Positions 1 through 64,000 of a stretch of DNA of 64,000 nucleotides are shown one piece after another. The notes beneath the pieces are model-generated. The model saw nothing but the letters and a program-made list of their open reading frames with translations. It was not told where the DNA came from and made no database searches. Made by a program: the position numbers and the translations under genes. The stretch lies in NCBI GenBank assembly GCA_965248195.1, contig CBDFIQ010000002.1, forward strand, positions 896,001 through 960,000, in the 5' to 3' direction. Positions within the stretch are counted from its first letter, which is position 1. Every line of letters begins with the position of its first letter. The DNA comes from Longimicrobiales bacterium (GTDB lineage Bacteria; Gemmatimonadota; Gemmatimonadetes; Longimicrobiales; Gaopeijiaceae).

Positions 1-1060
1 CCGGGAAGGCGCCGGCGGCCTTGATCCTGCGTTTGATCTCGCCGTGCAGCCGCTCGAGGCTGTTGGTGGTACGCAGCCGGGGCCAGTGCGCCTCGGGGAA
101 CGCGTAGAACTGCGTCGCTGCCCCGAAGCCCCGCTCCAGGACCTCCACGGCCTCGGGCAGCTCCTTCTTCCAGCGTGCGCCGAACTCGCCCAGGAGCTTC
201 TTCGCCTCGGCGAGTCCGGATGTCTGGAAGATCACCGAGACCTCACGCGCCACGCGCTTGCGTAGGCGGTGGGGGACCCTCGCCCCCACATTACGCTGCA
301 GATGGACCGTACACCTCTGACGGCGTGCCTCGGGCAGGAAGCGGCGGACCGCAGCTGCCAGGCCTGCGTGCTCATCGGCGATCACGAGCTCGACACCGCC
401 GAGGCCGCGGTCCTGGAGTTGCTCGAGGAGCTCCGACCAGCTCTGCTGCGACTCCTCAGCGCCCAGCGTGACGGCCAGGAGCCGTCGGTGACCCTCAGGG
501 CCCACTGCATACGCCACGAGCGCACTCACGTTCTCGACTTTGCGGGCCCAGCGGGCGTCCAAGAACGTGGCGTCCAGGTACAGATAGGGGTGAGGCCCCT
601 CGATCGGCGCACGGCGCAGCCCTTCCACGGCCTCGTCGAGCCGTTTTGCCACACGACTCACCGTCGAGCGCCCAACACGCTCGCCCATCAGCGCCTCGGT
701 GACGTCGCCCATCTTGCGCTGTGACACGCCGCTCACATACGCCTCGACCATCATCTCGTCGAGCTCGGGGCTCCTGCGCTGGTAGCGGCCGATCACGTCG
801 GCCGGCGAACCGTTGTCCCGGCTCCGGGGCATGGCGACCTCGATCTGCCCCAGGCTCGTCAGCAGCCGCCTCAGGTATGTGCCGTTCCTATGGTCCTTCC
901 GGCTTCCCACCCGCTCGAAGCGGCGTGCACCTACCATGGCCTTCAGCTCCTCTTCCAGCACCATCTCGAGCGTCAGCCGGATCGCGCCTTGAAACAGCTC
1001 GCGCAAATCATCGCGTAGCTCGTCTTGCGTGGCCCGACCGATCTCCACAATCTCTTGCAT
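1..1060 (-). CDS. IS256-family (Mutator-type DDE) transposase, 3' end outside window
   Basis: Same sequence as the complete 393-aa ORF at 55411-56592; ATG at 1060. Confidence 0.93.
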   Translation of the reverse strand, partial: MQEIVEIGRATQDELRDDLRELFQGAIRLTLEMVLEEELKAMVGARRFERVGSRKDHRNGTYLRRLLTSLGQIEVAMPRSRDNGSPADVIGRYQRRSPELDEMMVEAYVSGVSQRKMGDVTEALMGERVGRSTVSRVAKRLDEAVEGLRRAPIEGPHPYLYLDATFLDARWARKVENVSALVAYAVGPEGHRRLLAVTLGAEESQQSWSELLEQLQDRGLGGVELVIADEHAGLAAAVRRFLPEARRQRCTVHLQRNVGARVPHRLRKRVAREVSVIFQTSGLAEAKKLLGEFGARWKKELPEAVEVLERGFGAATQFYAFPEAHWPRLRTTNSLERLHGEIKRRIKAAGAFP

Positions 1061-1204
1061 CGGAAGCTCCTCTCCGGTTCCGAGCCTGCTCTGCAGACCC
1101 GGACTCCCGGGTTCATGTGACAGTGAACAACAACAGAGGAGCTTCCGTTTTTCTTTCCCTCCTGTCCAGCTTATCCGCTTTTACACAAATCTAGGGACAC
1201 TACC
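1..1204 (-). mobile_element. IS256-family element, copy 1 (runs off the left edge of the window)
   Basis: Matches 55533-56736 at an offset of 55532; overlapping ORF translations are identical. The shared sequence ends at ...CTAGGGACACTACC (1204). Confidence 0.95.
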
Positions 1205-2270
1205 TTCGAAGGGCGGGACCGACCATACCTCACACGGTCTCGTCGCGCTCGGGATTTCCGAGGAGCGCGTCGTTTGGCTCGTGTGGGGACTCGCGGCCGG
1301 TGGAGGGCTGATCGGCCTGGGCGTTCGTTCCGTGAGCCGGCCGGTCGCGTACGCTTTGGGAGGTTCCCTGCTCGTCCTCTTGACGCTCCTCGGACTGTAT
1401 CTGTTGTCGTCCAGGATGAGCGCCCTCGAGCGGTCGGAGAGGGCCGCCGAGGGGAGGGCCGACGAGGGGGACGGCACACACGTATTCAATCGCTTGCTGA
1501 GGCTCCACCACCGGTTTCCGGTGCTCACCGTCCTGATGGACGTCGCCTTGGTAGCCATCGCCTATTTCGGGGCGTATCTGGTCCGGTGGGATACCGAGCA
1601 GCTCCCGGCCGAGCTCGCCTACTTCAGGCAGACCCTCGCCATGGTGATCGTCCTGAAGCTGACGGGCCTGGCGGCCGCCGGCGCCTATGCCCCTCGTTTT
1701 CGCCACTACAGTCTCGCGGATGTCCTGGGGACGATCCGGGCCAACATCCTCGGTACACTCCTCGCCACAGCGGTCCTGCTCCTGGCTTTCCGTGTCGGAC
1801 TGTCACGGGGCGTGCTGATCGTGGACTTCCTGCTGTGCGCGACCCTGACCGTTGTCGGACGGGTTTCTTTTCGCTTCTTGGACGACGTGAAGGAAAAATG
1901 GTCTTCCGAAGGGGCGCCGGCGGCTTTCGTCAGCCGAATCGAAGACGCCGAGCTGGCCTTTCGGGCTCTGCGCTGCGTGGGGGAGCCGAGGCTTCGGCCC
2001 GTCGCGGTGGTGGACTATTCCTATGGAGGCCGGCGGGGACGATTCAAGGGGTACCCGTTGTTCGGGGGCGACGCCGGGCTCGAGAGAGCCGTCCGTGAAT
2101 GCGGCATCAACGCGATCGTCATGGTCGATAGGGGCGGGGTGGAGAGGAGGGCCGACACCCGACGGGTGGGGGAATATCTGAGGCGCGAGGGGGCGCTGGA
2201 CGTGTTCGCCGTGCGCATCTCCGTGGGGCTGGCGCCTGTCGAGGTGAGCACCGGCATTGGAGGGGCCTAG
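1205..2270 (+). pseudogene. 3' part of an IS-interrupted WecA/MraY-like (GT family 4) transferase fused to a CapD-type N-terminal membrane domain
   Basis: Directly after the IS end the frame reads GGTDHTSHGLVALG (like the WecA DHxHHRL motif), then TM helices and a DVALVAIAYFGAYLVR segment typical of CapD/WcaJ N-termini. No native start; the frame is open back into the IS. Confidence 0.7.
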
Positions 2271-2575
2271 GAGGGTGATCGGAAAGGGGGGCGGGTCGCG
2301 CACATGGCGCTTGCGCGCGTTCAGACAAGGAACGACGAGGAGTCGTAGTCCCTCTACGGCGACGAGGAGAGACGCAGGATCAACCGCGCAACCGCCATGT
2401 GCCCACGACCATGAATGACATGACCTTACACGTTGAAGGGTTGCGGTGGCACGACCCCATCTCCGTTGTTGGAGTTCCTAGCCATAGCTACGGCTATGGC
2501 GTCGTCGCTCCGCCTAGGAGCTGGGGCCGTGGCATCCGCAACGCGGCCCACCCCCCTTTCCGATCACCCTCCTAG
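2267..2575. mobile_element. MITE-like non-autonomous element with 25-bp terminal inverted repeats, bounded by CTAG
   Basis: 2267-2291 CTAGGAGGGTGATCGGAAAGGGGGG is the exact reverse complement of 2551-2575. Two internal long hairpins; no credible CDS. Confidence 0.75.
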
Positions 2576-2653
2576 CCCCGCATCTTTTTTTTGGACTATC
2601 TTCGGCTCATTACTCGCACATCGGGTTCGGCCCGAGATCAACTCTGAGGTACC

Positions 2654-3985
2654 ATGCCCAAAACTCCCCTGGACTACTTCCGCTCGGGCGACCTCACCGT
2701 GGGTGTAGTCGGTCTCGGTTACGTAGGATTGCCGTTGTCGGTGGAGATCGCCCGAGCGGGCCTGCGTGCCGTGGGTTTCGACGTCGATCCGGAGGTCGTG
2801 GATGGCATCAACCAGGGAGCCAGCCACATCGAGGACGTCACGGGGGAAGAGTTGGCGGAGGTTCTGGCCACCGGACGGCTGGAGGCCACCACCGATATGG
2901 CCCGGCTCGCCGAGTGCGACGCCATCTCGATTTCGGTGCCGACTCCGCTATCGAAAACGCAGGATCCGGACGTCTCCTTTGTGATCGCCGCGTCGGAAGC
3001 GGTGGCAGCGGCGTTGCGCCCTGGGCAGCTCGTGGTTCTGGAGTCGACCACGTATCCGGGGACGACCCGGGAGGTGCTTCTTCCCGCGCTGGAGGGCACC
3101 GGGCTGAAGGTGGGCAAGGACTTCTTCCTCTGCTTCTCTCCCGAGCGTGTGGATCCCGGAAACGACGTCTGGAAAACGAAGAATACCCCGAAGGTCATCG
3201 GAGGGATGACGCCGGGCTGTATTGACGCCGGGTTGGCGGTCTACGAACGCTTCATCGACACCATGGTGCCTGTCTCGTCCACCGAGGCGGCGGAGATGGT
3301 CAAGATCCTGGAAAACACCTTCCGGGCCGTGAATATCGCTCTGGTGAACGAGGTTGCGCTCATCGCCGACCGGCTCGACGTGAACGTGTGGGAGGTCATC
3401 GAGGCGGCGGCCACGAAGCCGTTCGGCTTCATGAAGTTCACACCCGGCCCGGGACTCGGAGGGCACTGCATCCCGGTCGATCCACACTATCTGGCGTGGA
3501 AGATGCGTACGCTCGACTATCGGACCCGCTTCATCGAGCTGGCCTCGGAGATCAACGCCGAGATGCCCGAGTTCGTGGTGGGGAAGGTCCGGGCCGCCCT
3601 GAACGCTGGTAAGAAGGCCGTGAACGGGGCACGCATCCTGGTGCTCGGCGTGGCCTACAAGCGTGACGTCGACGATGTCAGGGAATCGCCGGCCCTGGAT
3701 ATCATCGGGCTTCTTGCCGCCGATGGTGCGGACGTGGCGTACCACGACCCCTTCGTGCCCGATTTGACTGAGGAGGGTACCGCTCTATCTTCGGTGCCCC
3801 TGGTGGATCAAGCCCTCACCGAGGCCGACGTGGTGGTGATCGTGACGGACCACACGGACGTTGACTACGCGCGGGTTCTCGAACGGGCGGCCGTGGTTGT
3901 GGACGCCCGGCACGTCACGGCGGCTCTCCTGGAGGGGAGCTCCTCGGGGGCGAGTGCGTGGATCGTTAAGGGTGGGCCGGAGTGA
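2654..3985 (+). CDS. UDP-N-acetylhexosamine 6-dehydrogenase (WbpA/WecC family)
   Basis: GLGYVGLP, ESTTYPGTT, FSPERVDPGN, GPGLGGHCIPVDP, DVRESPA motifs. Confidence 0.92.
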   Translation: MPKTPLDYFRSGDLTVGVVGLGYVGLPLSVEIARAGLRAVGFDVDPEVVDGINQGASHIEDVTGEELAEVLATGRLEATTDMARLAECDAISISVPTPLSKTQDPDVSFVIAASEAVAAALRPGQLVVLESTTYPGTTREVLLPALEGTGLKVGKDFFLCFSPERVDPGNDVWKTKNTPKVIGGMTPGCIDAGLAVYERFIDTMVPVSSTEAAEMVKILENTFRAVNIALVNEVALIADRLDVNVWEVIEAAATKPFGFMKFTPGPGLGGHCIPVDPHYLAWKMRTLDYRTRFIELASEINAEMPEFVVGKVRAALNAGKKAVNGARILVLGVAYKRDVDDVRESPALDIIGLLAADGADVAYHDPFVPDLTEEGTALSSVPLVDQALTEADVVVIVTDHTDVDYARVLERAAVVVDARHVTAALLEGSSSGASAWIVKGGPE

Positions 3986-3986
3986 G

Positions 3987-5177
3987 GTGAGCGACCCTCC
4001 GGTACTCGTTCACCGTCTCATCGCACGCCTCAACACGGGTGGACCGGCCAGGCATGTGGTGCACCTGGCCGAAGCCCTCGATCCCGCTCGCTTTCGCACG
4101 CGCCTGATCGCCGGGCGCATCACCGAGGACGAGGGAGACATGACCTACTACGCCCGGGAACGCGGCGTGGAGGTCACCGAGATCGCGGGTATGTCGCGGT
4201 TGCTCTCGCCGTTGCGGGACCTGCGGTCGTTTCTGACGCTCCTCCGGATCTTTCGTCGCGAGCGGCCCGCGATCGTACACACGCACACCGCCAAGGCGGG
4301 GACGGTGGCACGGTTGGCCGCGATGGCCGCCGGCGTGCCCGTGATCATCCACACGTTCCACGGGCACGTTCTCGGGGGTCTCTACTTCTCCCGGCTCAAG
4401 ACGCGGTTCTTCCTGGCGATCGAGCGGCGACTGGCGAAGGCCACCGACCGGCTCGTCGTCCTCACGCACGCCCAGGCCCGTGAGATGGCCGAGGGCCTGC
4501 GCGTTGCGCCCATGGACCGGTTCGCCGTGATTCCGCTGGGGCTCGACCTCCAGCCGTTCGCGGACGTGGATCAAGGCGCGGCCCGTTCTCGGCTTCGGGC
4601 GGAGCTGGGGATCGGTGAGGACAGTCCTGTGGTCGGCATCGTTGGGCGCATGGTGCCCGTGAAGAATCATCCACTTCTGTTCGATGCGATGGCGCAGCTC
4701 AAGGGCCGCATGGATCCGGCGCCCCATCTGATCGTAGTGGGGTCGGGCGAACAGGAGCGCGCCCTGCGGGCCTATGTGAGCGACAAGGGCCTGGACAGCG
4801 TCGTGCATTGGCTCGGCTGGAGGAAGGATCTCCCGCAAATATTTCCTGCCTTCGACGTGACGGCGCTCACCTCATTCGACGAGGGTACGCCGGTCTCGTT
4901 GATCGAGTCCTTGGCGAGTGGCACACCGGTGGTTTCGCTCGCGGTCGGGGGTGTCCCGGAGATCCTCGAGGGGGGCGAGCTTGGGCGCCTTGTGGAATCT
5001 GCTTCGGACAATGAGGTTGCCGACGCGCTGGAGAGCGTTTTGCTGTCTCCGCCATCTGCCGAGGATACGGAACGGGCGCGGAGGCTGGTTCTGGAACGTT
5101 TTTCGATCCGACGGCTGGCCCAAGATATCGAGCGCTTGTACGCGGATGCGCTCAAGCGGGCCGGCGCGGGAAATTGA
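3987..5177 (+). CDS. Glycosyltransferase family 4
   Basis: ARLNTGGPA, HTHTAKAG, HTFHGH, EGTPVSLIE motifs; GTG start just after the dehydrogenase stop. Confidence 0.9.
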   Translation: MSDPPVLVHRLIARLNTGGPARHVVHLAEALDPARFRTRLIAGRITEDEGDMTYYARERGVEVTEIAGMSRLLSPLRDLRSFLTLLRIFRRERPAIVHTHTAKAGTVARLAAMAAGVPVIIHTFHGHVLGGLYFSRLKTRFFLAIERRLAKATDRLVVLTHAQAREMAEGLRVAPMDRFAVIPLGLDLQPFADVDQGAARSRLRAELGIGEDSPVVGIVGRMVPVKNHPLLFDAMAQLKGRMDPAPHLIVVGSGEQERALRAYVSDKGLDSVVHWLGWRKDLPQIFPAFDVTALTSFDEGTPVSLIESLASGTPVVSLAVGGVPEILEGGELGRLVESASDNEVADALESVLLSPPSAEDTERARRLVLERFSIRRLAQDIERLYADALKRAGAGN

Positions 5178-5253
5178 GTGAAATTGCATCGGGATCTGAA
5201 CAAGAAATGGAAGGATTCATGGATGATATCGATGGGCCGCGAGGAGCCCGTGC

Positions 5254-6039
5254 ATGACCAGGTTTGATGATCTAGCCCGGATACACGATGCGATCCTCGC
5301 AGCCGCGGACGCGATCCTGCCGTTCACGCCGGGCGACGTCGAGTTCGAGATCAAGAGTGAACGGGGCGATCCATTGACGGCGGCCGATAAAGCCGCCGAT
5401 CGTGTACTCCGGGAGCTGCTCCCCGCCCATGGAGAGGGCTGGCTCTCGGAGGAGTCGATCGACGACCCCGTCCGTCTGGGGTGTCGGCGGGTCTGGGTGG
5501 TGGACCCGATAGACGGGACCCGGGAATTCATCGATGGGATCCCCGAGTGGTGTATTTCGGTGGGCCTGGTCGAGGACGGTCTCCCCGTTGCGGGGGGCAT
5601 CTACAATCCGGGCACCGACGAGTTGGTGATCGGCTCGCTGGAGACCGGCGTGAAGTACCAGGGGCGCTCCTCGGCCGTCAGCGGCCTTCCCGATCTCGAC
5701 GGCGCCGTGATCCTGGCCAGCCGGAGCGAGATCGCAAGGGGTGAATGGGACGGGCTCGACGAGGCGCCGTGTGAGGTACGGCCGTGCGGATCCGTCGCCT
5801 TCAAGATGGCGCTCGTAGCGGCGGGACAGGCGGATGGCACCTGGACACTCGTCCCGAAGAGTGAGTGGGACGTCGCAGCCGGCACCGCGCTCGTACGGGC
5901 CGCGGGCGGGTGCGTGATCCACGCCGACGGGACGGAGCCCGCCTTCAATCAGCCGGTACCGCGGCATCCGAATCTGTTGGCAGCGGGGATGGGGATCCTC
6001 AGCGATTTTCGAGGGAATTGGATGAAGGTGGACTCTTGA
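5254..6039 (+). CDS. cysQ: 3'(2'),5'-bisphosphate nucleotidase / inositol monophosphatase family
   Basis: LSEE, WVVDPIDGTREF, ASRS, EWDVAAG motifs; sat-cysC nearby. Confidence 0.8.
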   Translation: MTRFDDLARIHDAILAAADAILPFTPGDVEFEIKSERGDPLTAADKAADRVLRELLPAHGEGWLSEESIDDPVRLGCRRVWVVDPIDGTREFIDGIPEWCISVGLVEDGLPVAGGIYNPGTDELVIGSLETGVKYQGRSSAVSGLPDLDGAVILASRSEIARGEWDGLDEAPCEVRPCGSVAFKMALVAAGQADGTWTLVPKSEWDVAAGTALVRAAGGCVIHADGTEPAFNQPVPRHPNLLAAGMGILSDFRGNWMKVDS

Positions 6040-6063
6040 GAGCCTTGTTTTGAGGACGCCGTC

Positions 6064-6906
6064 GTGAGGATCCTGGTCACGGGTGCGGCCGGCCTGTTGG
6101 GTAACGCCGTCGTGCGTACAGTCGGGGAAAGAGGCCACGATGTCCGTGCGTTTGCCCGATGCGCCCTCGACGTTACGGACCCTGGGGAGGTGGAGCGGTG
6201 CTTGGGGGCCGAAAAGCCGGAGGTCGTCGTCCACTGCGCCGCATACACAGCCGTAGACCGAGCCGAGGAAGAGTTGGATCAAGCCATGATCGTCACCCGT
6301 GACGGCACACGGAACGTGGCGATGGCCGCGGCCCAGATCGGCGCAACGGTAGTATATCCCAGCACCGACTATGTCTTCGACGGCCGAGCGGACACTCCGT
6401 ACGGGCCCGACGACGAAACGAGTCCCCTGAGCGCTTATGGCGTGAGTAAGTTGGCCGGCGAGCAGGTGCTCGCGGTGTCGGGGTGCAGCTGGATGGTGGT
6501 CCGGACGAGTTGGCTGTACGGGTCCGGCGGCCGGGACTTCGTGGACGTCGTCCTGGAACAGGCGGAGCGTCGCGTCGGGATGAGGGTGGTGGACGATCAG
6601 GTGGGTTGTCCGACGTGGACGGGCAGCCTGGCTCCCGGAATCGTCGAGTTGGCCGAAGAGGGTGCGACAGGAACGTACCACCTCTGCGACGCAGGCCAGG
6701 CCTCGTGGCTCGAATTGGCACAAACGGTGGTGGGCGAGGCCGGACTCGACCTGGAGCTCACGGCTACGAGCACGCTCGCCTGGGGTGCGCCCGCGCTGCG
6801 TCCACCGTATTCCGTACTCGACTGCGCAAAGGCCGAGCGTATACTAGGCCGTGAGATGTCCCCTTGGCGTGAGTCCCTGCACACCTACCTGTCGGAGACG
6901 CTATGA
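6064..6906 (+). CDS. rmlD: dTDP-4-dehydrorhamnose reductase
   Basis: AAYTAVDRAE, STDYVFDG, YGVSKLAGE, VVDDQVGCPT, RPPYSVLD. Confidence 0.93.
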   Translation: MRILVTGAAGLLGNAVVRTVGERGHDVRAFARCALDVTDPGEVERCLGAEKPEVVVHCAAYTAVDRAEEELDQAMIVTRDGTRNVAMAAAQIGATVVYPSTDYVFDGRADTPYGPDDETSPLSAYGVSKLAGEQVLAVSGCSWMVVRTSWLYGSGGRDFVDVVLEQAERRVGMRVVDDQVGCPTWTGSLAPGIVELAEEGATGTYHLCDAGQASWLELAQTVVGEAGLDLELTATSTLAWGAPALRPPYSVLDCAKAERILGREMSPWRESLHTYLSETL

Positions 6907-7026
6907 GGTCGGAGACGCTATGAGGTCGAAGACTCTTTGATGTCGGAGACGTTATGAAGTCGGAGACGTAATGAAGTCGGAGACTCTTTGATGTCGGAGA
7001 CGCCATGAACCCGGAAATGCCATGAA
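6891..7026 (+). repeat. Eight degenerate 17-bp tandem units (consensus GTCGGAGACGCTATGAR) spanning the rmlD-rmlA junction
   Basis: Units start at 6891, 6908, 6925, 6942, 6959, 6976, 6993 and 7010. Confidence 0.95.
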
Positions 7027-7798
7027 GGGCGTCGTACTCGCCGGAGGGTTAGGTACCCGCCTCTTGCCCATGACCCGCGTCACCAACAAGCACCTTTTGC
7101 CGGTATTCGATCGGCCCATGATCTACTTCCCCATTCAGCAGCTCGTTCATGTGGGGATCGACGACATCCTCATCGTAACAGGTGGAAATCAGGCGGGGGA
7201 CTTTCTCCGGTTGTTGGGCAACGGGAAGGAATTCGGCTTGCGACGGCTGAACTACGCCTACCAGGAGGGGGAGGGGGGGATCGCCGAGGCCCTCGGTCTG
7301 GCGGAGGACTTCGCGGAGGACAGTCCCATCTGTGTGATTCTGGGTGACAACATCTTCGAAACTCCCATTCGCGAGGCCGTGGACGCTTTTCGGGCCGACC
7401 CCGAGGGTGCCATGGTCTTGCTCAAGGAGGTCGACCACCCGGAGCGCTTCGGCGTGGCCGAGCTGCACGAAGGCCGCGTCGTGAGCATCGTGGAGAAGCC
7501 GTCCGAGCCCGAGAGCAACCTGGCGGTGACCGGATGCTACATCTACGACGGTCGTGTGTTCGAGATCGTGCGGGGTCTCTCGCCCTCCGAGCGAGGCGAG
7601 CTCGAGATCACCGACGTCAACAACCGCTATCTCGAGTGGGGTACCCTTCGCCATCACGTCGTCAGCGGTTGGTGGACCGATGCGGGAACCATTCCGTCGC
7701 TGCATCACGCGACGAAGTTGGTCGCGGCCTCCCTGGATGAGCCCGTGCTCCGGATGCCCGAGATTGCCACCGGCCCGAGGAGGCGTGCAGGGGACTAA
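7022..7798 (+). CDS. rmlA: Glucose-1-phosphate thymidylyltransferase (short SpsI-like form)
   Basis: LAGGLGTRLLP, NKHLLPV, LGDNIF, VEKP, SERGELEITD, WTDAGT. Confidence 0.9.
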   Translation: MKGVVLAGGLGTRLLPMTRVTNKHLLPVFDRPMIYFPIQQLVHVGIDDILIVTGGNQAGDFLRLLGNGKEFGLRRLNYAYQEGEGGIAEALGLAEDFAEDSPICVILGDNIFETPIREAVDAFRADPEGAMVLLKEVDHPERFGVAELHEGRVVSIVEKPSEPESNLAVTGCYIYDGRVFEIVRGLSPSERGELEITDVNNRYLEWGTLRHHVVSGWWTDAGTIPSLHHATKLVAASLDEPVLRMPEIATGPRRRAGD

Positions 7799-7839
7799 TG
7801 GAGTAGTCCAGTTTCTTCCCATCAGGAGGTGATGGACCC

Positions 7840-8922
7840 GTGAGACTGCTCGTGACAGGTGGCGCCGGATTCATCGGGTCCAACTTGGTTCGGTACTTCC
7901 TCGACGATTACCAAGACGTCGAGGTGATCAACCTGGACCTCCTCACCTACGCTGGGAACCTGGACAACCTCGCCGGCCTCGAAGCGGATCCACGTTACCG
8001 CTTCGTGCACGGCGATATTTGCGACGCCGCCTTGGTGGGCGAGCTGGTGGGGGGGGTGGACGCCGTCCTCAACCTTGCGGCCGAATCCCATGTGGATCGC
8101 TCGATCGCGCACGACACACCCTTCGTCCTTACGAACGTCAACGGAACCCATACGCTCTTGAGCGCGGCGCTGGCCGCCCCGAACCCACCGCGCTTCGTCC
8201 ACGTCTCGACCGACGAGGTGTACGGGGAGTTGCCGTGGAGGGACCCGGAGGCTCGCGATCCCGCCCGTCGGGACGCGGCCGGGCGGGACGCGGCCGGTGG
8301 GGACACGGCCGGGCGGGACGCGGCTCCCATGGCCCCGGAGGATGATCGCTTCACCGAGTCGACCCCTCTGGCTCCACGGTCTCCCTATTCGGCCACCAAG
8401 GCCTCGGCCGACATGCTCGTGCTGGCCTACCACCGGACGCACGGGCTGGATGCGGTCGTCACGCGCTGCTCCAACAACTATGGGCCGTACCAGTTTCCGG
8501 AGAAGCTGATCCCGCTGATGGTATCCAACGCGATGAAGGGCGAGCCGCTGCCGGTCTATGGCGACGGCCTCAACGTGCGGGACTGGATCCACGTGCGAGA
8601 TCATTGCTGCGGCTTGGACGCCGCGCTGCGGAAGGGTCGATCCGGGGAGGCCTACAATTTCGGGGGTGATGCAGAGCGCACCAACCTTCAGATCGTGAAC
8701 GCGATCCTCGAGCAGACTGGGGCCGACCCGGGGTTGATCACCTTCGTTGAGGATCGCCTGGGTCACGACCGGCGTTACGCGGTCGATGCCACCAAGGCGA
8801 AGCAGGAGCTGTCCTGGGCGCCGCTAGTGGAGTTTGGGGAAGGACTCACCGAGACGATCGCATGGTACGGGGAGAACGGGGCGTGGCTGGAGCGGATCGC
8901 GAGCGGGGAGTATCGGGGTTGA
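7840..8922 (+). CDS. rmlB: dTDP-glucose 4,6-dehydratase with a repeat-derived loop insertion
   Basis: GGAGFIG, AAESHVDRSI, STDEVYG, PYSATKA, CSNNYGPYQFPEKLIP, DRLGHDRRY. Confidence 0.95.
   Translation: MRLLVTGGAGFIGSNLVRYFLDDYQDVEVINLDLLTYAGNLDNLAGLEADPRYRFVHGDICDAALVGELVGGVDAVLNLAAESHVDRSIAHDTPFVLTNVNGTHTLLSAALAAPNPPRFVHVSTDEVYGELPWRDPEARDPARRDAAGRDAAGGDTAGRDAAPMAPEDDRFTESTPLAPRSPYSATKASADMLVLAYHRTHGLDAVVTRCSNNYGPYQFPEKLIPLMVSNAMKGEPLPVYGDGLNVRDWIHVRDHCCGLDAALRKGRSGEAYNFGGDAERTNLQIVNAILEQTGADPGLITFVEDRLGHDRRYAVDATKAKQELSWAPLVEFGEGLTETIAWYGENGAWLERIASGEYRG
8239..8328 (+). repeat. Six in-frame 15-bp degenerate tandem repeats (RDxxx pentapeptides) in rmlB
   Basis: RDPEA RDPAR RDAAG RDAAG GDTAG RDAAP; core CGGGACGCGGCCGGG. 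Confidence 0.85.
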
Positions 8923-8931
8923 GACAGGTCG

Positions 8932-8962
8932 TTGACGGAATCGCCGGGCGAAGTAGCTTCTT
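8932..8962 (+). promoter_or_regulatory. Putative sigma70 promoter TTGACG-N16-TAGCTT, possibly giving a leaderless mRNA
   Basis: The -10 ends at 8959 and the ATG is at 8968 with no SD. The same architecture recurs at 9990. Confidence 0.4.
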
Positions 8963-8967
8963 GGCCT

Positions 8968-9942
8968 ATGTCAGATTCCATCTTGGTCACCGGCGGTGCG
9001 GGCTTCATCGGTTCACACCTGGTGGAGCGCCTGCTCGAGGCGGGGAATACTGTCTTCGTGGTGGACGACCTGTCCACGGGCAGCCTGGACAACCTCGCCG
9101 AGGTCCGTGACGACCCGTCGCTCCACCTGATCGTCGATTCCATCCTGAACTGGCCGATGATGAAGGACACCATCGGCCAGGTCGATCGTGTCGTGCATCT
9201 GGCCGCCGCGGTGGGAGTCAGAAAGATCATCGAGGCCCCGGTCGAGACCATCACGACCAACGTCCGGGGGACGGAGATCGTCCTGGACTGTTGTGACAAG
9301 CACGGTACGCCGCTGTATGTAGCCTCGACATCCGAGATCTACGGGAAAGGCGGCGACCAACTCGATGAAGAGCACGATCGGGTGATGGGAAGCACCGCGC
9401 ACCGGCGGTGGTCCTACGCCTGTACCAAGGCCTTGGACGAGTTCCTGGCGTTGGCTTACCACCAGGAAAACGGGTTGCCGGTCATTCTGGGGCGGTTCTT
9501 CAACACCGTGGGTCCGAGGCAGAGTGGTGAGTGGGGCATGGTGGTTCCTACGTTCGTGACGCAGGCCCTGGCGGGCGATCCCATCACGGTCTACGGCCGT
9601 GGGGATCAGCGGCGCTCGTTCTGCCATGTGGACGATTCGGTGCGGGCTGTGCTCGGCCTCCTCGACGCACCCGGCGCCGTTGGCCAAGCGTTCAACATCG
9701 GCAACGAGCACGAGATCACGATCATGGAGCTGGCGGAGCGCGTAAGAGATCGAGTCGGATCGGCGTCCGAGATCGTGGTGGTGCCGTACGACGAGGCGTA
9801 CGGCGAGGGCTTCGAGGACATGGAACGCAGGCAGCCGGACATTGGCAAGATTCGTGGCCTACTCGGGTGGGAGCCCGAGAGGTCGATGGGTCAGATTATC
9901 GATGATGTGGTGGCCTACTATGGCTCCCGGGTGCAGGCGTGA
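8968..9942 (+). CDS. NAD-dependent nucleotide-sugar epimerase/dehydratase (UDP-glucuronate decarboxylase-like)
   Basis: GGAGFIGSHL, ASTSEIYG, WSYACTK, FNTVGPRQ, QRRSFCHV. Confidence 0.85.
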   Translation: MSDSILVTGGAGFIGSHLVERLLEAGNTVFVVDDLSTGSLDNLAEVRDDPSLHLIVDSILNWPMMKDTIGQVDRVVHLAAAVGVRKIIEAPVETITTNVRGTEIVLDCCDKHGTPLYVASTSEIYGKGGDQLDEEHDRVMGSTAHRRWSYACTKALDEFLALAYHQENGLPVILGRFFNTVGPRQSGEWGMVVPTFVTQALAGDPITVYGRGDQRRSFCHVDDSVRAVLGLLDAPGAVGQAFNIGNEHEITIMELAERVRDRVGSASEIVVVPYDEAYGEGFEDMERRQPDIGKIRGLLGWEPERSMGQIIDDVVAYYGSRVQA

Positions 9943-9989
9943 TCGTCCCACTCGGCCTTTACATCGGACAGGTAGGACTCCCGAAATCC

Positions 9990-10020
9990 TTGACCCGAAG
10001 CCGGTGATTGGTAGCTTCTT
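9990..10020 (+). promoter_or_regulatory. Putative sigma70 promoter TTGACC-N16-TAGCTT upstream of sat-cysC
   Basis: Intergenic; shares TTGAC..GTAGCTTCTT with the 8932 motif. Confidence 0.4.
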
Positions 10021-10109
10021 CATCGAAGATCCACGTTCCCTTCCGACCCCACCCGAAGCACTCTCCTGATGATGATCTTCTTGCGGGGCTGTGTGCCCCC
10101 TGTAGTGCC

Positions 10110-11837
10110 ATGACCGAGCATCTGATTGCCCCTCACGGTGGTGAGCTCACACAACTGATCGTACCACCGGAGCGCGCCTCCGAGCTGCAGGAGGCCTCAC
10201 GGGATTGGCCCTCCTGGGACCTTACGGCCCGCCAAGTGTGCGACCTCGAGTTGCTCATGAACGGTGGATTCTCACCTCTCACGGGATTCATGATGTCGGC
10301 CGAATACGGGAGCGTGTGCGAGAGCATGCGGTTGGCGGACAGCACGCTCTGGCCGATTCCCATCACCCTCGATGTCGACGAAGCCTGTGCGGAAGAACTC
10401 GAGTCCGGCTCTCCCGTGGCTCTGCGTGACCCCGAAGGCGTCATGCTTGCGGTGCTCCACGTCGAAGAGATCTGGCGTGCCGACCGGGTGCAGGAGGCCG
10501 AACAGGTGTTCGGTACGGCCAACCCGGAGCATCCCGGCGCCGCATCCCTGTTGGAGGGGTCGAACCCCGTGTACGTGGGGGGCCGCGTCGAGGGTGTGCA
10601 ACGCCCCAGCCACTACGACTTCCGCGAGCTTCGCAGCACTCCTCTGGAGCTCCGTCACGACTTTGCCCGGTTGGGATGGCGGAAGATCGTCGCGTTCCAG
10701 ACCCGAAACCCCATGCACCGTGCCCATCAGGAGTTGACGCTCCGGGCCGCGAAGCAGGTCGGCGCGAATCTCCTGATCCATCCCGTCGTAGGCATGACCA
10801 AACCCGGCGACGTAGACCACTTCACACGGGTTCGGTGCTATGAGGCGCTTTTGGGCACCTACCCTCAATTCACGGCCAAGCTTGCGCTGCTCAATCTGGC
10901 GATGCGGATGGCGGGACCGAGGGAGGCGCTCTGGCACGCCATCATCCGGAAGAACCACGGTTGCACCCACCTGATTGTGGGGAGGGATCATGCCGGCCCG
11001 GGGAGCGACTCGTCCGGGACGCCGTTTTACGGGCCGTACGACGCGCAGGAGTTGATGAGCGAGCACGAGCGTGAGCTGGGGGTCCAGATGGTCCCGTTCA
11101 GACTCATGGTGTACGTCCAGGACCGGGCCGAGTACATGCCGGTGAACGAGGTCCCGGAGGGCGTCGAGCCGAAGTCTATTTCGGGCACTGAGCTTCGTGA
11201 CCGCCTGGCGGACGGTCGGGACATTCCGGACTGGTTCACCTTTCCGGACGTGGAGCGGGAGTTGCGTAAGAGCCATCCACCCCGGCACCGGCAGGGATTC
11301 ACGGTCTTCTTCACCGGGCTTTCGGGGTCGGGAAAGTCGACGGTCGCCAACGTGCTCCGCGTCAAGCTGCTGGAGATGGGCGGCCGGCCCATCACGCTTC
11401 TGGATGGCGACGTCGTACGCCAGAACCTCTCTTCGGAGCTCGGCTTCAGCAAAGAGCACCGCGATCTGAACATCCGGCGCATCGGGTACGTGGCCTCGGA
11501 AATCACGAAGGCGGGCGGGATCGCGATCTGTGCCCCGATCGCGCCGTATGCCGCGATCAGAAAAGCGAACCGTAAGATGATTTCCGCCCTGGGTGGATAC
11601 ATTCTCGTCCACCTCGCCACTCCCCTCGAAGTCTGTGAGCAGCGGGACCGCAAAGGACTCTACGCCAAGGCACGCGCCGGCATCATCAAGGAGTTCACCG
11701 GGATCTCGGATCCATACGAGGCGCCCCAGCATCCCGCCGTACGCATCGATACGACCGACATCTCGCCCGAGGAAGCGGCTCAGCAGATCTTTCTGCATCT
11801 GGAGAAAGAAGGGTACATTGGGGCGGGGGCGCCGTGA
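10110..11837 (+). CDS. sat-cysC: Bifunctional sulfate adenylyltransferase / adenylylsulfate kinase
   Basis: AFQTRNPMHRAH and IVGRDHAG (Sat); FTGLSGSGKST, LLDGD, RDRKGLY, FTGISDPYE (CysC). Confidence 0.95.
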   Translation: MTEHLIAPHGGELTQLIVPPERASELQEASRDWPSWDLTARQVCDLELLMNGGFSPLTGFMMSAEYGSVCESMRLADSTLWPIPITLDVDEACAEELESGSPVALRDPEGVMLAVLHVEEIWRADRVQEAEQVFGTANPEHPGAASLLEGSNPVYVGGRVEGVQRPSHYDFRELRSTPLELRHDFARLGWRKIVAFQTRNPMHRAHQELTLRAAKQVGANLLIHPVVGMTKPGDVDHFTRVRCYEALLGTYPQFTAKLALLNLAMRMAGPREALWHAIIRKNHGCTHLIVGRDHAGPGSDSSGTPFYGPYDAQELMSEHERELGVQMVPFRLMVYVQDRAEYMPVNEVPEGVEPKSISGTELRDRLADGRDIPDWFTFPDVERELRKSHPPRHRQGFTVFFTGLSGSGKSTVANVLRVKLLEMGGRPITLLDGDVVRQNLSSELGFSKEHRDLNIRRIGYVASEITKAGGIAICAPIAPYAAIRKANRKMISALGGYILVHLATPLEVCEQRDRKGLYAKARAGIIKEFTGISDPYEAPQHPAVRIDTTDISPEEAAQQIFLHLEKEGYIGAGAP

Positions 11838-11927
11838 GGGGGTCATCGCTCCGATCAAGTAGGCCCCTGGCTCTCCCAACGACACTCCAGGGCCTCGTGT
11901 GACGCCACCAGGTGGCTGTACATTCCC

Positions 11928-12074
11928 AATGAGGCGCACGCGGTCGCGAAGATTGTGGGAATCAAGATGTGCGAGGCGTACCGCCGGCAGCACGCGCGTA
12001 ACTTCATCAGTGCCATGCCCACCAACCTGTACCGTCCGGAGGACAACTTCGATCTCGAAACATCCTATGTGCTG
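11928..12074 (+). pseudogene. fcl: Internal fragment of GDP-L-fucose synthase
   Basis: [49 protein letters not shown] matches the Fcl core; the catalytic YxxxK Tyr reads His. Confidence 0.85.
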
Positions 12075-12148
12075 CATGGCCCTCAGTTGTGCTGCATGGC
12101 CCTCAGTCGTGCTTCATGGCCCTCAGTTGTGCTTCATGGCCCTCAGTC
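12069..12148 (+). repeat. Four 20-bp tandem repeats GTGCTKCATGGCCCTCAGTY
   Basis: Units at 12069, 12089, 12109 and 12129; no spacers. Confidence 0.95.
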
Positions 12149-12337
12149 ACTGGAAAACGTCTGGCGCCGCAGCGGGAGGCCACGTTACGTTATCCGGGTC
12201 GGTGATCCGGATAACGGCAATATGCTTCCGGGTCACGCCTTCCCAGGTCCAAGATGCGGGGAGCTTCTTGGCATGGAGAGGCTGGCTCACGTTTCTGGAT
12301 TGCAAGAGACCCCAATGAGATTATACCGTACCTCGTG

Positions 12338-13852
12338 ATGAGGGCTGAGTTGCAGGATCCCCCCGGGCAGGCTCCATCCTCGGTCGCGGAAACACCTGAT
12401 CTCTGGGCGGATGCTCCGGACGGGCTTCGACGGGCTGTACAGAATCAGGCCCCGGGCCGACTCAAGCGGCACGGTGTACGTGATGCACTTCGATTCGCTG
12501 CTTTGCTCTCTGTTGATGGCCTGGCGTTTCTGATTACCCGCACAGTTCTTCACTTTCTGCGCGTCGAGGGTCCGTTGACCGCGGTAAGGGACATCTTTCC
12601 GAGATCATACCTTGGCGGTCTTCAGTTTGCCGTCGCCCTCTTCGTATCTTTGCTGGTAGTGGGGGCATACCGGCGCGGGGGTGGGTGGCGGTCCCCCTGG
12701 CGCTGGCTGATGGCCGTGACACTCGCTACGGCTCTTGCTCTTTGGCAGCCGCTATGGACCGAGGACCTCTTGCTGGTTTCCGTTCAGTTCGTCGCCACGG
12801 TCGTGTCGGTCACCCTCGCCCTGGCGGTCCTACGGGGGGCGTTAGCCGTGATGGTTGGCCTTGCTCGGGAGCGGTTCAGCGTTGTGCCCAAAGCGGTGCT
12901 TTTCGGTGACCGTTCGGCGATCGCTCAAGCAACGCGGAGTCCGGTGTTCACTCAGTCTTCGGGCTATCGCGTGGCCCATGAGCTCACGATCGACGGGCCG
13001 GACATAGACAGGGATGCGATCGGCCTTGAGCTCGCGAGCGTGATTCTGGCCACGAAGGCTGATGCAGTATTCCTTCCTGGGACCCTGGATAAGGGGCTGT
13101 TTCAGCAAGTTATCGAAGTCGCACATAGCACGGGTTGTGAACTGATCAGCCTATCGATGGCCTGGAATCTCGGTGGTGTCTACCCTTCGCTCCGAATCTG
13201 TTGTGGTGTGCCCGTGACCTCGCTGACACAGCCTGGTCTCAAGGCACATCAGCTCGTGGTCAAGCGCTTGATGGATATCGTGTGCTCCGGCGTTGGCCTG
13301 ATCCTTATTTCGCCTCTCCTCGTGCTTCTAGCGATCGCCATCAAGGTAACGTCGAAAGGTCCTGTTTTTTTCCGACAGGAGCGAGTCGGTCGCGGAGGAA
13401 AATCGTTCATGATCCTGAAGTTTAGGAGCATGACTCGCGATGCCGAATCGGAGCGAGCGAGTGTTTCGGAGGAGAGCATCTATTCGGATCCGCGGTTATT
13501 CAAGATTCCTGACGATCCACGTATCACGCGCTTTGGGCGATGGCTCAGGCGGACGAGTCTGGATGAACTTCCCCAACTCCTCAATGTGTTGAAGGGGGAT
13601 ATGTCCCTGGTCGGGCCACGACCGCCGATTCCCGAAGAAGTGGACCTGTACGAGAGCCGTCACATGTGCCGTGTGGATGTTCGCCCTGGCATTACCGGGC
13701 CATGGCAGACCGCAGGCCGAAACTCGATACGAGACTTCGAGCGGGTCGTGTTGTTGGAAAAGGCGTATCTCCACAACTGGAGCTTGGCGCTGGATCTGCA
13801 GATACTACTTAACACGGTGCCGGTCGTGCTGAGGCGCACGGGAGCGCACTGA
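12338..13852 (+). CDS. Polyprenyl-phosphate priming sugar transferase (WcaJ/WbaP family, long form)
   Basis: N-terminal TMs; KRLMDIV, FRQERVG, KFRSM, LDELPQLLNVLKGDMSLVGPRP. Confidence 0.92.
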   Translation: MRAELQDPPGQAPSSVAETPDLWADAPDGLRRAVQNQAPGRLKRHGVRDALRFAALLSVDGLAFLITRTVLHFLRVEGPLTAVRDIFPRSYLGGLQFAVALFVSLLVVGAYRRGGGWRSPWRWLMAVTLATALALWQPLWTEDLLLVSVQFVATVVSVTLALAVLRGALAVMVGLARERFSVVPKAVLFGDRSAIAQATRSPVFTQSSGYRVAHELTIDGPDIDRDAIGLELASVILATKADAVFLPGTLDKGLFQQVIEVAHSTGCELISLSMAWNLGGVYPSLRICCGVPVTSLTQPGLKAHQLVVKRLMDIVCSGVGLILISPLLVLLAIAIKVTSKGPVFFRQERVGRGGKSFMILKFRSMTRDAESERASVSEESIYSDPRLFKIPDDPRITRFGRWLRRTSLDELPQLLNVLKGDMSLVGPRPPIPEEVDLYESRHMCRVDVRPGITGPWQTAGRNSIRDFERVVLLEKAYLHNWSLALDLQILLNTVPVVLRRTGAH

Positions 13853-14231
13853 CGGGCCATCCAAGACCGCAAGAGTTTCCGCCTCGAACCCGTTCAGCTC
13901 TAATCCAAACTGATTCCGTTGCGTAGGACCATCACCGGCCGTCGCGTCTACCTTGCGCCCCGGAACGCGGCGACGCCCCGAAATGGGAGAAGTAGAAATA
14001 TGTGCGACGAGTCTGGCGAGCCGCTCCGGATGGCTCGGCAGGGGCCGCGACGTGACAGCAGCCAGCGCATCTCACCCAAAATCTCTTAAGATGAGTCCGG
14101 TCTTGAGGTTGCGCGTGAGGGCTTTAGGCACCAAACTACGGTCTCTCCTACGATGGTCTTAATTCCAAACTTGTTATGCGGCTGGTGAACGGGATGCCCA
14201 CGAGCGGTCACACCTGTGCGAGGACCGAGCT

Positions 14232-16196
14232 TTGACACCACCACCGGTGTCTGGCGTCTCCCAACTTCGCTTAGCGACGAAGGCTCGCAAGCTTCTTGCC
14301 CTCACGATCTACGCGGGCGCCGCTGCCGTCTCGTACGCGATCGCCCATCTACTACGATTCGAGTTCCAGTGGCCTCAAGAGCTCACGTCTACGTTTCTCG
14401 TGAGCCTTCCCGTACTCCTTGCAGTGAGAGCCTTCAGCGATTCCGTCTTCAGGATTACCGTAGGGAGCTGGCGATACGTGGGAGTAGGGGATGTCGTACG
14501 CCTCATGGGGGCGACCAGCCTCGGCACGGCGTTGTTCTTCTTCGCGGTCATGCTGATGCCGCTGGACCCCACCGTGCCGCGATCCATCATCCTCCTGGAG
14601 TGGGTGCTCACCATCTATCTCACGGCAGGCATCTGGATCACGTACCGGCTGGCCCACGAGCTTCGCCGTCAACGAAACGGCTCGAATGGCCCGCGCGTTG
14701 CCGCCCTGATCGTTGGTGCCGGCGAGGCGGGCAGTGGGCTGGTCAGGGAAATGCTCCGGCGGTCCACCGGATACCGCCCTATCGGCTTCGTGGACGACCA
14801 TTCTTTCACCTGGGGAACCACGGTCCATGGGGTGGAGGTGATGGGGTCGACCGAGGATCTCCCTGCCATCGCGGAGCAATTGGGGGCACAGGAGATCGTG
14901 GTGGCGATACCGTCAGCGGAGCCTGACGATCTCCGCCGCATCGTGGAATCGTGCCAGGCGACCGACCTCCCCACCAAGGTTCTTCCGGGGATCGCCGAGG
15001 TGTTCGCAGGGGAAGCGAAGATCGACCTCCTGAGGGAGGTGCAGATCGAGGATCTCCTCGGAAGAGCGCCGATCGAATTGGAGTTACCTGAGCTGGCTGA
15101 GGATCTCCAGGGACGTTGCGTCCTCGTGACCGGAGCAGCCGGATCCATCGGGTCGGAGTTGGTTCGTCAGGTGGCGGTCCATGGACCGGAGCGCATCATC
15201 CTCTACGACCAGGCGGAGACGGACCTGTACCACCTCGAGTTGGAGCTGAAGGACGAGTATCAGGATCTCGAGATCGTTCCCACCGTCGCCGACATCTTGG
15301 ATTCGAGCGCCCTCGATGGGGTATTCCGGAAGTACAGGCCAAGCCGAGTCTTCCACGCCGCCGCCTACAAGCACGTGCCGTTGATGCAGTGCAACCCCCG
15401 GGAGGCGGTCCGGAACAACGTGATCGGTACCATGCGGGTCGCCGACGCCGCGGGCCGGTTCGGAGCCGGCAAGTTCGTGTTGATCTCCACCGATAAGGCG
15501 GTTCGGCCTACGAGCGTGATGGGTGCAACGAAGCGCCTAGCCGAACTGGTGACGCTGCGGAGTCAGCAGAATTTTCCTTCCACCTGGTTCGTCGCCGTGC
15601 GGTTCGGCAACGTGCTCGGAAGCCGGGGTAGCGTCATTCCTCTGTTTCAAAAGCAGCTCGAAGACGGTAGGCCGTTGACGGTCACACATGCTGACATCCA
15701 GCGCTTCTTCATGACGATTCCGGAAGCGACACAGCTCGTCCTTCAGTCCTCGGTGCTCCCGGAGGCCAGAGGGAGGATCGTCATGCTCGAGATGGGGGAG
15801 CCGATCCGGATATTGGACCTCGCGCGGAAGTTGATCCGTCTTTCCGGGCGGAGGGAGGGTGTCGATGCCGAGGTCGAGTTCATCGGACTGCGCCCGGGGG
15901 AGAAGATGTCGGAGGAGCTGACCGCACCGAACGAGGTGACCGTGCCCACCTCCATCGACAAGATTTTCGTCGTGCAGACCGATGTGAGTGACGAGACGCT
16001 CGAGTTGCTCGAGCCGTTTACGGCCGCGGTAGAAGGTGGTGCCAACGGTCTCGGACCGGACTCCATCCGGCGAGTCCTCAGCGAGCTCGTTTCGGGCGTT
16101 GAGGTTCACTTGAAGCGACCGGCCGAAGACGAAAGCATCGAGTTCGCCTCGAGACAATCGGATGGCGTGCCCGAGCTCCTATCTGAGCAGGCGTGA
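14232..16196 (+). CDS. Membrane-bound UDP-GlcNAc 4,6-dehydratase (CapD/WbpM/PglF family), paralogue 1
   Basis: IEDLLGR, GAAGSIGSE, AAAYKHVP, STDKAV, MGATKR, RFGNVLGSRGSV. Confidence 0.93.
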   Translation: MTPPPVSGVSQLRLATKARKLLALTIYAGAAAVSYAIAHLLRFEFQWPQELTSTFLVSLPVLLAVRAFSDSVFRITVGSWRYVGVGDVVRLMGATSLGTALFFFAVMLMPLDPTVPRSIILLEWVLTIYLTAGIWITYRLAHELRRQRNGSNGPRVAALIVGAGEAGSGLVREMLRRSTGYRPIGFVDDHSFTWGTTVHGVEVMGSTEDLPAIAEQLGAQEIVVAIPSAEPDDLRRIVESCQATDLPTKVLPGIAEVFAGEAKIDLLREVQIEDLLGRAPIELELPELAEDLQGRCVLVTGAAGSIGSELVRQVAVHGPERIILYDQAETDLYHLELELKDEYQDLEIVPTVADILDSSALDGVFRKYRPSRVFHAAAYKHVPLMQCNPREAVRNNVIGTMRVADAAGRFGAGKFVLISTDKAVRPTSVMGATKRLAELVTLRSQQNFPSTWFVAVRFGNVLGSRGSVIPLFQKQLEDGRPLTVTHADIQRFFMTIPEATQLVLQSSVLPEARGRIVMLEMGEPIRILDLARKLIRLSGRREGVDAEVEFIGLRPGEKMSEELTAPNEVTVPTSIDKIFVVQTDVSDETLELLEPFTAAVEGGANGLGPDSIRRVLSELVSGVEVHLKRPAEDESIEFASRQSDGVPELLSEQA

Positions 16197-16398
16197 TCCG
16201 GCGATGTGTGTCGGGCGGGTGTCGAGGCTGCGGTTCGTTCGCTATCTTGCACCTCGCCCTCCAGGCTCGACCGATATCCCAACCTTTGCTGATTGGCATC
16301 AGGATACTTATGCGCAACCCGAATCGACCGTGCGGACTCTCGCCTAGAAATCGAAGTAACACCCTCTCGCCTGGATACTGCCGGCTGGGAGAGTTCGA

Positions 16399-17220
16399 AT
16401 GAAGTCCGAGCAGCAGCTCTCTCGCCTGGATGCCGAGCTCGTCGACGCGCCGCCGATTCCCAAGGCTCCGCCGGCCGCCGGCCGGCCAGCTGTCCTTCTG
16501 AACGGCCCCACAGCCAATGGGCACCCGGATGGCACGGTGGCGCCGGCCAGGCTCGAGTCGGAGATCATAGACTGGGATGCATGTCTCCCGGAGCGTGCAG
16601 GTACTCTCCGTTGGCGGGTGGCTCAGCGGGTCAAACGAGCCATGGATATAGTAATCGCATTCGTCGCGCTGGTTATCCTACTTCCTGTGTTTCTGGTCAT
16701 CGTATCGCTTATCCTATTGACGTCGCGAGGACCCGCGCTCTACCGATGGCGAGTGCTCGGGTACCGAGGCCGGCCCTTCCAGGGATACAAGTTCCGCTTG
16801 ATGGTTATGAATGCGGACGACCTCAGGGATAGCGTCGCCCATCTGAACCACATGAACGGACCGGCGTTCAAGATCCGAAACGATCCCCGCGTCACCCGCC
16901 TGGGCCATTGGCTACGAACGTACAGCATCGATGAGTTCCCTCAGCTCTGGAGCGTGCTCAAGGGCGACATGAGCCTGGTGGGCCCCCGGCCCCCGTTTGC
17001 CGAAGAGTTCCAGGCCTTCGCGGACTGGCATCGAGCCAAGCTCGCGGTAAAGCCCGGGATCACGTGCCTGTGGCAGATCCTGGGTCGCTCGGACATTCAC
17101 GATTTCGACGAGTGGGCAAGGCTCGATCTCAAGTACATCGAGAAGTGGAGCCTTTGGCTCGACTTCAAGATCCTCGTCAGGACGATCCCGGCCGTCATTC
17201 GGGGTCACGGGGCGTACTGA
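16399..17220 (+). CDS. Priming sugar transferase (Bac_transf domain, short form)
   Basis: KRAMDIV, DPRVT, DEFPQLWSVLKGDMSLVGPRP, KPGITCLWQ. Confidence 0.9.
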   Translation: MKSEQQLSRLDAELVDAPPIPKAPPAAGRPAVLLNGPTANGHPDGTVAPARLESEIIDWDACLPERAGTLRWRVAQRVKRAMDIVIAFVALVILLPVFLVIVSLILLTSRGPALYRWRVLGYRGRPFQGYKFRLMVMNADDLRDSVAHLNHMNGPAFKIRNDPRVTRLGHWLRTYSIDEFPQLWSVLKGDMSLVGPRPPFAEEFQAFADWHRAKLAVKPGITCLWQILGRSDIHDFDEWARLDLKYIEKWSLWLDFKILVRTIPAVIRGHGAY

Positions 17221-17275
17221 GCGGGCAGGAGGCCGGACTTCGAGGTGGGTGCTCCCACTTCTTCCAACGTCCTAT

Positions 17276-17480
17276 TGGGGGTTCGCCCCCGACTACGTTC
17301 GAGCCATGTGGTCGATGCTACAAGCTGACGAGCCTGGTTCCCTTTTCCGCCCTGCAGAAGTTGATCTCCGGATCGCGGATGTGAGCCAGAGCCCAACAGG
17401 ATCTCGGTTGGGAACCCCAATGCACTTTCGAGGAGATGATTCGGGGTATGGTGGAGGCGGACGTTGGACGGGTCAACTGA
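17276..17480 (+). pseudogene. gmd: Collapsed C-terminal remnant of GDP-mannose 4,6-dehydratase
   Basis: WGFAPDYVRAMWSMLQADEP joined to FRPAEVDL; then, frameshifted, LGWEPQCTFEEMIRGMVEAD*. These are all Gmd C-terminal motifs. Confidence 0.85.
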
Positions 17481-17489
17481 CATAGAGGC

Positions 17490-18452
17490 ATGAGGGTCTT
17501 AGTCACCGGTGCCAATGGCTTCGTTGGCCAGAAGCTCGTCCCTTTTCTCCTGCGAAGACATCACACGGTGATCGCAGCGCATCTACCCGGCGAAGACGCA
17601 GCTCGCCTGGCCAGCTCGGGCGCTACGACTGTGCCAATGGACTTGCGGAGCGCGTTGTCGATCCGCAGAGCCCTCGGCGCCCACCCTGATGCTGTGGTGC
17701 ATCTCGCCGCAGTGGCATCCGGCGGCGTCGCGAGGATTGATCCAGGCCTGGCTTGGGAGATCAACGCTGCGGGAACCGCACGAATCCTCGATGAAGTCAC
17801 GAAAGCCAGCAGTGGCCGTTCGACGCTGACTCGTTTTCTTCTGGCCTCCTCGATCGAGGTATACGGAGCAGGTGAGCCGAGGCCTCGCCGAGAGACCGAT
17901 CCGATCAACCCTTCTTCACCTTACGCTGCGTCCAAGCGTGGGGCTGAACTCGCATGTCTCGAGACATCGCTTCGTACAGGCCTGCCCGTCGTGATCGCAC
18001 GAACCACCAACCACACCGGCGCGGGTCAGGATGCACAATATTTTGTCCCGGCTTTTGTCGATCGAATCACCAGGGCAAAGGCGGCGGGTGAGGCCGTGGT
18101 TCGGTCGGGGAACCTCGAACCTGTTCGTGACTTTCTCGACGTCGCTGACGTGGTGCGAGCCTACGTCGCACTCCTAGAGCGCGACGACCTAGTTGGCATC
18201 TTCAACGTGAGTTCCGGGGTCGGACGTCGCCTGGCGGACGTTGTGAGCCTCATCGCGGAGTTGGTTGATGCCGATGTGCGGGTTCGGCGGGACCCCGCTC
18301 TCGAGCGATCAGCAGACATCCCGCACTTGGTTGGAGACAACAGTAGGCTGGTGGGCGAAATTGGTTGGGGTCCGAAAGTGGAACTCGAAGAGACACTCCG
18401 AACGATGATTGAACAGGCGACGATCGAAGCCTCGTCACGGACGCGAGAGTGA
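17490..18452 (+). CDS. GDP-4-dehydro-6-deoxy-mannose reductase-like SDR (Rmd-like)
   Basis: GANGFVG, PYAASK, NHTGAGQ, GNLEPVRDFLDV; directly after the gmd remnant. Confidence 0.75.
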   Translation: MRVLVTGANGFVGQKLVPFLLRRHHTVIAAHLPGEDAARLASSGATTVPMDLRSALSIRRALGAHPDAVVHLAAVASGGVARIDPGLAWEINAAGTARILDEVTKASSGRSTLTRFLLASSIEVYGAGEPRPRRETDPINPSSPYAASKRGAELACLETSLRTGLPVVIARTTNHTGAGQDAQYFVPAFVDRITRAKAAGEAVVRSGNLEPVRDFLDVADVVRAYVALLERDDLVGIFNVSSGVGRRLADVVSLIAELVDADVRVRRDPALERSADIPHLVGDNSRLVGEIGWGPKVELEETLRTMIEQATIEASSRTRE

Positions 18453-19601
18453 CGCCGAGAACTCCTCCCAGGCCGCTTCCATGAATCCGCCCAGCTCTTC
18501 ACGGAAGCGTTCGGGACCAAAGCGCTCAGCATTGAGCCTGCAGTTCGCGGCACAGACTCGCCCCGGATCCTCTTCCAGCGTTCGGATCGCTTCCCGCAAC
18601 GCAGTTACCGATCGCTCCTTGAAGAAGACACCAGAGGGTGCCGGATCATCGAGACCCCGTATCGTCTCCAGAGCCGCGCCTCGTCCATAGGCCACGACCG
18701 GTGTGCCGCAGGCCTGAGCTTCGAGGGGAGCGATCCCGAAATCCTCTTCGGCTGCGAATATGAAACCGCGGGCAGTTTGTAAGTGACTCCACAATACCGA
18801 GAACGGCTGTCGGCCAAGGTAGCGGACATTCGAAGGGAGATCCTTCAGGAGTTGCTTACGCATCGGGCCATCGCCGATCACCACAAGTCGCCGCTCAGGC
18901 ATCTCTCGAAACACCTCCACCAGGAACCCGACTCGTTTGTAAGGTGCTAGGCGTCCCGCCGTAACGTAGAAATCACCTCGAGCTGCCTCCTCACCCGGTA
19001 CGAATGATGATATGTCAACCGGTGGGTAGATCACCGTTGAGTTGCGTCCGTACGCTTTGGTGATCCTGCTCGAGATGAACTCGGAGATCGCGATGAAGTG
19101 GTCCACACCGTTCGCTGTCCTGGCGTCCCAGATCCTGATTCTGTGGAGAAGGCTCCGGGCGAGCATCCCGCGTAGCCCACGGTCGAGGCCGGCCTCCTTC
19201 AGGTACTGATCCTGGAGATCCCATGCATACCGGATTGGGGAAAGGCAAATGCAGACGTGTAGCTGCTCAGGACCCGTTAGCACTCCCTTCGCAACCGCAT
19301 GCGAATTCGAAATCACGAGGTCATACTCACGGAGATCGAACTGCTCGATGGCAAATGGCATTAACGGTAGGTAGCTTCTATAGTGCCTCTTGGCGAAGGG
19401 CATCCGCTGCAGGAAGGAGTGATGCGTGGGCCGCCCCTCGAGAAGCCGTCGGTCCTCCGGGTCCAGAAAGTCCACGAGGGTATAGACGTCGGCCTGGGGA
19501 AACACCTTTAGGGTGTGCTCCAGGACCCGTTCTGCACCTGCATAGGTCACAAGCCAGTCGTGAACGAGTGCAACCCGAAGTGAGGCCATTGGCGATTTCA
19601 T
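18435..19601 (-). CDS. Glycosyltransferase family 4 (WbaZ-like mannosyltransferase)
   Basis: VALVHDWL, GAERV, SHAVAKG, EEDFGIAPLEAQACG. Confidence 0.9.
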   Translation of the reverse strand: MKSPMASLRVALVHDWLVTYAGAERVLEHTLKVFPQADVYTLVDFLDPEDRRLLEGRPTHHSFLQRMPFAKRHYRSYLPLMPFAIEQFDLREYDLVISNSHAVAKGVLTGPEQLHVCICLSPIRYAWDLQDQYLKEAGLDRGLRGMLARSLLHRIRIWDARTANGVDHFIAISEFISSRITKAYGRNSTVIYPPVDISSFVPGEEAARGDFYVTAGRLAPYKRVGFLVEVFREMPERRLVVIGDGPMRKQLLKDLPSNVRYLGRQPFSVLWSHLQTARGFIFAAEEDFGIAPLEAQACGTPVVAYGRGAALETIRGLDDPAPSGVFFKERSVTALREAIRTLEEDPGRVCAANCRLNAERFGPERFREELGGFMEAAWEEFSASLSRP

Positions 19602-19743
19602 CCTGAGCCCTCCGGCTTGGAACTGCGGAAGAGGGGAGTGTTTCGGATCCCTAGCCCCCACCATATATTTTGCTCGAACGTGCCCTGGCAGGGGTCTTAT
19701 CTTGGACGTACCCGATCGAAAAGGTTGTCAAAACTAGTTGCCT

Positions 19744-20649
19744 ATGAACGAGACGCAATTCTCCCCCCAACCCCTTGTTACGAACGACTTCGCAAGCGTC
19801 GTGGCGGTCGTCTTGAACTGGTCCGCGGAAGAGCTCACCAGCGAGTGTATCGACTCGCTCGAGTGCTCCCAATATTCGCGCCTGCGCATCCTACTCATCG
19901 ACAACGGCTCTCCAGACGGCTCCGGCGAGCGGCTGCATGTTCGCTTCCCCACCATCCCCTACCTCCAGATGGGACGAAATCTGGGTTACGGCGTCGCAAA
20001 CAACCGAGGCATCGAATGGGCCCTGGCTCACGGCGCAGACTATGTCCTCGTCGTGAACAATGATGCGGTCGTGCTGCCCGGTGCTATTGGTCGCCTCGTG
20101 GACGCGGCAGAGTCGGGAAAGGACGTCGCGATCGTGGCACCGTTCATCGGGTATCACGATGATCCCGAAACTGGATGGTACGCGGGTGGCCAATTTAGCC
20201 GACTGCGTGGGCTCGGTGTGCACAGTGCCCCACGCCCCGCCGAAAGTCTGACGAAACCGGAGGAGATATCCTTCGCAACCGGATGCGTGTGTCTCATCTC
20301 AGCCCGGGCGATTCGAGACGTCGGAACTTTTGCTGAGGATTTTTTTGCCTACGTGGAAGATGCCGAGTTCTGTGTGAGGCTCAGGCGTGCCGGCTATCGG
20401 ATTCTTTTCGAGCCCAGGGCGAAAGCTCTTCATCATACGCCTCGCCTAGAAGACGATCCTGCTCCCTACAAGATTAGCCTCCGAGACAGAAACCGAAGGC
20501 GCGTCATGAGGCGCCATTTCGGCCCCTTGGTCCGGATCCCCTTCTTGGCGCGTTTTTACGTGACCCGGCTCCTCATGTTGATACGCTACAGCGCCCGCCT
20601 GGACTGGCCTCGTGCCGCTGCGGTCGTCCAGGGTATGGTGGAGCGTTGA
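19744..20649 (+). CDS. Glycosyltransferase family 2
   Basis: VVLNW, IDNGSPD, NLGYG, VVNND, FFAYVEDAE. Confidence 0.88.
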   Translation: MNETQFSPQPLVTNDFASVVAVVLNWSAEELTSECIDSLECSQYSRLRILLIDNGSPDGSGERLHVRFPTIPYLQMGRNLGYGVANNRGIEWALAHGADYVLVVNNDAVVLPGAIGRLVDAAESGKDVAIVAPFIGYHDDPETGWYAGGQFSRLRGLGVHSAPRPAESLTKPEEISFATGCVCLISARAIRDVGTFAEDFFAYVEDAEFCVRLRRAGYRILFEPRAKALHHTPRLEDDPAPYKISLRDRNRRRVMRRHFGPLVRIPFLARFYVTRLLMLIRYSARLDWPRAAAVVQGMVER

Positions 20650-20686
20650 TGGGAGGGGAGGAGTCGCACCCGGGTGAGCTCGCCGC

Positions 20687-21799
20687 ATGAAAATTCTAAT
20701 AGACGTGCGACTGCTGAACGGGGGTGGAATCGGTCGCTTTATCCGTGAGGTCAGTCAACGGTGGCTCCAGGACTCCCGTGTTAGCGAGATCCACTTTCTT
20801 GGATCCCGTTCCGAGATTGCGAGGTGGCTTCCCAAGGTGGACCCTCGTGGTATTGGCACCATAGTTCGGTGGCCGGGTTCAGCCTATTCCCTCGCCCGGC
20901 AGATCGCGTGGCCCCGCGTCTTTTCCAGGCTGAGCAAGAGGGTAGACGTTTGTCTCTTTCCCCACTACAACGTTCCGATTCTCGGCCACCCCGCCCGTTC
21001 GGTGGTGATCGTATATGATTTGATCCATTTTCGCTTCCCGTCCGGGTTCCCGCTGCGAGTGAGAATTCCCGGGAGTTTCTTGATGAGATCTGCGCTTCAG
21101 AAGGCCAGTCGCCTCGTTACAATATCACAACACTGCCGTGATGATATTATCCGCTGGAAACCGAACACGGCCGATAAGCTCTCGGTCATCATGCCGGGCT
21201 TGAGCGAGGTCTTCCACCCTCTGGAGGAAGGAGAACGTGAGGACGCTCGGCACCGTTGGGGAGGGCTGCAGCCCTTCCTGATGACGGTAGGGCCGGCCAA
21301 AGCGCACAAGAACCTGGAGTTGGCGGTCGAGGTGCTTGCGAAGGTCCGGCGGGTTCAGCCCGACCTGAGACTCATCATGGTGGGGGCTGCGGGACGGGGA
21401 CTCCGGGACCTTTACCGGAGGGCTGCCGCGTTGGGTGTGGAGGACGCCGTAGTCGGCCTCGGGTTCCTAAGGGATGAGTATCTCCGTGAGTTGTACTGTA
21501 TGGCTGACGCGGTCCTGTTCCCTTCCAAGTACGAGGGGTTTGGTATTCCGCCGCTCGAAGCCATGGCGTGCGGCTGTCCGGTGGTCGCTTCGAGTCTGAC
21601 GGCGATTCCGGAAGCTGTGGGAGAAGCCGGCTGGCTCGTGGATCCTGAGAACAAAGAGGAGTGGGTGCGGGCGGTGACGGAAACCGTCGTCGGTTCACGG
21701 GTGCAGAATTTGAAGGCTGGCCGCCTTTGGGCATCGGGATTCTCTTGGGATCAGACGGCTGACGAGTTGCTCGGAGTGGTTGCGGCGGTGGCGGTGTGA
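20687..21799 (+). CDS. Glycosyltransferase family 4 (group 1)
   Basis: [29 protein letters not shown]. Confidence 0.9.
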
Positions 21800-22015
21800 A
21801 ATCGTAGCCGCAGGCCAGGCAGGAGTGGGAAGCCCGCCAGCGAACACCGAGTCGCGCACGGGAAGTGGCCTGGCGGAGGTCGTTCTGAGTCAATAAGGTA
21901 ACCCGCTAGAACAGATGACGTAGCCGGTGTGCTCGACCCTATGCGCCGGTGCGGGGTCGCGGCATCGACCCCCCTCACGACGCCTGCCTCCGACAAACGA
22001 CAAGGAGTATCTGAG

Positions 22016-23992
22016 TTGAGCGACCCACAACGCTGGCGGACACGCGCGGTGAGGGTGCATCACCGCCTCGCGCATTACCGCCGAGGGGTGGCGCTACTGG
22101 TCTATGCGTCGCTGATTTTGGCTGCGACCGCCCTGGCGTCGGCGTTCTCGGTCGGCTTGGACTTCCGGGCGGTGGTTTGGACGGACGCGGTCCTGCTGGG
22201 TTGCCTCTTGGTACTGGTGCGACTCCCACTCTATTTGCGGTTACGGCTCGGCATCGGACGATGGCGGTTCGTGGGGGTGGGGGAGGTGATTCGGCTCGCC
22301 GGAGCGACCGTTCTGGGATCGATCATGGTAGGCGCCCTGGCTATCACGCTCCCAGGGCTCGAGGCGACGGCGTCGGTCATGCTTCTCGAGATCGTCCTTT
22401 CAGTGACGCTCATAGCGGGTGTTTGGATTTCCTATCGGGCCCTCTTTGAGTACGGCCGACGGCTCTCAGGATTGAATGGGCACGGCTCAGGACCGGGCCA
22501 CGCCAAGCACCGACGCATCGTGGTTGCCGGTGCCGGTGAGGCCGGCCGAATGATCGTGCACCAGATGCTAAGGTCCGGACAGAAGGTGACGATCATCGGC
22601 TTCGTGGACGACGATCCCCTGAGGTGGGGAACGGCCATCCACGGAAAAGAGGTCATCGGGTCTGTCGAGGAGCTCCCCGCCATCGTGGAGTACGAGCGGG
22701 TGGATGAGCTCCTCATCGCGATGCCCACCGCGAAGCCAGGAGAGCTACGCCGCATCGTAGACGTCTGCAGTGAGATCGACATCGAGTTTCGTTTGGTGCC
22801 GGGACTCGACGAGGTGCTGAGGGGGGCTGTATCGCTAGACCAGATCCGGGAGATCCGCATCGACGACCTCCTGGGGCGCGACCCGATCCAGTTGGAGTTG
22901 CCCGAGCTGGAGGCGGAGCTCAGGGGGAAAACGGTTCTCATCACCGGGGCGGCGGGATCCATCGGATCGGAGTTGGCTCGCCAGATCGTGCTCCACCACC
23001 CTCGGGAGCTCATCCTCCTGGACCAGGCCGAGAGCCCACTTTTTTTTATTGAGCGGGAGCTGGTGGACAAGAAGTCTGACACGCGCATCGTGCCCGTGAT
23101 CGCGGACATTCTGGATCGTGAAGAGATGCGGATGGTGTTCGATCAGTGGAGCCCCGACCGGGTCTACCACGCCGCCGCCTACAAGCATGTTCCCATGATG
23201 GAGTGCAACGTCCGACAGGCCGTTCGCAACAACGTCCTGGGCACCTGGCAGGTGGCCGAAGTGGCCGCAGAGTCAGGCGCCGAGAAGTTCGTTCTTATTT
23301 CCTCGGACAAGGCCGTCCGCCCTTCGTCCATCATGGGCGCCACCAAGCGATTGGCGGAACTGCTCATCCTGGCGTTCGCCAGGCGGTACCCCCACACCGG
23401 CTGGCACGTCGTCCGGTTCGGGAATGTGCTCGGAAGCGCGGGCAGCGTGGTCCCGATCTTCCGACGGCAGATTAAGGATGGCCAGCCTCTCACGGTGACG
23501 CACGAAGATGTGACGCGCTACTTCATGACCATCCCCGAGGCGGTGCAGCTCGTCCTCCAGTCCTCGCTGCTCCCAGAGGCCTGCGGGAATATCACCATGC
23601 TGGAGATGGGCGAGCCGGTGAAGATCCTGGACCTGGCTCGGAGCATGATCCGGCCGTCCGGCCGCACCGAGGGGTACGACGCCACCATCGAGATCACGGG
23701 GATGCGCCCGGGAGAGAAGCTACACGAGGAGCTGGCGGCGCCGGAGGAGAGACCCGAGCCCACCGGCATCGAGAAGGTGATGGTCCTGCGCAACGGAAAC
23801 ATGGGGGTCGCCCTGAGCGAGGCGGAGGAGATGATCCGCAACCTCTGGTCCGAGGTGAGCGGCATGGATGACGACGCACTCCGTAGCTGGCTGCTAAGGG
23901 TGCCCGGCGTGGTGCTCGAGGCTGGGTGGCGGCAAGAGCATGGGTGGCGTCGGGTGGAGAGGATGCGGTCGGGGGATCTGACCGGAGATTGA
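22016..23992 (+). CDS. CapD/WbpM-family 4,6-dehydratase, paralogue 2
   Basis: Same motif set as 14232; TTG start after AAGGAG (start uncertain). Confidence 0.9.
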   Translation: MSDPQRWRTRAVRVHHRLAHYRRGVALLVYASLILAATALASAFSVGLDFRAVVWTDAVLLGCLLVLVRLPLYLRLRLGIGRWRFVGVGEVIRLAGATVLGSIMVGALAITLPGLEATASVMLLEIVLSVTLIAGVWISYRALFEYGRRLSGLNGHGSGPGHAKHRRIVVAGAGEAGRMIVHQMLRSGQKVTIIGFVDDDPLRWGTAIHGKEVIGSVEELPAIVEYERVDELLIAMPTAKPGELRRIVDVCSEIDIEFRLVPGLDEVLRGAVSLDQIREIRIDDLLGRDPIQLELPELEAELRGKTVLITGAAGSIGSELARQIVLHHPRELILLDQAESPLFFIERELVDKKSDTRIVPVIADILDREEMRMVFDQWSPDRVYHAAAYKHVPMMECNVRQAVRNNVLGTWQVAEVAAESGAEKFVLISSDKAVRPSSIMGATKRLAELLILAFARRYPHTGWHVVRFGNVLGSAGSVVPIFRRQIKDGQPLTVTHEDVTRYFMTIPEAVQLVLQSSLLPEACGNITMLEMGEPVKILDLARSMIRPSGRTEGYDATIEITGMRPGEKLHEELAAPEERPEPTGIEKVMVLRNGNMGVALSEAEEMIRNLWSEVSGMDDDALRSWLLRVPGVVLEAGWRQEHGWRRVERMRSGDLTGD

Positions 23993-24038
23993 AACCCGCC
24001 TGTGCCATCCACGGTGCGTCGCATAGCTTCATGCCCAC

Positions 24039-25358
24039 ATGGAAGAACCGAACGAGAGATCTCCCGACCGCTACGGAACCCTGCTCGCGGAAGTCAAGGG
24101 GAGCGGCATGGCGGCGAACGCTACGGCCCTCTACGCCGCCCATATCGCCGGACTGGTCGTACCGCTTTTGACGATCCCCTATCTGGCCCGGGTCCTTCGC
24201 CCGACAGGTTGGGGCGTCGTCGTGTTCGCCCAATCGTTCGGGGCGTGGTTGGCCCTCGTCATGGAGTATGGCTTCGATCTGTCAGGTACGCGGGCCGTGG
24301 CTCGGGTCGGCGCAGACCGATCGCGGCTCTCGGAACTGGTGGCGGGCGTGCAGGGGGCCAAGTTCCTGATCCTCTTGTGCGTATCGGCTGGCCTGATCGT
24401 CGTGTACCTGGCCGTTCCGGCGTTTCAGCGAGAGCCTGCCTTTCTATTCTGGGCCGGTGCCTTCGCCGTGGCCCGCGGCCTCAACCCGAACTGGTATTTC
24501 TTGGGCTTGGAACGCATGCGAGCACCCTCGGCCATGGATGCCGGAGCCAAGGTCCTGGCTGCGCTAGGGGTGTTCATTTGGGTCAAGACCCCAGAGCACG
24601 GATGGCGGGTTTTGGCCCTCCAGGCCATCGCGGCGACGGTAGCCCTGGTTTGGCTGACCGTCTGGATGTACAGGGAGATCCCCCTGCGGCGACCCCGACT
24701 CGCTCACGCCATTCAGACTTTGAGAGATTCCGCAGGGGTGTTTGTTTTCCGGGCCTCATCAGGCCTCTATCTTCAAGCCAACGCGTTCGTGCTTGGACTG
24801 CTCGCTACTCCCCAAGTCGTCGCATTCTTCGGGGGAGCGGAGAGGATCATCCGGGCTGCCATCAACCTTCTCCATCCCCTCTCCCAGACGCTGTTTCCGC
24901 GCATGAGCCATCTGGCCGTCACGGACGCCAGGCGTGCCCGCCGGCTCCTGACGGCGGGTCTAGTCGGTCTCGGAGGATTGGGGATCTTGTCTGGAGTCGC
25001 GGCCGCCGTCTGGGCGCCCTTTCTGGTGAGGGTGATCCTCGGTCCGGGATACGAGGCAGCCATTCCAGTGCTCAGGATCTTGTCGATCCTTCCTCCGACC
25101 ATCGCCCTGGGCACGTTGCTCGGAATTCAGTGGGCTCTCCCCATGGGCCTGGAGAGACCCTTTTACCTGTTCGTGCTGTCGGCCGGTATGCTCAACGTTC
25201 TCCTGGCGGTGTTCCTCGTGCCTCGTTACGAAGCCATGGGCATGGCCATTTCCGTCATGGTGGCCGAGATCTTCGTGACAGGCTGTCTGGTGGCCCTCTT
25301 CAAGAAGAAGGGCGGATCTTTCGGGTCGCTTCGGCCCAGGCGAGAGATGAAGGCATGA
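24039..25358 (+). CDS. wzx: Wzx-type oligosaccharide flippase
   Basis: PLLTIPYLARVL...EYGFDLSGTR N-terminal motif; many TM segments. Confidence 0.88.
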   Translation: MEEPNERSPDRYGTLLAEVKGSGMAANATALYAAHIAGLVVPLLTIPYLARVLRPTGWGVVVFAQSFGAWLALVMEYGFDLSGTRAVARVGADRSRLSELVAGVQGAKFLILLCVSAGLIVVYLAVPAFQREPAFLFWAGAFAVARGLNPNWYFLGLERMRAPSAMDAGAKVLAALGVFIWVKTPEHGWRVLALQAIAATVALVWLTVWMYREIPLRRPRLAHAIQTLRDSAGVFVFRASSGLYLQANAFVLGLLATPQVVAFFGGAERIIRAAINLLHPLSQTLFPRMSHLAVTDARRARRLLTAGLVGLGGLGILSGVAAAVWAPFLVRVILGPGYEAAIPVLRILSILPPTIALGTLLGIQWALPMGLERPFYLFVLSAGMLNVLLAVFLVPRYEAMGMAISVMVAEIFVTGCLVALFKKKGGSFGSLRPRREMKA

Positions 25359-26311
25359 CTCGCTCAATGACGGTGGATATCGTTCTCTGCGTATACAACG
25401 GAGAGCGATTCATCGCCGAACAGATCCGGAGCATTCAGAGCCAAACGCACCAGGACTGGCGCCTCTGGATCAGAGACGACGGTTCTTCGGACGACAGTCT
25501 GAAGGTCGTGCGGCAAATGGCCGGGGAGGATGACCGAATTCATCCATTTCCGCGCGACGGACACCGCCTCGGCGCGGGCCCCGGTTTTGGATGGCTCCTG
25601 GAGCACCTCCCGGGTGAGGCTCGTTACGTGTTCTTCTCGGATGCAGACGACGTCTGGCTACCCGAGAAAATAGAGCGGTCGCTGGCTGCCATGCTCCGGG
25701 CCGAGTCGCACCCCGGGGCCGTCCTCATTCACACGGATTTGGTGGTCGTGGACGAGCGACTTCAGACCATCCGGGGCTCCCTATGGCGCCACCTTCGTAT
25801 CAGGCCTGAGCCCGTCTCCCTGTGCCGCCTCCTCACTCATAATGTCGTGACGGGCCCTACCATGCTGATCAACCGCCCCCTTCTCGAGCTGGTCCGCCCG
25901 ATCCCGGAAGGCGCCGCCTACCAAGATACGTGGATCGCCCTGGTCGCGGCCGCCTTCGGACGCACGGTCGCGCTGTATGAATCGACTGTTCTATACCGTC
26001 GACACGAGTCGAGCAGCACCGGAAGGGATCGCGACCGCCCGCAGAATCTGCCGCGGATAGTCGCGACGGCAATCCGGACCAGAGGTCGAAGCGAGGAGAT
26101 CCGCCGCTGGCTTCAGGCCACTGCCAGTCAAGCCGAGGCGTTCCTCGTCCGATACCGCCCTCTACTTTCCGATAAGGACCAACGACTCCTCCGGGAGTAC
26201 TCCGAGATTCCGGGCCTGGGCTTCTTGTCGCGGAAGCTCCGTGTCCTGCGCAACCGGTCGCTGGGAGCCCAAGGCTGGGCCCGGCACGCCGCCTTTCTCA
26301 TTGGAGCCTGA
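25355..26311 (+). CDS. Glycosyltransferase family 2 (rhamnosyltransferase-like)
   Basis: YNGERFIAEQIRSI, RDDGSSD, FSDADDVWLPEKI, YRRH; ATGA overlap with wzx. Confidence 0.9.
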   Translation: MTRSMTVDIVLCVYNGERFIAEQIRSIQSQTHQDWRLWIRDDGSSDDSLKVVRQMAGEDDRIHPFPRDGHRLGAGPGFGWLLEHLPGEARYVFFSDADDVWLPEKIERSLAAMLRAESHPGAVLIHTDLVVVDERLQTIRGSLWRHLRIRPEPVSLCRLLTHNVVTGPTMLINRPLLELVRPIPEGAAYQDTWIALVAAAFGRTVALYESTVLYRRHESSSTGRDRDRPQNLPRIVATAIRTRGRSEEIRRWLQATASQAEAFLVRYRPLLSDKDQRLLREYSEIPGLGFLSRKLRVLRNRSLGAQGWARHAAFLIGA

Positions 26312-26326
26312 GGAGCGTATGGGTGC

Positions 26327-27637
26327 ATGGTGAGAGAGGCGACCCATCCGGCCGGCGTGAACGTGTCGACGTACCTTCTTGTGGCTTGGGTAGCTCTGCT
26401 GGGCGCCGACCGAATCGATCTGCTCGGGGGAGAAGCGGATTTTATTCTCACACCTTACCTCACCCTGACTCCGCTCTATCTGGTCCTGGAAACGGTCCTG
26501 ATGGCCGTACAGCGGAACCGCTTGGCGGTGCCGCCCGCGACCGGAGCCTACTCCCTCGTGCTGCTCCTCTTCATGTCCGTCGTGCTACTCTCGACCCTGC
26601 TGGGTCTGGACGTCCCAACGTCGGCCCGCCGCTCGATCCTTCTCTTGGCCTTGTCGGGCGGGACGCTCCTGGTCGCGCTGTTCACCACAGGACGACCGAC
26701 TCTGGGGCCGGCACTCGCCTTGGGAGCGGAGCTTGGGCTGGGTCTGGCGGTCCTCTTCAGCGTGGCCCAGGTCATAACGTTCTTCTCCCCTGAAGCCGAT
26801 GTATTACGATTAGGACCTGTTTCCATTGGGCTGGAGCCCATGACATATGGGGGGATCATTCCTCGGCTCACCGGGCAGGTCGCCGATGCCAACCGCGCCG
26901 GGCTTCTCTTTCTCTTCTACCTGTTTGCCCTGGCCCAGTGGGGTACCCCCGGGGCTCGGCGCGGGGGCTGGATCGTCGTCGCAAGCATACTGATCCTGTT
27001 GACGCTGTCTCGTTCCGCCATTTTCGCGGCTCTGAGCGTCGGCCTGGTCGCCGCCCTCTCGCACGGGGGAGGCCGGATATCCCGCGGCGCGCTGGTGACG
27101 ACGACTTGCAGCGTCAGCGTGATCACCGCGCTCTTGCTCATCAGTCCGAACGTCCGAACGGACGTCGGGCGAGCACTGGCGCCCCTGGGTACCCGTTTTA
27201 GCCTTCAGGAGGGCTCCGTTCGCGACCATACCCGCCTGTTGGAGCGCGGAGTGCGCGAGGCCACGGGATCAGTGCGACGGGCCGCTTTGGGGGTCGGATA
27301 CGGAGACTCCTTCCTGCTCCTTCAGGACGTGTTTCCCGGCAACAAATACGGGAATTTTCATTCCCTTTACATGACCTTGATGGTGGAATCCGGCATATTC
27401 GCTCTGATGTTGTCTCTGGTGCTTCTGGGTGTTCCATTAATTCATGGAGGGCAGCTCCGACCGATGATCGCGGGCCTTGTGGCGTTCAATCTTTTCTACC
27501 AAGCGTTGTCCGAGCCATTGTTCTGGTTCGTCTTGGCACTGGCGTGGTTGTTACTTCCACCGTCTGTGTCGGCCAGGAGCGATGCTCGGTCGGCAAGCCC
27601 GAGTCCGAAGCGAACGCAGGAGGTGCCAGTTGAGTGA
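26327..27637 (+). CDS. Wzy polymerase / O-antigen ligase family membrane protein
   Basis: Multi-TM; DANR, TLSRSA, GVGYG, FHSLYMTLMVESG (Wzy_C-like). Confidence 0.78.
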   Translation: MVREATHPAGVNVSTYLLVAWVALLGADRIDLLGGEADFILTPYLTLTPLYLVLETVLMAVQRNRLAVPPATGAYSLVLLLFMSVVLLSTLLGLDVPTSARRSILLLALSGGTLLVALFTTGRPTLGPALALGAELGLGLAVLFSVAQVITFFSPEADVLRLGPVSIGLEPMTYGGIIPRLTGQVADANRAGLLFLFYLFALAQWGTPGARRGGWIVVASILILLTLSRSAIFAALSVGLVAALSHGGGRISRGALVTTTCSVSVITALLLISPNVRTDVGRALAPLGTRFSLQEGSVRDHTRLLERGVREATGSVRRAALGVGYGDSFLLLQDVFPGNKYGNFHSLYMTLMVESGIFALMLSLVLLGVPLIHGGQLRPMIAGLVAFNLFYQALSEPLFWFVLALAWLLLPPSVSARSDARSASPSPKRTQEVPVE

Positions 27638-28886
27638 GACCGAGCCGATGCTCTGGATCGGTGACGTCGACAGAGGGCGGTTCTGCGTTCGCTTCATGAT
27701 CGGATTGACGCTCGGCTCAATGGGGTCCGCGGCGTGTGCCGACCGCATATTCGAGGTTGCCGAATACGCCAGCGTAACTGTAGATGTGACCCGTCTGTCC
27801 GGGGAACCCGTCGCCGGGGTTCATCTCGATCTCTACATCGGGGACGCGAGCATGGCAATCGCCAAGACGGACGAGGCCGGCCGTTACGTCTTCGATTTCG
27901 TCCCACCCAATATTTACGGCCTCTACGCGGAGCCGCCGACCGGGTACGTTCGGCTGGAGGAGCTCTTGGACGTCCCCATAAGCGCTTTCGTCACCGGGAT
28001 CGTGATTGAGCAGGGTGACCGGAAGAACTTCACCTTCACCTACTTTAAGGTCGGACCCGGGAGGATTGAGGTCACGGTCACCGAGCCCGATGGTATTCCC
28101 GTCGAAGGGGCCCGCATATTCCTGTCCTCACCCTTCGAGGTAGTGGAGGAGGAGGTCACGGGCCCCACCGGGAGGATCACCTTCGACCCCGTGCATTTCG
28201 GAAACTGGGGTGTCCATGTGGCTCCGCCGGATTTCTACGGCGATGCTGCCGAGCCGGACCCGTTCCAGCACGGGATCATCATCGAGGATGGATCAGTCGC
28301 GGAAACGATCTTCAGGCTGGAGCGCTGTGAAGGAGATCTAACGGTCCGTGTCCTGGACGAGTCTGGTGGGTCGGTGGCGGACCATCCCCTGATTGTTTAC
28401 CGGTCTTCCGGCATAGTCGAGGAGGGCCGTACCGGAGGCGGTGGCGAACGGACCTTCGGACCTCTGCCGTGTCGGAGCTTCGGCATTGCCCTCGTTCGAT
28501 TTCCTGGGTGGAACTTCGAAGAGGGGAGGGGCACCAGCTTCATCGACGGCATCCAGGTGACGAGTGGCAGCTCTCAGGCCTTTACCTTTTACGTGGAGCG
28601 TTGCCTAGCGAGCATCCGGGCCTCTGTGGTGGACGGCGCCGGGGCGTCGGTGGCCGGAGCGTCCTTGGCCCTCTTCACGTCTCTGGAGGAAGTGATCCGG
28701 CGAGAGACGGACGCCAGCGGGGCCGTCGTCTTCACGGAAGTCGGCTGCGGTATCGAGTACGGGGTGAAAGTCATTCCACCAGCGGGCTACACCGTGGAGG
28801 AAGGGCGGGGCTCGAGCTTCTTCGATGGACTGTTTCCGTCAAAGGGGGAGGAGCTCGTGGTCACCTTTCGGGTGGATCGCTCCTGA
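27630..28886 (+). CDS. Probable lipoprotein with four carboxypeptidase-regulatory-like beta-sandwich repeats
   Basis: GSAAC lipobox-like motif; repeated G.PV.GA....TD..G units; EEGRGxSFxDG twice; AGGAGG before TTG. Confidence 0.6.
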   Translation: MSETEPMLWIGDVDRGRFCVRFMIGLTLGSMGSAACADRIFEVAEYASVTVDVTRLSGEPVAGVHLDLYIGDASMAIAKTDEAGRYVFDFVPPNIYGLYAEPPTGYVRLEELLDVPISAFVTGIVIEQGDRKNFTFTYFKVGPGRIEVTVTEPDGIPVEGARIFLSSPFEVVEEEVTGPTGRITFDPVHFGNWGVHVAPPDFYGDAAEPDPFQHGIIIEDGSVAETIFRLERCEGDLTVRVLDESGGSVADHPLIVYRSSGIVEEGRTGGGGERTFGPLPCRSFGIALVRFPGWNFEEGRGTSFIDGIQVTSGSSQAFTFYVERCLASIRASVVDGAGASVAGASLALFTSLEEVIRRETDASGAVVFTEVGCGIEYGVKVIPPAGYTVEEGRGSSFFDGLFPSKGEELVVTFRVDRS

Positions 28887-28914
28887 GCCCTTGCCCCGTT
28901 GCCAAAGTGTCTCG

Positions 28915-30453
28915 CTAGGTTTCCCAGAGGTCCTTGCCCAACGCCGCCGTCATCCCGACTGCCATCCCGAGGATCAGCCCAAGAAAGAGATTCACAAGCG
29001 GCTTCGGAAACTCTGGATCATCAGGGTGAGAAATGAGGCCCGCGTCGACGATTCTGACACCCTCGCCGCGGATGGCGTCCTGAACCTCGGTGAGTCTGAG
29101 TTGCCTCTCGAGAAGCAGGTAGGCTTCGTTCAGGACCGTTCGCTCCCGAAAGAGTCTCAGGTATTCCATCTCCCGCTCCGGGAGCCCCTCCAGATCGGAC
29201 GTGACCCCCTCCATCGCGGTTCCGACCGATGAGAGCTGTCCGTCCAGGCTCTCGAGATAACTCACAGCCAGGGCGTGCAGTTGGCCCTCCAGGTCACCTA
29301 TGCGCTCGGTCAGCTGGCGTAGGTCCAGGTTCTTCTCCGTGCGGCGACTCCTGAGCTCGGATCGCTCGGTTTCGAGATCGTAGATCGCGAGCAGGATGTC
29401 CTGAATGCCGCTATTGGAGATGAACGACGGGTACGTCGCCAGCTGCCGGTACGCGGCCGCGTCCGGCGCCAGGGTCGCATCATCACCGGCCCTGGACTCC
29501 ACAAGCGCCAGGAGCTCGGCCAATGCCGCCCGTTCGACCTCGAGCGCATCGACCTGGAGCTGGAGCTCGGCGAATCGCCTTACCTGCTGCGTCGCTTCTT
29601 CTTCGGGCGCCACGATCAGGTGCAACTCCTGATAATCCCGGAGGTGTTCCTCGGCTTTGGTGAGCCGAACGGTGTAGTCGGCCACCTGGATCCGGAGCTC
29701 GTCGGCAGTGTAGCGGGCCTCCGCGCTTTCACTTCCGGTCTTGTAGGCGATGAACTCGTGTACGATGCCGTTGACAACGGCTGCCGCCATCTCCCGATCG
29801 GGAATTCGGTACGCCACCTCGACGAGCCTGGAGCCGCCTTCACCGCGCCGGATGTCGAGATCCTCGCGCAGTTCCTGAACCGCCTCGTAGTGAGGCACGA
29901 TATGGAGGCGGATACGCGCTGGTGCTTCTCTTTCCTCAGGAAATCGGAGGACGAGGACGTACCCCCCGAAACGGATCTCCTCCCCCGCCTGCACCCGGCC
30001 GAGCGACTGCTCGGCGTGGCCCCGCTCCTTGGCGGTGGCCTCGTACACACCCTGCCCGCGGCTTCGGAGCGTGACCCTACCCTCCCAGTTCGGGTCCCCC
30101 TGGGCGACAACCTCGATAATCTCGCTCCGAATGCCGGCCGGTCTCCGCATCCGGATCATGAGCGCCGTCGAATCCACCACGGCCTCGGCCATCCGCCAAC
30201 TGCGGAGGACGCCCATCTCGGTTGCCAGCTCGTCCCTACCGAGTCCCATTACGTCCAAGCCAGGAACGTCGCTCAACTGCTCTGCCAAACCCAGTCCCGA
30301 AGTCTCTTCCTGGATGCGCACAACGGCGGTGCTCTCATACCGCGGAGCTGACAGGAACGTCCAGAGGGCCACCGCGAGCAGAATTCCCGCGGTCACGCCC
30401 GTGATGAGCCACCCGTGTCGCAGCAGGCGCTGGATCAACTCCTTCAGGGTCAT
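28915..30453 (-). CDS. Polysaccharide co-polymerase (GumC/Wzc periplasmic domain, no kinase domain)
   Basis: N-terminal TM + PRYESTAVV, coiled coil, VRIVDA..P..P.P + C-terminal TM; no Walker A. Confidence 0.82.
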   Translation of the reverse strand: MTLKELIQRLLRHGWLITGVTAGILLAVALWTFLSAPRYESTAVVRIQEETSGLGLAEQLSDVPGLDVMGLGRDELATEMGVLRSWRMAEAVVDSTALMIRMRRPAGIRSEIIEVVAQGDPNWEGRVTLRSRGQGVYEATAKERGHAEQSLGRVQAGEEIRFGGYVLVLRFPEEREAPARIRLHIVPHYEAVQELREDLDIRRGEGGSRLVEVAYRIPDREMAAAVVNGIVHEFIAYKTGSESAEARYTADELRIQVADYTVRLTKAEEHLRDYQELHLIVAPEEEATQQVRRFAELQLQVDALEVERAALAELLALVESRAGDDATLAPDAAAYRQLATYPSFISNSGIQDILLAIYDLETERSELRSRRTEKNLDLRQLTERIGDLEGQLHALAVSYLESLDGQLSSVGTAMEGVTSDLEGLPEREMEYLRLFRERTVLNEAYLLLERQLRLTEVQDAIRGEGVRIVDAGLISHPDDPEFPKPLVNLFLGLILGMAVGMTAALGKDLWET

Positions 30454-30501
30454 GGCGCCGAGTTTCGCTTTCGCATAGTTGGAAGAGGACAGGGCATCAT
30501 G

Positions 30502-32130
30502 TTAGCGACCGACAACCTTCGCCAGTGTCACCGTCAGGGTCGTGTTCGCGATGTCCACTCCGTTAGCCCTCCCGCTGATGGGGTCGGGTTCGAACGTCTG
30601 GAACAGGTAGTTGAGTCGGATGCCATGCGAAAGCTCTCCGGCCAGATTCCATCCGCGTAGATCCACCGCCCCTCGGAGTCCCCAGAACAATGAAACGTCA
30701 GAACGCTTGGGAGGGAAGACCACGTCCGACCAGATGACGGAATTGTCCCACCGGATCCGCCCTCCGAAGACTCCCGCCCGCCATCCGTCCGGCATGAAGT
30801 CGAAGGCGAGCCACTGGCTCGAGGCCCCGGGGCCGATGCCGGCCCCGATGACCTGACCTCGATGTGTGTACCCTTGAGGAACCACGCGACTCGTGTAGGT
30901 GGTGAAGAACGATCGCACCCGCCACGTGCCGCTCGGTTCGAGGTTCGTCATCTCGGCCTGGACGCGCAAGACTCCTGTCTCGCCCTTTCGGGCGGCCCAC
31001 TGGAATCCGGCCGTATAACCCTGTGAGTGACCGGGGAACTGCAGGAAGTCTTTGACGGAGGCCGGCTGCTCGAAGCGGGCCCAGTCCCCGTAGACCTCGA
31101 ACCCCGCGGGGGAGAACACCCACCGGCCGAACAGTGCAAAGATCTGGTCCCGTGCAGATGCGGTTGGCGAGTCTCCCTCGCTCGAGTTCGGTCGACCCAC
31201 GCTCCGGAAGACGTCGAAGGCCGCCGACGTCCATCCCTCCTCTTCGGTCTTTGGCGCATAGACCACCCGGGCCAGCCCCAGCGTGAGCCCTGGTTCGAAC
31301 GAAGGTTGGAGCGTGACAACCAGGCCGCTCAGGCTGCGCTCGTCGTTGGAGGGCTCGAGATCGAAGTAATCCGACTCCTCCAGGCGCCCTAGTATCCACC
31401 TCCCTTCCAGGGTTCCTGCACGGGTCTCGATCGGGCGGCTGGTGCGTAGGAAGAGACGGGGCACCCCGGGCGCGTGGTTGCTCATGATGATCCCGTTGCG
31501 GATTCCTGGCCCCCACCAGGTGTTCTCGGTAGCGGCCCCGAGGGAGACAGGCCCCAGCCGCACAGTCAGGCTGCTCTGGCCGGGCCCGATCTCGTCGAGC
31601 GTCTCCTCTCCAAACCGGACGGGCTTGTCGATGGACTCGGGCAGCGGGTGAAACGGGTCGGCGTGGATCTTTCTCGGCGGATCGAGATTCTGGGGGAAGA
31701 CAATGAACTGGAAGGGGGCGTTTTCCTGATACAGAAAGTCGGGCGCCATGATCAGGGTGGTCCTTCCCACCCGAAGTCGAACCCCCGCGGTGAGTCGGGC
31801 ACTCCACCCCGCTCCTGCCCATAGGGCCCCGTCGTTCATCGAGACGGGCAAATGGGAGTTCGAGACCGACCTGAGCTCGGGCGGCAGCAGCGTCATGGCC
31901 CATAGGCTCCCGGACTCCCGTAGGCTGTCCGATTCGGAAAGGAGAAGAGACGGGGTCCGGAGGAGATACCCGGCGGTCGGGGCTCCATTCAGGAGCTGGT
32001 CCAGTCGGGGGCGGTCTTCCGCCTCGCTAGCGATGCTCGTCCACGGTTGTATCCCCCAGGTTTGTCCGTTGGAATCGCCCGGCACAAGCAGGGCCGTGAA
32101 GACCAGAATGCCATGGAGAAGTCTCTTCAA
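30502..32130 (-). CDS. Capsule assembly Wzi-family outer-membrane barrel
   Basis: Signal peptide; ENTWWGPGIRNGIIMSNHAPG; YTHRGQVIGAGIGPG (start uncertain). Confidence 0.75.
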   Translation of the reverse strand: MKRLLHGILVFTALLVPGDSNGQTWGIQPWTSIASEAEDRPRLDQLLNGAPTAGYLLRTPSLLLSESDSLRESGSLWAMTLLPPELRSVSNSHLPVSMNDGALWAGAGWSARLTAGVRLRVGRTTLIMAPDFLYQENAPFQFIVFPQNLDPPRKIHADPFHPLPESIDKPVRFGEETLDEIGPGQSSLTVRLGPVSLGAATENTWWGPGIRNGIIMSNHAPGVPRLFLRTSRPIETRAGTLEGRWILGRLEESDYFDLEPSNDERSLSGLVVTLQPSFEPGLTLGLARVVYAPKTEEEGWTSAAFDVFRSVGRPNSSEGDSPTASARDQIFALFGRWVFSPAGFEVYGDWARFEQPASVKDFLQFPGHSQGYTAGFQWAARKGETGVLRVQAEMTNLEPSGTWRVRSFFTTYTSRVVPQGYTHRGQVIGAGIGPGASSQWLAFDFMPDGWRAGVFGGRIRWDNSVIWSDVVFPPKRSDVSLFWGLRGAVDLRGWNLAGELSHGIRLNYLFQTFEPDPISGRANGVDIANTTLTVTLAKVVGR

Positions 32131-32248
32131 CGCAGTTTTCCGTCTCGAACATGCCGATGGGTTGTGGGGAAAGCCGGTAGCGAACACGGGACACCAACGA
32201 TAGGATAGCTCCATACGGTGGGCCTCCAAAACGCCCGCCGCTCGAATC

Positions 32249-32887
32249 ATGAACTCACCAGGAGCTCCGCACCTCATGCTGCTCAACCGCTGGCTGCCGA
32301 CGCTGTTGTTGCTGACTGTTCCCTTGCCATGCCGGGGACAGGAAAGCGTTTCCGCCATTGACCTGATCCTCATGCCGGGTGATGTCATCGAGGTCGCTAT
32401 CTGGCGTGAAGAAGACTTGAGCGGTGAGTTTCTGGTCGATCCCGACGGGTACGTGACTCTGCCACTGCTAGGCCAGAGCCCCGTGACCGGTTTGAGCTGG
32501 CACAATGTCAGGGACCGGCTGCTGGAGGCCTACCGGGAGGAACTCAGGAACCCTTCGATCGAACTCACACCTTTGCGGAGGATCTACGTCCTGGGTGAAG
32601 TGAACGAGCCCGGACTCTATCCCGTGGACCCCACCGTGAGTCTCGCGGGGGCCGTAGCCATGGCCGGTGGAGCGAGTCCCGAGGGCGATGTCCGGAACTT
32701 GAGGCTGGTAAGGGGGGGGGCTCTCGTGGTGGATGGGATTCCCAGCGAGCAGGCCCTGGCCAGCCTGGACGTTCGCTCGGGCGACGAGATCTTCGTGGGA
32801 CGTCGGAACTGGTTCTCTCGAAACAGCACGTTCGTCATCAGCGCCCTGCTCTCCCTCTCCACGATCGTCATCACGCTCTCCCGCTAG
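32249..32887 (+). CDS. Short polysaccharide export (OPX/Wza, SLBB) protein
   Basis: PGDVIEV, VDPDGYVTLPLLG (PES motif), VLGEVNEPG, AMAGG, GDEIFV. Confidence 0.85.
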   Translation: MNSPGAPHLMLLNRWLPTLLLLTVPLPCRGQESVSAIDLILMPGDVIEVAIWREEDLSGEFLVDPDGYVTLPLLGQSPVTGLSWHNVRDRLLEAYREELRNPSIELTPLRRIYVLGEVNEPGLYPVDPTVSLAGAVAMAGGASPEGDVRNLRLVRGGALVVDGIPSEQALASLDVRSGDEIFVGRRNWFSRNSTFVISALLSLSTIVITLSR

Positions 32888-32907
32888 GAGTCCCTCGATC
32901 TCGGCGA

Positions 32908-34581
32908 TCAGTGTGGGAGCCCCCTGATACCCAGCGTTACTCGCAGGTTGAAGACGTCGTTTCCCTTCTCGAGGTTGCGGCTCAGGTTGATGGCTGGTGT
33001 GATGCCAGCCGTGATCTCGAGTCCTTGTGTGAAGCGGAGGGTCTCTAGACTCAGGCTGTAGATCACGTCGGCCACCGGCCGTTCCGCGGAGGATTGGTTG
33101 TCTCCGGGCAACCAGTCCCCCCGGAGGGTGCGGGAGAGGTCCACCGTCCACCGTCCCCCGGGGTGGTAGAGATCCACGCCCACGGTCCAGCCGGCTCCGC
33201 CGTAGGCCGTGGGCGAGCCGAGTATTTGGCCGTGCTGTGTGTGCCCCTGCCTGACGCCGTCGTGCCAGTACGAGGGCCAGGGTTGGGGCTCCATTTGACC
33301 CTCCCGGAACCGATTCCCCCGCTCGCTATGGTGCACCTCTGCGCTGACGACCTCCGCCCTCAGCGCGAATAGCCGTTGCTCGGAGGGGCTCCAAACCTTC
33401 TGAAGGCCGAAGACTCTCGCCATGAGGTCGTCCGGGCGGACCAGGTAGTCCCGAATATCCCTGCCGGAATCGTTTCGGGTTATCTCAGCATAGATCTCGA
33501 CGCCTCCTGCTGGGACGGTCCATCGCAGAAATGCGGTGGCCAGCTGGTTCTCGAACTGCAGGTTGATCGGATCGGAACTGCCAAGGGAGACGGGTGAGGT
33601 AAAGGGTCGCAAGACGTCGTCCAGGCCAACACCACCGTCCGGCCATACGGACTCGGCGAACCGACCGAGCCCCAGCTCGAGACCCTCGAGACCACGGGGC
33701 AGAAGAACGACGACGGCACCCGAAGCGAAGCGTCTCAGCTCACCCTGGGTCACGGGAGAGAAGTCCGATTGCGTCAGGCGACCGGCTATGAGGCGGCCGT
33801 GGAGTCTTCCGATCCCGACATTCAGTGGCCCCGACGTCTGGACGAGGAGATGCGGGAACCCCCCGGCATTGTTTCCCAGGAGAAGTGGATAGTGGATGGC
33901 CGGCCCCCAGACCTGACCAGCCGTCGACACGCCGAGGGTGATTCCGGGCAGTGCCAAGTGCACCGCGGAGGATCCCAGATCCAGCCGGCCGTACCTCCTT
34001 TTACCGAACCGTTGAGGATAGTCAATTTTTCTCGGGAAGCGCGAATCCTGAACGACTCCGCTTCCGGAAAGCCCATTGGGCGCCAGGTCGAAGGCACTGT
34101 TTTGACTGATGAACGCCTCGGGCGCGAATCGCACGTGCAGTGGTCCGAACCGGAGGTACGCTCCGCCGCCCATGACTACGGTGAACCCCTTGCCGGCCCA
34201 TACCACGCCGTCGTCTTCTCCAAAGGGAACCGAGGAGTTGAAGAGGGCCCCTGCTTTTCCAGGCAGCGATCCCCACTCCCATGTCTTGGCCACCTGCGGC
34301 GTCAGGTCGTAGCGATTCTTCCAGGGGTGCAGTGTGTCCGCGGGCAGAGTCCGCGAGAGCTCCCCCGGGGTCAGACCCCGGAGGGTCCACGGATAGTCGG
34401 GAGCCATTCCGGATACTTGGAGAACCCTCAGGAAGCGCGCCTCTTCCGAACCTACGGGGAGGCCACCTCGGACATCCCAGCGCAGCTCTTGCGCCCAGGC
34501 TCCCTGCGTTCCGAAAACCAGAAGGAGGGGGAGGAGTGCCAGGAATGCTCGGGTGCGACTCAATTGTATTCCGTCGGACAA
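32908..34581 (-). CDS. Second Wzi-family outer-membrane barrel
   Basis: Paralogous to 30502: WAGKG, WGPA..PLLLGNNAGGF, GHTQHGQILG. Confidence 0.7.
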   Translation of the reverse strand: MSDGIQLSRTRAFLALLPLLLVFGTQGAWAQELRWDVRGGLPVGSEEARFLRVLQVSGMAPDYPWTLRGLTPGELSRTLPADTLHPWKNRYDLTPQVAKTWEWGSLPGKAGALFNSSVPFGEDDGVVWAGKGFTVVMGGGAYLRFGPLHVRFAPEAFISQNSAFDLAPNGLSGSGVVQDSRFPRKIDYPQRFGKRRYGRLDLGSSAVHLALPGITLGVSTAGQVWGPAIHYPLLLGNNAGGFPHLLVQTSGPLNVGIGRLHGRLIAGRLTQSDFSPVTQGELRRFASGAVVVLLPRGLEGLELGLGRFAESVWPDGGVGLDDVLRPFTSPVSLGSSDPINLQFENQLATAFLRWTVPAGGVEIYAEITRNDSGRDIRDYLVRPDDLMARVFGLQKVWSPSEQRLFALRAEVVSAEVHHSERGNRFREGQMEPQPWPSYWHDGVRQGHTQHGQILGSPTAYGGAGWTVGVDLYHPGGRWTVDLSRTLRGDWLPGDNQSSAERPVADVIYSLSLETLRFTQGLEITAGITPAINLSRNLEKGNDVFNLRVTLGIRGLPH

Positions 34582-34743
34582 GGTTCACCAGCGCTCGATG
34601 TTATGAGAATCACTGCAGTAACGACAGGGTTGTCAGTGTTAGTCCTTCATTCTATCATCTCGTGGCCACTTCATCCCAGGCCCTAATCGGCTCGGTTTTT
34701 CGCCCTCCCAGTGGACCAGTTTCGGGGGGGCGGAGCACAAACC

Positions 34744-35771
34744 ATGCAAGATAAAATGAGAAAAAGCCTAATCGTTCATATCGGATTTGCTAAAACGAGT
34801 ACCACAACTCTCCAAAAAATGATATTTCCTAAAGTGTGTGAAACAACAGGTTACAAATATTTTAGAGAAGATTCATGGGTAGAAAGAGAAGTAAGTCTTC
34901 ACTTGAGTAGACTTTATACAGGGAGAGATTCTAGAAAACTAAATATTCCAAGGGGGACTATTGTTAGCGCAGAAGAATTAGCCAATTCAAGGCCCTATAA
35001 ATGGGAAGAATTCTTACTGAAAAATCTTAAAGCATTCGGTTCTGACGCTCATATCCTCCTTACCATTCGCAATCCCATCTCGTGGTTTACATCATTATAT
35101 CTCGGGAAATGCGTGCACCAACCACGGTGTATGAAGCCAGAAGATTTCTTTTCAGGCAACCCATCAGATTCGTATTTAGCAGATATGCCATATGACTTTC
35201 GTGAATTTTCTTACAATAAAATAATTTGTCTCTATAAAGAGGCATTCAAAACGGTGACTGTGGTCAAATATGAAGATTTGAATAAATTGCTTTTTCTGGA
35301 TTCGATGTTTGATCTAGATGACATAGAAAAAGAGTCCTTGAAAAAGTCGTATGAGAATATGAAGCTAAATAGGAGTTTTAGTGTAAATGCAGCAAAAGCA
35401 ACGTTTGTGGTTCATAAATTATTGAACTCATTCTCTTTCATTCTTAGAATAAATTATTTAGCAGTATTCTAGGAAGCATTATGATAAGAAAGAAACGAAC
35501 TATCATTCAAAGACGACTAAAACGACTAAATCTTCCACTGGATTATGAATCGTCTACTGATATCCCTACTGAAAATTATGAAAAAGCCGTAGTATATGTG
35601 ATGAAGAAGTTTTGGAATCCATTTGTCTTTCGCGTATTAGATAAAATGATGCCTTATAAAAAATTTGAATTAGATGTCAAGCAATTGCCAATAGGATGTG
35701 TTGATCTTGAAAGTGAATATGATGAATTACCATCTATCATGACCTATTCCAACCCGGCAGCTACCACCTAG
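34744..35771 (+). pseudogene. AT-rich sulfotransferase-like gene split into two frames (34744-35472 and 35481-35771)
   Basis: VHIGFAKTSTTTLQ (PAPS-binding loop type), SAEEL, IRNP..W..SLY, YEDL. The second frame is open from 35448. Confidence 0.62.
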
Positions 35772-35980
35772 CCAAACTAGGCGGGCCGGGAAACGTACTC
35801 CGCCTGCTGGCCCCAAGCGCTTGACGCACTTGATTTTACGGCTCATTATTCGGCCCTCACGGACCTCACCGAAAACCTCAATTATGCGCGATCTCACTGT
35901 TCTTATGATGCGCGAACGTGGAATATCCATCACCTGCGAGGGAGAAGAGCGCCTCACAGGCTTCGGAGGAGGGTGAGCCG

Positions 35981-37090
35981 ATGCTCGATCCTTCGGTGCC
36001 CGCGGCCTCTGCCGGCAAGTCGGCGGACGGTGAGGTGAACCCCCTCGCTCTACTCAACGTGCTTCTGCGCCGCTGGCGCATCCTCGTCGTGCTGCCGTTT
36101 GTCGCGGCGGTCATCGCCGCCGTATACTCTTTGAGGGTAACCCCGATGTATACGGCCACTACGCGCTTCATACCGGAGTCGGGCTCGCAGGGTAGCGGGC
36201 TTTCCGGACTGGCCGGAATGGCGGCGCAGCTGGGGATCTCCCTCGGCGGCGGCGCGCCCGGGAACCAGTCCCCTGAGTTCTACGCGGAAATTCTGACGAG
36301 CCGTCAGATCGTACAGCGAGTACTGCTCTCAACATACCAGGACCCTCGAGAGGGTAAGAGCCTGGGGGACAAGGCGACGCTGCTGGACATATTCGAGATC
36401 GAAGCGCTCGACTCCGCGACGCTGTTCGAAAGAGGAATGGAAGAGGGAAGTGATATGGCGAGTGCCCGCGTGGACAACCGAACCAACATCGTCGAGCTGA
36501 CGGTCGACGCCGTGGACCCCGTCCTCGTAGCAGCCGTGGCCAACCGATTCATCGAATCCCTCGAGGAGTTCAACGCCAGTACTCGGCAGTCGCGAGCCCG
36601 AGAGCGGCGACGCTTCGTCGAGGAGCGCATGGCAGAGGCCGAAACGGAACTGCGTCGACGCGAGGAGGTGATGAAGACGTTTCTCGAGGGCAATCGCACG
36701 TGGCAGCAGTCCCCCAATCTGTTATTCGAGGAGGGGCGGCTCCGCAGCGAGATCCAGATTCAGCGGGAGGTCTTCCTGACCCTCAGGCGCGAGTATGAGG
36801 CCGCCCGAATCGAAGAGGTCGATGAAACTCCGGTTTTCACCGTCATCGAGCCTGCTGTCCCGCCCTTGCTACGGTCCCGGCCAGCCCGTACCCGGTTGGT
36901 GCTCTTGGTCACCGCCCTGTTCGGCATGTTGAGCGTTCTGCTTGCATACGCAGCGGAGTACATCGGCCGTCTCCGGAAGGAGGGCGAAGCTGAGTATGTC
37001 GAGTTGGAGGGTCTCCTCAGGCAGATGTGGGAGAGGGGCCGCAGGGTGTTGGGAAAGGGCACTCGTGCGGCGCCGGGGGGCACTGGTTGA
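35981..37090 (+). CDS. Wzz/GNVR-type chain-length determinant
   Basis: LLRRWR + TM, PMYTATT, YEAARIEE, VIEPAVPP..SRP + TM. Confidence 0.82.
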   Translation: MLDPSVPAASAGKSADGEVNPLALLNVLLRRWRILVVLPFVAAVIAAVYSLRVTPMYTATTRFIPESGSQGSGLSGLAGMAAQLGISLGGGAPGNQSPEFYAEILTSRQIVQRVLLSTYQDPREGKSLGDKATLLDIFEIEALDSATLFERGMEEGSDMASARVDNRTNIVELTVDAVDPVLVAAVANRFIESLEEFNASTRQSRARERRRFVEERMAEAETELRRREEVMKTFLEGNRTWQQSPNLLFEEGRLRSEIQIQREVFLTLRREYEAARIEEVDETPVFTVIEPAVPPLLRSRPARTRLVLLVTALFGMLSVLLAYAAEYIGRLRKEGEAEYVELEGLLRQMWERGRRVLGKGTRAAPGGTG

Positions 37091-37157
37091 GGGTGGACCG
37101 GGAGCGCGCTCCGCACCTCCGTCGTTGATTCATTGAGTACGCATCGGGTCCTCGTCT

Positions 37158-37412
37158 GTGGCGGTGGGTCCGACCCGGTGGCTGGCTACGTGGTGGGCGG
37201 AGGACAACCTCCGCGTGAACTGCGTCTCGCCAGGCGGCGTGTACAACGGCCAGGATCCGAGATTCGTCGAGGAATACAGCCGCCGAACACCCGTCGGTCG
37301 TATGGCCGATAGACACGAGCTGTCGGGTATCATCTTCTACCTTCTCAGCGATGCGTCCAGCTATTGCACGGGGCAGAACTTCATCGTTGACGGAGGTTTC
37401 ACTGCTTGGTGA
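37158..37412 (+). pseudogene. C-terminal remnant of a classical SDR (PtmA-like)
   Basis: TRWLATWW..NLRVNCVSPGG...TPVGRMA...SYCTGQNFIVDGGFTAW; the Rossmann fold and YxxxK are missing. Confidence 0.8.
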
Positions 37413-37431
37413 CGATACGGAGAGAGCGCTA

Positions 37432-38475
37432 GTGTCAGATTTCACGGTGGGCGACAGGGCCATCGGCCGCGATCATCCGCCGCTCGTTGTCGCCGAGGTC
37501 GGAATCAACCACGAAGGTGATGTTGAAAAGGCATTACGAATGGTGGATGCGGCGTCGGATGCGGGCGCCGAGGTACTCAAGTTCCAATGCCACATCACTG
37601 AGAAAGAGATGGTCCCCACCGATATGACGCCCGGCGAAATCTCGACCGAGAAACTCTGGGACATCATCAAACGCTGTGAATTGACCCACGATGAGGAACG
37701 CCGTGTTCAGGCGCATTGTCATGAGAAAGGGATCATTTACTTCTCCACACCTTTCAGCCGTGAGGCGGCCGATCGACTGGATGGGATGGGAGTGCCCGCT
37801 TTCAAGATCGGCTCGGGTGAGTGCAACAACATCCCGCTCCTGGAGCATATCGCCGCCAAAGGGAAGCCGATGATCCTCTCGACGGGTATGAACGACCTCG
37901 ATTCCGTCCGCCGTTCCGTCGCAGTGATTCAGCGGCATGACGTACCGCTGGCGATCACGCATTGCACCAGCATGTATCCGACCCCGTACGAGAACGTGCG
38001 ACTGGGCGCCGTCACTGAACTCCAAGCGACGTTCCCCGACGTTCCCGTGGGATTGTCCGACCACTCACTCAACATCTGGACGTGCCTGGGTGCGGTGGCG
38101 CTAGGCGCGTCGATCCTCGAAAAGCACTTCACCCTCTCGCGCTCATGGCCGGGACCCGACATCGGCATCTCCATCGAGCCGCACGAACTCAAAGAACTGA
38201 TTGAAGGATCCCGGGCCGTGTGGCAGGCGCGGGGCGGGGCAAAGACGATACTTTCTGAGGAGCAGCCGGTCATTGATTTTGCGTACGCCACGGTCGTGAC
38301 CATTGCTCCGGTCAAGACGGGGGACACGTTTTCCGCCGAGAACATTTGGGTCAAGCGGCCCGGCCTGGGACCGATTCACGCCACGCGCTTGGACGACGTG
38401 ATCGGCAAGGTTGCCGGTCGAGACGTCGCAGCAGACGTGCATGTAACGCTTGAGGACATCGTTGACTTCGAATGA
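37432..38475 (+). CDS. neuB: Nonulosonic acid synthase, Neu5Ac-synthase-like
   Basis: AEVGINHEG, STPFSR, KIGSGECNN, HCTSMYP, GLSDH, EKHFT, WVKRPG. Confidence 0.93.
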   Translation: MSDFTVGDRAIGRDHPPLVVAEVGINHEGDVEKALRMVDAASDAGAEVLKFQCHITEKEMVPTDMTPGEISTEKLWDIIKRCELTHDEERRVQAHCHEKGIIYFSTPFSREAADRLDGMGVPAFKIGSGECNNIPLLEHIAAKGKPMILSTGMNDLDSVRRSVAVIQRHDVPLAITHCTSMYPTPYENVRLGAVTELQATFPDVPVGLSDHSLNIWTCLGAVALGASILEKHFTLSRSWPGPDIGISIEPHELKELIEGSRAVWQARGGAKTILSEEQPVIDFAYATVVTIAPVKTGDTFSAENIWVKRPGLGPIHATRLDDVIGKVAGRDVAADVHVTLEDIVDFE

Positions 38476-39293
38476 GGATCGTCGTTACCGGCGCCTCGGG
38501 CTTCCTCGGAAGGGCCTTGGTCCGTGAACTCCAGCGTCGAGGTATCGAGACGATCGCCACCACCAGGCATCCCTCCGAACCGCTCCCTGTCGGCACTTCA
38601 GTGGTCCAGAGCTACGATGATTCGCCACTCGGAGACGTGCTCGTGCATCTCGCGGAGGGCCGGGCGGTGAATGTCGTCGACGACGCGGCCGTGCAGCAGC
38701 TGACACGGCGGTGCGGCCGGCTGCTCGGCAAGGGCTACGCCCGCCCCGTGTATGCGTCCTCGGCGCTGGTTTACGGAGACCGTGAGACTCACCCTCGCCG
38801 GCCGGAGGAACGGCCGGCTCCGGAATCGCCCTACGCTCGAGCCAAGCTGGCCTGCGAGGAGATGGTCACTGAGCGGCGCGGCCTCGTTGCACGCCTCGCC
38901 AACGTGTACGGCCCGGGGATGGCCCGCGACAACGTCGTGTCGGATGTCCTCGAACAAATCCCCGGCGACGGCCCGTTGACGGTCCGGGACCCTTCGCCGA
39001 TCCGAGATTTCCTGTGGATCGAGGATGCCGCGAGAGGACTCGCCGATATGGCAGTGGGTACGGGCCTCGGCATCTTCAATCTGGGTTCAGGGACGGGCGT
39101 GTCCGTGGGAGACCTGGCCCGACTGGCCCTGGATCTCGCCGGACAGAGCGATCGGCCCGTAATGGCGAGCCAACCGTCGCAGAAACCGTCGAGCCTCAGT
39201 TTGGACATTTCGTCTACGGCTTCGACGTTCGGGTGGGCACCGCAGGTGCCGCTCTCCCGCGGCCTAGCCCAGCTACAGGAATCCCGGCCGTGA
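38472..39293 (+). CDS. NAD(P)-dependent sugar reductase/epimerase (extended SDR)
   Basis: GASGFLG, YARAK, RLANVYGPG, RDFLWIED; stop/start overlaps with neuB and neuC. Confidence 0.82.
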   Translation: MRIVVTGASGFLGRALVRELQRRGIETIATTRHPSEPLPVGTSVVQSYDDSPLGDVLVHLAEGRAVNVVDDAAVQQLTRRCGRLLGKGYARPVYASSALVYGDRETHPRRPEERPAPESPYARAKLACEEMVTERRGLVARLANVYGPGMARDNVVSDVLEQIPGDGPLTVRDPSPIRDFLWIEDAARGLADMAVGTGLGIFNLGSGTGVSVGDLARLALDLAGQSDRPVMASQPSQKPSSLSLDISSTASTFGWAPQVPLSRGLAQLQESRP

Positions 39294-40510
39294 CCAACCG
39301 GGTCATCGCGGTCTTCACCGGCAACCGAGCGGAATACGGGCTGCAATATCCCATTCTGAAGGCCATCGACGCCCATCCCGACCTCGAGTACCGCCTCATC
39401 GTGTCCGGTGCACACCTCGACGATCAATTCGGACGCACCCTCAGCGAGATTCAGGACGACGGCTTCTCGATCGCGGCGGAAGTCGAGATCAACCTGGAAG
39501 CCGACACGCTGTACGCGACGGCGCAGGCGATCGGGTCGGGAATCCTCTCGATGAGCCACGCGCTAGATCGCATCCGACCGGACATGCTCGTCGTTTACGC
39601 CGACCGGTTCGAGGGTTTCGCGGCGCTCATTTCCGGCACACAGATGAACGTTCCCACCGCTCACGTCGAGGGAGGCGACCTCACCGAGGGTGGGGCCTTG
39701 GACGATTCCGTGCGCCACGCCATGACCAAGCTGGCCCATCTTCACTTCACCACCAACCCGCAGGCTACCAACCGCCTTTTGGCAATGGGAGAAGAGGCGT
39801 GGCGGACCCACACCGTTGGCTTCCCCGCGATCGATCTCGTGATGGAGGGATGCTACGCAGCGCGTGAGGACGTGGTGGCTCGCTATGGGCTCGATCTCAG
39901 TCGACCGGTCGTGGTTTTTACGCAACACTCAGTGACGACACAGTTCGATCAGGCGGGCGAACAAGTCAAGCCGTCCCTGGAAGCCATGGCGCAGCTGGCA
40001 GGCGAGGACGTGCAGGTCATCATTACGTATCCCAACAACGATGCCGGCGGCCGCCGTATCATCGAGCAGATCCGTAAGTTCGAGAACGGTGGAATGCCGA
40101 ACGTTCAAATCCATCGCTCGCTAGGGCGCTACAACTACCATGGTCTCCTCGCGCTTGCCTGGGATTCGAGTGTCCAAGTTGTGTGCGTCGGTAATTCGTC
40201 ATCGGGGATCAAAGAAACCCCCGCCTTCGGCTGCCCGACACTCAACATCGGATCTCGACAAGACGGTCGCTTGCGAGCCGCGAACGTGCTCGATGTCGGG
40301 TACGATTCCGAGCACATCTACGCGGCGGTCAAACGCTCTTTTGAGGACGGTGCGTTCCTGGAGATCTGCCGGACCTGCGACAACCCCTACGGGGTCGGTG
40401 ACGCGGGAAGGAAGATTGCTCAGGTCCTCGCCACGGTGAAGCTGGACCAGCAGCTACTGCGAAAACGGATGACGTTGCGGGGGGAAGTCCAGGACGGATG
40501 GTACCGATGA
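39290..40510 (+). CDS. neuC: Hydrolysing NDP-GlcNAc-type 2-epimerase (NeuC/LegG)
   Basis: TGNRAEYG, GAHL, DRFE, HVEGGD, DDSVRHAMTKLAHLHF, GNSSSG, GSRQDGR. Confidence 0.93.
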   Translation: MTNRVIAVFTGNRAEYGLQYPILKAIDAHPDLEYRLIVSGAHLDDQFGRTLSEIQDDGFSIAAEVEINLEADTLYATAQAIGSGILSMSHALDRIRPDMLVVYADRFEGFAALISGTQMNVPTAHVEGGDLTEGGALDDSVRHAMTKLAHLHFTTNPQATNRLLAMGEEAWRTHTVGFPAIDLVMEGCYAAREDVVARYGLDLSRPVVVFTQHSVTTQFDQAGEQVKPSLEAMAQLAGEDVQVIITYPNNDAGGRRIIEQIRKFENGGMPNVQIHRSLGRYNYHGLLALAWDSSVQVVCVGNSSSGIKETPAFGCPTLNIGSRQDGRLRAANVLDVGYDSEHIYAAVKRSFEDGAFLEICRTCDNPYGVGDAGRKIAQVLATVKLDQQLLRKRMTLRGEVQDGWYR

Positions 40511-40644
40511 CCTTGTCGGCACTCACCTCCAGGACCAACCTGCGCGACGCTGTACGTGTCATCGAAGAAGACCATCTACATGACGAGGACGCCCTCGAGT
40601 CCTATATTGCGAAAGCTTGGGCCCGGCAAATGGTGTCCGCATGA
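40507..40644 (+). pseudogene. 45-aa chimeric mini-ORF (nucleotidyltransferase N-terminus fused to a capsule-synthesis-protein C-terminal remnant)
   Basis: 40505-40569 repeats 42540-42604 with 4 mismatches. HDEDALESYIA resembles HDEHSLEAYVA of the 44585 ORF. Confidence 0.72.
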
Positions 40645-41309
40645 GCCATCAGGATTTTGAGCTTTACGCGAAGGAAAAGCCGTTCGGCCCCCAAATGCCA
40701 CCAACCTGGGCGAAAGCCTTTCGGGAAGTCGTTGACGAGCTTGGCCAGCCAGAAGCTGAACTGTGCATCCTTGACGTAGGATGTGGCGACGGGCGAATTT
40801 ATCCTTTTCTGCTAGGGGAGGGGATTTGCTCGGACAATATCCATGGGGTCGAGGTGTCGCACCGGCGTATCGACCGTTGCCGTGCGCTTGGTTGGGCGAC
40901 CGCGCAATACGTGCCAAACGGTGAAAAGCTGCCGTACGATGATGGCCAGTTTCAGATAATTAATTTCATGGAAGTTGTCGAACACATTCCAGGAAAAAAC
41001 ATAGAGGGCGTACTTGCCGAGTTACATCGTGTCCTGGCAGACGACGGGGTTTTGTTGATCACCACTCCCAATTATCCGATTAAGCGTTTTTATGACATTT
41101 ATGACGCCGTGATCCAGGGTATGAGGGAAAGGCTGAAGGACGACCCTACACACGTAATGTTTTACAGCCATGCGCGCCTTCGAAAACGGATGCAGAAGTG
41201 GTTTGAAACGATCCGCCCGCGCCCCTTCAAGAACGGGTTTCTGTACAAATACATCCGCCTTCCGTTTGTACAGCACAAGATATTCTATCTTTGCAGCGGC
41301 AGAAAATAG
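40641..41309 (+). CDS. Class I SAM-dependent methyltransferase
   Basis: ILDVGCGDG, LPYDDGQF, EVVEHI, LITTPN. Confidence 0.88.
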   Translation: MSHQDFELYAKEKPFGPQMPPTWAKAFREVVDELGQPEAELCILDVGCGDGRIYPFLLGEGICSDNIHGVEVSHRRIDRCRALGWATAQYVPNGEKLPYDDGQFQIINFMEVVEHIPGKNIEGVLAELHRVLADDGVLLITTPNYPIKRFYDIYDAVIQGMRERLKDDPTHVMFYSHARLRKRMQKWFETIRPRPFKNGFLYKYIRLPFVQHKIFYLCSGRK

Positions 41310-41360
41310 GTGGGCAGAGGAAAGGAAAAGTCACGTTTGGCACGCTTAGGGTGACGTGGG

Positions 41361-42353
41361 GTGCGTATACATTTTACTTATAAATTCATACTTGAGCCGT
41401 GGGGTGGAGCAAACAACTTTATGCGGGCGCTCCATGCTGGGCTTACTGAGAGTGGTACCTACGAGTTTGTAGAATCAATAGATGAACCCTGCGATGTCCT
41501 CTTTATGAATGAACTGGGTACAGGACCTGGCGGGGGTCGTAAGAACATTCCGTTGAGATTGGTTCGCAAACAGAAATCACGTTTTGTTGGGCTGTCGGAC
41601 GGTAAGGAGGCGGGGCGAAAAGTTGTCGTTAGAGCGGTGAACTTGAATTGGAATTCGTTTAATCACGGCCCACGAAATCATATCTTTGGTAAATGGAAGG
41701 ACCGACAAACGCTTGCTTTGCTCAACCTTGCAGACGCGGTGATTTTCCAGAGCGACTATCAGAGAGAATTTTTTAAAAAGGCAGGCTATAAGAATAAGAA
41801 TAGGAACTTTCTTATCCATAATGGTGCAGGCAATTCATTTTGGTCCAATAAGCCATCCCACCCAGCGCTTGGCGATACCATAAAGTTGGTTTCGTCGACA
41901 GCGAGCCCACGTAAGACAAAACGTCATGACTTGATTGCACGTATGTCTTTACTAGATGGTGTAGAAATAAGGCATCTTGGGAGGTGGCCAAAAAATCTTG
42001 ATGCGGGGAATGTCCAGCTGCTGGGTATGTTACCTCAAGATCAGATGGTGGAAGAAATGAAAACCTACCATTATTTTCTTCATACAGCCATCAAAGATCC
42101 TTGTCCTAATGCGATCTTTGAGGCGATATGTATGGGGTTGCCCGTTATCTTCAACCCGGCTATTGGCAGTAGCCCTGAGATTGTAGGGGATATTGGGTTG
42201 GCTTTACAGGAGGATGATCTCGCGTCGACGATTAGAAGGGCGCGGGTTCAGCTACTGGAATTGAGAGAGATTTTGCTTTCAAAACGATCATATTATTCTA
42301 TCAACAGGACGGTTCAAAGTTACAAGCAGGTATTTGAAGAAGTGATGACATAA
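41361..42353 (+). CDS. Glycosyltransferase family 4, lower GC than flanks
   Basis: GGANNF, VIFQSDY, IHNG, DPCPNAIFEA..GLPV. Confidence 0.78.
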   Translation: MRIHFTYKFILEPWGGANNFMRALHAGLTESGTYEFVESIDEPCDVLFMNELGTGPGGGRKNIPLRLVRKQKSRFVGLSDGKEAGRKVVVRAVNLNWNSFNHGPRNHIFGKWKDRQTLALLNLADAVIFQSDYQREFFKKAGYKNKNRNFLIHNGAGNSFWSNKPSHPALGDTIKLVSSTASPRKTKRHDLIARMSLLDGVEIRHLGRWPKNLDAGNVQLLGMLPQDQMVEEMKTYHYFLHTAIKDPCPNAIFEAICMGLPVIFNPAIGSSPEIVGDIGLALQEDDLASTIRRARVQLLELREILLSKRSYYSINRTVQSYKQVFEEVMT

Positions 42354-42541
42354 TGGAAATCCATGAGGATTTTGAACTTTCGCATGACCACCAGGATCTC
42401 TACGCTACCCAGCTGAGGCCGCTCCTCGGCGATGCTGCGGCTAGGCTGCGTTGGCGAGCTCCTTGGAATCGAGGAGTGACAGGTTCAGGTAGCGGCGGCT
42501 GCCCCATGCCTCGGTGGTCCTAAGCGCGACCACAGTGATCG

Positions 42542-43594
42542 ATGACCTTGTCGGCACTCACCTCAAGCGCCAACCTGCGCGACGCCGTACGTGTCATCGA
42601 AGAAACGCGCAAGACCATCGCGGTCGTGACGGACGATGCGGGCCGCGTCATCGGAGCGCTCACCGACGGCGACATCCGACGCGCGCTGCTTGCCGGCCGG
42701 GACCTTTCGGACCCCGTAACCGAGGCGATGAATCCCTCGCCGATGACGGCCGAGGAGACCATGGCGGAGGCGTATTTGCTCGAACGCCTCCAGACCAACA
42801 ACATCGAGGCACTGCCGCTTGTCGATGCCGACGGTCGGTTCAAACGCGTCATTCACATCAACGACTTGAGTCCGGAGGAACGCACCGGCGGCGCCGAGGG
42901 ATTCTTCGCGGCCGTCATCATGGCCGGAGGTGAAGGGCTTCGCCTGCGCCCGCTGACCGACAACACCCCAAAGGCAATGCTCGACGTAGGAGGCATGCCG
43001 CTCATCGAGCGCCAAGTCCGCCGCCTTGCGAAGTCCGGTATTAAGCGAATCTACATTTCGGTCGGCTACCTCCGGGAGGTGATCGAAGACCATTTGGGGG
43101 ACGGCGCCGATTTCGCGGTCTCAATTGAGTATTTGCATGAGGAGAAGAAACTCGGCACAGGGGGGGCGCTTACGCTGCTGCCCACTCGGCCGACAGGCCC
43201 GCTCCTGGTCATCAATGGCGACGTACTCACCACCTCGGACTACCGCCATCTTCTCGACTTCCATTTGCAGCACGACGCCGCCGTGACTGTAGCGGCAGCG
43301 GACTACCACCTGCAGATCCCGTACGGCGTGATAAAGGCGGAGGGTGTACGAGCCGTTGCGCTCGAGGAAAAACCCTCGCAGCGGTTTCTCTGTAACGCGG
43401 GTATCTACGCGCTCGCTCCCGGCGCCACGGGGCTCGTCCCCCACGACCAGTGTTATGATATGACGGACCTCATCGAACGCTGCATCGGTGAAGGACGTAC
43501 CGTCGTGGTATTCCCGATTCACGAGTACTGGACGGATATCGGGACGCCGGCCGAACTCGAGGAAGCCCGCGAGGCCATGAAGAGCCATGCCTGA
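42542..43594 (+). CDS. CBS-domain sugar-phosphate nucleotidyltransferase (PtmE-like)
   Basis: TDGDIRRALL (CBS), MAGGEGLRLRPLT..PK, LGTGG, NGD, YWTDIG. Confidence 0.9.
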   Translation: MTLSALTSSANLRDAVRVIEETRKTIAVVTDDAGRVIGALTDGDIRRALLAGRDLSDPVTEAMNPSPMTAEETMAEAYLLERLQTNNIEALPLVDADGRFKRVIHINDLSPEERTGGAEGFFAAVIMAGGEGLRLRPLTDNTPKAMLDVGGMPLIERQVRRLAKSGIKRIYISVGYLREVIEDHLGDGADFAVSIEYLHEEKKLGTGGALTLLPTRPTGPLLVINGDVLTTSDYRHLLDFHLQHDAAVTVAAADYHLQIPYGVIKAEGVRAVALEEKPSQRFLCNAGIYALAPGATGLVPHDQCYDMTDLIERCIGEGRTVVVFPIHEYWTDIGTPAELEEAREAMKSHA

Positions 43595-44588
43595 GAGTCT
43601 CGAGAACAAGCGCGTGCTGGTCACCGGTGCTGACGGTTTCATCGGAAGCCATCTCGTGGAGCGACTCCACTCACGGGGTGCCGAGGTCCGTGCGTTCGTG
43701 TACTACAATTCGTGGAATCAGATCGGATGGCTTGCCGATGTACGAGAACGTGTCCGGGCTGACGTTGCGCTGATTCCGGGAGACATCCGGGACCCCGAAC
43801 GAGTCCGAGAGGCCGTCGCTGGGTGCGACTATATATTTCACTTGTCTAGCTTGATCGCCATTCCCTATAGCTACAGCGCGCCGCGGTCGTATGTCGAGAC
43901 CAACGTCGGCGGAGCCCTCAACGTCCTTCAGGCGTGTCGAGAATCTGACCAGCTCATACGCCTTTTGCATGTTTCCACATCCGAGGTGTACGGCACGGCG
44001 CAGCGCGTTCCGATCGACGAGGACCACCCGTTGGTGGGACAGTCACCATATTCGGCGAGCAAGATCGCCGCCGACAAAATGGCAGAGAGTTTTTATCACT
44101 CCTTTGGAACCCCCGTGGTCACCGCCCGTCCGTTCAACACCTACGGTCCGCGTCAAACCGCCCGGGCTGTCATTCCAACTGTCGCCGCTCAGCTCCTCGA
44201 TGGATGCGCCGAGTTGCAACTTGGCGCTCTACACCCTACGCGCGACTTCAACTTTGCCACGGATACGGCGGACGGCATGATCGCCTTGGCTCTGTGCGCA
44301 GGTGCCGAGGGACAGGTAGTCAACATCGGGTCCGGCGAGGAGTGGTCCATCGAGCAAACAGCAAAACTGCTGATGGAGACCACGGGCCGGCAGGTCCCTA
44401 TTCGTTGCGAGGAGGCCCGCCTTCGGCCCGAGAAGAGCGAGGTAAACCGTTTGCTGGCCGACAATCGGAAGATCACAGAACTCACGGGCTGGCTCAGCAA
44501 GGTCTCATTCCCAGAGGGTTTGGAGCGCACAGTGGACTGGATCGGGCGCAACATGGCATTTTTCGACCCTGACAGATACGCGGTGTGA
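43587..44588 (+). CDS. NDP-GlcNAc 4,6-dehydratase (LegB-like)
   Basis: GADGFIGSHL, LIAIPYSY, STSEVYGTA, QSPYSASK, RPFNTYGPRQTARAVIP, SEVNRL. Confidence 0.88.
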   Translation: MPESLENKRVLVTGADGFIGSHLVERLHSRGAEVRAFVYYNSWNQIGWLADVRERVRADVALIPGDIRDPERVREAVAGCDYIFHLSSLIAIPYSYSAPRSYVETNVGGALNVLQACRESDQLIRLLHVSTSEVYGTAQRVPIDEDHPLVGQSPYSASKIAADKMAESFYHSFGTPVVTARPFNTYGPRQTARAVIPTVAAQLLDGCAELQLGALHPTRDFNFATDTADGMIALALCAGAEGQVVNIGSGEEWSIEQTAKLLMETTGRQVPIRCEEARLRPEKSEVNRLLADNRKITELTGWLSKVSFPEGLERTVDWIGRNMAFFDPDRYAV

Positions 44589-46180
44589 GAGTCTTCTTCT
44601 CGACTCAGAGCGGAAGCCTCCGGCTCTTCGACGCGCTGGCGGATGCGCTCGATGGAATGGTCGGCGTCCAACGCAGAGGCTTCGCCGTAGCGGACAGTTG
44701 GGCTTATGTGCAATGGTTGGACGCTAACCCCGATTTTGAACGACGCGACCACGTCCTCGTCAAAGAATGGGAGATCACGTCGCAACGTAGTGGCAAACCG
44801 GACCTCGAGTGCCTAGCCCGCTACGAAGCCGAATTGGGGGATCCCGATCTGTTTGGCGCCATCATCGCCGATCGCCGCTTGATCATGGGTCCCGATTGCA
44901 CCTACAGTCAGGATTATCGTCGCCGTTTCAGCGATGACGAATTATTGTGCATCCTCGAAGCGGGTTTGAAGGCCGTCGACCACGCTTTCACGGAGTTGAA
45001 GCCGGATCTCGCGATCAGCTTCGTTGCCGTCACCATGCTCGACTACCTCGTCTACCTGTTCGCCAAAGCCCGCAACGTCACTTTTCTGAACCTACGCCCG
45101 ACCCGGATCGCCGATCGGGTCATCTATGGTTCTACACTCAACGATCCCGCGCCCGAGTTCCTTCAGGTGTATCAGCGGTGTCTGGAGCAAGGGTCGGACA
45201 AAGTCGACGAAGCGCGAGAATGCATTCAGCGCGTCCGCACGCTCCACGGGCGGTATGAGGGGGTCGTGCGTCCGTCGAAAACACCAACTCAGCGTGTGAC
45301 AGTGCGCGGGGGACTCCTCAGAGCGGGCGTGCGGCAGTTGAAGATGTACCGGAAGTACCGCGCGAGTATTGCCGTGCGGGACAACCACGTACCCGGCGTG
45401 TTGCGCCCGCTGTTCTTCTTCAGTGTGGTGAACCCCGTGCGGGCCCGTTACGTCGAAGCTACACTGCGTCGTTCATACCTCAATCCCGACGAGCTTCAGG
45501 GCCGGCGCTACGCGTTCTACCCGCTACATAGCGAGCCGGAGGTCTCGATGCTCGTCTATGGGCGTCCGTTCGTCAACCAGATTGAAGTGATCCGTGCGTT
45601 GGCGACGAGTCTGCCGGCCGACATGATCCTCGTGGTCAAGGAACATCCCTGGATGGTCGGCAAGCGGAGTCTTTCCGCCTATCGTAAGATCCTTGCCATT
45701 CCGCGGGTACGCTTGGTGTCCCCTCACTTGGATGGGCGTACCTTAATTCAAACAGCGACCCTGGTGACGGTGTTGGCCAGCTCGATCGCGCTAGAAGCGG
45801 CCATGCTGCGCCGTCCGGCCCTGACGTTCGGCCACGTCCCGTTCAATGCACTGCCCGATTCCATGGTGCGCCGATGTGCTGATCTGACCCGGTTGCCCCA
45901 TGCGGTCCGAGACCTCATCGAGACGCACCACCATGACGAGCACAGCCTCGAAGCCTACGTCGCTGCGGTTCTGGAGCTGTCCGTTGGGGTCCAGTTCTAC
46001 ACCACGCTGCTGGGTCGTAAGGGGGCGCACGCAGAGCGTTCGGCCAGCTTTGATGAAGAGATCGTGCGACTCGCCGCGTACACCGTTCGGCGGCTGGATC
46101 CCGGGGGGATTCTAGGCACGAGCCCCGCGGGAGCGCCGCTGCAGTCGCCCGGCCCGGCGGTGCGATCCCGCGTTGAGTGA
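44585..46180 (+). CDS. Capsule-synthesis (KpsS-like) GT-B protein, candidate ulosonic-acid transferase
   Basis: FYPLHSEPE, NQIEVI, VKEHP, SSIALEA motifs. Confidence 0.65.
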   Translation: MRVFFSTQSGSLRLFDALADALDGMVGVQRRGFAVADSWAYVQWLDANPDFERRDHVLVKEWEITSQRSGKPDLECLARYEAELGDPDLFGAIIADRRLIMGPDCTYSQDYRRRFSDDELLCILEAGLKAVDHAFTELKPDLAISFVAVTMLDYLVYLFAKARNVTFLNLRPTRIADRVIYGSTLNDPAPEFLQVYQRCLEQGSDKVDEARECIQRVRTLHGRYEGVVRPSKTPTQRVTVRGGLLRAGVRQLKMYRKYRASIAVRDNHVPGVLRPLFFFSVVNPVRARYVEATLRRSYLNPDELQGRRYAFYPLHSEPEVSMLVYGRPFVNQIEVIRALATSLPADMILVVKEHPWMVGKRSLSAYRKILAIPRVRLVSPHLDGRTLIQTATLVTVLASSIALEAAMLRRPALTFGHVPFNALPDSMVRRCADLTRLPHAVRDLIETHHHDEHSLEAYVAAVLELSVGVQFYTTLLGRKGAHAERSASFDEEIVRLAAYTVRRLDPGGILGTSPAGAPLQSPGPAVRSRVE

Positions 46181-46255
46181 TCCACGTCGTATGGGATGCT
46201 CGACTGACGGCACCCTGATCCGTCCATCCAACCAGCCAGCGACGTCCACCACCTC

Positions 46256-47077
46256 ATGACCGGCATAACCGACTCCGAAGTACGAAGGCGTATCGAGGAA
46301 CTCGGTGCAGAACAGCCCTGGCACCACAACATTGAATTGCGCCCCGGATTGTGGACGGCACCGCACCGGAAGGAGACGCTCGCGACCAACCTCGGCAAGT
46401 GGGCCCGTCTACAACCGATCATCGATCAGTTGGACTTGCGGTCGGCAAAAGTGTTGGACGTAGGGTGCTCCGACGGCTTCTACGCCCTTCAGCTCGCGAC
46501 AGCCGGCGCGGCCAACGTCGTCGCGATCGAGGTCAACGAGCTTAGATTGCGCAAGTGCCGCTTCGTCCAAGAAGTCACCGGTGCCGGCAACATCACCTTT
46601 TCCCAGATCGGCGTCGACGACGTCGGCGAGGACGTGACGGAGCGATTTCGTGTGACCCTTTGCCTTGGCTTCTTGCATCGGTTTCCCGATCCCTATCGCT
46701 TGCTGACCAAACTGGCGCAATTGTCTGAGGCAGTCCTGCTCGAATGGAAGGTGGCACCTGACGACAACGTCGATCAGCCGACGATGCGGCTGGCCACAGC
46801 GCATCGGCGTGGCATCGACGATTACAACATCTCGTACTTCCATCCGACGGTGAGTTGCGTGCGAGAGATTCTGGGACACGGCGGTCTACACAACCATTAC
46901 CGCATCGATGACGGTCGATCCAAACGGGTCGCTATGGTCTCCGCCCGGCATCCCCTCGACCTCAATCCTGATAGCTACTTCTCAGCCCCGACTGCCAAGA
47001 TCAAGCTGGTTTTCAAATACTCGAGGCTATATCTCAGGAGCGTCACCAAGGTCTTGTCGGGGAGGGTCCGATATTGA
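46256..47077 (+). CDS. SAM-dependent methyltransferase (CmoB/DUF1698-like)
   Basis: PWHHNIEL, VLDVGCSDGFY, LGFLHRFPDP. Confidence 0.8.
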   Translation: MTGITDSEVRRRIEELGAEQPWHHNIELRPGLWTAPHRKETLATNLGKWARLQPIIDQLDLRSAKVLDVGCSDGFYALQLATAGAANVVAIEVNELRLRKCRFVQEVTGAGNITFSQIGVDDVGEDVTERFRVTLCLGFLHRFPDPYRLLTKLAQLSEAVLLEWKVAPDDNVDQPTMRLATAHRRGIDDYNISYFHPTVSCVREILGHGGLHNHYRIDDGRSKRVAMVSARHPLDLNPDSYFSAPTAKIKLVFKYSRLYLRSVTKVLSGRVRY

Positions 47078-47940
47078 TCATTGCACAACCGGGCCGCTAT
47101 GCCACAGGATTGAACATGGAACACATTCCCTTATCAGTTCTGCGCGACCTGCAGCGCCTCGCCACACACCTGTGGATGCACAAGCGGGAAATTGTCGCGA
47201 ATGAGTTCTCGAAGCCCCACATCCTTCTCAAACGACACGCGCAGCTCTCGCGCATAGACCTCGACCGCTGCACGAACTCCCTCGGATTCTCGTACGCCGT
47301 CACTGGTTGGCATCCGGTGACCGCTTTGCTTGGCGAGAACCCCAGCGGCCGACTCACCGTAGCGCCCGAGCAATCCGTGTTTGCCCGGTTCTTCTCGCGG
47401 TATTGCCCAACGAGTATGCGGGACCTGCCCGACCAGCTTGACGAGGACGTCAGCTTTGCGCCCCCTGTGGGGGTCTTGCCGTGGGGGGGCTTCACCCGGC
47501 AGGACGCGGTAACCGGCGGGACGCCACTCCGGGAAACCAGCTGGCTATTCGGCCCCCTCGACGATCAATCGATTCGTTTGAACATGACGAGAACGTTCGA
47601 CGTCTATGCCAGCCTGAAGCGATCCGGATACGCACCGTGGCGGCTGTTCAACTCGTTCATCGAAGGATGCTTCCTCGAACGGTCCAACGGCGATCGTATC
47701 TTCGTCATTATGCACGGTAAGCACCGCGCCGCAGTGTTGCGGTTCCTCGGCTTCGAGTCGGTCGTGGTGCGCTGCACTCCTGACTCTGTTGGTGTCATCC
47801 GTGAACGCGACGTGCACAACTGGTATTACGTGAAGAGTGGCGTGTGCTCTCGGGAGGACGCGTTGGCCTATTTTCGCGCCTACTTCGAACTTTCCGGCCG
47901 CGAGCGCGCGGTTAAACTGGGCTTGGTGGCCGCATCGTGA
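47074..47940 (+). CDS. Uncharacterised protein with ParB/Srx-like GxHR motif, paralogue A
   Basis: SLKRSGY...IFVIMHGKHRAAVLRFLG. Confidence 0.6.
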   Translation: MIIAQPGRYATGLNMEHIPLSVLRDLQRLATHLWMHKREIVANEFSKPHILLKRHAQLSRIDLDRCTNSLGFSYAVTGWHPVTALLGENPSGRLTVAPEQSVFARFFSRYCPTSMRDLPDQLDEDVSFAPPVGVLPWGGFTRQDAVTGGTPLRETSWLFGPLDDQSIRLNMTRTFDVYASLKRSGYAPWRLFNSFIEGCFLERSNGDRIFVIMHGKHRAAVLRFLGFESVVVRCTPDSVGVIRERDVHNWYYVKSGVCSREDALAYFRAYFELSGRERAVKLGLVAAS

Positions 47941-48746
47941 TTCCTTCGGTTTGCCTTGTGCTGCCCACGCGTGTTCCACCGCGTCTACGGTACCCTTTCG
48001 CCACGGGGTGGCGCGTACTCACGGCGCCCTGGCGCCAACGCACGATCGACCTGGATATAGCGACCACGATCTTCGGATGCTCATTCGGGAGGGCCGGCTG
48101 GAATCACCTCGTCGAGTTCCTGCGCGAGTACGATGCTCGTTCAGGTCTACGGTGGGACGACTCCATCCTGCATCGGTATCACAAGAATTTTCACCCAGCG
48201 AGCGTCTGCGATCTTCTCAACCTGCCCCTAGCGAACGCATGTGAAATCCCGCTCTTCACGTATCCTTGGGGTACGTTGGTCCTGAACCAGACGGACAGAC
48301 ATCGACAGGTCGGGCGATCGCGTTTCTGCGGCCCGTCGACGGACGAGTTCATCGAGGCCGAACACCATCGGACCATTCGCTTGTACCAGCAGATGCGGCA
48401 CAACGGGTATACTCCGTGGCGATATGGATGCACCTTCATCAGCGGTACGTTTCTCGTGGATCGGGCCGGTGAAACGAGATTTATCGTCATGGGGGGCAAC
48501 CACCGCCTGGCCGCCCTGGCCGCGCTGGGTGTGCGGCGCGTGACGGTCCGCACCGACCCGAGGCTCCTGTTGACGCAGGTCGACGAACGCGAAGTCGACC
48601 AATGGCCGCTCGTTCGCAGCGGCAGGTGCTCGCGGTCGGCCGCCTTGGCGATCTTCCGCCTCTATTTCGAGGAGAACGGCGAACACGTTCGCCGTTGGGT
48701 ATACGGCCCGCCTTCGTCACCCCTCCCAGCTCAGGTAGACTCGTGA
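47937..48746 (+). CDS. Uncharacterised protein with ParB/Srx-like GxHR motif, paralogue B
   Basis: QMRHNGY...FIVMGGNHRLAALAALG; shares GW.H, PWG, F.GP, GY.PWR, V.SG.CSR..AL..F with paralogue A. Confidence 0.6.
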   Translation: MIPSVCLVLPTRVPPRLRYPFATGWRVLTAPWRQRTIDLDIATTIFGCSFGRAGWNHLVEFLREYDARSGLRWDDSILHRYHKNFHPASVCDLLNLPLANACEIPLFTYPWGTLVLNQTDRHRQVGRSRFCGPSTDEFIEAEHHRTIRLYQQMRHNGYTPWRYGCTFISGTFLVDRAGETRFIVMGGNHRLAALAALGVRRVTVRTDPRLLLTQVDEREVDQWPLVRSGRCSRSAALAIFRLYFEENGEHVRRWVYGPPSSPLPAQVDS

Positions 48747-48819
48747 GTACAGTGAGTTTGTCATCAGCGTTGGGCATGCGTTCCCACTGGTTTTGTTATA
48801 GGATGCCTCGACCGGTAGA

Positions 48820-50151
48820 TTGCTTTTTACGAAAGTCCTCGGCGATCCTGCGAAATGTGATTGGAGAACGCGGCTGGCTTTGAGTGATACGAGACCCGTA
48901 GGCCAATTTCCTCCTGCGATGGCCCCACGTGGGGTCGCGGGTGCGGCACCAGGACAGAACGCCGATCAGTCGAGTTACGACCTCATCCTGGTCGTGGAAT
49001 ACTTTCGCACTATGACCGCCTTCGTGTCCATCATCAAACACCTCAGCGGCCAGTATCGAATTGGCCTCTTCCAGGTAACGATCGATCCCCACCAGCTCTC
49101 GAAGCAACCCGCTGCCCAAGAGCAGTTTGTCCGGCTCTGTGTCGAATCCGGTGCTGAAGTCGTCCCGAGCGGCCCCGTTTACACCAAGGTTCTTCTCGTG
49201 CCGCAGCGGCCCTACCGTGCCGAATCACTGCACGCCATTCGCGACAACGTTCGCGCTGAACGAACGCTCGGAGCACTTTCCTTCGCCTTTGGCGGCCAAA
49301 CCAAGCACGATGCTTTCCTCACCGAATGCTCGGTCGACAAAGTGCTCATGATCGACCGACGCTTAATCGAATTCCTGTTGGATCACCGGGGCAGAAGAGA
49401 CGCGTACGCGACGCTGGAACTCGCTGAGGTCGGGCTCCCGTACCGACAGTATCCGATTTTTCCGGATTTCACGGCAGATTACATACTTGCCATCCCGACA
49501 CCGTTCAGCTTCCCTCACGAGCGAGACAAGTGGCAGTTTCTCGAAGCGGTTCTTTCGTTGTTCGGGGAAATGAACCCGTGCGATACCGTCGTGCACAAAC
49601 CCCACAACGGCATGGATCACGACCAGTTTTCGACGATGGTGTACCGGCGAGTGGCGCACCTTCTTGGTTGGATCCCCGGCGCTGCAATCGCGTTTAGGTG
49701 GATGGGCACTAACGCCCCAAAGACGCTGCGGGCGCACTTTGGCAAACTCTACACGGCATACATGTACGAGCGGGTTCTCGCCCGCACCATCTCGCTGGCA
49801 AACCTCACGGACTCAAACGACTTGGCTCTCGAAGCCTTTCTCCCAGGCGTGCGCAAGGGCGTGATCGGCGGGTTGAGTAACACCATATGGGGCGCCCTCC
49901 ATGAGCGTGTTCCGTATTACAACTGTGTCGACATTACTCGACAGCGGCCCGAAGAGGGCGATCGGCTGTACGGGAAAAAACAGCCCGAGCGTGCGCTCGG
50001 TCTCACCCTCGAGTTCTTCGAGGTGCCGTTCTGCGGTGGCAAACTCACCTTCGACTCGAAATACTTCGACATCGTCGCCGACTCCAGCCGCCAGGGTGAT
50101 TTGATTGCGGAAATCGAGAACGAAATCGCCACCGTTCCGAACGCCCACTAG
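48820..50151 (+). CDS. Hypothetical protein, possibly a divergent GT-B transferase (start uncertain)
   Basis: Long in-operon ORF with HKPH and SNTIW motifs; precedes neuA. Confidence 0.5.
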   Translation: MLFTKVLGDPAKCDWRTRLALSDTRPVGQFPPAMAPRGVAGAAPGQNADQSSYDLILVVEYFRTMTAFVSIIKHLSGQYRIGLFQVTIDPHQLSKQPAAQEQFVRLCVESGAEVVPSGPVYTKVLLVPQRPYRAESLHAIRDNVRAERTLGALSFAFGGQTKHDAFLTECSVDKVLMIDRRLIEFLLDHRGRRDAYATLELAEVGLPYRQYPIFPDFTADYILAIPTPFSFPHERDKWQFLEAVLSLFGEMNPCDTVVHKPHNGMDHDQFSTMVYRRVAHLLGWIPGAAIAFRWMGTNAPKTLRAHFGKLYTAYMYERVLARTISLANLTDSNDLALEAFLPGVRKGVIGGLSNTIWGALHERVPYYNCVDITRQRPEEGDRLYGKKQPERALGLTLEFFEVPFCGGKLTFDSKYFDIVADSSRQGDLIAEIENEIATVPNAH

Positions 50152-50154
50152 CCG

Positions 50155-50913
50155 TTGTCCCAGGACGCCCCAGCGCTTCCCCACAACGTGAACGCGAAAT
50201 CGGTCCTCGGGTTGATTCCGGCCCGTTCTGGGTCCAAGGGAATACCGCAAAAAAACATCATCCCGCTGGGTGGTCGCCCGCTACTCGGCTGGGTGTGCAG
50301 TGCGGCGGCCAACACGCCTTCACTCGACGAGGTGGTCCTCTCGTCCGACAGTCGGGAGATCATCGATGTCGCGCGAGAATTCGGCGTCGACGCTCCGTTC
50401 ATGCGACCCGGCTCTCTGGCGCGCGATGATACGCTCATAGTGGATGTCCTCGCTCACGCCCTCGATTGGTTCGCGCAGCATAAACAACGCGAATTCGACT
50501 ATGTGTGTCTTCTACAACCCACCGCCCCACTCGCGACGAGCGACGATTATCAGGCCGCGATCGAAAAGGCCATCGACAACGACGCCGATACGGTCATTTC
50601 CGTGTACCGGTGCAGTCAAAAACATCCAGCAATCATGTACACGCTGGACGAGAACGGCGCCGCGGATTGGTTCGTGAAGAACCTCGGATGGAGCCGCATG
50701 GCTCGGCGGCAGGATCTGCCTCCGGTCTACATGCTTAGCGGGATTGTTTACGTCTTTAGAGCCTCGATGATCCTCGAACGCCAACAACTCTACGGCTCCC
50801 GAATCTACGCCATCGAGATTCCGGAGGAACGGGGCGCGGTGGACATCGACACCCCCATCGACGTCAAGCTCGCGGAGATCACGCTCCAGGAACTCGGCTA
50901 TTTGAACTCGTGA
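50155..50913 (+). CDS. neuA: CMP-nonulosonate synthetase (acylneuraminate cytidylyltransferase)
   Basis: IPARSGSKGIPQKNI, SSDS, LQPTAPL, RRQDL, DIDTPID. Confidence 0.92.
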   Translation: MSQDAPALPHNVNAKSVLGLIPARSGSKGIPQKNIIPLGGRPLLGWVCSAAANTPSLDEVVLSSDSREIIDVAREFGVDAPFMRPGSLARDDTLIVDVLAHALDWFAQHKQREFDYVCLLQPTAPLATSDDYQAAIEKAIDNDADTVISVYRCSQKHPAIMYTLDENGAADWFVKNLGWSRMARRQDLPPVYMLSGIVYVFRASMILERQQLYGSRIYAIEIPEERGAVDIDTPIDVKLAEITLQELGYLNS

Positions 50914-52046
50914 CTACGAGACCCAAGCGGATCTTGTTTCTCTCCAAGGATCCGGGGGCCGTAAACGCACTTCTTCCGGTCATCGAGCTGATGAAGCGCC
51001 AAAACAACTACGAGCCCCTCGTCGCGTCACACCCCTTATCCCGGCACATGTTCAAGCTGAACGATATTCCCTCGCTTCCCTTCGAGCGGTTCGGGTACCC
51101 GGAAGAAAAGACGTCGTGTTTTCTCAACATCGTAGAGCATTGCCGCCCCGATGTCGTGGTCACCGGCACCAGTCGGCCCTTTTCGGACGAACCGGTCACT
51201 CCCGAGCAACATACAACGGCCGTAGCCAGGGCGAAGGGTATCACGAGCATCTGCCTCCTGGACTTCTGGGGCGATTATCTGGAGCGATTCACGTCGGACC
51301 GCGCGACCCTCGCGAACGAGTTTACACCGGATATCATCTGTGCCCTCGACGCTCTGTCCCGCGAGCGTCTTCTCGCGATCGGGATTCCTGAAGAACGCGT
51401 CGCGGTCACGCACAACCCTCACTTCGACCGCGTCGTTCACTACTGGCACACTTTACAAGGGTCCGACCGTGGGGCCGCCGACCCTGATCAGCTCAACGTA
51501 CTCTTTGTCTCACAACCGCTGAAGGAGAATCGGACTAGAAACGATCTCGGGTACGACCAGCATTCGACGTTCCGCCACCTCCTGAGCGGCCTGGACCTCG
51601 TGAAAGGATACCCACGCAAACGTGTCATCGTGTGGCTCCACCCCAAAGAACCGCCCGAAGCCTGGTCGACGGCGGCGTCTGTATCGTCCGACGATGTCGA
51701 GGTCGTGTTTGGTCAGGAGCGGGGTGCAGACGTCATGCGCTCGGTAGATGTTCAGGTGACCGCTTATTCGACCATGATCTACGAGGCTTTGCACTACGGG
51801 ACCCCGGCCATCAGCATCCAGATCGGCCTGAAGCAGCCAGACCACGTCATCACCAACGAACTGGGTCTTACCATCCCCATCTACACACCAGAGGATCTGC
51901 GCCGGGTGTTTTCCGACCTCGACCTCGCTCGATGGAGAGCCTACTCTTCGGCCCGTCGGGCAGAAATGGAATCGGATGGCATTTTCTTCTCAGACGGTCG
52001 CGCCACGGCGCGAGTACGGCAAATCATCGAGGACACGCTCACGTAG
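50910..52046 (+). CDS. GT-B fold protein, candidate nonulosonate transferase
   Basis: DPGAVN, LDFWG.Y..RF, NPHFD, LFVSQP, LHPKE, STMIYEA. Confidence 0.6.
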   Translation: MTTRPKRILFLSKDPGAVNALLPVIELMKRQNNYEPLVASHPLSRHMFKLNDIPSLPFERFGYPEEKTSCFLNIVEHCRPDVVVTGTSRPFSDEPVTPEQHTTAVARAKGITSICLLDFWGDYLERFTSDRATLANEFTPDIICALDALSRERLLAIGIPEERVAVTHNPHFDRVVHYWHTLQGSDRGAADPDQLNVLFVSQPLKENRTRNDLGYDQHSTFRHLLSGLDLVKGYPRKRVIVWLHPKEPPEAWSTAASVSSDDVEVVFGQERGADVMRSVDVQVTAYSTMIYEALHYGTPAISIQIGLKQPDHVITNELGLTIPIYTPEDLRRVFSDLDLARWRAYSSARRAEMESDGIFFSDGRATARVRQIIEDTLT

Positions 52047-52087
52047 CAAGCGTTTCGTACGTCGCTCCAATCACGTCAGCGTCTTAC

Positions 52088-53068
52088 TCATCCCACGCCA
52101 ACCTCGTCATACATCTTGCTGAACGACTCTTCTACCGTGAAAGGCGGGTCCCATCCGAGAACCTCTCTAGTGTGCGAGATGTCGATCTCGAAGTTACCGC
52201 ACAGCTTCTCCACAGCGGACTCACGCCCTATTGATCGCGCCATCAACCAGAGCACTCTATAGGGAACGGCAATGAGCCGCGCTTTCTTTCGTTTTCCCTT
52301 GGCTATCAGCCTGATCACTTCCGGCGTGGATATCGCCTGACCATCAGACACGACAAAGACCCCACCCTGGGCTCTCGGGTTCATGAGACAGCATCCGATG
52401 AAGTCGCACAGATTGTAGATGCTGACCCAATCCCGCCTGTTGCGAATGCTCGCCAAGGGCAGCGGGATCCCGACGCCCACGAGCCTCTCCAGCCGTGCGA
52501 AGTTCCCCCGTGCGCCGGGCCCATACACCAACGGTGGTCTGACGATCGTCAGGGCAGTCGCGGAGGCCTCGCTCAATCTCGTTAGCGTTTCCTCAGCCTC
52601 CAATTTGGTGAGTGAGTACACCTCCGCCGGTTGGGGCTTCTCGAGATGCCCGTATGGCCTTACCGAGGCGCTACCAAATATCCCGACCGAACTCAGTTGA
52701 ATGAATTGCCCTATCCTACGTGCATCGCAGAGCTCGTAGAGTGCTCCCGCAAAATCCACATTGGTCTCTTGATAGAGACTCTCGCTGTCGGCTCGCTCGC
52801 GAAGTTGATGCGTGCGGCCAACGAGGTTGATCACAGCATCGTGGGCTGCAATCAAAGCTTCGAACCGATCAATGTTGAATAGGAATTGCGGATCGTAGTG
52901 TTCCTTGAGGGCCAAAGCAGAGAAGCTGGAAACTCGTCTCCGCGACAGCGTCGACACATCACTTCCTTCGTCACACAGATGACGTGCTAGATGTTGCCCA
53001 ATGAACCCTGAAGCCCCGACAATCAGCACGCTGCTCACGCCGTCCAACCCGAGCTCAGATCCACCCAC
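52088..53068 (-). CDS. NAD-dependent epimerase/reductase (WbpV/WbpK-like)
   Basis: GASGFIG, YSLTKLEAE, RPPLVYGPGARGNF, PLPLASIRNRR, VSDGQAIST. Confidence 0.85.
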   Translation of the reverse strand: MGGSELGLDGVSSVLIVGASGFIGQHLARHLCDEGSDVSTLSRRRVSSFSALALKEHYDPQFLFNIDRFEALIAAHDAVINLVGRTHQLRERADSESLYQETNVDFAGALYELCDARRIGQFIQLSSVGIFGSASVRPYGHLEKPQPAEVYSLTKLEAEETLTRLSEASATALTIVRPPLVYGPGARGNFARLERLVGVGIPLPLASIRNRRDWVSIYNLCDFIGCCLMNPRAQGGVFVVSDGQAISTPEVIRLIAKGKRKKARLIAVPYRVLWLMARSIGRESAVEKLCGNFEIDISHTREVLGWDPPFTVEESFSKMYDEVGVG

Positions 53069-53152
53069 CCCACTTCCTCCAATAGATGACGGTTGCCCTG
53101 ACGGTTTCCCACCACAGCATCAGGTCTCTGTGGGTGCCCCGGGGCTGGCGCT

Positions 53153-53227
53153 CGGTCTCGGCACAAGCGCGGCGAGTCGCGCGATGAAATCCTCGGGGCC
53201 GAGCATGAGTTGGTGCGTGGTACCGTC
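53153..53227 (-). pseudogene. Short relic of an IS91-family (Y2) transposase
   Basis: Minus strand reads DGTTHQLMLGPEDFIARLAALVPRP. Confidence 0.65.
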
Positions 53228-53277
53228 GCAGAGGTGAAAAGCACCTCAATTGGCTCAGCTAGCCGACCTTCACGACA

Positions 53278-55029
53278 CTAAGTCCGCACCTCAGACGTCG
53301 CCCTATCATCCAAATCAATCGCTATGTCTGCATGAAGTTCACTCCCTGGACGATGGGAAGTTTGAATAATGGTCAAATCGTGATTCTCAAGCCTTAATCT
53401 ACTAATGATGTCTCTCTCGATTTCTGCTTCAAACGAAGAGGTAGCTTCGTCAAGTATGATCACAGATGGCTTTCTGATGAGTGCTCTGGCAATAGCGATT
53501 CTCTTGCGCTGGCCTCCAGAGAGAGTATATCCGCGATCCCCCACCAAGGTATCCAGTCCCTCGGGCAGTTCATCGATAAAATCCATGCACCCTGATATCT
53601 CGCATACCTTCAACGCTTCCTCTGTCGAAGCTGAATTACATCCCAACATGATATTCTGCAAAATGGTCCCATGGAAAAGAGCCGCATCTTGACTCACGTA
53701 ACCAAATAGATTTCGCCACATCGTTAGATCATATTCATTGATGTTCCTACCGTTCACACAGATTTCACCGCGTTCCGGGGCTACTATTCGTAGAAGTAGA
53801 TCCAGAACGGTCGACTTTCCCGAACCCGATTTTCCTCCGATAAACGTATTTTTACCCTTAGGGATGGTAAGACTAAAGTGGTTGAACAGGCTCAAGTCTT
53901 TTTCATAGGAGAATGACACATCATTGAACACAATATCAGACTCGAGTGTCTCAATGGGATGGTTATTCGTCTGAAGAAGACGGTCATCATCAGGACGAAT
54001 TCGGGACATGTCGGTGACAATGCGGAGAGAGTTGAAATCTTGCCACGCCTTTATTTTTGCCGTGATGGTCTGGGTGCCAGCTGTAATTAATTTGTACCAA
54101 GCTACAAAGAAAAAAATCATGACTGGCAATACTTCAACCAAATCCAATCCGTCAATAGTCGTTGACAGGAACAGCAAGCTCACCAACGCCAGCACAGCGA
54201 ACATTTCACCTAAAACTCTTGGCAAATTCTGAAATATCGTCATCCTTATGAACAAGGACTTGATCTTACCCAAAACGCCCAAGGTCAGCGAAATCCGCTC
54301 TAACTCTACTGCCAATATCTTAATGTCTTTAAGGTGATCAAGACTTTCAGACATCGAAGCGGATAATTCCTGGTTATAAGCCGACTTGAATCTAGAATGC
54401 TCCACAGCCGTCCCATAAAAATACTTTTGAATCAACAAAACAAAGAAAAAAGAAACACCCAAGAAGGCTACCATTACTTCCCAATTCACCATGAGGCCAA
54501 GTAGAACGAGAAGCGACGTGAGCATGAAAGACGACAGATAGGATATGTATGTGGTAATGAATCGGGCGGCTGTGAGTGGTTCAATAAGCCAGTTGTTAAG
54601 AATAGCCCCGGGTTCTTTTTTTATGAATTCCACATAAGTGCCATACATAATATTCTGCCCGATTCTGTCGCACCAATGAGCACGCATGAGCTCAGCAAGA
54701 TGTCGAGAGTAAGCAAAATTCAGAATATTGAACGTGGATTTTACTATCACCAGGAGGCCCATGAATGTAGACAGAACCACTAGTCTCGATTCTGGCGACA
54801 AAGCAGCAAATCCAGGATAAATTCTTGTTAACGATTGATCCTCAATGTCAACCGATAGAATTGACTGGAAAATGGGGAGGATCATGCCAATTCCTAAGAA
54901 AGTCAGCACCGTATCCACCAAGACGATGGAAAGAAGGAGAACAAACTTCTTCCTAAACGAAGACATTGAGGACCAAACGTAACTCCAGCTCGGCTTCGTG
55001 GCTTTTTGGCTCAACGGTTCATTTCTCAT
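53278..55029 (-). CDS. ABC transporter, fused TMD+NBD (PglK/MsbA-like glycan flippase), AT-rich
   Basis: GKSGSGKST, GYVSQD, LSGGQRKRIAIARA, ILDEATS; N-terminal TMs. Confidence 0.88.
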   Translation of the reverse strand: MRNEPLSQKATKPSWSYVWSSMSSFRKKFVLLLSIVLVDTVLTFLGIGMILPIFQSILSVDIEDQSLTRIYPGFAALSPESRLVVLSTFMGLLVIVKSTFNILNFAYSRHLAELMRAHWCDRIGQNIMYGTYVEFIKKEPGAILNNWLIEPLTAARFITTYISYLSSFMLTSLLVLLGLMVNWEVMVAFLGVSFFFVLLIQKYFYGTAVEHSRFKSAYNQELSASMSESLDHLKDIKILAVELERISLTLGVLGKIKSLFIRMTIFQNLPRVLGEMFAVLALVSLLFLSTTIDGLDLVEVLPVMIFFFVAWYKLITAGTQTITAKIKAWQDFNSLRIVTDMSRIRPDDDRLLQTNNHPIETLESDIVFNDVSFSYEKDLSLFNHFSLTIPKGKNTFIGGKSGSGKSTVLDLLLRIVAPERGEICVNGRNINEYDLTMWRNLFGYVSQDAALFHGTILQNIMLGCNSASTEEALKVCEISGCMDFIDELPEGLDTLVGDRGYTLSGGQRKRIAIARALIRKPSVIILDEATSSFEAEIERDIISRLRLENHDLTIIQTSHRPGSELHADIAIDLDDRATSEVRT

Positions 55030-55360
55030 TTTTCTAACGACAGATCCACCCACTTCTCGATTTCGATTTCCCCACACTACGTATGCCCCCAACTCCACCG
55101 ATCCCAAGATATAGTGGGTGAGCTAATGATCTCAATGGGTTATAGTTCGGTGCGCGAGTGGCTAGGTTCGAGCGCCCAGGGATTGACTCCAGATGGATGC
55201 TGTCGGGTTCAATGATGTCCCATAGCGGAGGCGGGGCTTGATGTGTGGAATTGCGGGCGTCATCAATTTCAAAAGACCCCCAATTGGTGACGTAAGATCA
55301 ATGATCAATTTGATTAAACACAGAGGGCCCGACGCTCAATGTGTGTATGAGGGGGAAAAC

Positions 55361-56736
55361 GGTCAAGTCCCGATTTGTGTGTAAAAGCGGAGGAAGCTCC
55401 TCGCCTTCGGCTAGGCTGCTTGGGCGACCTCCTGTTTCTGGAGGAGTGAGAGGTCGAGGTAACGCCGGTCGCCCCAGACGTGTGTGGTCCTGAGTGCGAC
55501 GGCCGTGATGAGCCTGAGGGCGCTGGCCCGGTCCGGGAAGGCGCCGGCGGCCTTGATCCTGCGTTTGATCTCGCCGTGCAGCCGCTCGAGGCTGTTGGTG
55601 GTACGCAGCCGGGGCCAGTGCGCCTCGGGGAACGCGTAGAACTGCGTCGCTGCCCCGAAGCCCCGCTCCAGGACCTCCACGGCCTCGGGCAGCTCCTTCT
55701 TCCAGCGTGCGCCGAACTCGCCCAGGAGCTTCTTCGCCTCGGCGAGTCCGGATGTCTGGAAGATCACCGAGACCTCACGCGCCACGCGCTTGCGTAGGCG
55801 GTGGGGGACCCTCGCCCCCACATTACGCTGCAGATGGACCGTACACCTCTGACGGCGTGCCTCGGGCAGGAAGCGGCGGACCGCAGCTGCCAGGCCTGCG
55901 TGCTCATCGGCGATCACGAGCTCGACACCGCCGAGGCCGCGGTCCTGGAGTTGCTCGAGGAGCTCCGACCAGCTCTGCTGCGACTCCTCAGCGCCCAGCG
56001 TGACGGCCAGGAGCCGTCGGTGACCCTCAGGGCCCACTGCATACGCCACGAGCGCACTCACGTTCTCGACTTTGCGGGCCCAGCGGGCGTCCAAGAACGT
56101 GGCGTCCAGGTACAGATAGGGGTGAGGCCCCTCGATCGGCGCACGGCGCAGCCCTTCCACGGCCTCGTCGAGCCGTTTTGCCACACGACTCACCGTCGAG
56201 CGCCCAACACGCTCGCCCATCAGCGCCTCGGTGACGTCGCCCATCTTGCGCTGTGACACGCCGCTCACATACGCCTCGACCATCATCTCGTCGAGCTCGG
56301 GGCTCCTGCGCTGGTAGCGGCCGATCACGTCGGCCGGCGAACCGTTGTCCCGGCTCCGGGGCATGGCGACCTCGATCTGCCCCAGGCTCGTCAGCAGCCG
56401 CCTCAGGTATGTGCCGTTCCTATGGTCCTTCCGGCTTCCCACCCGCTCGAAGCGGCGTGCACCTACCATGGCCTTCAGCTCCTCTTCCAGCACCATCTCG
56501 AGCGTCAGCCGGATCGCGCCTTGAAACAGCTCGCGCAAATCATCGCGTAGCTCGTCTTGCGTGGCCCGACCGATCTCCACAATCTCTTGCATCGGAAGCT
56601 CCTCTCCGGTTCCGAGCCTGCTCTGCAGACCCGGACTCCCGGGTTCATGTGACAGTGAACAACAACAGAGGAGCTTCCGTTTTTCTTTCCCTCCTGTCCA
56701 GCTTATCCGCTTTTACACAAATCTAGGGACACTACC
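55361..56736 (-). mobile_element. Complete IS256-family element (1376 bp) with imperfect IRs and 8-bp TSD GGGAAAAC
   Basis: Ends read GGTCAAGTCCCGATTTGTGTGTAAAAGCGGA and (reverse complement) GGTAGTGTCCCTAGATTTGTGTAAAAGCGGA. TSD at 55353-55360 and 56737-56744. Confidence 0.96.
55411..56592 (-). CDS. IS256-family transposase
   Basis: RNGTY.R.L.T..G, GVSQRK, YLYLDA, VIADEHAGL, QRCTVHLQRN, RTTNSLER...EIKRR, FP. Confidence 0.96.
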   Translation of the reverse strand: MQEIVEIGRATQDELRDDLRELFQGAIRLTLEMVLEEELKAMVGARRFERVGSRKDHRNGTYLRRLLTSLGQIEVAMPRSRDNGSPADVIGRYQRRSPELDEMMVEAYVSGVSQRKMGDVTEALMGERVGRSTVSRVAKRLDEAVEGLRRAPIEGPHPYLYLDATFLDARWARKVENVSALVAYAVGPEGHRRLLAVTLGAEESQQSWSELLEQLQDRGLGGVELVIADEHAGLAAAVRRFLPEARRQRCTVHLQRNVGARVPHRLRKRVAREVSVIFQTSGLAEAKKLLGEFGARWKKELPEAVEVLERGFGAATQFYAFPEAHWPRLRTTNSLERLHGEIKRRIKAAGAFPDRASALRLITAVALRTTHVWGDRRYLDLSLLQKQEVAQAA

Positions 56737-58502
56737 GGGAAAACATAACATTTGGTCATGCGCGGCTTCGCATTCTTGATCTTAATTCGAGAGCTGACCA
56801 GCCTTTTTTTAATCATGATCGATCTGTTGTAGTCGTATTCAATGGCGAAATATACAACTACAAGGATCTAAAAAAGGATTTACCGGATTATCAGTTCAAA
56901 ACGAGCTGTGACACAGAAGTCATTCTTGCTGCATACCAGAAGTGGGGATTGAAGTGCCCGGAGCACTTCGTGGGCATGTTTTCCTTTGTACTATACGATT
57001 TCAGAAAGAGGCAAGCCTTTGGCGCTCGTGACCGGTTTGGAATTAAGCCCTTTTTCTACACTATTGATGATGGCCAGTTTGTGTTTTGCTCAGAAATCAA
57101 AGGCCTTCTTCCTATCGTTAGGAATTTTCGGCCAAACTATGACGTCATTGTTGATTACCTGTACGAACGTGATTTCGAGAAGAGTCGAGAGACATTCTTT
57201 CGCGATGTCGTTCAGTTGTTGCCCGCTCAATATTTTGTTCTAAACGAAAACGACTTCCATGTAGATCATTACTATAACCTCGAGTGCACAGATAGCGGCG
57301 CAAACATCGATCAGATTGAAGCAGCTTCAACGCTGAGGGAATTGTTAACAAAAAGCGTATCCAGGCGAATTCAGAGTGATGTCCCTGTTGGTCTTTATTT
57401 TAGCGGTGGGATTGATTCAACGGCAATCGGTATTGGTATCAAGGAAGCTTCGCCACTTGCGAAGATGAGATCCTATACCGCTGTTTCCGAAAATGTGCCG
57501 CAAGACCACAAGAATATCATTATGGAAATGGCTAATGAGTTGAATCTGAATAATAGGATGCTTGGGAGTGAACCTGAAAATCCGTCGATGCTATTAAGAA
57601 GGTTGATGTGGCACATGGAGATGCCATTCACTTCTTCGGTGATATGCGACGATATCCTAAACTCAGCAGCCAAGAAAGATGACATTACTGTGGTTATTGA
57701 GGGTCAGGGATCGGATGAATCACAAGCTGGCTACGTGCATTATTTCGTTCCATATCTGATCGATTGTTTGGCAAAGACGGATTTGAGCGCTCTGAGGGAT
57801 TGTGTCAACAATCCTCCACAACACCTAAAACACAAACTGTTTCGTAGCGCGTTGATGCGCAGCCTAGTGGAGATCTTGAGATATTCTCATTTGTACGATC
57901 CCATCAAGAGACTTAATCCGCCAGCCATCCACGAGCTTGTTGGCGAAGAATTGCAGGAGATTTATCTGTCAAAGGAAATGGAGCGTGGACCCAGTGAAGT
58001 ATCGTCTTCACGGCTGGTCAATTATCAACACCATGACATGGGTTCAAAGTTACAGCGTGTGCTTAGGACGAAAGATCGAATTTCCATGTCCTATAGCAGG
58101 GAGCTTAGAGTTCCTTTTCTAGATCATGAACTGGTGGATTTCATGTTTAGTCTGCCTAACCATTTCAAGATCCATAAGGGAAGGCAGAAAGACTTGCTCA
58201 TTCGGGCGCTTCAACCAGAATTGCCGGAGTTGTGTTACTCAATGGGCAAGAATGATCTGTTGAGGGATAAACTGACTTCAAGAGCTCGAACGACTCTTCG
58301 GAAGGACAATATCTTTACCCTATCTTCGGAGCAGGCGGAAGGCCGGAGATTGTTTGCTGACAGCGTGTTTTCTAATCTACCCGAATCTAGTCGGATGAAT
58401 GGTGGTCTATATTGGAGGATTGGTCAGGTTGAGCTGTGGCATCAAATGTTCATCGATCAGCAAACCAGCCTGCATTCTTAGCAGATATAGAATCGTCAAC
58501 AA

Positions 58503-58633
58503 CCTCGGGTGAAGCGTTCGATATTTATACTCTGACGAAACCGCGCTGGTAGCAGGCTTTCTCGGTTCCGACGTCGTAATTCGGGCAGATGGGCGGCAGC
58601 CCAGGCCATCGCATTCACGAGCTCCTCATCGGT
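58503..58633 (-). pseudogene. Diverged duplicate of the 3' end of the GT4 gene at 61465-62571
   Basis: Aligns with about 61478-61608 (AAGCGTTCGATATT, TACTCTGACGAAACCGC, CGGTTCCGACGTCGTAA, GCAGCCCAGGCCATCGCATTCACGAGCTC). Confidence 0.85.
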
Positions 58634-58690
58634 CGACGGAAACTGCTAGATGTCTCAAAGCTGCGGGAGTTGGGTTGGCAGGCCCCGATT
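58634..58690 (+). pseudogene. fcl: C-terminal relic of GDP-L-fucose synthase
   Basis: RRKLLDVSKLRELGWQAPI matches the Fcl RKLLDVxxLxxLGW motif. Confidence 0.7.
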
Positions 58691-59921
58691 ACGTAATCCC
58701 TTTTTCAAGCACGTCACAGAACCGCGGGAGCAGGAGACGTTTGCTGAACCGCTCATTGACCAGACGTTGGGCATTTATTCCCATAGCTGAAAGCTCTTCC
58801 CGGGGCAGCGATACCATCGCCTTGATGGCCTCCAGCGCTCCATCCACATCACCCTGCTGCACATGCCATCCGATCTCCTGCCCCTTCATGATCTCGGAGG
58901 CGTGGCAGGGATCGGGGCCAATCAGAAATAGGGGTCGTCCTACCGCCATCGCTCCGTACATCTTACAGGGGTGGCAAATGCCCACGACTGCGTTCTCCAC
59001 TGAAACCACGTGCACGTCGGCCGCCGAGAGAGAGAATCGCAAATCACGAGTGGGTTGAAATGGTAACGACCGGATGTTTTCGCATCCCTCGGAGATGGCT
59101 GTCTCCACTCGTTTCTTTTCAACCCCGCCTCCGATAAACATGAAAACGATGTCTTTACGGTATTGCAATCTCTTGGCCGCGGCGATCACAGTAGAAAGGG
59201 GGTTGGTAGGCCCGTGATTCCCAGAGTACATGATCACCAATTTTCCGTTGGCACCTGCGCCGAAGCAGTGCTTCTCACGGAACGGATTGGTGGAGTGCTC
59301 GACAATTTCGAAATCGTGCTCGTTAGGCCAGGGTGGTATCACGGTCATCTTCGCCGAACAATCGACCTTGGCATTCAGACGGTCGGCCATAAAATCATCG
59401 AGGGTGATTACGTCGCTAGCACATGTCAACGCTCGGCGATCGATCCAGGTAAACACACGAGCCGCGATACTCGTCTCGGCCACGACGCCAAGCGCGATAA
59501 TCAGATCTGGGTTCAGGTCCAGCTGCCAGTATTTGAGCGATACCCGACGCAATACTGAAATCGGCACCGCAGCGATCGACGCCATGGGCGGCGACGTGCC
59601 GACCAAGACAACCTTGAGATTCCGGGTGAAAACACCCCGCAGAAAGACCTGTACCAGAAACAACGCCTGAGCTAGGAGGCGTGTCTCGATCGATCTCTTA
59701 CCGAACGAGGACAGGGGCAGCCGCCGCACTTCGACACCATCGACGATTTCTCGTCGCACGTATTTCTGAGACGGGTCGTCGTAACCCCGCCCAGATGTGA
59801 GCACTACGACGCGGTACCCCCTCCCAACCATCTCCACAGCGGCGTCGTGCATGAGGTGGCCCGTTCTGGTAGGATCGGGAACATATACTTGACTGATAAG
59901 AAGCAAGGTCGGCCTACCCAT
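58689..59921 (-). CDS. Glycosyltransferase family 4 (WbuB/WcaI-like)
   Basis: ISQVYVPD, TSPP, WQLDLNPD, MYSGNHG, PCKMYGAMAVGRP. Confidence 0.88.
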   Translation of the reverse strand: MGRPTLLLISQVYVPDPTRTGHLMHDAAVEMVGRGYRVVVLTSGRGYDDPSQKYVRREIVDGVEVRRLPLSSFGKRSIETRLLAQALFLVQVFLRGVFTRNLKVVLVGTSPPMASIAAVPISVLRRVSLKYWQLDLNPDLIIALGVVAETSIAARVFTWIDRRALTCASDVITLDDFMADRLNAKVDCSAKMTVIPPWPNEHDFEIVEHSTNPFREKHCFGAGANGKLVIMYSGNHGPTNPLSTVIAAAKRLQYRKDIVFMFIGGGVEKKRVETAISEGCENIRSLPFQPTRDLRFSLSAADVHVVSVENAVVGICHPCKMYGAMAVGRPLFLIGPDPCHASEIMKGQEIGWHVQQGDVDGALEAIKAMVSLPREELSAMGINAQRLVNERFSKRLLLPRFCDVLEKGIT

Positions 59922-60044
59922 AGAACCGCCAGCGTATCAGACTTGGAGCGCTCACCATTGTCGCTATTCAGAGTCCACCGTGAATCTGCATCGTCAGATC
60001 CGTCCATTCCACGATCGGGCAGGGCAGCGACCAGGAACCATGGG

Positions 60045-60195
60045 TGGACAGCCTGAAAAAGAAAGAGGAAGCTTTTTTGGGTGTTCATCATCACAAGAAC
60101 CCGGGAGTCCGGGCCTGCGCGAGTAGGTCCGGAACCGGAAAAGCTTCCTCATGGAGAAGATGGTCGAAGTGGAGCGGGCCACGCAAGATGAGCTG
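60045..60195 (+). pseudogene. Relic of a related IS256 element (5' UTR plus first 15 transposase codons)
   Basis: Homologous to the IS256 leader; MEKMVEVERATQDEL versus MQEIVEIGRATQDEL. Confidence 0.85.
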
Positions 60196-60315
60196 TGGCA
60201 GGCTCCGAGCTTGCGTTCATTGAGCAGCATATGGCCGACCCGATGCACTAACACTACAATGGCGGCGGCGGCGGGCCCCAGGACACCAGTCAGGCAGCAC
60301 CTGTAGACTCGAAGT

Positions 60316-61431
60316 ATGGGTAAGGAGGAAGATGGCTTCGGACGATTGCGCAATCGACTTTCTGCCTATATGGAGGGGCTCTGCCTATATGGCGGGGGTA
60401 AGAATAACTTCGTGAACGGATCGATCGACTGGTCCTCAGTTCAGCTCCCGAGATTGGACTCTCGAAGGGTGTTCGTGACGGGGTCCGAGGGCTTCATTGG
60501 GTCGCACCTTTGTGAGGCATTACTTGCTGCTGGAGCTGAAGTTATGGGCTACGACCATGCCCCGTCAGCCTCTGGTTCGCGTCCGTGGAAGAGCACGCAA
60601 GGTGATGTCCGCGACTACCTCACCTTGGAGAGCACCCTTCGGAGATTCCGCGCCGATTCTGTCGTACATCTTGCGGCAAGGACCGATTTGACCGGTAAGC
60701 TGCCAGAGGATTACAGTAGCAACATCGCCGGAGTCCGCGTGTTGGGGGAGGTAATGGCGGCAGTCGGCAACGTATCCGAGGCAATCGTCGCGTCGAGCAT
60801 GCTAGTCTGCCGGCCAGGATACACACCCGATTCTGAATTCGATCATGCTCCTCACACGGTATATGGGCAAAGTAAGGTCCAAACGGAACTGATTTGGCGC
60901 GAGATAGGGCCTAGGGCGGCCGCTCGATCCGTCATCCTGCGGCCGACGTCGATCTGGGGGCCGCGTTGGGGCCGGCATTATCTTGCCTTCCTCAACGCCA
61001 TATGGCGGAGGCGCTACGTTCAACCCGGGTGGCGTCCCCTCAGAAAGACCTACGGCTTCGTCGGAAATACGGTCTTTCAGATGATTTCGCTTATGAGCAC
61101 CAGGCTTGGTCCGTTGAGCGGTAAGGTAACCTACATTGCAGACTACGATCCGCTTGATATCCGCCGATGGGCAGCAGCCTTTGCCAAAGCCATGGGTGTG
61201 TCCAAGCCCATTTCGATTCCGGTGACGGCGCTTCGTGGAGTCGGCCGGGCCGGAGATCTCGCCATGAGCCTGGGCATATCAAGTCCGATCAGTACATACA
61301 CGGTTCGGAACATTTTGACTGAGTACATCTTTGATCTTTCGCTAATGCGGGCGGCCGTTCCATCTTTACCGTTCGATATTGGTCTAGGTGTTGAGCTTAC
61401 GGCAGAGTGGGCCCTTGCCGAGCTGAGGTAG
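60316..61431 (+). CDS. NAD-dependent epimerase/dehydratase (true start probably further downstream)
   Basis: VTGSEGFIG, HLAARTD, YGQSK, RPTSIWGP. Confidence 0.82.
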   Translation: MGKEEDGFGRLRNRLSAYMEGLCLYGGGKNNFVNGSIDWSSVQLPRLDSRRVFVTGSEGFIGSHLCEALLAAGAEVMGYDHAPSASGSRPWKSTQGDVRDYLTLESTLRRFRADSVVHLAARTDLTGKLPEDYSSNIAGVRVLGEVMAAVGNVSEAIVASSMLVCRPGYTPDSEFDHAPHTVYGQSKVQTELIWREIGPRAAARSVILRPTSIWGPRWGRHYLAFLNAIWRRRYVQPGWRPLRKTYGFVGNTVFQMISLMSTRLGPLSGKVTYIADYDPLDIRRWAAAFAKAMGVSKPISIPVTALRGVGRAGDLAMSLGISSPISTYTVRNILTEYIFDLSLMRAAVPSLPFDIGLGVELTAEWALAELR

Positions 61432-61464
61432 GACCAAACGGTGTGCAAACGAAGGACGACGCTG

Positions 61465-62571
61465 TCAAACCCCGATGATCTCGGTAAAGCGTTCGATATT
61501 CGTACTCTGACGAAACCGCTCTGCAAGCCGGCTTGCACGGTTCCGACGTCGTAACGCGGGCAGATGGGTCGCAGCCCAGGCCATCGCATTCACGAGCTCT
61601 TCATCGGTTGAGAAGAGCTCGCCATTCACACCTTGATCCACAACCTCACTGTTGGCATCCACATTGCTGAGGATGCACCACAGGCCGAAGAAGAGCCCTT
61701 CCAACACCGCCCGAGCGACCCCCTCCGCCTCGGACGGAAGAACCATACAATCGGCGCTCTGGACAATGTCATACGGGTTATCGAGGTGTCCACACAAACG
61801 GATCCGATCCCCCAACCCCAACTCGGCGATCCGCGCCTCGACCTGTGGTCGGAGTTCACCGTCTCCAACGATATCCAATGAACACGTGATCCCGCCATCG
61901 CGCAGCCTATCCACGGCATTCACGAGCATGTCGGGACGCTTGCGGCGCGTCAAGCTCGCCAGAAAGACGAACCGTACGGGTGAGTCATCCTGGGGCCCAG
62001 CCCTCCGGCGCTGCTCCAGGCTTCGTTCGTCAATAAAATTTCCGATCAATGCCACACGCTTCAATCCCAGCGCCCGCAGCTGGTTCATCATGGCGTTAGA
62101 CATGGCCGCCACAACGTCGAAGCGCCGTAAGGTCAGCAGGTGGGCATAAGCCAATGGGACACCGACAGGTCCGAAGTCAAAGCGGTAAATCTGGGGAAGA
62201 TTGCCTCGAACACTGCTTACAATGCGCGCGTACCTTTTCATCAGGAGATTCATCATATCCGGCAAGAAACAGTAGGAAATACTCGTCACGTTGTTCCGCC
62301 CGCCGGCGTCTGACAGCACACCACGTAGAGCAAGGCACTTTGCTTTCCAGCCGCGCGCCGCACCGAGCGAAAGGAGTTCGACGCTTGGGAGAATGTCGAG
62401 ACCAGGGACTGTCAGCGGTTTGAGCGCTACGAGCGTAACCCGGTACTGCTCGCTCAAGCCGTTGCACAGGGCCACAGCTCCCTTCACCGGTCCCGCAGGC
62501 ACGAGTGACGGTACAATGACGAAGACGCGTCGATCGCTCACGAGCGGCGATTCTCGGAGGCGTCCATACAC
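61465..62571 (-). CDS. Glycosyltransferase family 4
   Basis: PSLVPAGP, RKRPD, VGDGEL, LPSEAEGVARAVLE. Confidence 0.85.
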   Translation of the reverse strand: MYGRLRESPLVSDRRVFVIVPSLVPAGPVKGAVALCNGLSEQYRVTLVALKPLTVPGLDILPSVELLSLGAARGWKAKCLALRGVLSDAGGRNNVTSISYCFLPDMMNLLMKRYARIVSSVRGNLPQIYRFDFGPVGVPLAYAHLLTLRRFDVVAAMSNAMMNQLRALGLKRVALIGNFIDERSLEQRRRAGPQDDSPVRFVFLASLTRRKRPDMLVNAVDRLRDGGITCSLDIVGDGELRPQVEARIAELGLGDRIRLCGHLDNPYDIVQSADCMVLPSEAEGVARAVLEGLFFGLWCILSNVDANSEVVDQGVNGELFSTDEELVNAMAWAATHLPALRRRNRASRLAERFRQSTNIERFTEIIGV

Positions 62572-63185
62572 TCGAATACCCCGTAGACGCAGTACTGCCG
62601 CATCACGCGACCGAGGCCCGGAAACCTAACCGGCATGTGCAGGATCCGTGAGGCCCGAAACCCTGCCTCCCCTAGTCGTCCCACTAAGTCGTCCTCGTCG
62701 TAGAAGCGCTTGTGGTCGGGGGCGCTCGCATAGCCCCTCCGTCCCGGAACGCCCACGATGAGGATGCCACCGCTCCTTACGACGCGGTGAATCTCAGCAA
62801 GCATGTGACCCGGATCGGTGAGATGCTCAAGCACGTTATCGAGCATCGCTCCGTCGAATTCTCCATCGCTGAAGGGATATCGCCCGGTCCCGTCGATCAA
62901 GTGGGCGTCTGCGCCTTTGCGCAAGCAATACGCGACGTTGTTTGGATTGACATCGACGCCGGTTGAGTTTTCGCGGTAAGACAAGAAATCCCCGATACCG
63001 CATCCGACGTCGACGACCCTCCCCGAGAGGAATCGACTGAGACGCGGGTATAGGAAATACCTTCGATAGAGCGACGCCCGCCAAGCGCGCTGACGCAAGT
63101 ATTGGAAGTATCCCTTGAACTCCGCTTCGCTCATGGAGCGATCGATCGGGTTGTTGTTCAGGAGCGCCTCCCGGGATTGATCCAC
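62538..63185 (-). CDS. Class I SAM-dependent methyltransferase
   Basis: VDVGCGIG, PFSDGEFD, NVLEHL, EIHRV..GG..GVP. Confidence 0.85.
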   Translation of the reverse strand: MDQSREALLNNNPIDRSMSEAEFKGYFQYLRQRAWRASLYRRYFLYPRLSRFLSGRVVDVGCGIGDFLSYRENSTGVDVNPNNVAYCLRKGADAHLIDGTGRYPFSDGEFDGAMLDNVLEHLTDPGHMLAEIHRVVRSGGILIVGVPGRRGYASAPDHKRFYDEDDLVGRLGEAGFRASRILHMPVRFPGLGRVMRQYCVYGVFECMDASENRRS

Positions 63186-63228
63186 ATGTAACTCACGGGC
63201 CTACGACCAGCGAAACTCATCTCCCCCC

Positions 63229-64000
63229 TCATACCGCGACAAGGTCCATCATCCTGGTTGCACGCGCGGTCCAATTGTGATCTTCGATACATTCGTGCCT
63301 CGCCACCGAAGCCAATCGTTGCCCGAGTGCTGCATCAGCGCGAAGCCGCGTCAAACATTCGGACCATGCCGCAGGATCATCGGGCGTGGCCAACAGACTG
63401 TTGTGCCCGTCCCGGAGGACCTCCTGCAATGCCGGCAACCTCGACGCGATAATTGGCACCTCGGAGGCCATATACTCGAACATTTTCATCGGCGACATCC
63501 AGCGCCCGGTATCCTCATCCTTCACGCCGAAAGACACGTGTTGCTGATACGGCATCAGCAACACGTCCATCAGCGCCATAGTACGCACGGTGTCTGCAGG
63601 CTTGACGAATCCCATCACGGCGACATTCGGCTGGTCACTCGCCGCGCGAAGTTCGTGGATGTCCGCTTCGTTTCCACCGAACACCAAGAACATGGTATCC
63701 GCGTGTCGCTCGGCGAGCTCCCGAATAATCTCGATCCCGCGCCCCGGGTACAAGTGCCCGAAATATCCCGCGACGCACCGGTAGCAATCAAGATCCACGG
63801 TCGGGACAGCGGCTGCTCTCGCCTTACCCTTCGACGCGCTCGGCACCACTTGAATGGTCGCCGGAGCCGCATCCCGCAACACCACCGTTTTCGCGGGAGC
63901 CACACCGTGTGTCTCCCGCAGGATCCGTTCCAACGCGTCGGAGATCACGACCGTGACAATCCAGCGGCGACGGAGAATAGCGCGTTGCAGCGCGCCCCGA
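63229..64000 (-). CDS. Glycosyltransferase family 4, 5' end outside window
   Basis: GYFGHLYPGRG, DVLLMPY, SPMKMFEYMAS. Confidence 0.85.
   Translation of the reverse strand, partial: RGALQRAILRRRWIVTVVISDALERILRETHGVAPAKTVVLRDAAPATIQVVPSASKGKARAAAVPTVDLDCYRCVAGYFGHLYPGRGIEIIRELAERHADTMFLVFGGNEADIHELRAASDQPNVAVMGFVKPADTVRTMALMDVLLMPYQQHVSFGVKDEDTGRWMSPMKMFEYMASEVPIIASRLPALQEVLRDGHNSLLATPDDPAAWSECLTRLRADAALGQRLASVARHECIEDHNWTARATRMMDLVAV

Follow-up and report, generated by a model that had tools for sequence, protein, structure and literature searches.

The question raised by this locus is whether a short tandem repeat between two genes for a surface-glycan precursor serves as a path along which ribosomes travel from one gene to the next, or only resembles one on paper. 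In the window, by which we mean the whole 64,000-nucleotide stretch of Longimicrobiales DNA that was analysed, rmlD, encoding dTDP-4-dehydrorhamnose reductase (6064-6906, plus strand; TIGR01214 at 295 bits, above the cut-off of 224; PF04321), runs into an array in which a 17-bp stretch of the rmlD/rmlA junction (GGAG ... ATGA) stands eight times in tandem (6891-7026, plus strand). The array in turn runs into a gene for a short-form, rmlA-like glucose-1-phosphate thymidylyltransferase (7022-7798, plus strand; PF00483), which is named rmlA from its best match, TIGR01207 (239 bits, below the cut-off of 361), and from its position between rmlD and rmlB. The latter gene, encoding dTDP-glucose 4,6-dehydratase (7840-8922, plus strand; TIGR01181 at 441 bits, above the cut-off), has a very strong Shine-Dalgarno (SD) sequence of its own (-17.2 kcal/mol), and an rmlC-family gene lies outside the cluster, at G000:C2:1413866.

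Several neighbouring features of the window deserve mention in their own right. At 3982-3989, the stop of a nucleotide-sugar dehydrogenase gene (GTGA) opens a two-codon ORF (VR), and the stop of that ORF in turn overlaps the start of the glycosyltransferase gene that follows; this amounts to a minimal bridge of one hop, within the cluster that also holds rmlD and rmlA. Within rmlB, an in-frame 15-bp repeat (8269-8324) encodes a D-A-A-G-R-like insert that varies among relatives by alignment length. At 11955-12338, a GDP-L-fucose synthase fragment with 40 residues matched to NF047922 continues into a four-copy, 20-bp tandem repeat (12068-12147) and looks like a gene remnant. Additionally, a CysQ/inositol-monophosphatase-like gene (5254-6039) and a bifunctional sulfate adenylyltransferase/APS kinase gene (10110-11837) lie inside the glycan cluster, which suggests that the cluster makes a sulfated surface glycan.

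The array itself is regular: TRF reports period 17, 8.1 copies, 80% matches and no indels. The initial annotation had described a 17-bp repeat array carrying seven mini-ORFs up to the rmlA ATG at 7022, and translation gives an identical chain with all eight overlaps from rmlD to rmlA. The last codons of rmlD (S-E-T-L-stop) make up unit 1, and its stop (6904-6906) overlaps the ATG at 6903, so that mini-ORF 1 (MRSETL, 6903-6923) starts inside the rmlD stop (ATGA). There follow, all on the plus strand and each closed by a stop, MRSKTL (6920-6940), MSETL (6937-6957, from TTG 6937 at a -4 overlap or from ATG 6940 at a -1 overlap), MKSET (6954-6971, ending in the TAA of TAATG), MKSETL (6971-6991), MSETP (6988-7008, from TTG 6988 or ATG 6991) and MNPEMP (7005-7025), the last belonging to the oldest unit, in which GGAG has decayed to GGAA, and its stop overlapping the rmlA start. 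By sequence, each of the eight junctions shows a stop/start overlap of 4 or 1 nt, of the type ATGA, TGATG or TAATG. The TGA at unit columns 14-16 is invariant in 8/8 units and the ATG is retained in six; GGAG, said by the initial annotation to precede the next ATG in most units, is present in 6/8, units 3 and 8 being the exceptions. These two claims were borne out in full; a third, that start and stop bases had diverged without the loss of a link, stands in that no link is lost here, but the change from CTATGA to TTTGATG counts only once, because units 3 and 6 are one variant (one difference between the two) copied by a 51-bp higher-order duplication. In both of these units the in-frame TTG (6937 and 6988) persists at the original -4 overlap, and the TAATG unit retains its own TGA three bases downstream.

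An assembly artefact was ruled out, as the array region is covered by contigs from four public runs and homologous arrays were found in independent metagenome contigs. One contig of run X9, which aligns to 6937-7079, differs in one letter and lacks a single 17-base unit (unit 6, that of mini-ORF 6), and a second contig of the same run carries a separate 26-base duplication of the rmlD/rmlA junction, also of the form 3n+2 (read by eye). Three other candidate functions or origins were rejected or returned negative results. The folding of the array is unremarkable (z = -0.81), which argues against a function as RNA structure. A mobile insert is rejected on the grounds that the unit is not dispersed: outside the array, a genome-wide search gave no copies at 0-1 mismatches and three scattered, isolated matches at two mismatches. 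As for antisense coding, an 80-codon minus-strand ORF (6764-7006) was not selected by the coding model. The RNA runs identified share fewer than 10% of sequence words.

The origin of the array can be read from its relatives. The close clade comprises 20 loci; 11 of them come from metagenomes, one is a second copy within a genome, and 7 of the 11 other genomes of the genus hold this rmlA. Direct rmlD/rmlA overlaps are found in 15 of the 20 and arrays, of 2, 2, 6, 7 or 8 units, in the other five; judged from sequence, all 20 are coupled. The array unit equals the rmlD 3' end plus the overlap of the direct-overlap relatives, four array loci form a clade with 97/96 support and 17-29% differences at four-fold sites, and the tree pairs a 2-unit locus with the 7-unit one as sisters. 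Since the direct-overlap relatives show the ancestral state, these comparisons show, at the level of sequence, that the array arose by local tandem amplification of an ancestral ATGA overlap of rmlD and rmlA, as the initial annotation had supposed; the comparison of copy number across relatives and reads that it had proposed yields 1, 2, 6, 7 or 8 units, and one unit fewer in the run X9 contig. Slippage or unequal recombination would have duplicated 17 bases across the overlap, and the copies would later have expanded and contracted. In the wider family, the 61 junctions with rmlD upstream divide into 35 direct overlaps, 13 bridged by short ORFs and 13 without a traceable link, from which coupling of the two genes appears to be usual but not obligatory. 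In other genera, rmlD and rmlA are joined by short-ORF bridges of apparently independent origin (L048, L050 (genus g51), L014, L018, L081, L094 and L104); among such bridges two are exactly 17 bases long and a 24-codon one is conserved in two species.

Does the intact chain indicate selection? In an ATGA unit of length 3n+2, as 17 is, every ATG is in frame with the TGA of the next unit, so that by arithmetic the relay follows from the amplification, and the intactness of the chain is not more than chance given the repeat. Moreover, the array is self-repairing, in that on loss of a stop the frame continues to a stop four units later. The initial annotation had taken the conserved links as a hint of selection and had proposed to simulate random substitution: when substitutions are introduced in the number observed, coupling persists in 30-43% of eight-unit arrays (27-43% over long arrays; about 50% for four-unit arrays), and all seven hops survive in 1-8%. 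The intactness of this one array is therefore weak evidence of selection, and that part of the argument fell away. These results feed an opposing account, in which a repeat-prone genome, with 563 tandem arrays in 4.9 Mb, amplified the junction neutrally, while rmlA initiates alone. What tells against it is the comparative material, across relatives and at other junctions, by which the hint of selection was strengthened.

Among the five arrays of the close clade, the path to rmlA is open in every one. L036 has six diverged units and keeps all five hops, a result with a chance of 0.02 in simulation. In L041, two stops and two ATGs are lost, solely within a 23-codon ORF that bypasses these links and through which the genes are still coupled; the needed links are intact, among them the last two while middle ones have decayed, and the sole indel is a 6-base insertion. 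Link integrity among relatives, a comparison that the initial annotation had called for, is thus upheld for the path but not for the individual links, which are broken in L041, and the expectation that every link must be kept fails; by sequence comparison, single links are dispensable. In the motif columns, needed internal units show 2/31 differences (P=0.013; expected 4/17) and the three bypassed L041 units show 4/14 (Fisher 0.065 against needed units), P values that are optimistic because the related arrays share ancestry and are not independent. Despite a synonymous Leu position, none of the 5 arrays has lost the first ATG, which lies within the rmlD stop. Taken as sequence comparisons, these data favour purifying selection on the continuity of the path, and conservation confined to needed units is not what neutral amplification predicts.

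The SD of rmlA points the same way. Pairing energies computed with the 16S tail of this genome are -0.8 to -3.5 kcal/mol at the rmlA start in all five array loci (-3.5 here) and -6.6 to -10.4 kcal/mol in 14 of the 15 direct-overlap loci; the exception, L071, has a direct overlap, yet its rmlA is also without an SD. The loss of the SD in all five array loci counts against an rmlA that initiates alone. In coupled genes, an untranslated spacer of about 20 nt nearly abolishes coupling, according to the excerpted text of PMC10666635. Without translation of the mini-ORFs, the gap from the rmlD stop to rmlA would be 115 nt, which, by analogy with this distance dependence, would be fatal to coupling.

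The reading that we prefer, at a probability of roughly two in three, is that ribosomes traverse the mini-ORFs and supply rmlA, and that selection acts on the open path and not on the peptides, on single links or on a set number of units. Ribosomes leaving rmlD would be handed through the 5-6-codon ORFs to rmlA, the mini-peptides being throw-away products; rmlA, having lost its own SD in this lineage, probably depends on the ribosomes that arrive; and purifying selection would keep an unbroken translated path to its start, leaving the count of units and any single link free to drift. Ribosomes may additionally be loaded at the internal GGAG sites. Because re-initiation is disputed as the basis of coupling in E. 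coli (PMC7538156, as excerpted), the relay may operate through unfolding and new SD-led loading of ribosomes.

Carried further, that possibility becomes a separate explanation, in which initiation starts anew at internal GGAG-ATG sites and nothing but the final one or two mini-ORFs counts, these delivering ribosomes to the rmlA start or unfolding it. Such a loading ramp would accord with internal SDs of about -6.6 kcal/mol in 6/8 units against -3.5 at rmlA, with the intact last links and decayed middle of L041, with the dispute over re-initiation and with the short-ORF ribosome delivery described in PMC12548453. We nevertheless consider it distinctly improbable, as the path from rmlD is never broken, the first ATG is kept where a synonymous change was open to it, and the folding is not unusual.

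A dial-like role had been suggested for unit number, by which it would set RmlA output and the level of glycan and be selected as a contingency locus. Copy number does vary, from 1 to 8 between species and, between populations, by the unit absent from the run X9 contig; with this strain-level difference and 2-8 units among species, variation of the sort expected of a contingency locus is present, and the locus makes a surface-glycan precursor. In a toy model, hop number affects flux except where hand-over approaches 100%, and flux decays, saturates or gains with unit number according to the rates assumed; with SD-led loading at every unit it levels off after a few. The units are about 80% alike, unlike the perfect repeats of fast-switching loci, sister loci have 2 and 7 units, and the same layout recurs at unrelated junctions, so that such an adaptive dial appears quite unlikely. 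That the mini-peptides themselves act, as regulators or as stalling peptides, is scarcely credible: peptides related to M-K/R-S-E-T-L do recur in relatives, but their sequence is the re-read rmlD C-terminus, they vary freely between units and species and are fused into a 23-mer in L041, and unrelated junctions yield unrelated peptides.

Those unrelated junctions provide the wider test of neutrality. In this genome (own gene calls), further relay arrays join other genes, with 20 bp in five copies (G000 C1:1032775-1032873(-)), 29 bp in four (C2:26267-26391(-)), 29 bp in three (C1:1297555-1297641(+)) and 23 bp in five (C2:3061660-3061770(-)), together with a period-17 case (C2:1008129-1008199(+)) and several two-copy cases. 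The 23-bp array has units about 54% alike with all links kept, and an orthologue in G005. Gene ends of the form ATGA or GTGA that lie 0-150 bases from the next gene are bridged in 91/260 cases, and CTGA ends in 62/288 (P=0.0006). A control array of six 17-bp units (G000 C2:1651975-1652073(-)), in which the stop/start motif has decayed, precedes a gene that carries a strong SD outside the lattice. At G000 C2:1013111(+) and C1:162836(+), the duplicated junctions overlap by 8 bases and have periods of 31 and 13 (3n+1), the relay-keeping class for that overlap. Same-strand intergenic distances in this genome peak at 137 (56 cases) and 139 bases (18 cases), probably through a multi-copy element.

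Counting such arrays by period requires care. A first genome-wide count of duplicated junctions, with 19 at 3n+2 and 3 at 3n+1, was discarded, as its thresholds favoured periods 14, 17, 23 and 29 and the same skew appeared in a control class; a period-neutral detector gave 10:4 in this genome, which is not significant, with similar skews in control classes. In-phase codon bias also makes microhomology more frequent at 3n+2 lags (0.277 vs 0.257 per base), a slight bias that a neutral origin can draw on. Across 181 genomes of the family, a search for four RTGA at fixed periods returned 29, 18 and 20 arrays at periods 17, 20 and 23, and 6, 18 and 7 at periods 16, 19 and 22 (two period-17 arrays without a locus being left out of the comparisons that follow, and two period-16 matches that are 8-base repeats kept in the 3n+1 count). 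With period 19 as common as period 20 (18 each), these raw counts were rejected as stand-alone evidence of selection. Only the gene-joining subset, with a gene end and a gene start on the lattice, separates the classes: 17/65 arrays at 17/20/23 vs 1/31 at 16/19/22 (Fisher P=0.006), and in the sole 3n+1 case the path skips a unit and coupling is preserved. Where no gene is touched, the two classes have 18 and 16 arrays, and start-region arrays without a coupled upstream gene number 21 and 11, so that the neutral account finds arrays in both. With orthologues collapsed, there are 13:1 independent gene-joining events, for which P=0.0009 at even odds; under a codon-phase microhomology bias of about 1.8 to 1 towards 3n+2, P is about 0.02. 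Tandem start-region copies in L185, L196, L212, L219, L226 and L414 form stacks of upstream mini-ORFs in leaders.

A second junction, one of these gene-joining cases, in genus g6 and unrelated to rmlD/rmlA, was followed through orthologues read without motif selection (18/19 loci called, L372 left out). Nine loci are direct and nine have spacers of 34-70 bases, and all 18 are coupled, three of them despite indels; for each spacer locus the chance survival of a four-unit array is about 0.5, and six are close kin. Weighing the frame bias of gene-joining arrays and this junction with the motif columns and the lost SDs, we regard a purely neutral relay as unlikely. When GTDB was scanned for ATGA repeated five times at period 17, at least 120 loci were found, and among the matches listed 27/120, from several phyla, have ORFs of at least 100 codons ending and starting on the lattice, which, given a scan with no 3n+1 control and ORF length as the sole gene criterion in GC-rich DNA, is a sign of breadth only; 17-bp arrays flanked by long ORFs occur among the listed matches in named cultured species. 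As the same architecture, identified by sequence pattern, recurs at many unrelated junctions in the genome and family, it is not a rhamnose-specific device. None of the conclusions draws on the unpublished genomes G037 and G056.

Among known systems, the closest parallels are the MIRUs of mycobacteria (Supply et al. 1997, as summarised in PMC12548453, PMC5056196 and PMC4213456). MIRUs are intergenic direct tandem repeats with small ORFs and units of 40-100 bp (PMC5056196); a 2025 review describes a MIRU ORF coupled at -4 to the downstream gene (PMC12548453), and the senX3-regX3 units of 77 and 53 bp (PMC4213456) are both 3n+2, as is the period of 17 here. Like them, the rmlD/rmlA array is intergenic, direct, gene-oriented and variable in copy number, with a small ORF per unit of which the last is, on its sequence, coupled at -4 to the downstream gene. 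Unlike MIRUs, which those sources describe as one dispersed family of mobile inserts at about 41 loci, the array has a 17-bp unit that occurs at one locus and consists of the host junction's own sequence, and the other relay arrays of the family are each built from a different, unrelated unit. Its local origin makes homology to MIRU units very unlikely; by analogy, the array would work like a MIRU but is not one.

Two further comparisons are instructive. With gene pairs coupled by termination-reinitiation at ATGA/TGATG overlaps (excerpts of Huber et al., PMC6728339, and of PMC10666635), the array shares -4/-1 junctions, an SD upstream of the overlap and strong distance dependence, but the excerpts report tests of single gene pairs, whereas eight serial hand-overs through 5-6-codon ORFs are predicted here. 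In the ribosome-delivering short ORFs and bicistronic designs of PMC12548453 and the axe-txe minigene of PMC8708949, as excerpted, a short ORF likewise drives the next gene in cis in a frame- and distance-dependent manner, but each of these is a lone leader ORF, whereas the serial array here arose and varies through tandem duplication. We found no description in the open-access literature of locally amplified coupled junctions as a class outside mycobacteria.

The boldest generalisation would be that self-made relay minisatellites constitute a general, undescribed class of operon element, amplified in place and frame-filtered by selection, in which the downstream ribosome-binding site is given up, up to eight serial hand-overs are real and unit number is a heritable dial on an enzyme ratio, here RmlD to RmlA. 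We regard this full claim as doubtful; if it were true, the arrays would be natural rulers of per-hop re-initiation efficiency. Whether ribosomes re-initiate after termination is disputed (PMC6728339 and PMC10666635 vs PMC7538156, in the excerpts consulted), and in natural arrays with 1-8 serial overlaps before an SD-less gene, output as a function of hop number would measure the efficiency of hand-over, a test that arrays in named cultured species make feasible. The value of the locus lies in comparative evidence of reading-frame filtering and in a test of serial re-initiation, and rhamnose biology gains little. Finally, to judge from the frame bias of gene-joining arrays, minisatellites labelled "intergenic" in GC-rich bacteria may be translated and exposed to selection; the concept behind MIRUs would then reach past mycobacteria and need not be confined to repeats that are mobile.

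Follow-up and report, generated by a model that had tools for sequence, protein, structure and literature searches.

A conserved fold over the transposase start site, a predicted antisense RNA and a possible right-end partner in an IS256-family insertion sequence

The locus described here raises the question of what a strongly folded leader does for the transposase gene that it precedes, and in which of the possible transcripts it does so. A first-pass annotation of the window (the whole 64,000-nt stretch of DNA that was analysed) had proposed a conserved, covarying RNA structure that sequesters the ribosome-binding site (RBS) of an IS256 transposase. The element concerned is a 1376-bp insertion sequence on the minus strand (55361–56736), which splits, in antisense orientation, an asparagine-synthase (glutamine-hydrolysing) gene of a polysaccharide cluster (55240–58481) and is flanked by an 8-bp target duplication. 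It consists of a left (56706–56736) and a right (55361–55391) terminal inverted repeat, the latter ending in TTGACC, and of an ORF for a 393-aa transposase (55411–56592), all on the minus strand. The transposase is of the Mutator DDE type (Pfam PF00872, E 5.5e-100), which, together with the subterminal TGTAAA of the repeats and target duplications of 8–9 bp, places the element in the IS256 family. The source genome holds 103 full copies that are >99% alike; 56 of them have an exact 8- or 9-bp target duplication and 45 have none. An identical left end is shared by 99 of the 103, indicating a very recent burst, and some copies are nested within others (e.g. C1 near 1472500–1475200 of the source genome). 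Identical elements are present in genomes titled Longimicrobiales, and the plasmid collection yielded no close relative above 60% identity. Further traces are found within the window. A second, identical copy (1–1204, minus strand) is cut by the window start. A 161-bp relic of the left end of a related element (60042–60202, plus strand) retains a −35 box, the leader parts termed A, P2 and P3 below, a degenerate Shine–Dalgarno (SD) sequence and about 17 codons, without terminal repeat or right end, and an isolated right-end remnant of a related element (42415–42539, minus strand) retains a segment of the type called C below. A strong SD-like GGAGGT is located about 20–25 nt ahead of the transposase stop codon (55425–55436, and in many relatives), with no start codon downstream.

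The leader (56593–56679, minus strand) folds into a three-way junction formed by stems P1 and P2 and a long hairpin, P3, with a minimum free energy of −52.5 kcal/mol and a z-score of −6.58; none of 200 shuffles was equally stable. P1 comprises 13 bp between arm A (56667–56679), the anti-SD 5′ strand, and arm B (56593–56605), which carries the SD GAGGAG (56599–56604) and ends at the ATG (56592). The stem proposed in the first-pass annotation, ending at the start codon and hiding GAGGAG, is thus borne out. The same holds for the inner hairpin GTTC..GAAC, which corresponds to P2 (56643–56660), and for the TCTGC/GCAGG hairpin top. P3 (56606–56642) lies directly 5′ of the SD and takes up the bases that had been assigned to a CCCGG-GAGT-CCGGG hairpin, for which the pair probability is below 0.001 in both sequences; this pairing is 89% pairable in a 22-row alignment and is possible only as a transient fold. 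The leader at 1061–1147 is indeed identical, but it does not count as independent evidence because it belongs to one of 103 near-identical copies. Similarly, the stem of the relic folds as claimed (z −7.12), but its matched changes are poor evidence of covariation because this fragment lacks the GGAG core conserved in live elements and has also lost its terminal repeat and right end. A search of Rfam at gathering and E-value thresholds gave no relevant covariance-model match to RNA-OUT or to any other family, in agreement with the suggestion that the motif is not a described RNA. Three features had escaped the earlier reading: the 5′ arm holds a predicted internal promoter, a predicted antisense promoter lies at the start codon, and the right end repeats the sequence of the SD arm.

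Relatives were picked by protein and not by structure. Of the resulting 205 loci, 14 have no leader and six depart from the anchor pattern (three variant anchors, one cut, two with the leader lost); the remaining loci gave 110 distinct leaders and 70 representatives of <90% identity, with 59–100% amino acid identity to the query. Both ends are available in 62 representatives, eight having been dropped. The z-score is below −2 in each of the 70 leaders, with a median of −6.4, although the relatives are not independent of one another and the anchor pattern itself fixes most of arm A by construction. The core of P1 is uninformative on covariation because it is invariant, and its variable ends covary: one pair is A-T in 27, G-C in 18 and C-G in 8 of 61 leaders, and another is C-G in 31 and T-A in 17. 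In P3, two-sided changes at six pairs occur in 13, 3, 15, 0, 24 and 22 of 44 distant leaders, so that five of the six pairs show compensatory changes. P2 is well paired (94.5% of cells), shows no two-sided change in the close group and is missing from several lineages. Hence the RBS-hiding structure itself is confirmed in 70 of 70 representatives with compensatory pairs, the real support from covariation coming from these live relatives and not from the relic; what does not hold is the idea of a single fixed multi-branched motif, since P1 and P3, the hairpin next to the SD, are the only general parts, P2 being confined to certain lineages. Judged by such comparisons, the leader is a real, conserved regulatory module. 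In one relative (L094), the left repeat and the −35 box are separated by an additional GC-rich palindromic insert of 90 nt. For a wider view, we assembled 95 loci, comprising this element and 94 others of the IS256 family, with three from unpublished genomes excluded; 62 gave clear repeats, and 34 differ by >40% in protein (<60% amino acid identity), with two start codons set by eye. Among these 34 distant leaders, 25 lock the RBS beyond shuffles, and the lock is therefore not limited to one IS256 subgroup as had been supposed.

Which transcripts would be locked depends on where the transposase mRNA begins. Arm A contains a hexamer, GAAGCT (56672–56677, minus strand), that may serve as the −10 box of an internal promoter, Pint, with TGGACA (56695–56700, minus strand) as the −35 box and a predicted +1 at about 56665. 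With the alignment anchored on GAAGCT in arm A, conservation of T and G peaks at positions −35 (56/66) and −33 (61/66). The T.G signature is found at a 17-bp spacer in 52 of 62 relatives, as against 8 or fewer at any other spacer from 12 to 22, and the −35 hexamers of the relatives include TGGACA, TCGACA, TTGAGA and TTGACG. A consensus promoter scan calls no promoter here, GAAGCT being a poor −10. Taken together, the sequences point to a weak sigma-70 promoter with its −10 in arm A and a start, at about 56665, just past the anti-SD. Because the −10 box is inside arm A, only read-through RNA would be locked, as in IS10, whose kind of stem over the RBS is present here by computation. Native mRNA from the element's own weak promoter would begin just past the anti-SD and leave the RBS free; RNA from host promoters, or from the first lap of a junction promoter, would include A and fold P1 over the SD. 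Indeed, opening the RBS is calculated to cost 9.4 kcal/mol in the Pint RNA versus 18.2 kcal/mol in the read-through RNA, and the read-through cost is the higher one in 70 of 70 representatives. In the fold model of this copy, the SD is unpaired with a probability of 0.63 in the Pint RNA and 0.0 in the read-through RNA. In the distant set, the −10 is located at A in only 21 of 29 elements (16.5 expected). A conditional lock acting on read-through RNA is, in our judgement, very probable.

A second promoter, convergent with Pint, is predicted within codons 3–12 of the transposase gene (56557–56585, plus strand). It consists of TTGCGT (56557–56562) and CAATCT (56580–56585) with a 17-bp spacer, hidden in the first codons of the transposase. 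Its putative product is an RNA-OUT-like antisense RNA (56592–56688, plus strand; z −6.06) that mirrors the leader fold, with a 13-bp closing stem followed by a U tract. Codon usage is consistent with such a site: Gln12 is encoded by CAA in 60 of 60 cases, compared with 94 of 695 for other Gln codons (66 of the 70 representatives could be anchored, six of which have His at this position). Moreover, an antisense site with its +1 within 5 nt of the start codon is found in 64 of 70 representatives (0.4 expected), and at least five U residues occur within 8 nt after the closing stem in 56 of 67. Among the distant elements, 4 of 34 pass the same strict promoter test. RNA-OUT of IS10 pairs via an unpaired strand that faces the 5′ end of the mRNA, and it ends in the pIN region, as described in the parts of PMC4513863 and PMC5006887 covered. 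Here the antisense RNA turns unpaired exactly opposite the predicted mRNA 5′ end at the Pint +1. At the level of sequence, both hallmarks of the RNA-OUT type are thus found, a conserved convergent promoter and a stem-closed, U-ended RNA over the RBS. The convergent promoter in the first codons would give rise to a mirror RNA of about 95 nt, with its unpaired strand facing the mRNA 5′ end, and this RNA would exert IS10-type multicopy inhibition. For IS256 itself, an antisense RNA is described as lowering transposase in the portions of PMC10266640 covered. We consider it quite probable that the predicted antisense RNA is part of the circuit.

The third component is found at the opposite end of the element. 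A short segment, C (GAGGAGCTTCC, 55392–55402, minus strand), is situated after the stop codon and ahead of the right repeat; it is a copy of the SD arm and complementary to arm A. A GGAGC-type core is present in C of 61 of 62 relatives. Several ordinary roles for C were considered and rejected. A local hairpin with the ORF end is weaker than C:A in 60 of 62 relatives, and a terminator is contradicted by a run of at least five T after the stop codon in just 1 of 62. As a mirror antisense promoter at the right end, judged on the bottom strand by A-11, T-7 and a −35 at 17 bp, C has A-11 in 41 of 62 but the −35 at 17 bp in 1 of 62. Nor does C resemble a plain SD: GGAG is followed by a conserved cytosine, as expected for pairing with arm A but not with the 16S tail. 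By contrast with non-cognate combinations (−23.8 kcal/mol), cognate C:A duplexes reach −26.5 kcal/mol. In edge-disjoint tree pairs, the cognate C:A combination was better in 16, the swapped one in 5 and 9 were tied (p 0.027; 30 pairs counted, one mistranslated pair of 31 being left out), and the control, B:A, gave 16 better, 3 worse and 11 tied. In the C:A core, G.U (31 of 311 cells) outnumbers A.C (4 of 230), although A.C is frequent at the positions that face the two A's. Where C departs from complementarity to arm A, it tends to do so across from the first half of the −10 box, both in the clade and in the distant set, as if an inward promoter were avoided; in the IS256 prototype (L297), the C-type segment matches perfectly opposite the first half of the −10 box.

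A relation between right end and leader also recurs far outside the clade. Across the 34 distant subgroups, pairing of the element's own leader with the 50 nt interior to the right repeat has a mean z of −1.95, compared with 0.07 for a coding control and 0.10 for a flank control. This pairing has p≤0.05 in 17 of 34 subgroups, against 2 of 34 and 2 of 30 in the controls, and the cognate partner ranks first in 16 of 34, where about one would be expected. In this crude whole-end test the present element alone reaches only z −0.8. For the IS256 prototype, which is in the set, the right end pairs with the leader over 12 contiguous bp (z −2.3), its partner being the −10 region and not the anti-SD; in ISRm5, a right-end/leader match was seen by eye. 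At the right ends of L206, L216 and L219, the stop codon is separated from segment C by long GC-rich hairpins that lack a U tract, and these could stabilise or delimit a junction-spanning RNA.

Such complementarity might also arise between DNA sites. The strongest competing explanation, which we regard as unlikely, leaves the lock and the antisense RNA in place and takes C and A for DNA sites, a pair of subterminal repeats to which transposase or a host factor binds, A serving in addition as an autorepression operator over the −10. It would account for the absence of strand preference in C:A pairing (sense stronger in 31 relatives and antisense in 29, and 18 versus 16 in the distant set, so that no strand is fixed) and for the like orientation of A and C relative to their ends, and drifting specificity of the protein would make both sites co-change. 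The IS256 transposase is also said, in work of Hennig and Ziebuhr from 2010, to bind inside the terminal repeats. Yet the paired sequences are entirely different between subgroups, and the right-end partner overlaps the element's own lock (anti-SD) arm in 24 of 34. Moreover, the distances to the ends vary without helical phase (39–58 nt for C and 53–99 nt for A), the duplexes tolerate bulges and internal loops with pairing kept on either side, and the ISCth4 transposase reads bp 7–25 of the repeat (PMC7780238, in the parts covered).

Two further explanations are improbable to a similar degree. In one, C acts through the antisense RNA, either by sponging its 5′ end from the 3′ UTR, resembling the Ssr9/Asr9 pair of ISPpu9 (PMC8450116, in the passages covered), or, on the bottom strand of the circle, by changing the fold of antisense read-through RNA. 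The predicted antisense RNA is conserved and its 5′ end is nearly A, and the antisense duplex C′:A′ is as stable as the sense one. However, C follows A and not B: of the 139 cells in which B and A mispair, 84 retain pairing of C with A (65.8 in permutations) and 22 have C identical to B, and C pairs less well with the complement of B (−22.8 versus −26.5). In addition, the 5′ end of the antisense RNA is locked in its own stem, the U tract would end this RNA before the junction, and the order of transcription disfavours C′ on the bottom strand. In the other, translation plays no role, C:A acting in single-stranded DNA during copy-out replication, or C being the leftover of longer repeats kept alike by template switching. 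C does abut the right repeat and lengthen its helix, the leader folds with DNA parameters too (−26.6), and the matched changes of the relic may resemble template switching; but the stretch from the left repeat to A has no mirror at the right end, and the partner overlaps the RBS-blocking arm in those 24 subgroups. The complementarity also persists in coding sequence where the stop codon lies within the right repeat (L217, L221, L273, L283 and L287), the leader-matching segment there having p≤0.05 in 3 of 5. Least probable of all is a constitutive fold, with the true promoter further upstream and all transposase mRNA locked and merely leaking, as in IS200 (PMC4513863, in the sections covered): it draws on the weak −10 and on hairpins upstream of the predicted start, but sits poorly with a −35 signal that is sharp at 17 bp only and with an antisense RNA whose open strand starts exactly opposite the predicted +1.

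Our preferred reading is that C acts as a key to the lock in RNA that crosses the junction of an excised circle. For copy-out/paste-in elements, the prevailing view is that a junction promoter boosts transposase once the circle has formed. IS256-family elements move via circles, on which the abutted ends form a promoter with a 5–6-bp spacer (PMC7780238, as described in the parts covered). The two halves of such a split promoter are present here: the left end has TAGATT at bases 12–17 (56720–56725, minus strand) as the putative −10, with −10-like hexamers at this place in 61 relatives and the same design in ISCth4, and the right repeat finishes with TTGACC (55361–55366, minus strand) as the putative −35. 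None of 109 left ends has a host −35 box spaced 17 bp from its −10. RNA from the junction promoter includes A, and in the model it is locked on its first lap (SD unpaired 0.0), which creates a paradox; a right-end key would offer a way out of it through RNA folding. On an excised circle or tandem dimer, polymerase would pass the right end, which lacks a U-tract terminator, and transcribe C, the two terminal repeats and then A. The repeats would zip together and, with B still unmade, C would pair A; the RBS would then stay accessible for the time that a ribosome needs to load, and transposase would thus rise only when the substrate for integration is at hand.

When junction RNAs were modelled with 6 nt between the two repeats, C had paired with A ahead of the synthesis of B in 53 of 56. 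Equilibrium favours the lock, B:A being more stable than C:A in 43 of 56 (with a margin of 6.8 kcal/mol for this element), and the key therefore needs a kinetic trap; C reduces the cost of opening the RBS only from 18.2 to 13.9 kcal/mol. Among the 29 distant elements with a lock arm, modelled capture of A at the junction is 0.67 with the cognate right end, 0.30 with foreign and 0.26 with scrambled ones. Spacers between repeat and A form a hairpin in 14 of 22 long versus 7 of 39 short cases, although these represent two lineages and longer segments have more power. No right–left end junction was found in the source genome or the 205 loci, all of them assembled contigs. The element is covered, wholly or in part, by contigs from three RNA runs and from one run whose kind is not recorded. 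No abutted-end joint was found in these four sets, whose contigs carry neither strand nor ends and are therefore silent on expression. From sequences, folds, conservation, covariation and cognate complementarity we infer start sites, RNAs, circles and kinetics. On these grounds, a right-end key that opens the lock in junction-crossing RNA is a tentative proposal with somewhat less than an even chance of being correct, and a circuit of lock, antisense RNA and key controlling translation of the transposase seems, as a whole explanation, rather likely.

Parts of this circuit have counterparts elsewhere. Sequestration of the RBS against outside promoters is known from IS50, and for IS10 it reportedly goes back to an original paper by Davis in 1985. 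Like the present element, IS10 hides its RBS from outside promoters (cited in PMC13181058, in the part covered) and has convergent promoters and a short antisense RNA that lies over the translation start, ends in the sense promoter region and causes multicopy inhibition (PMC5006887, in the passages covered). Unlike it, IS10 is a cut-and-paste element of the IS4 family without a circle, and its antisense RNA is 69 nt long with a 35-nt overlap in the text covered, compared with a predicted three-way junction of about 95 nt and an overlap of about 74 nt here; a right-end partner is absent from the IS10 passages covered. The IS256 prototype and ISCth4 belong to the same family and share the TGTAAA repeats, 8–9-bp duplications and split −35/−10 junction promoter (PMC7780238), and the parts of these accounts covered describe neither an RBS lock nor a right-end complement (PMC7780238, PMC10266640). 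The prototype differs from the present element in that the partner is made up of the −10 region and the inner hairpin, and part of the RBS-pairing arm falls within the terminal repeat. IS200 combines an SD-sequestering stem in its tnpA leader with the antisense RNA art200, but it is an HUH element in which the stem is part of the native mRNA and a terminator guards the left end (PMC4513863, in the sections covered). ISPpu9, of the IS110 family, has an RBS-hiding leader, the upstream antisense RNA Asr9 and a downstream leader-like sequence, but there the sponge for Asr9 is Ssr9, an independent sRNA that acts in trans (PMC8450116, in the passages covered). C, by contrast, measures 11–16 nt, adjoins the repeat and varies together with the anti-SD arm, and no promoter of its own was detected. 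As far as these passages go, Ssr9 is the nearest known logic to the key (PMC8450116). The lock and the antisense RNA are accordingly of known kinds, the lock being undescribed in the portions of IS256-family accounts covered. The right-end key was not found in the literature searched, including the parts of PMC3942029 and PMC2965389 covered; older subscription papers and ISfinder fell largely outside this coverage, so that an earlier remark on internal repeats of IS256 elements is possible.

For the IS256 family more broadly, we put forward as a possibility, held with still more reserve than the key in this element, an RNA switch split between the two ends, in which the lock opens only in junction-crossing RNA, translation senses DNA topology and the antisense RNA is possibly escaped. 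Whatever the mechanism, right ends complementary to their own leaders recur, with differing sequences, in a large and widespread family of insertion sequences, and this is thus a testable and apparently overlooked family feature. If the key proves true, it would represent an undescribed way of timing transposase to the jump and would offer a compact natural design for circularisation-dependent translation.
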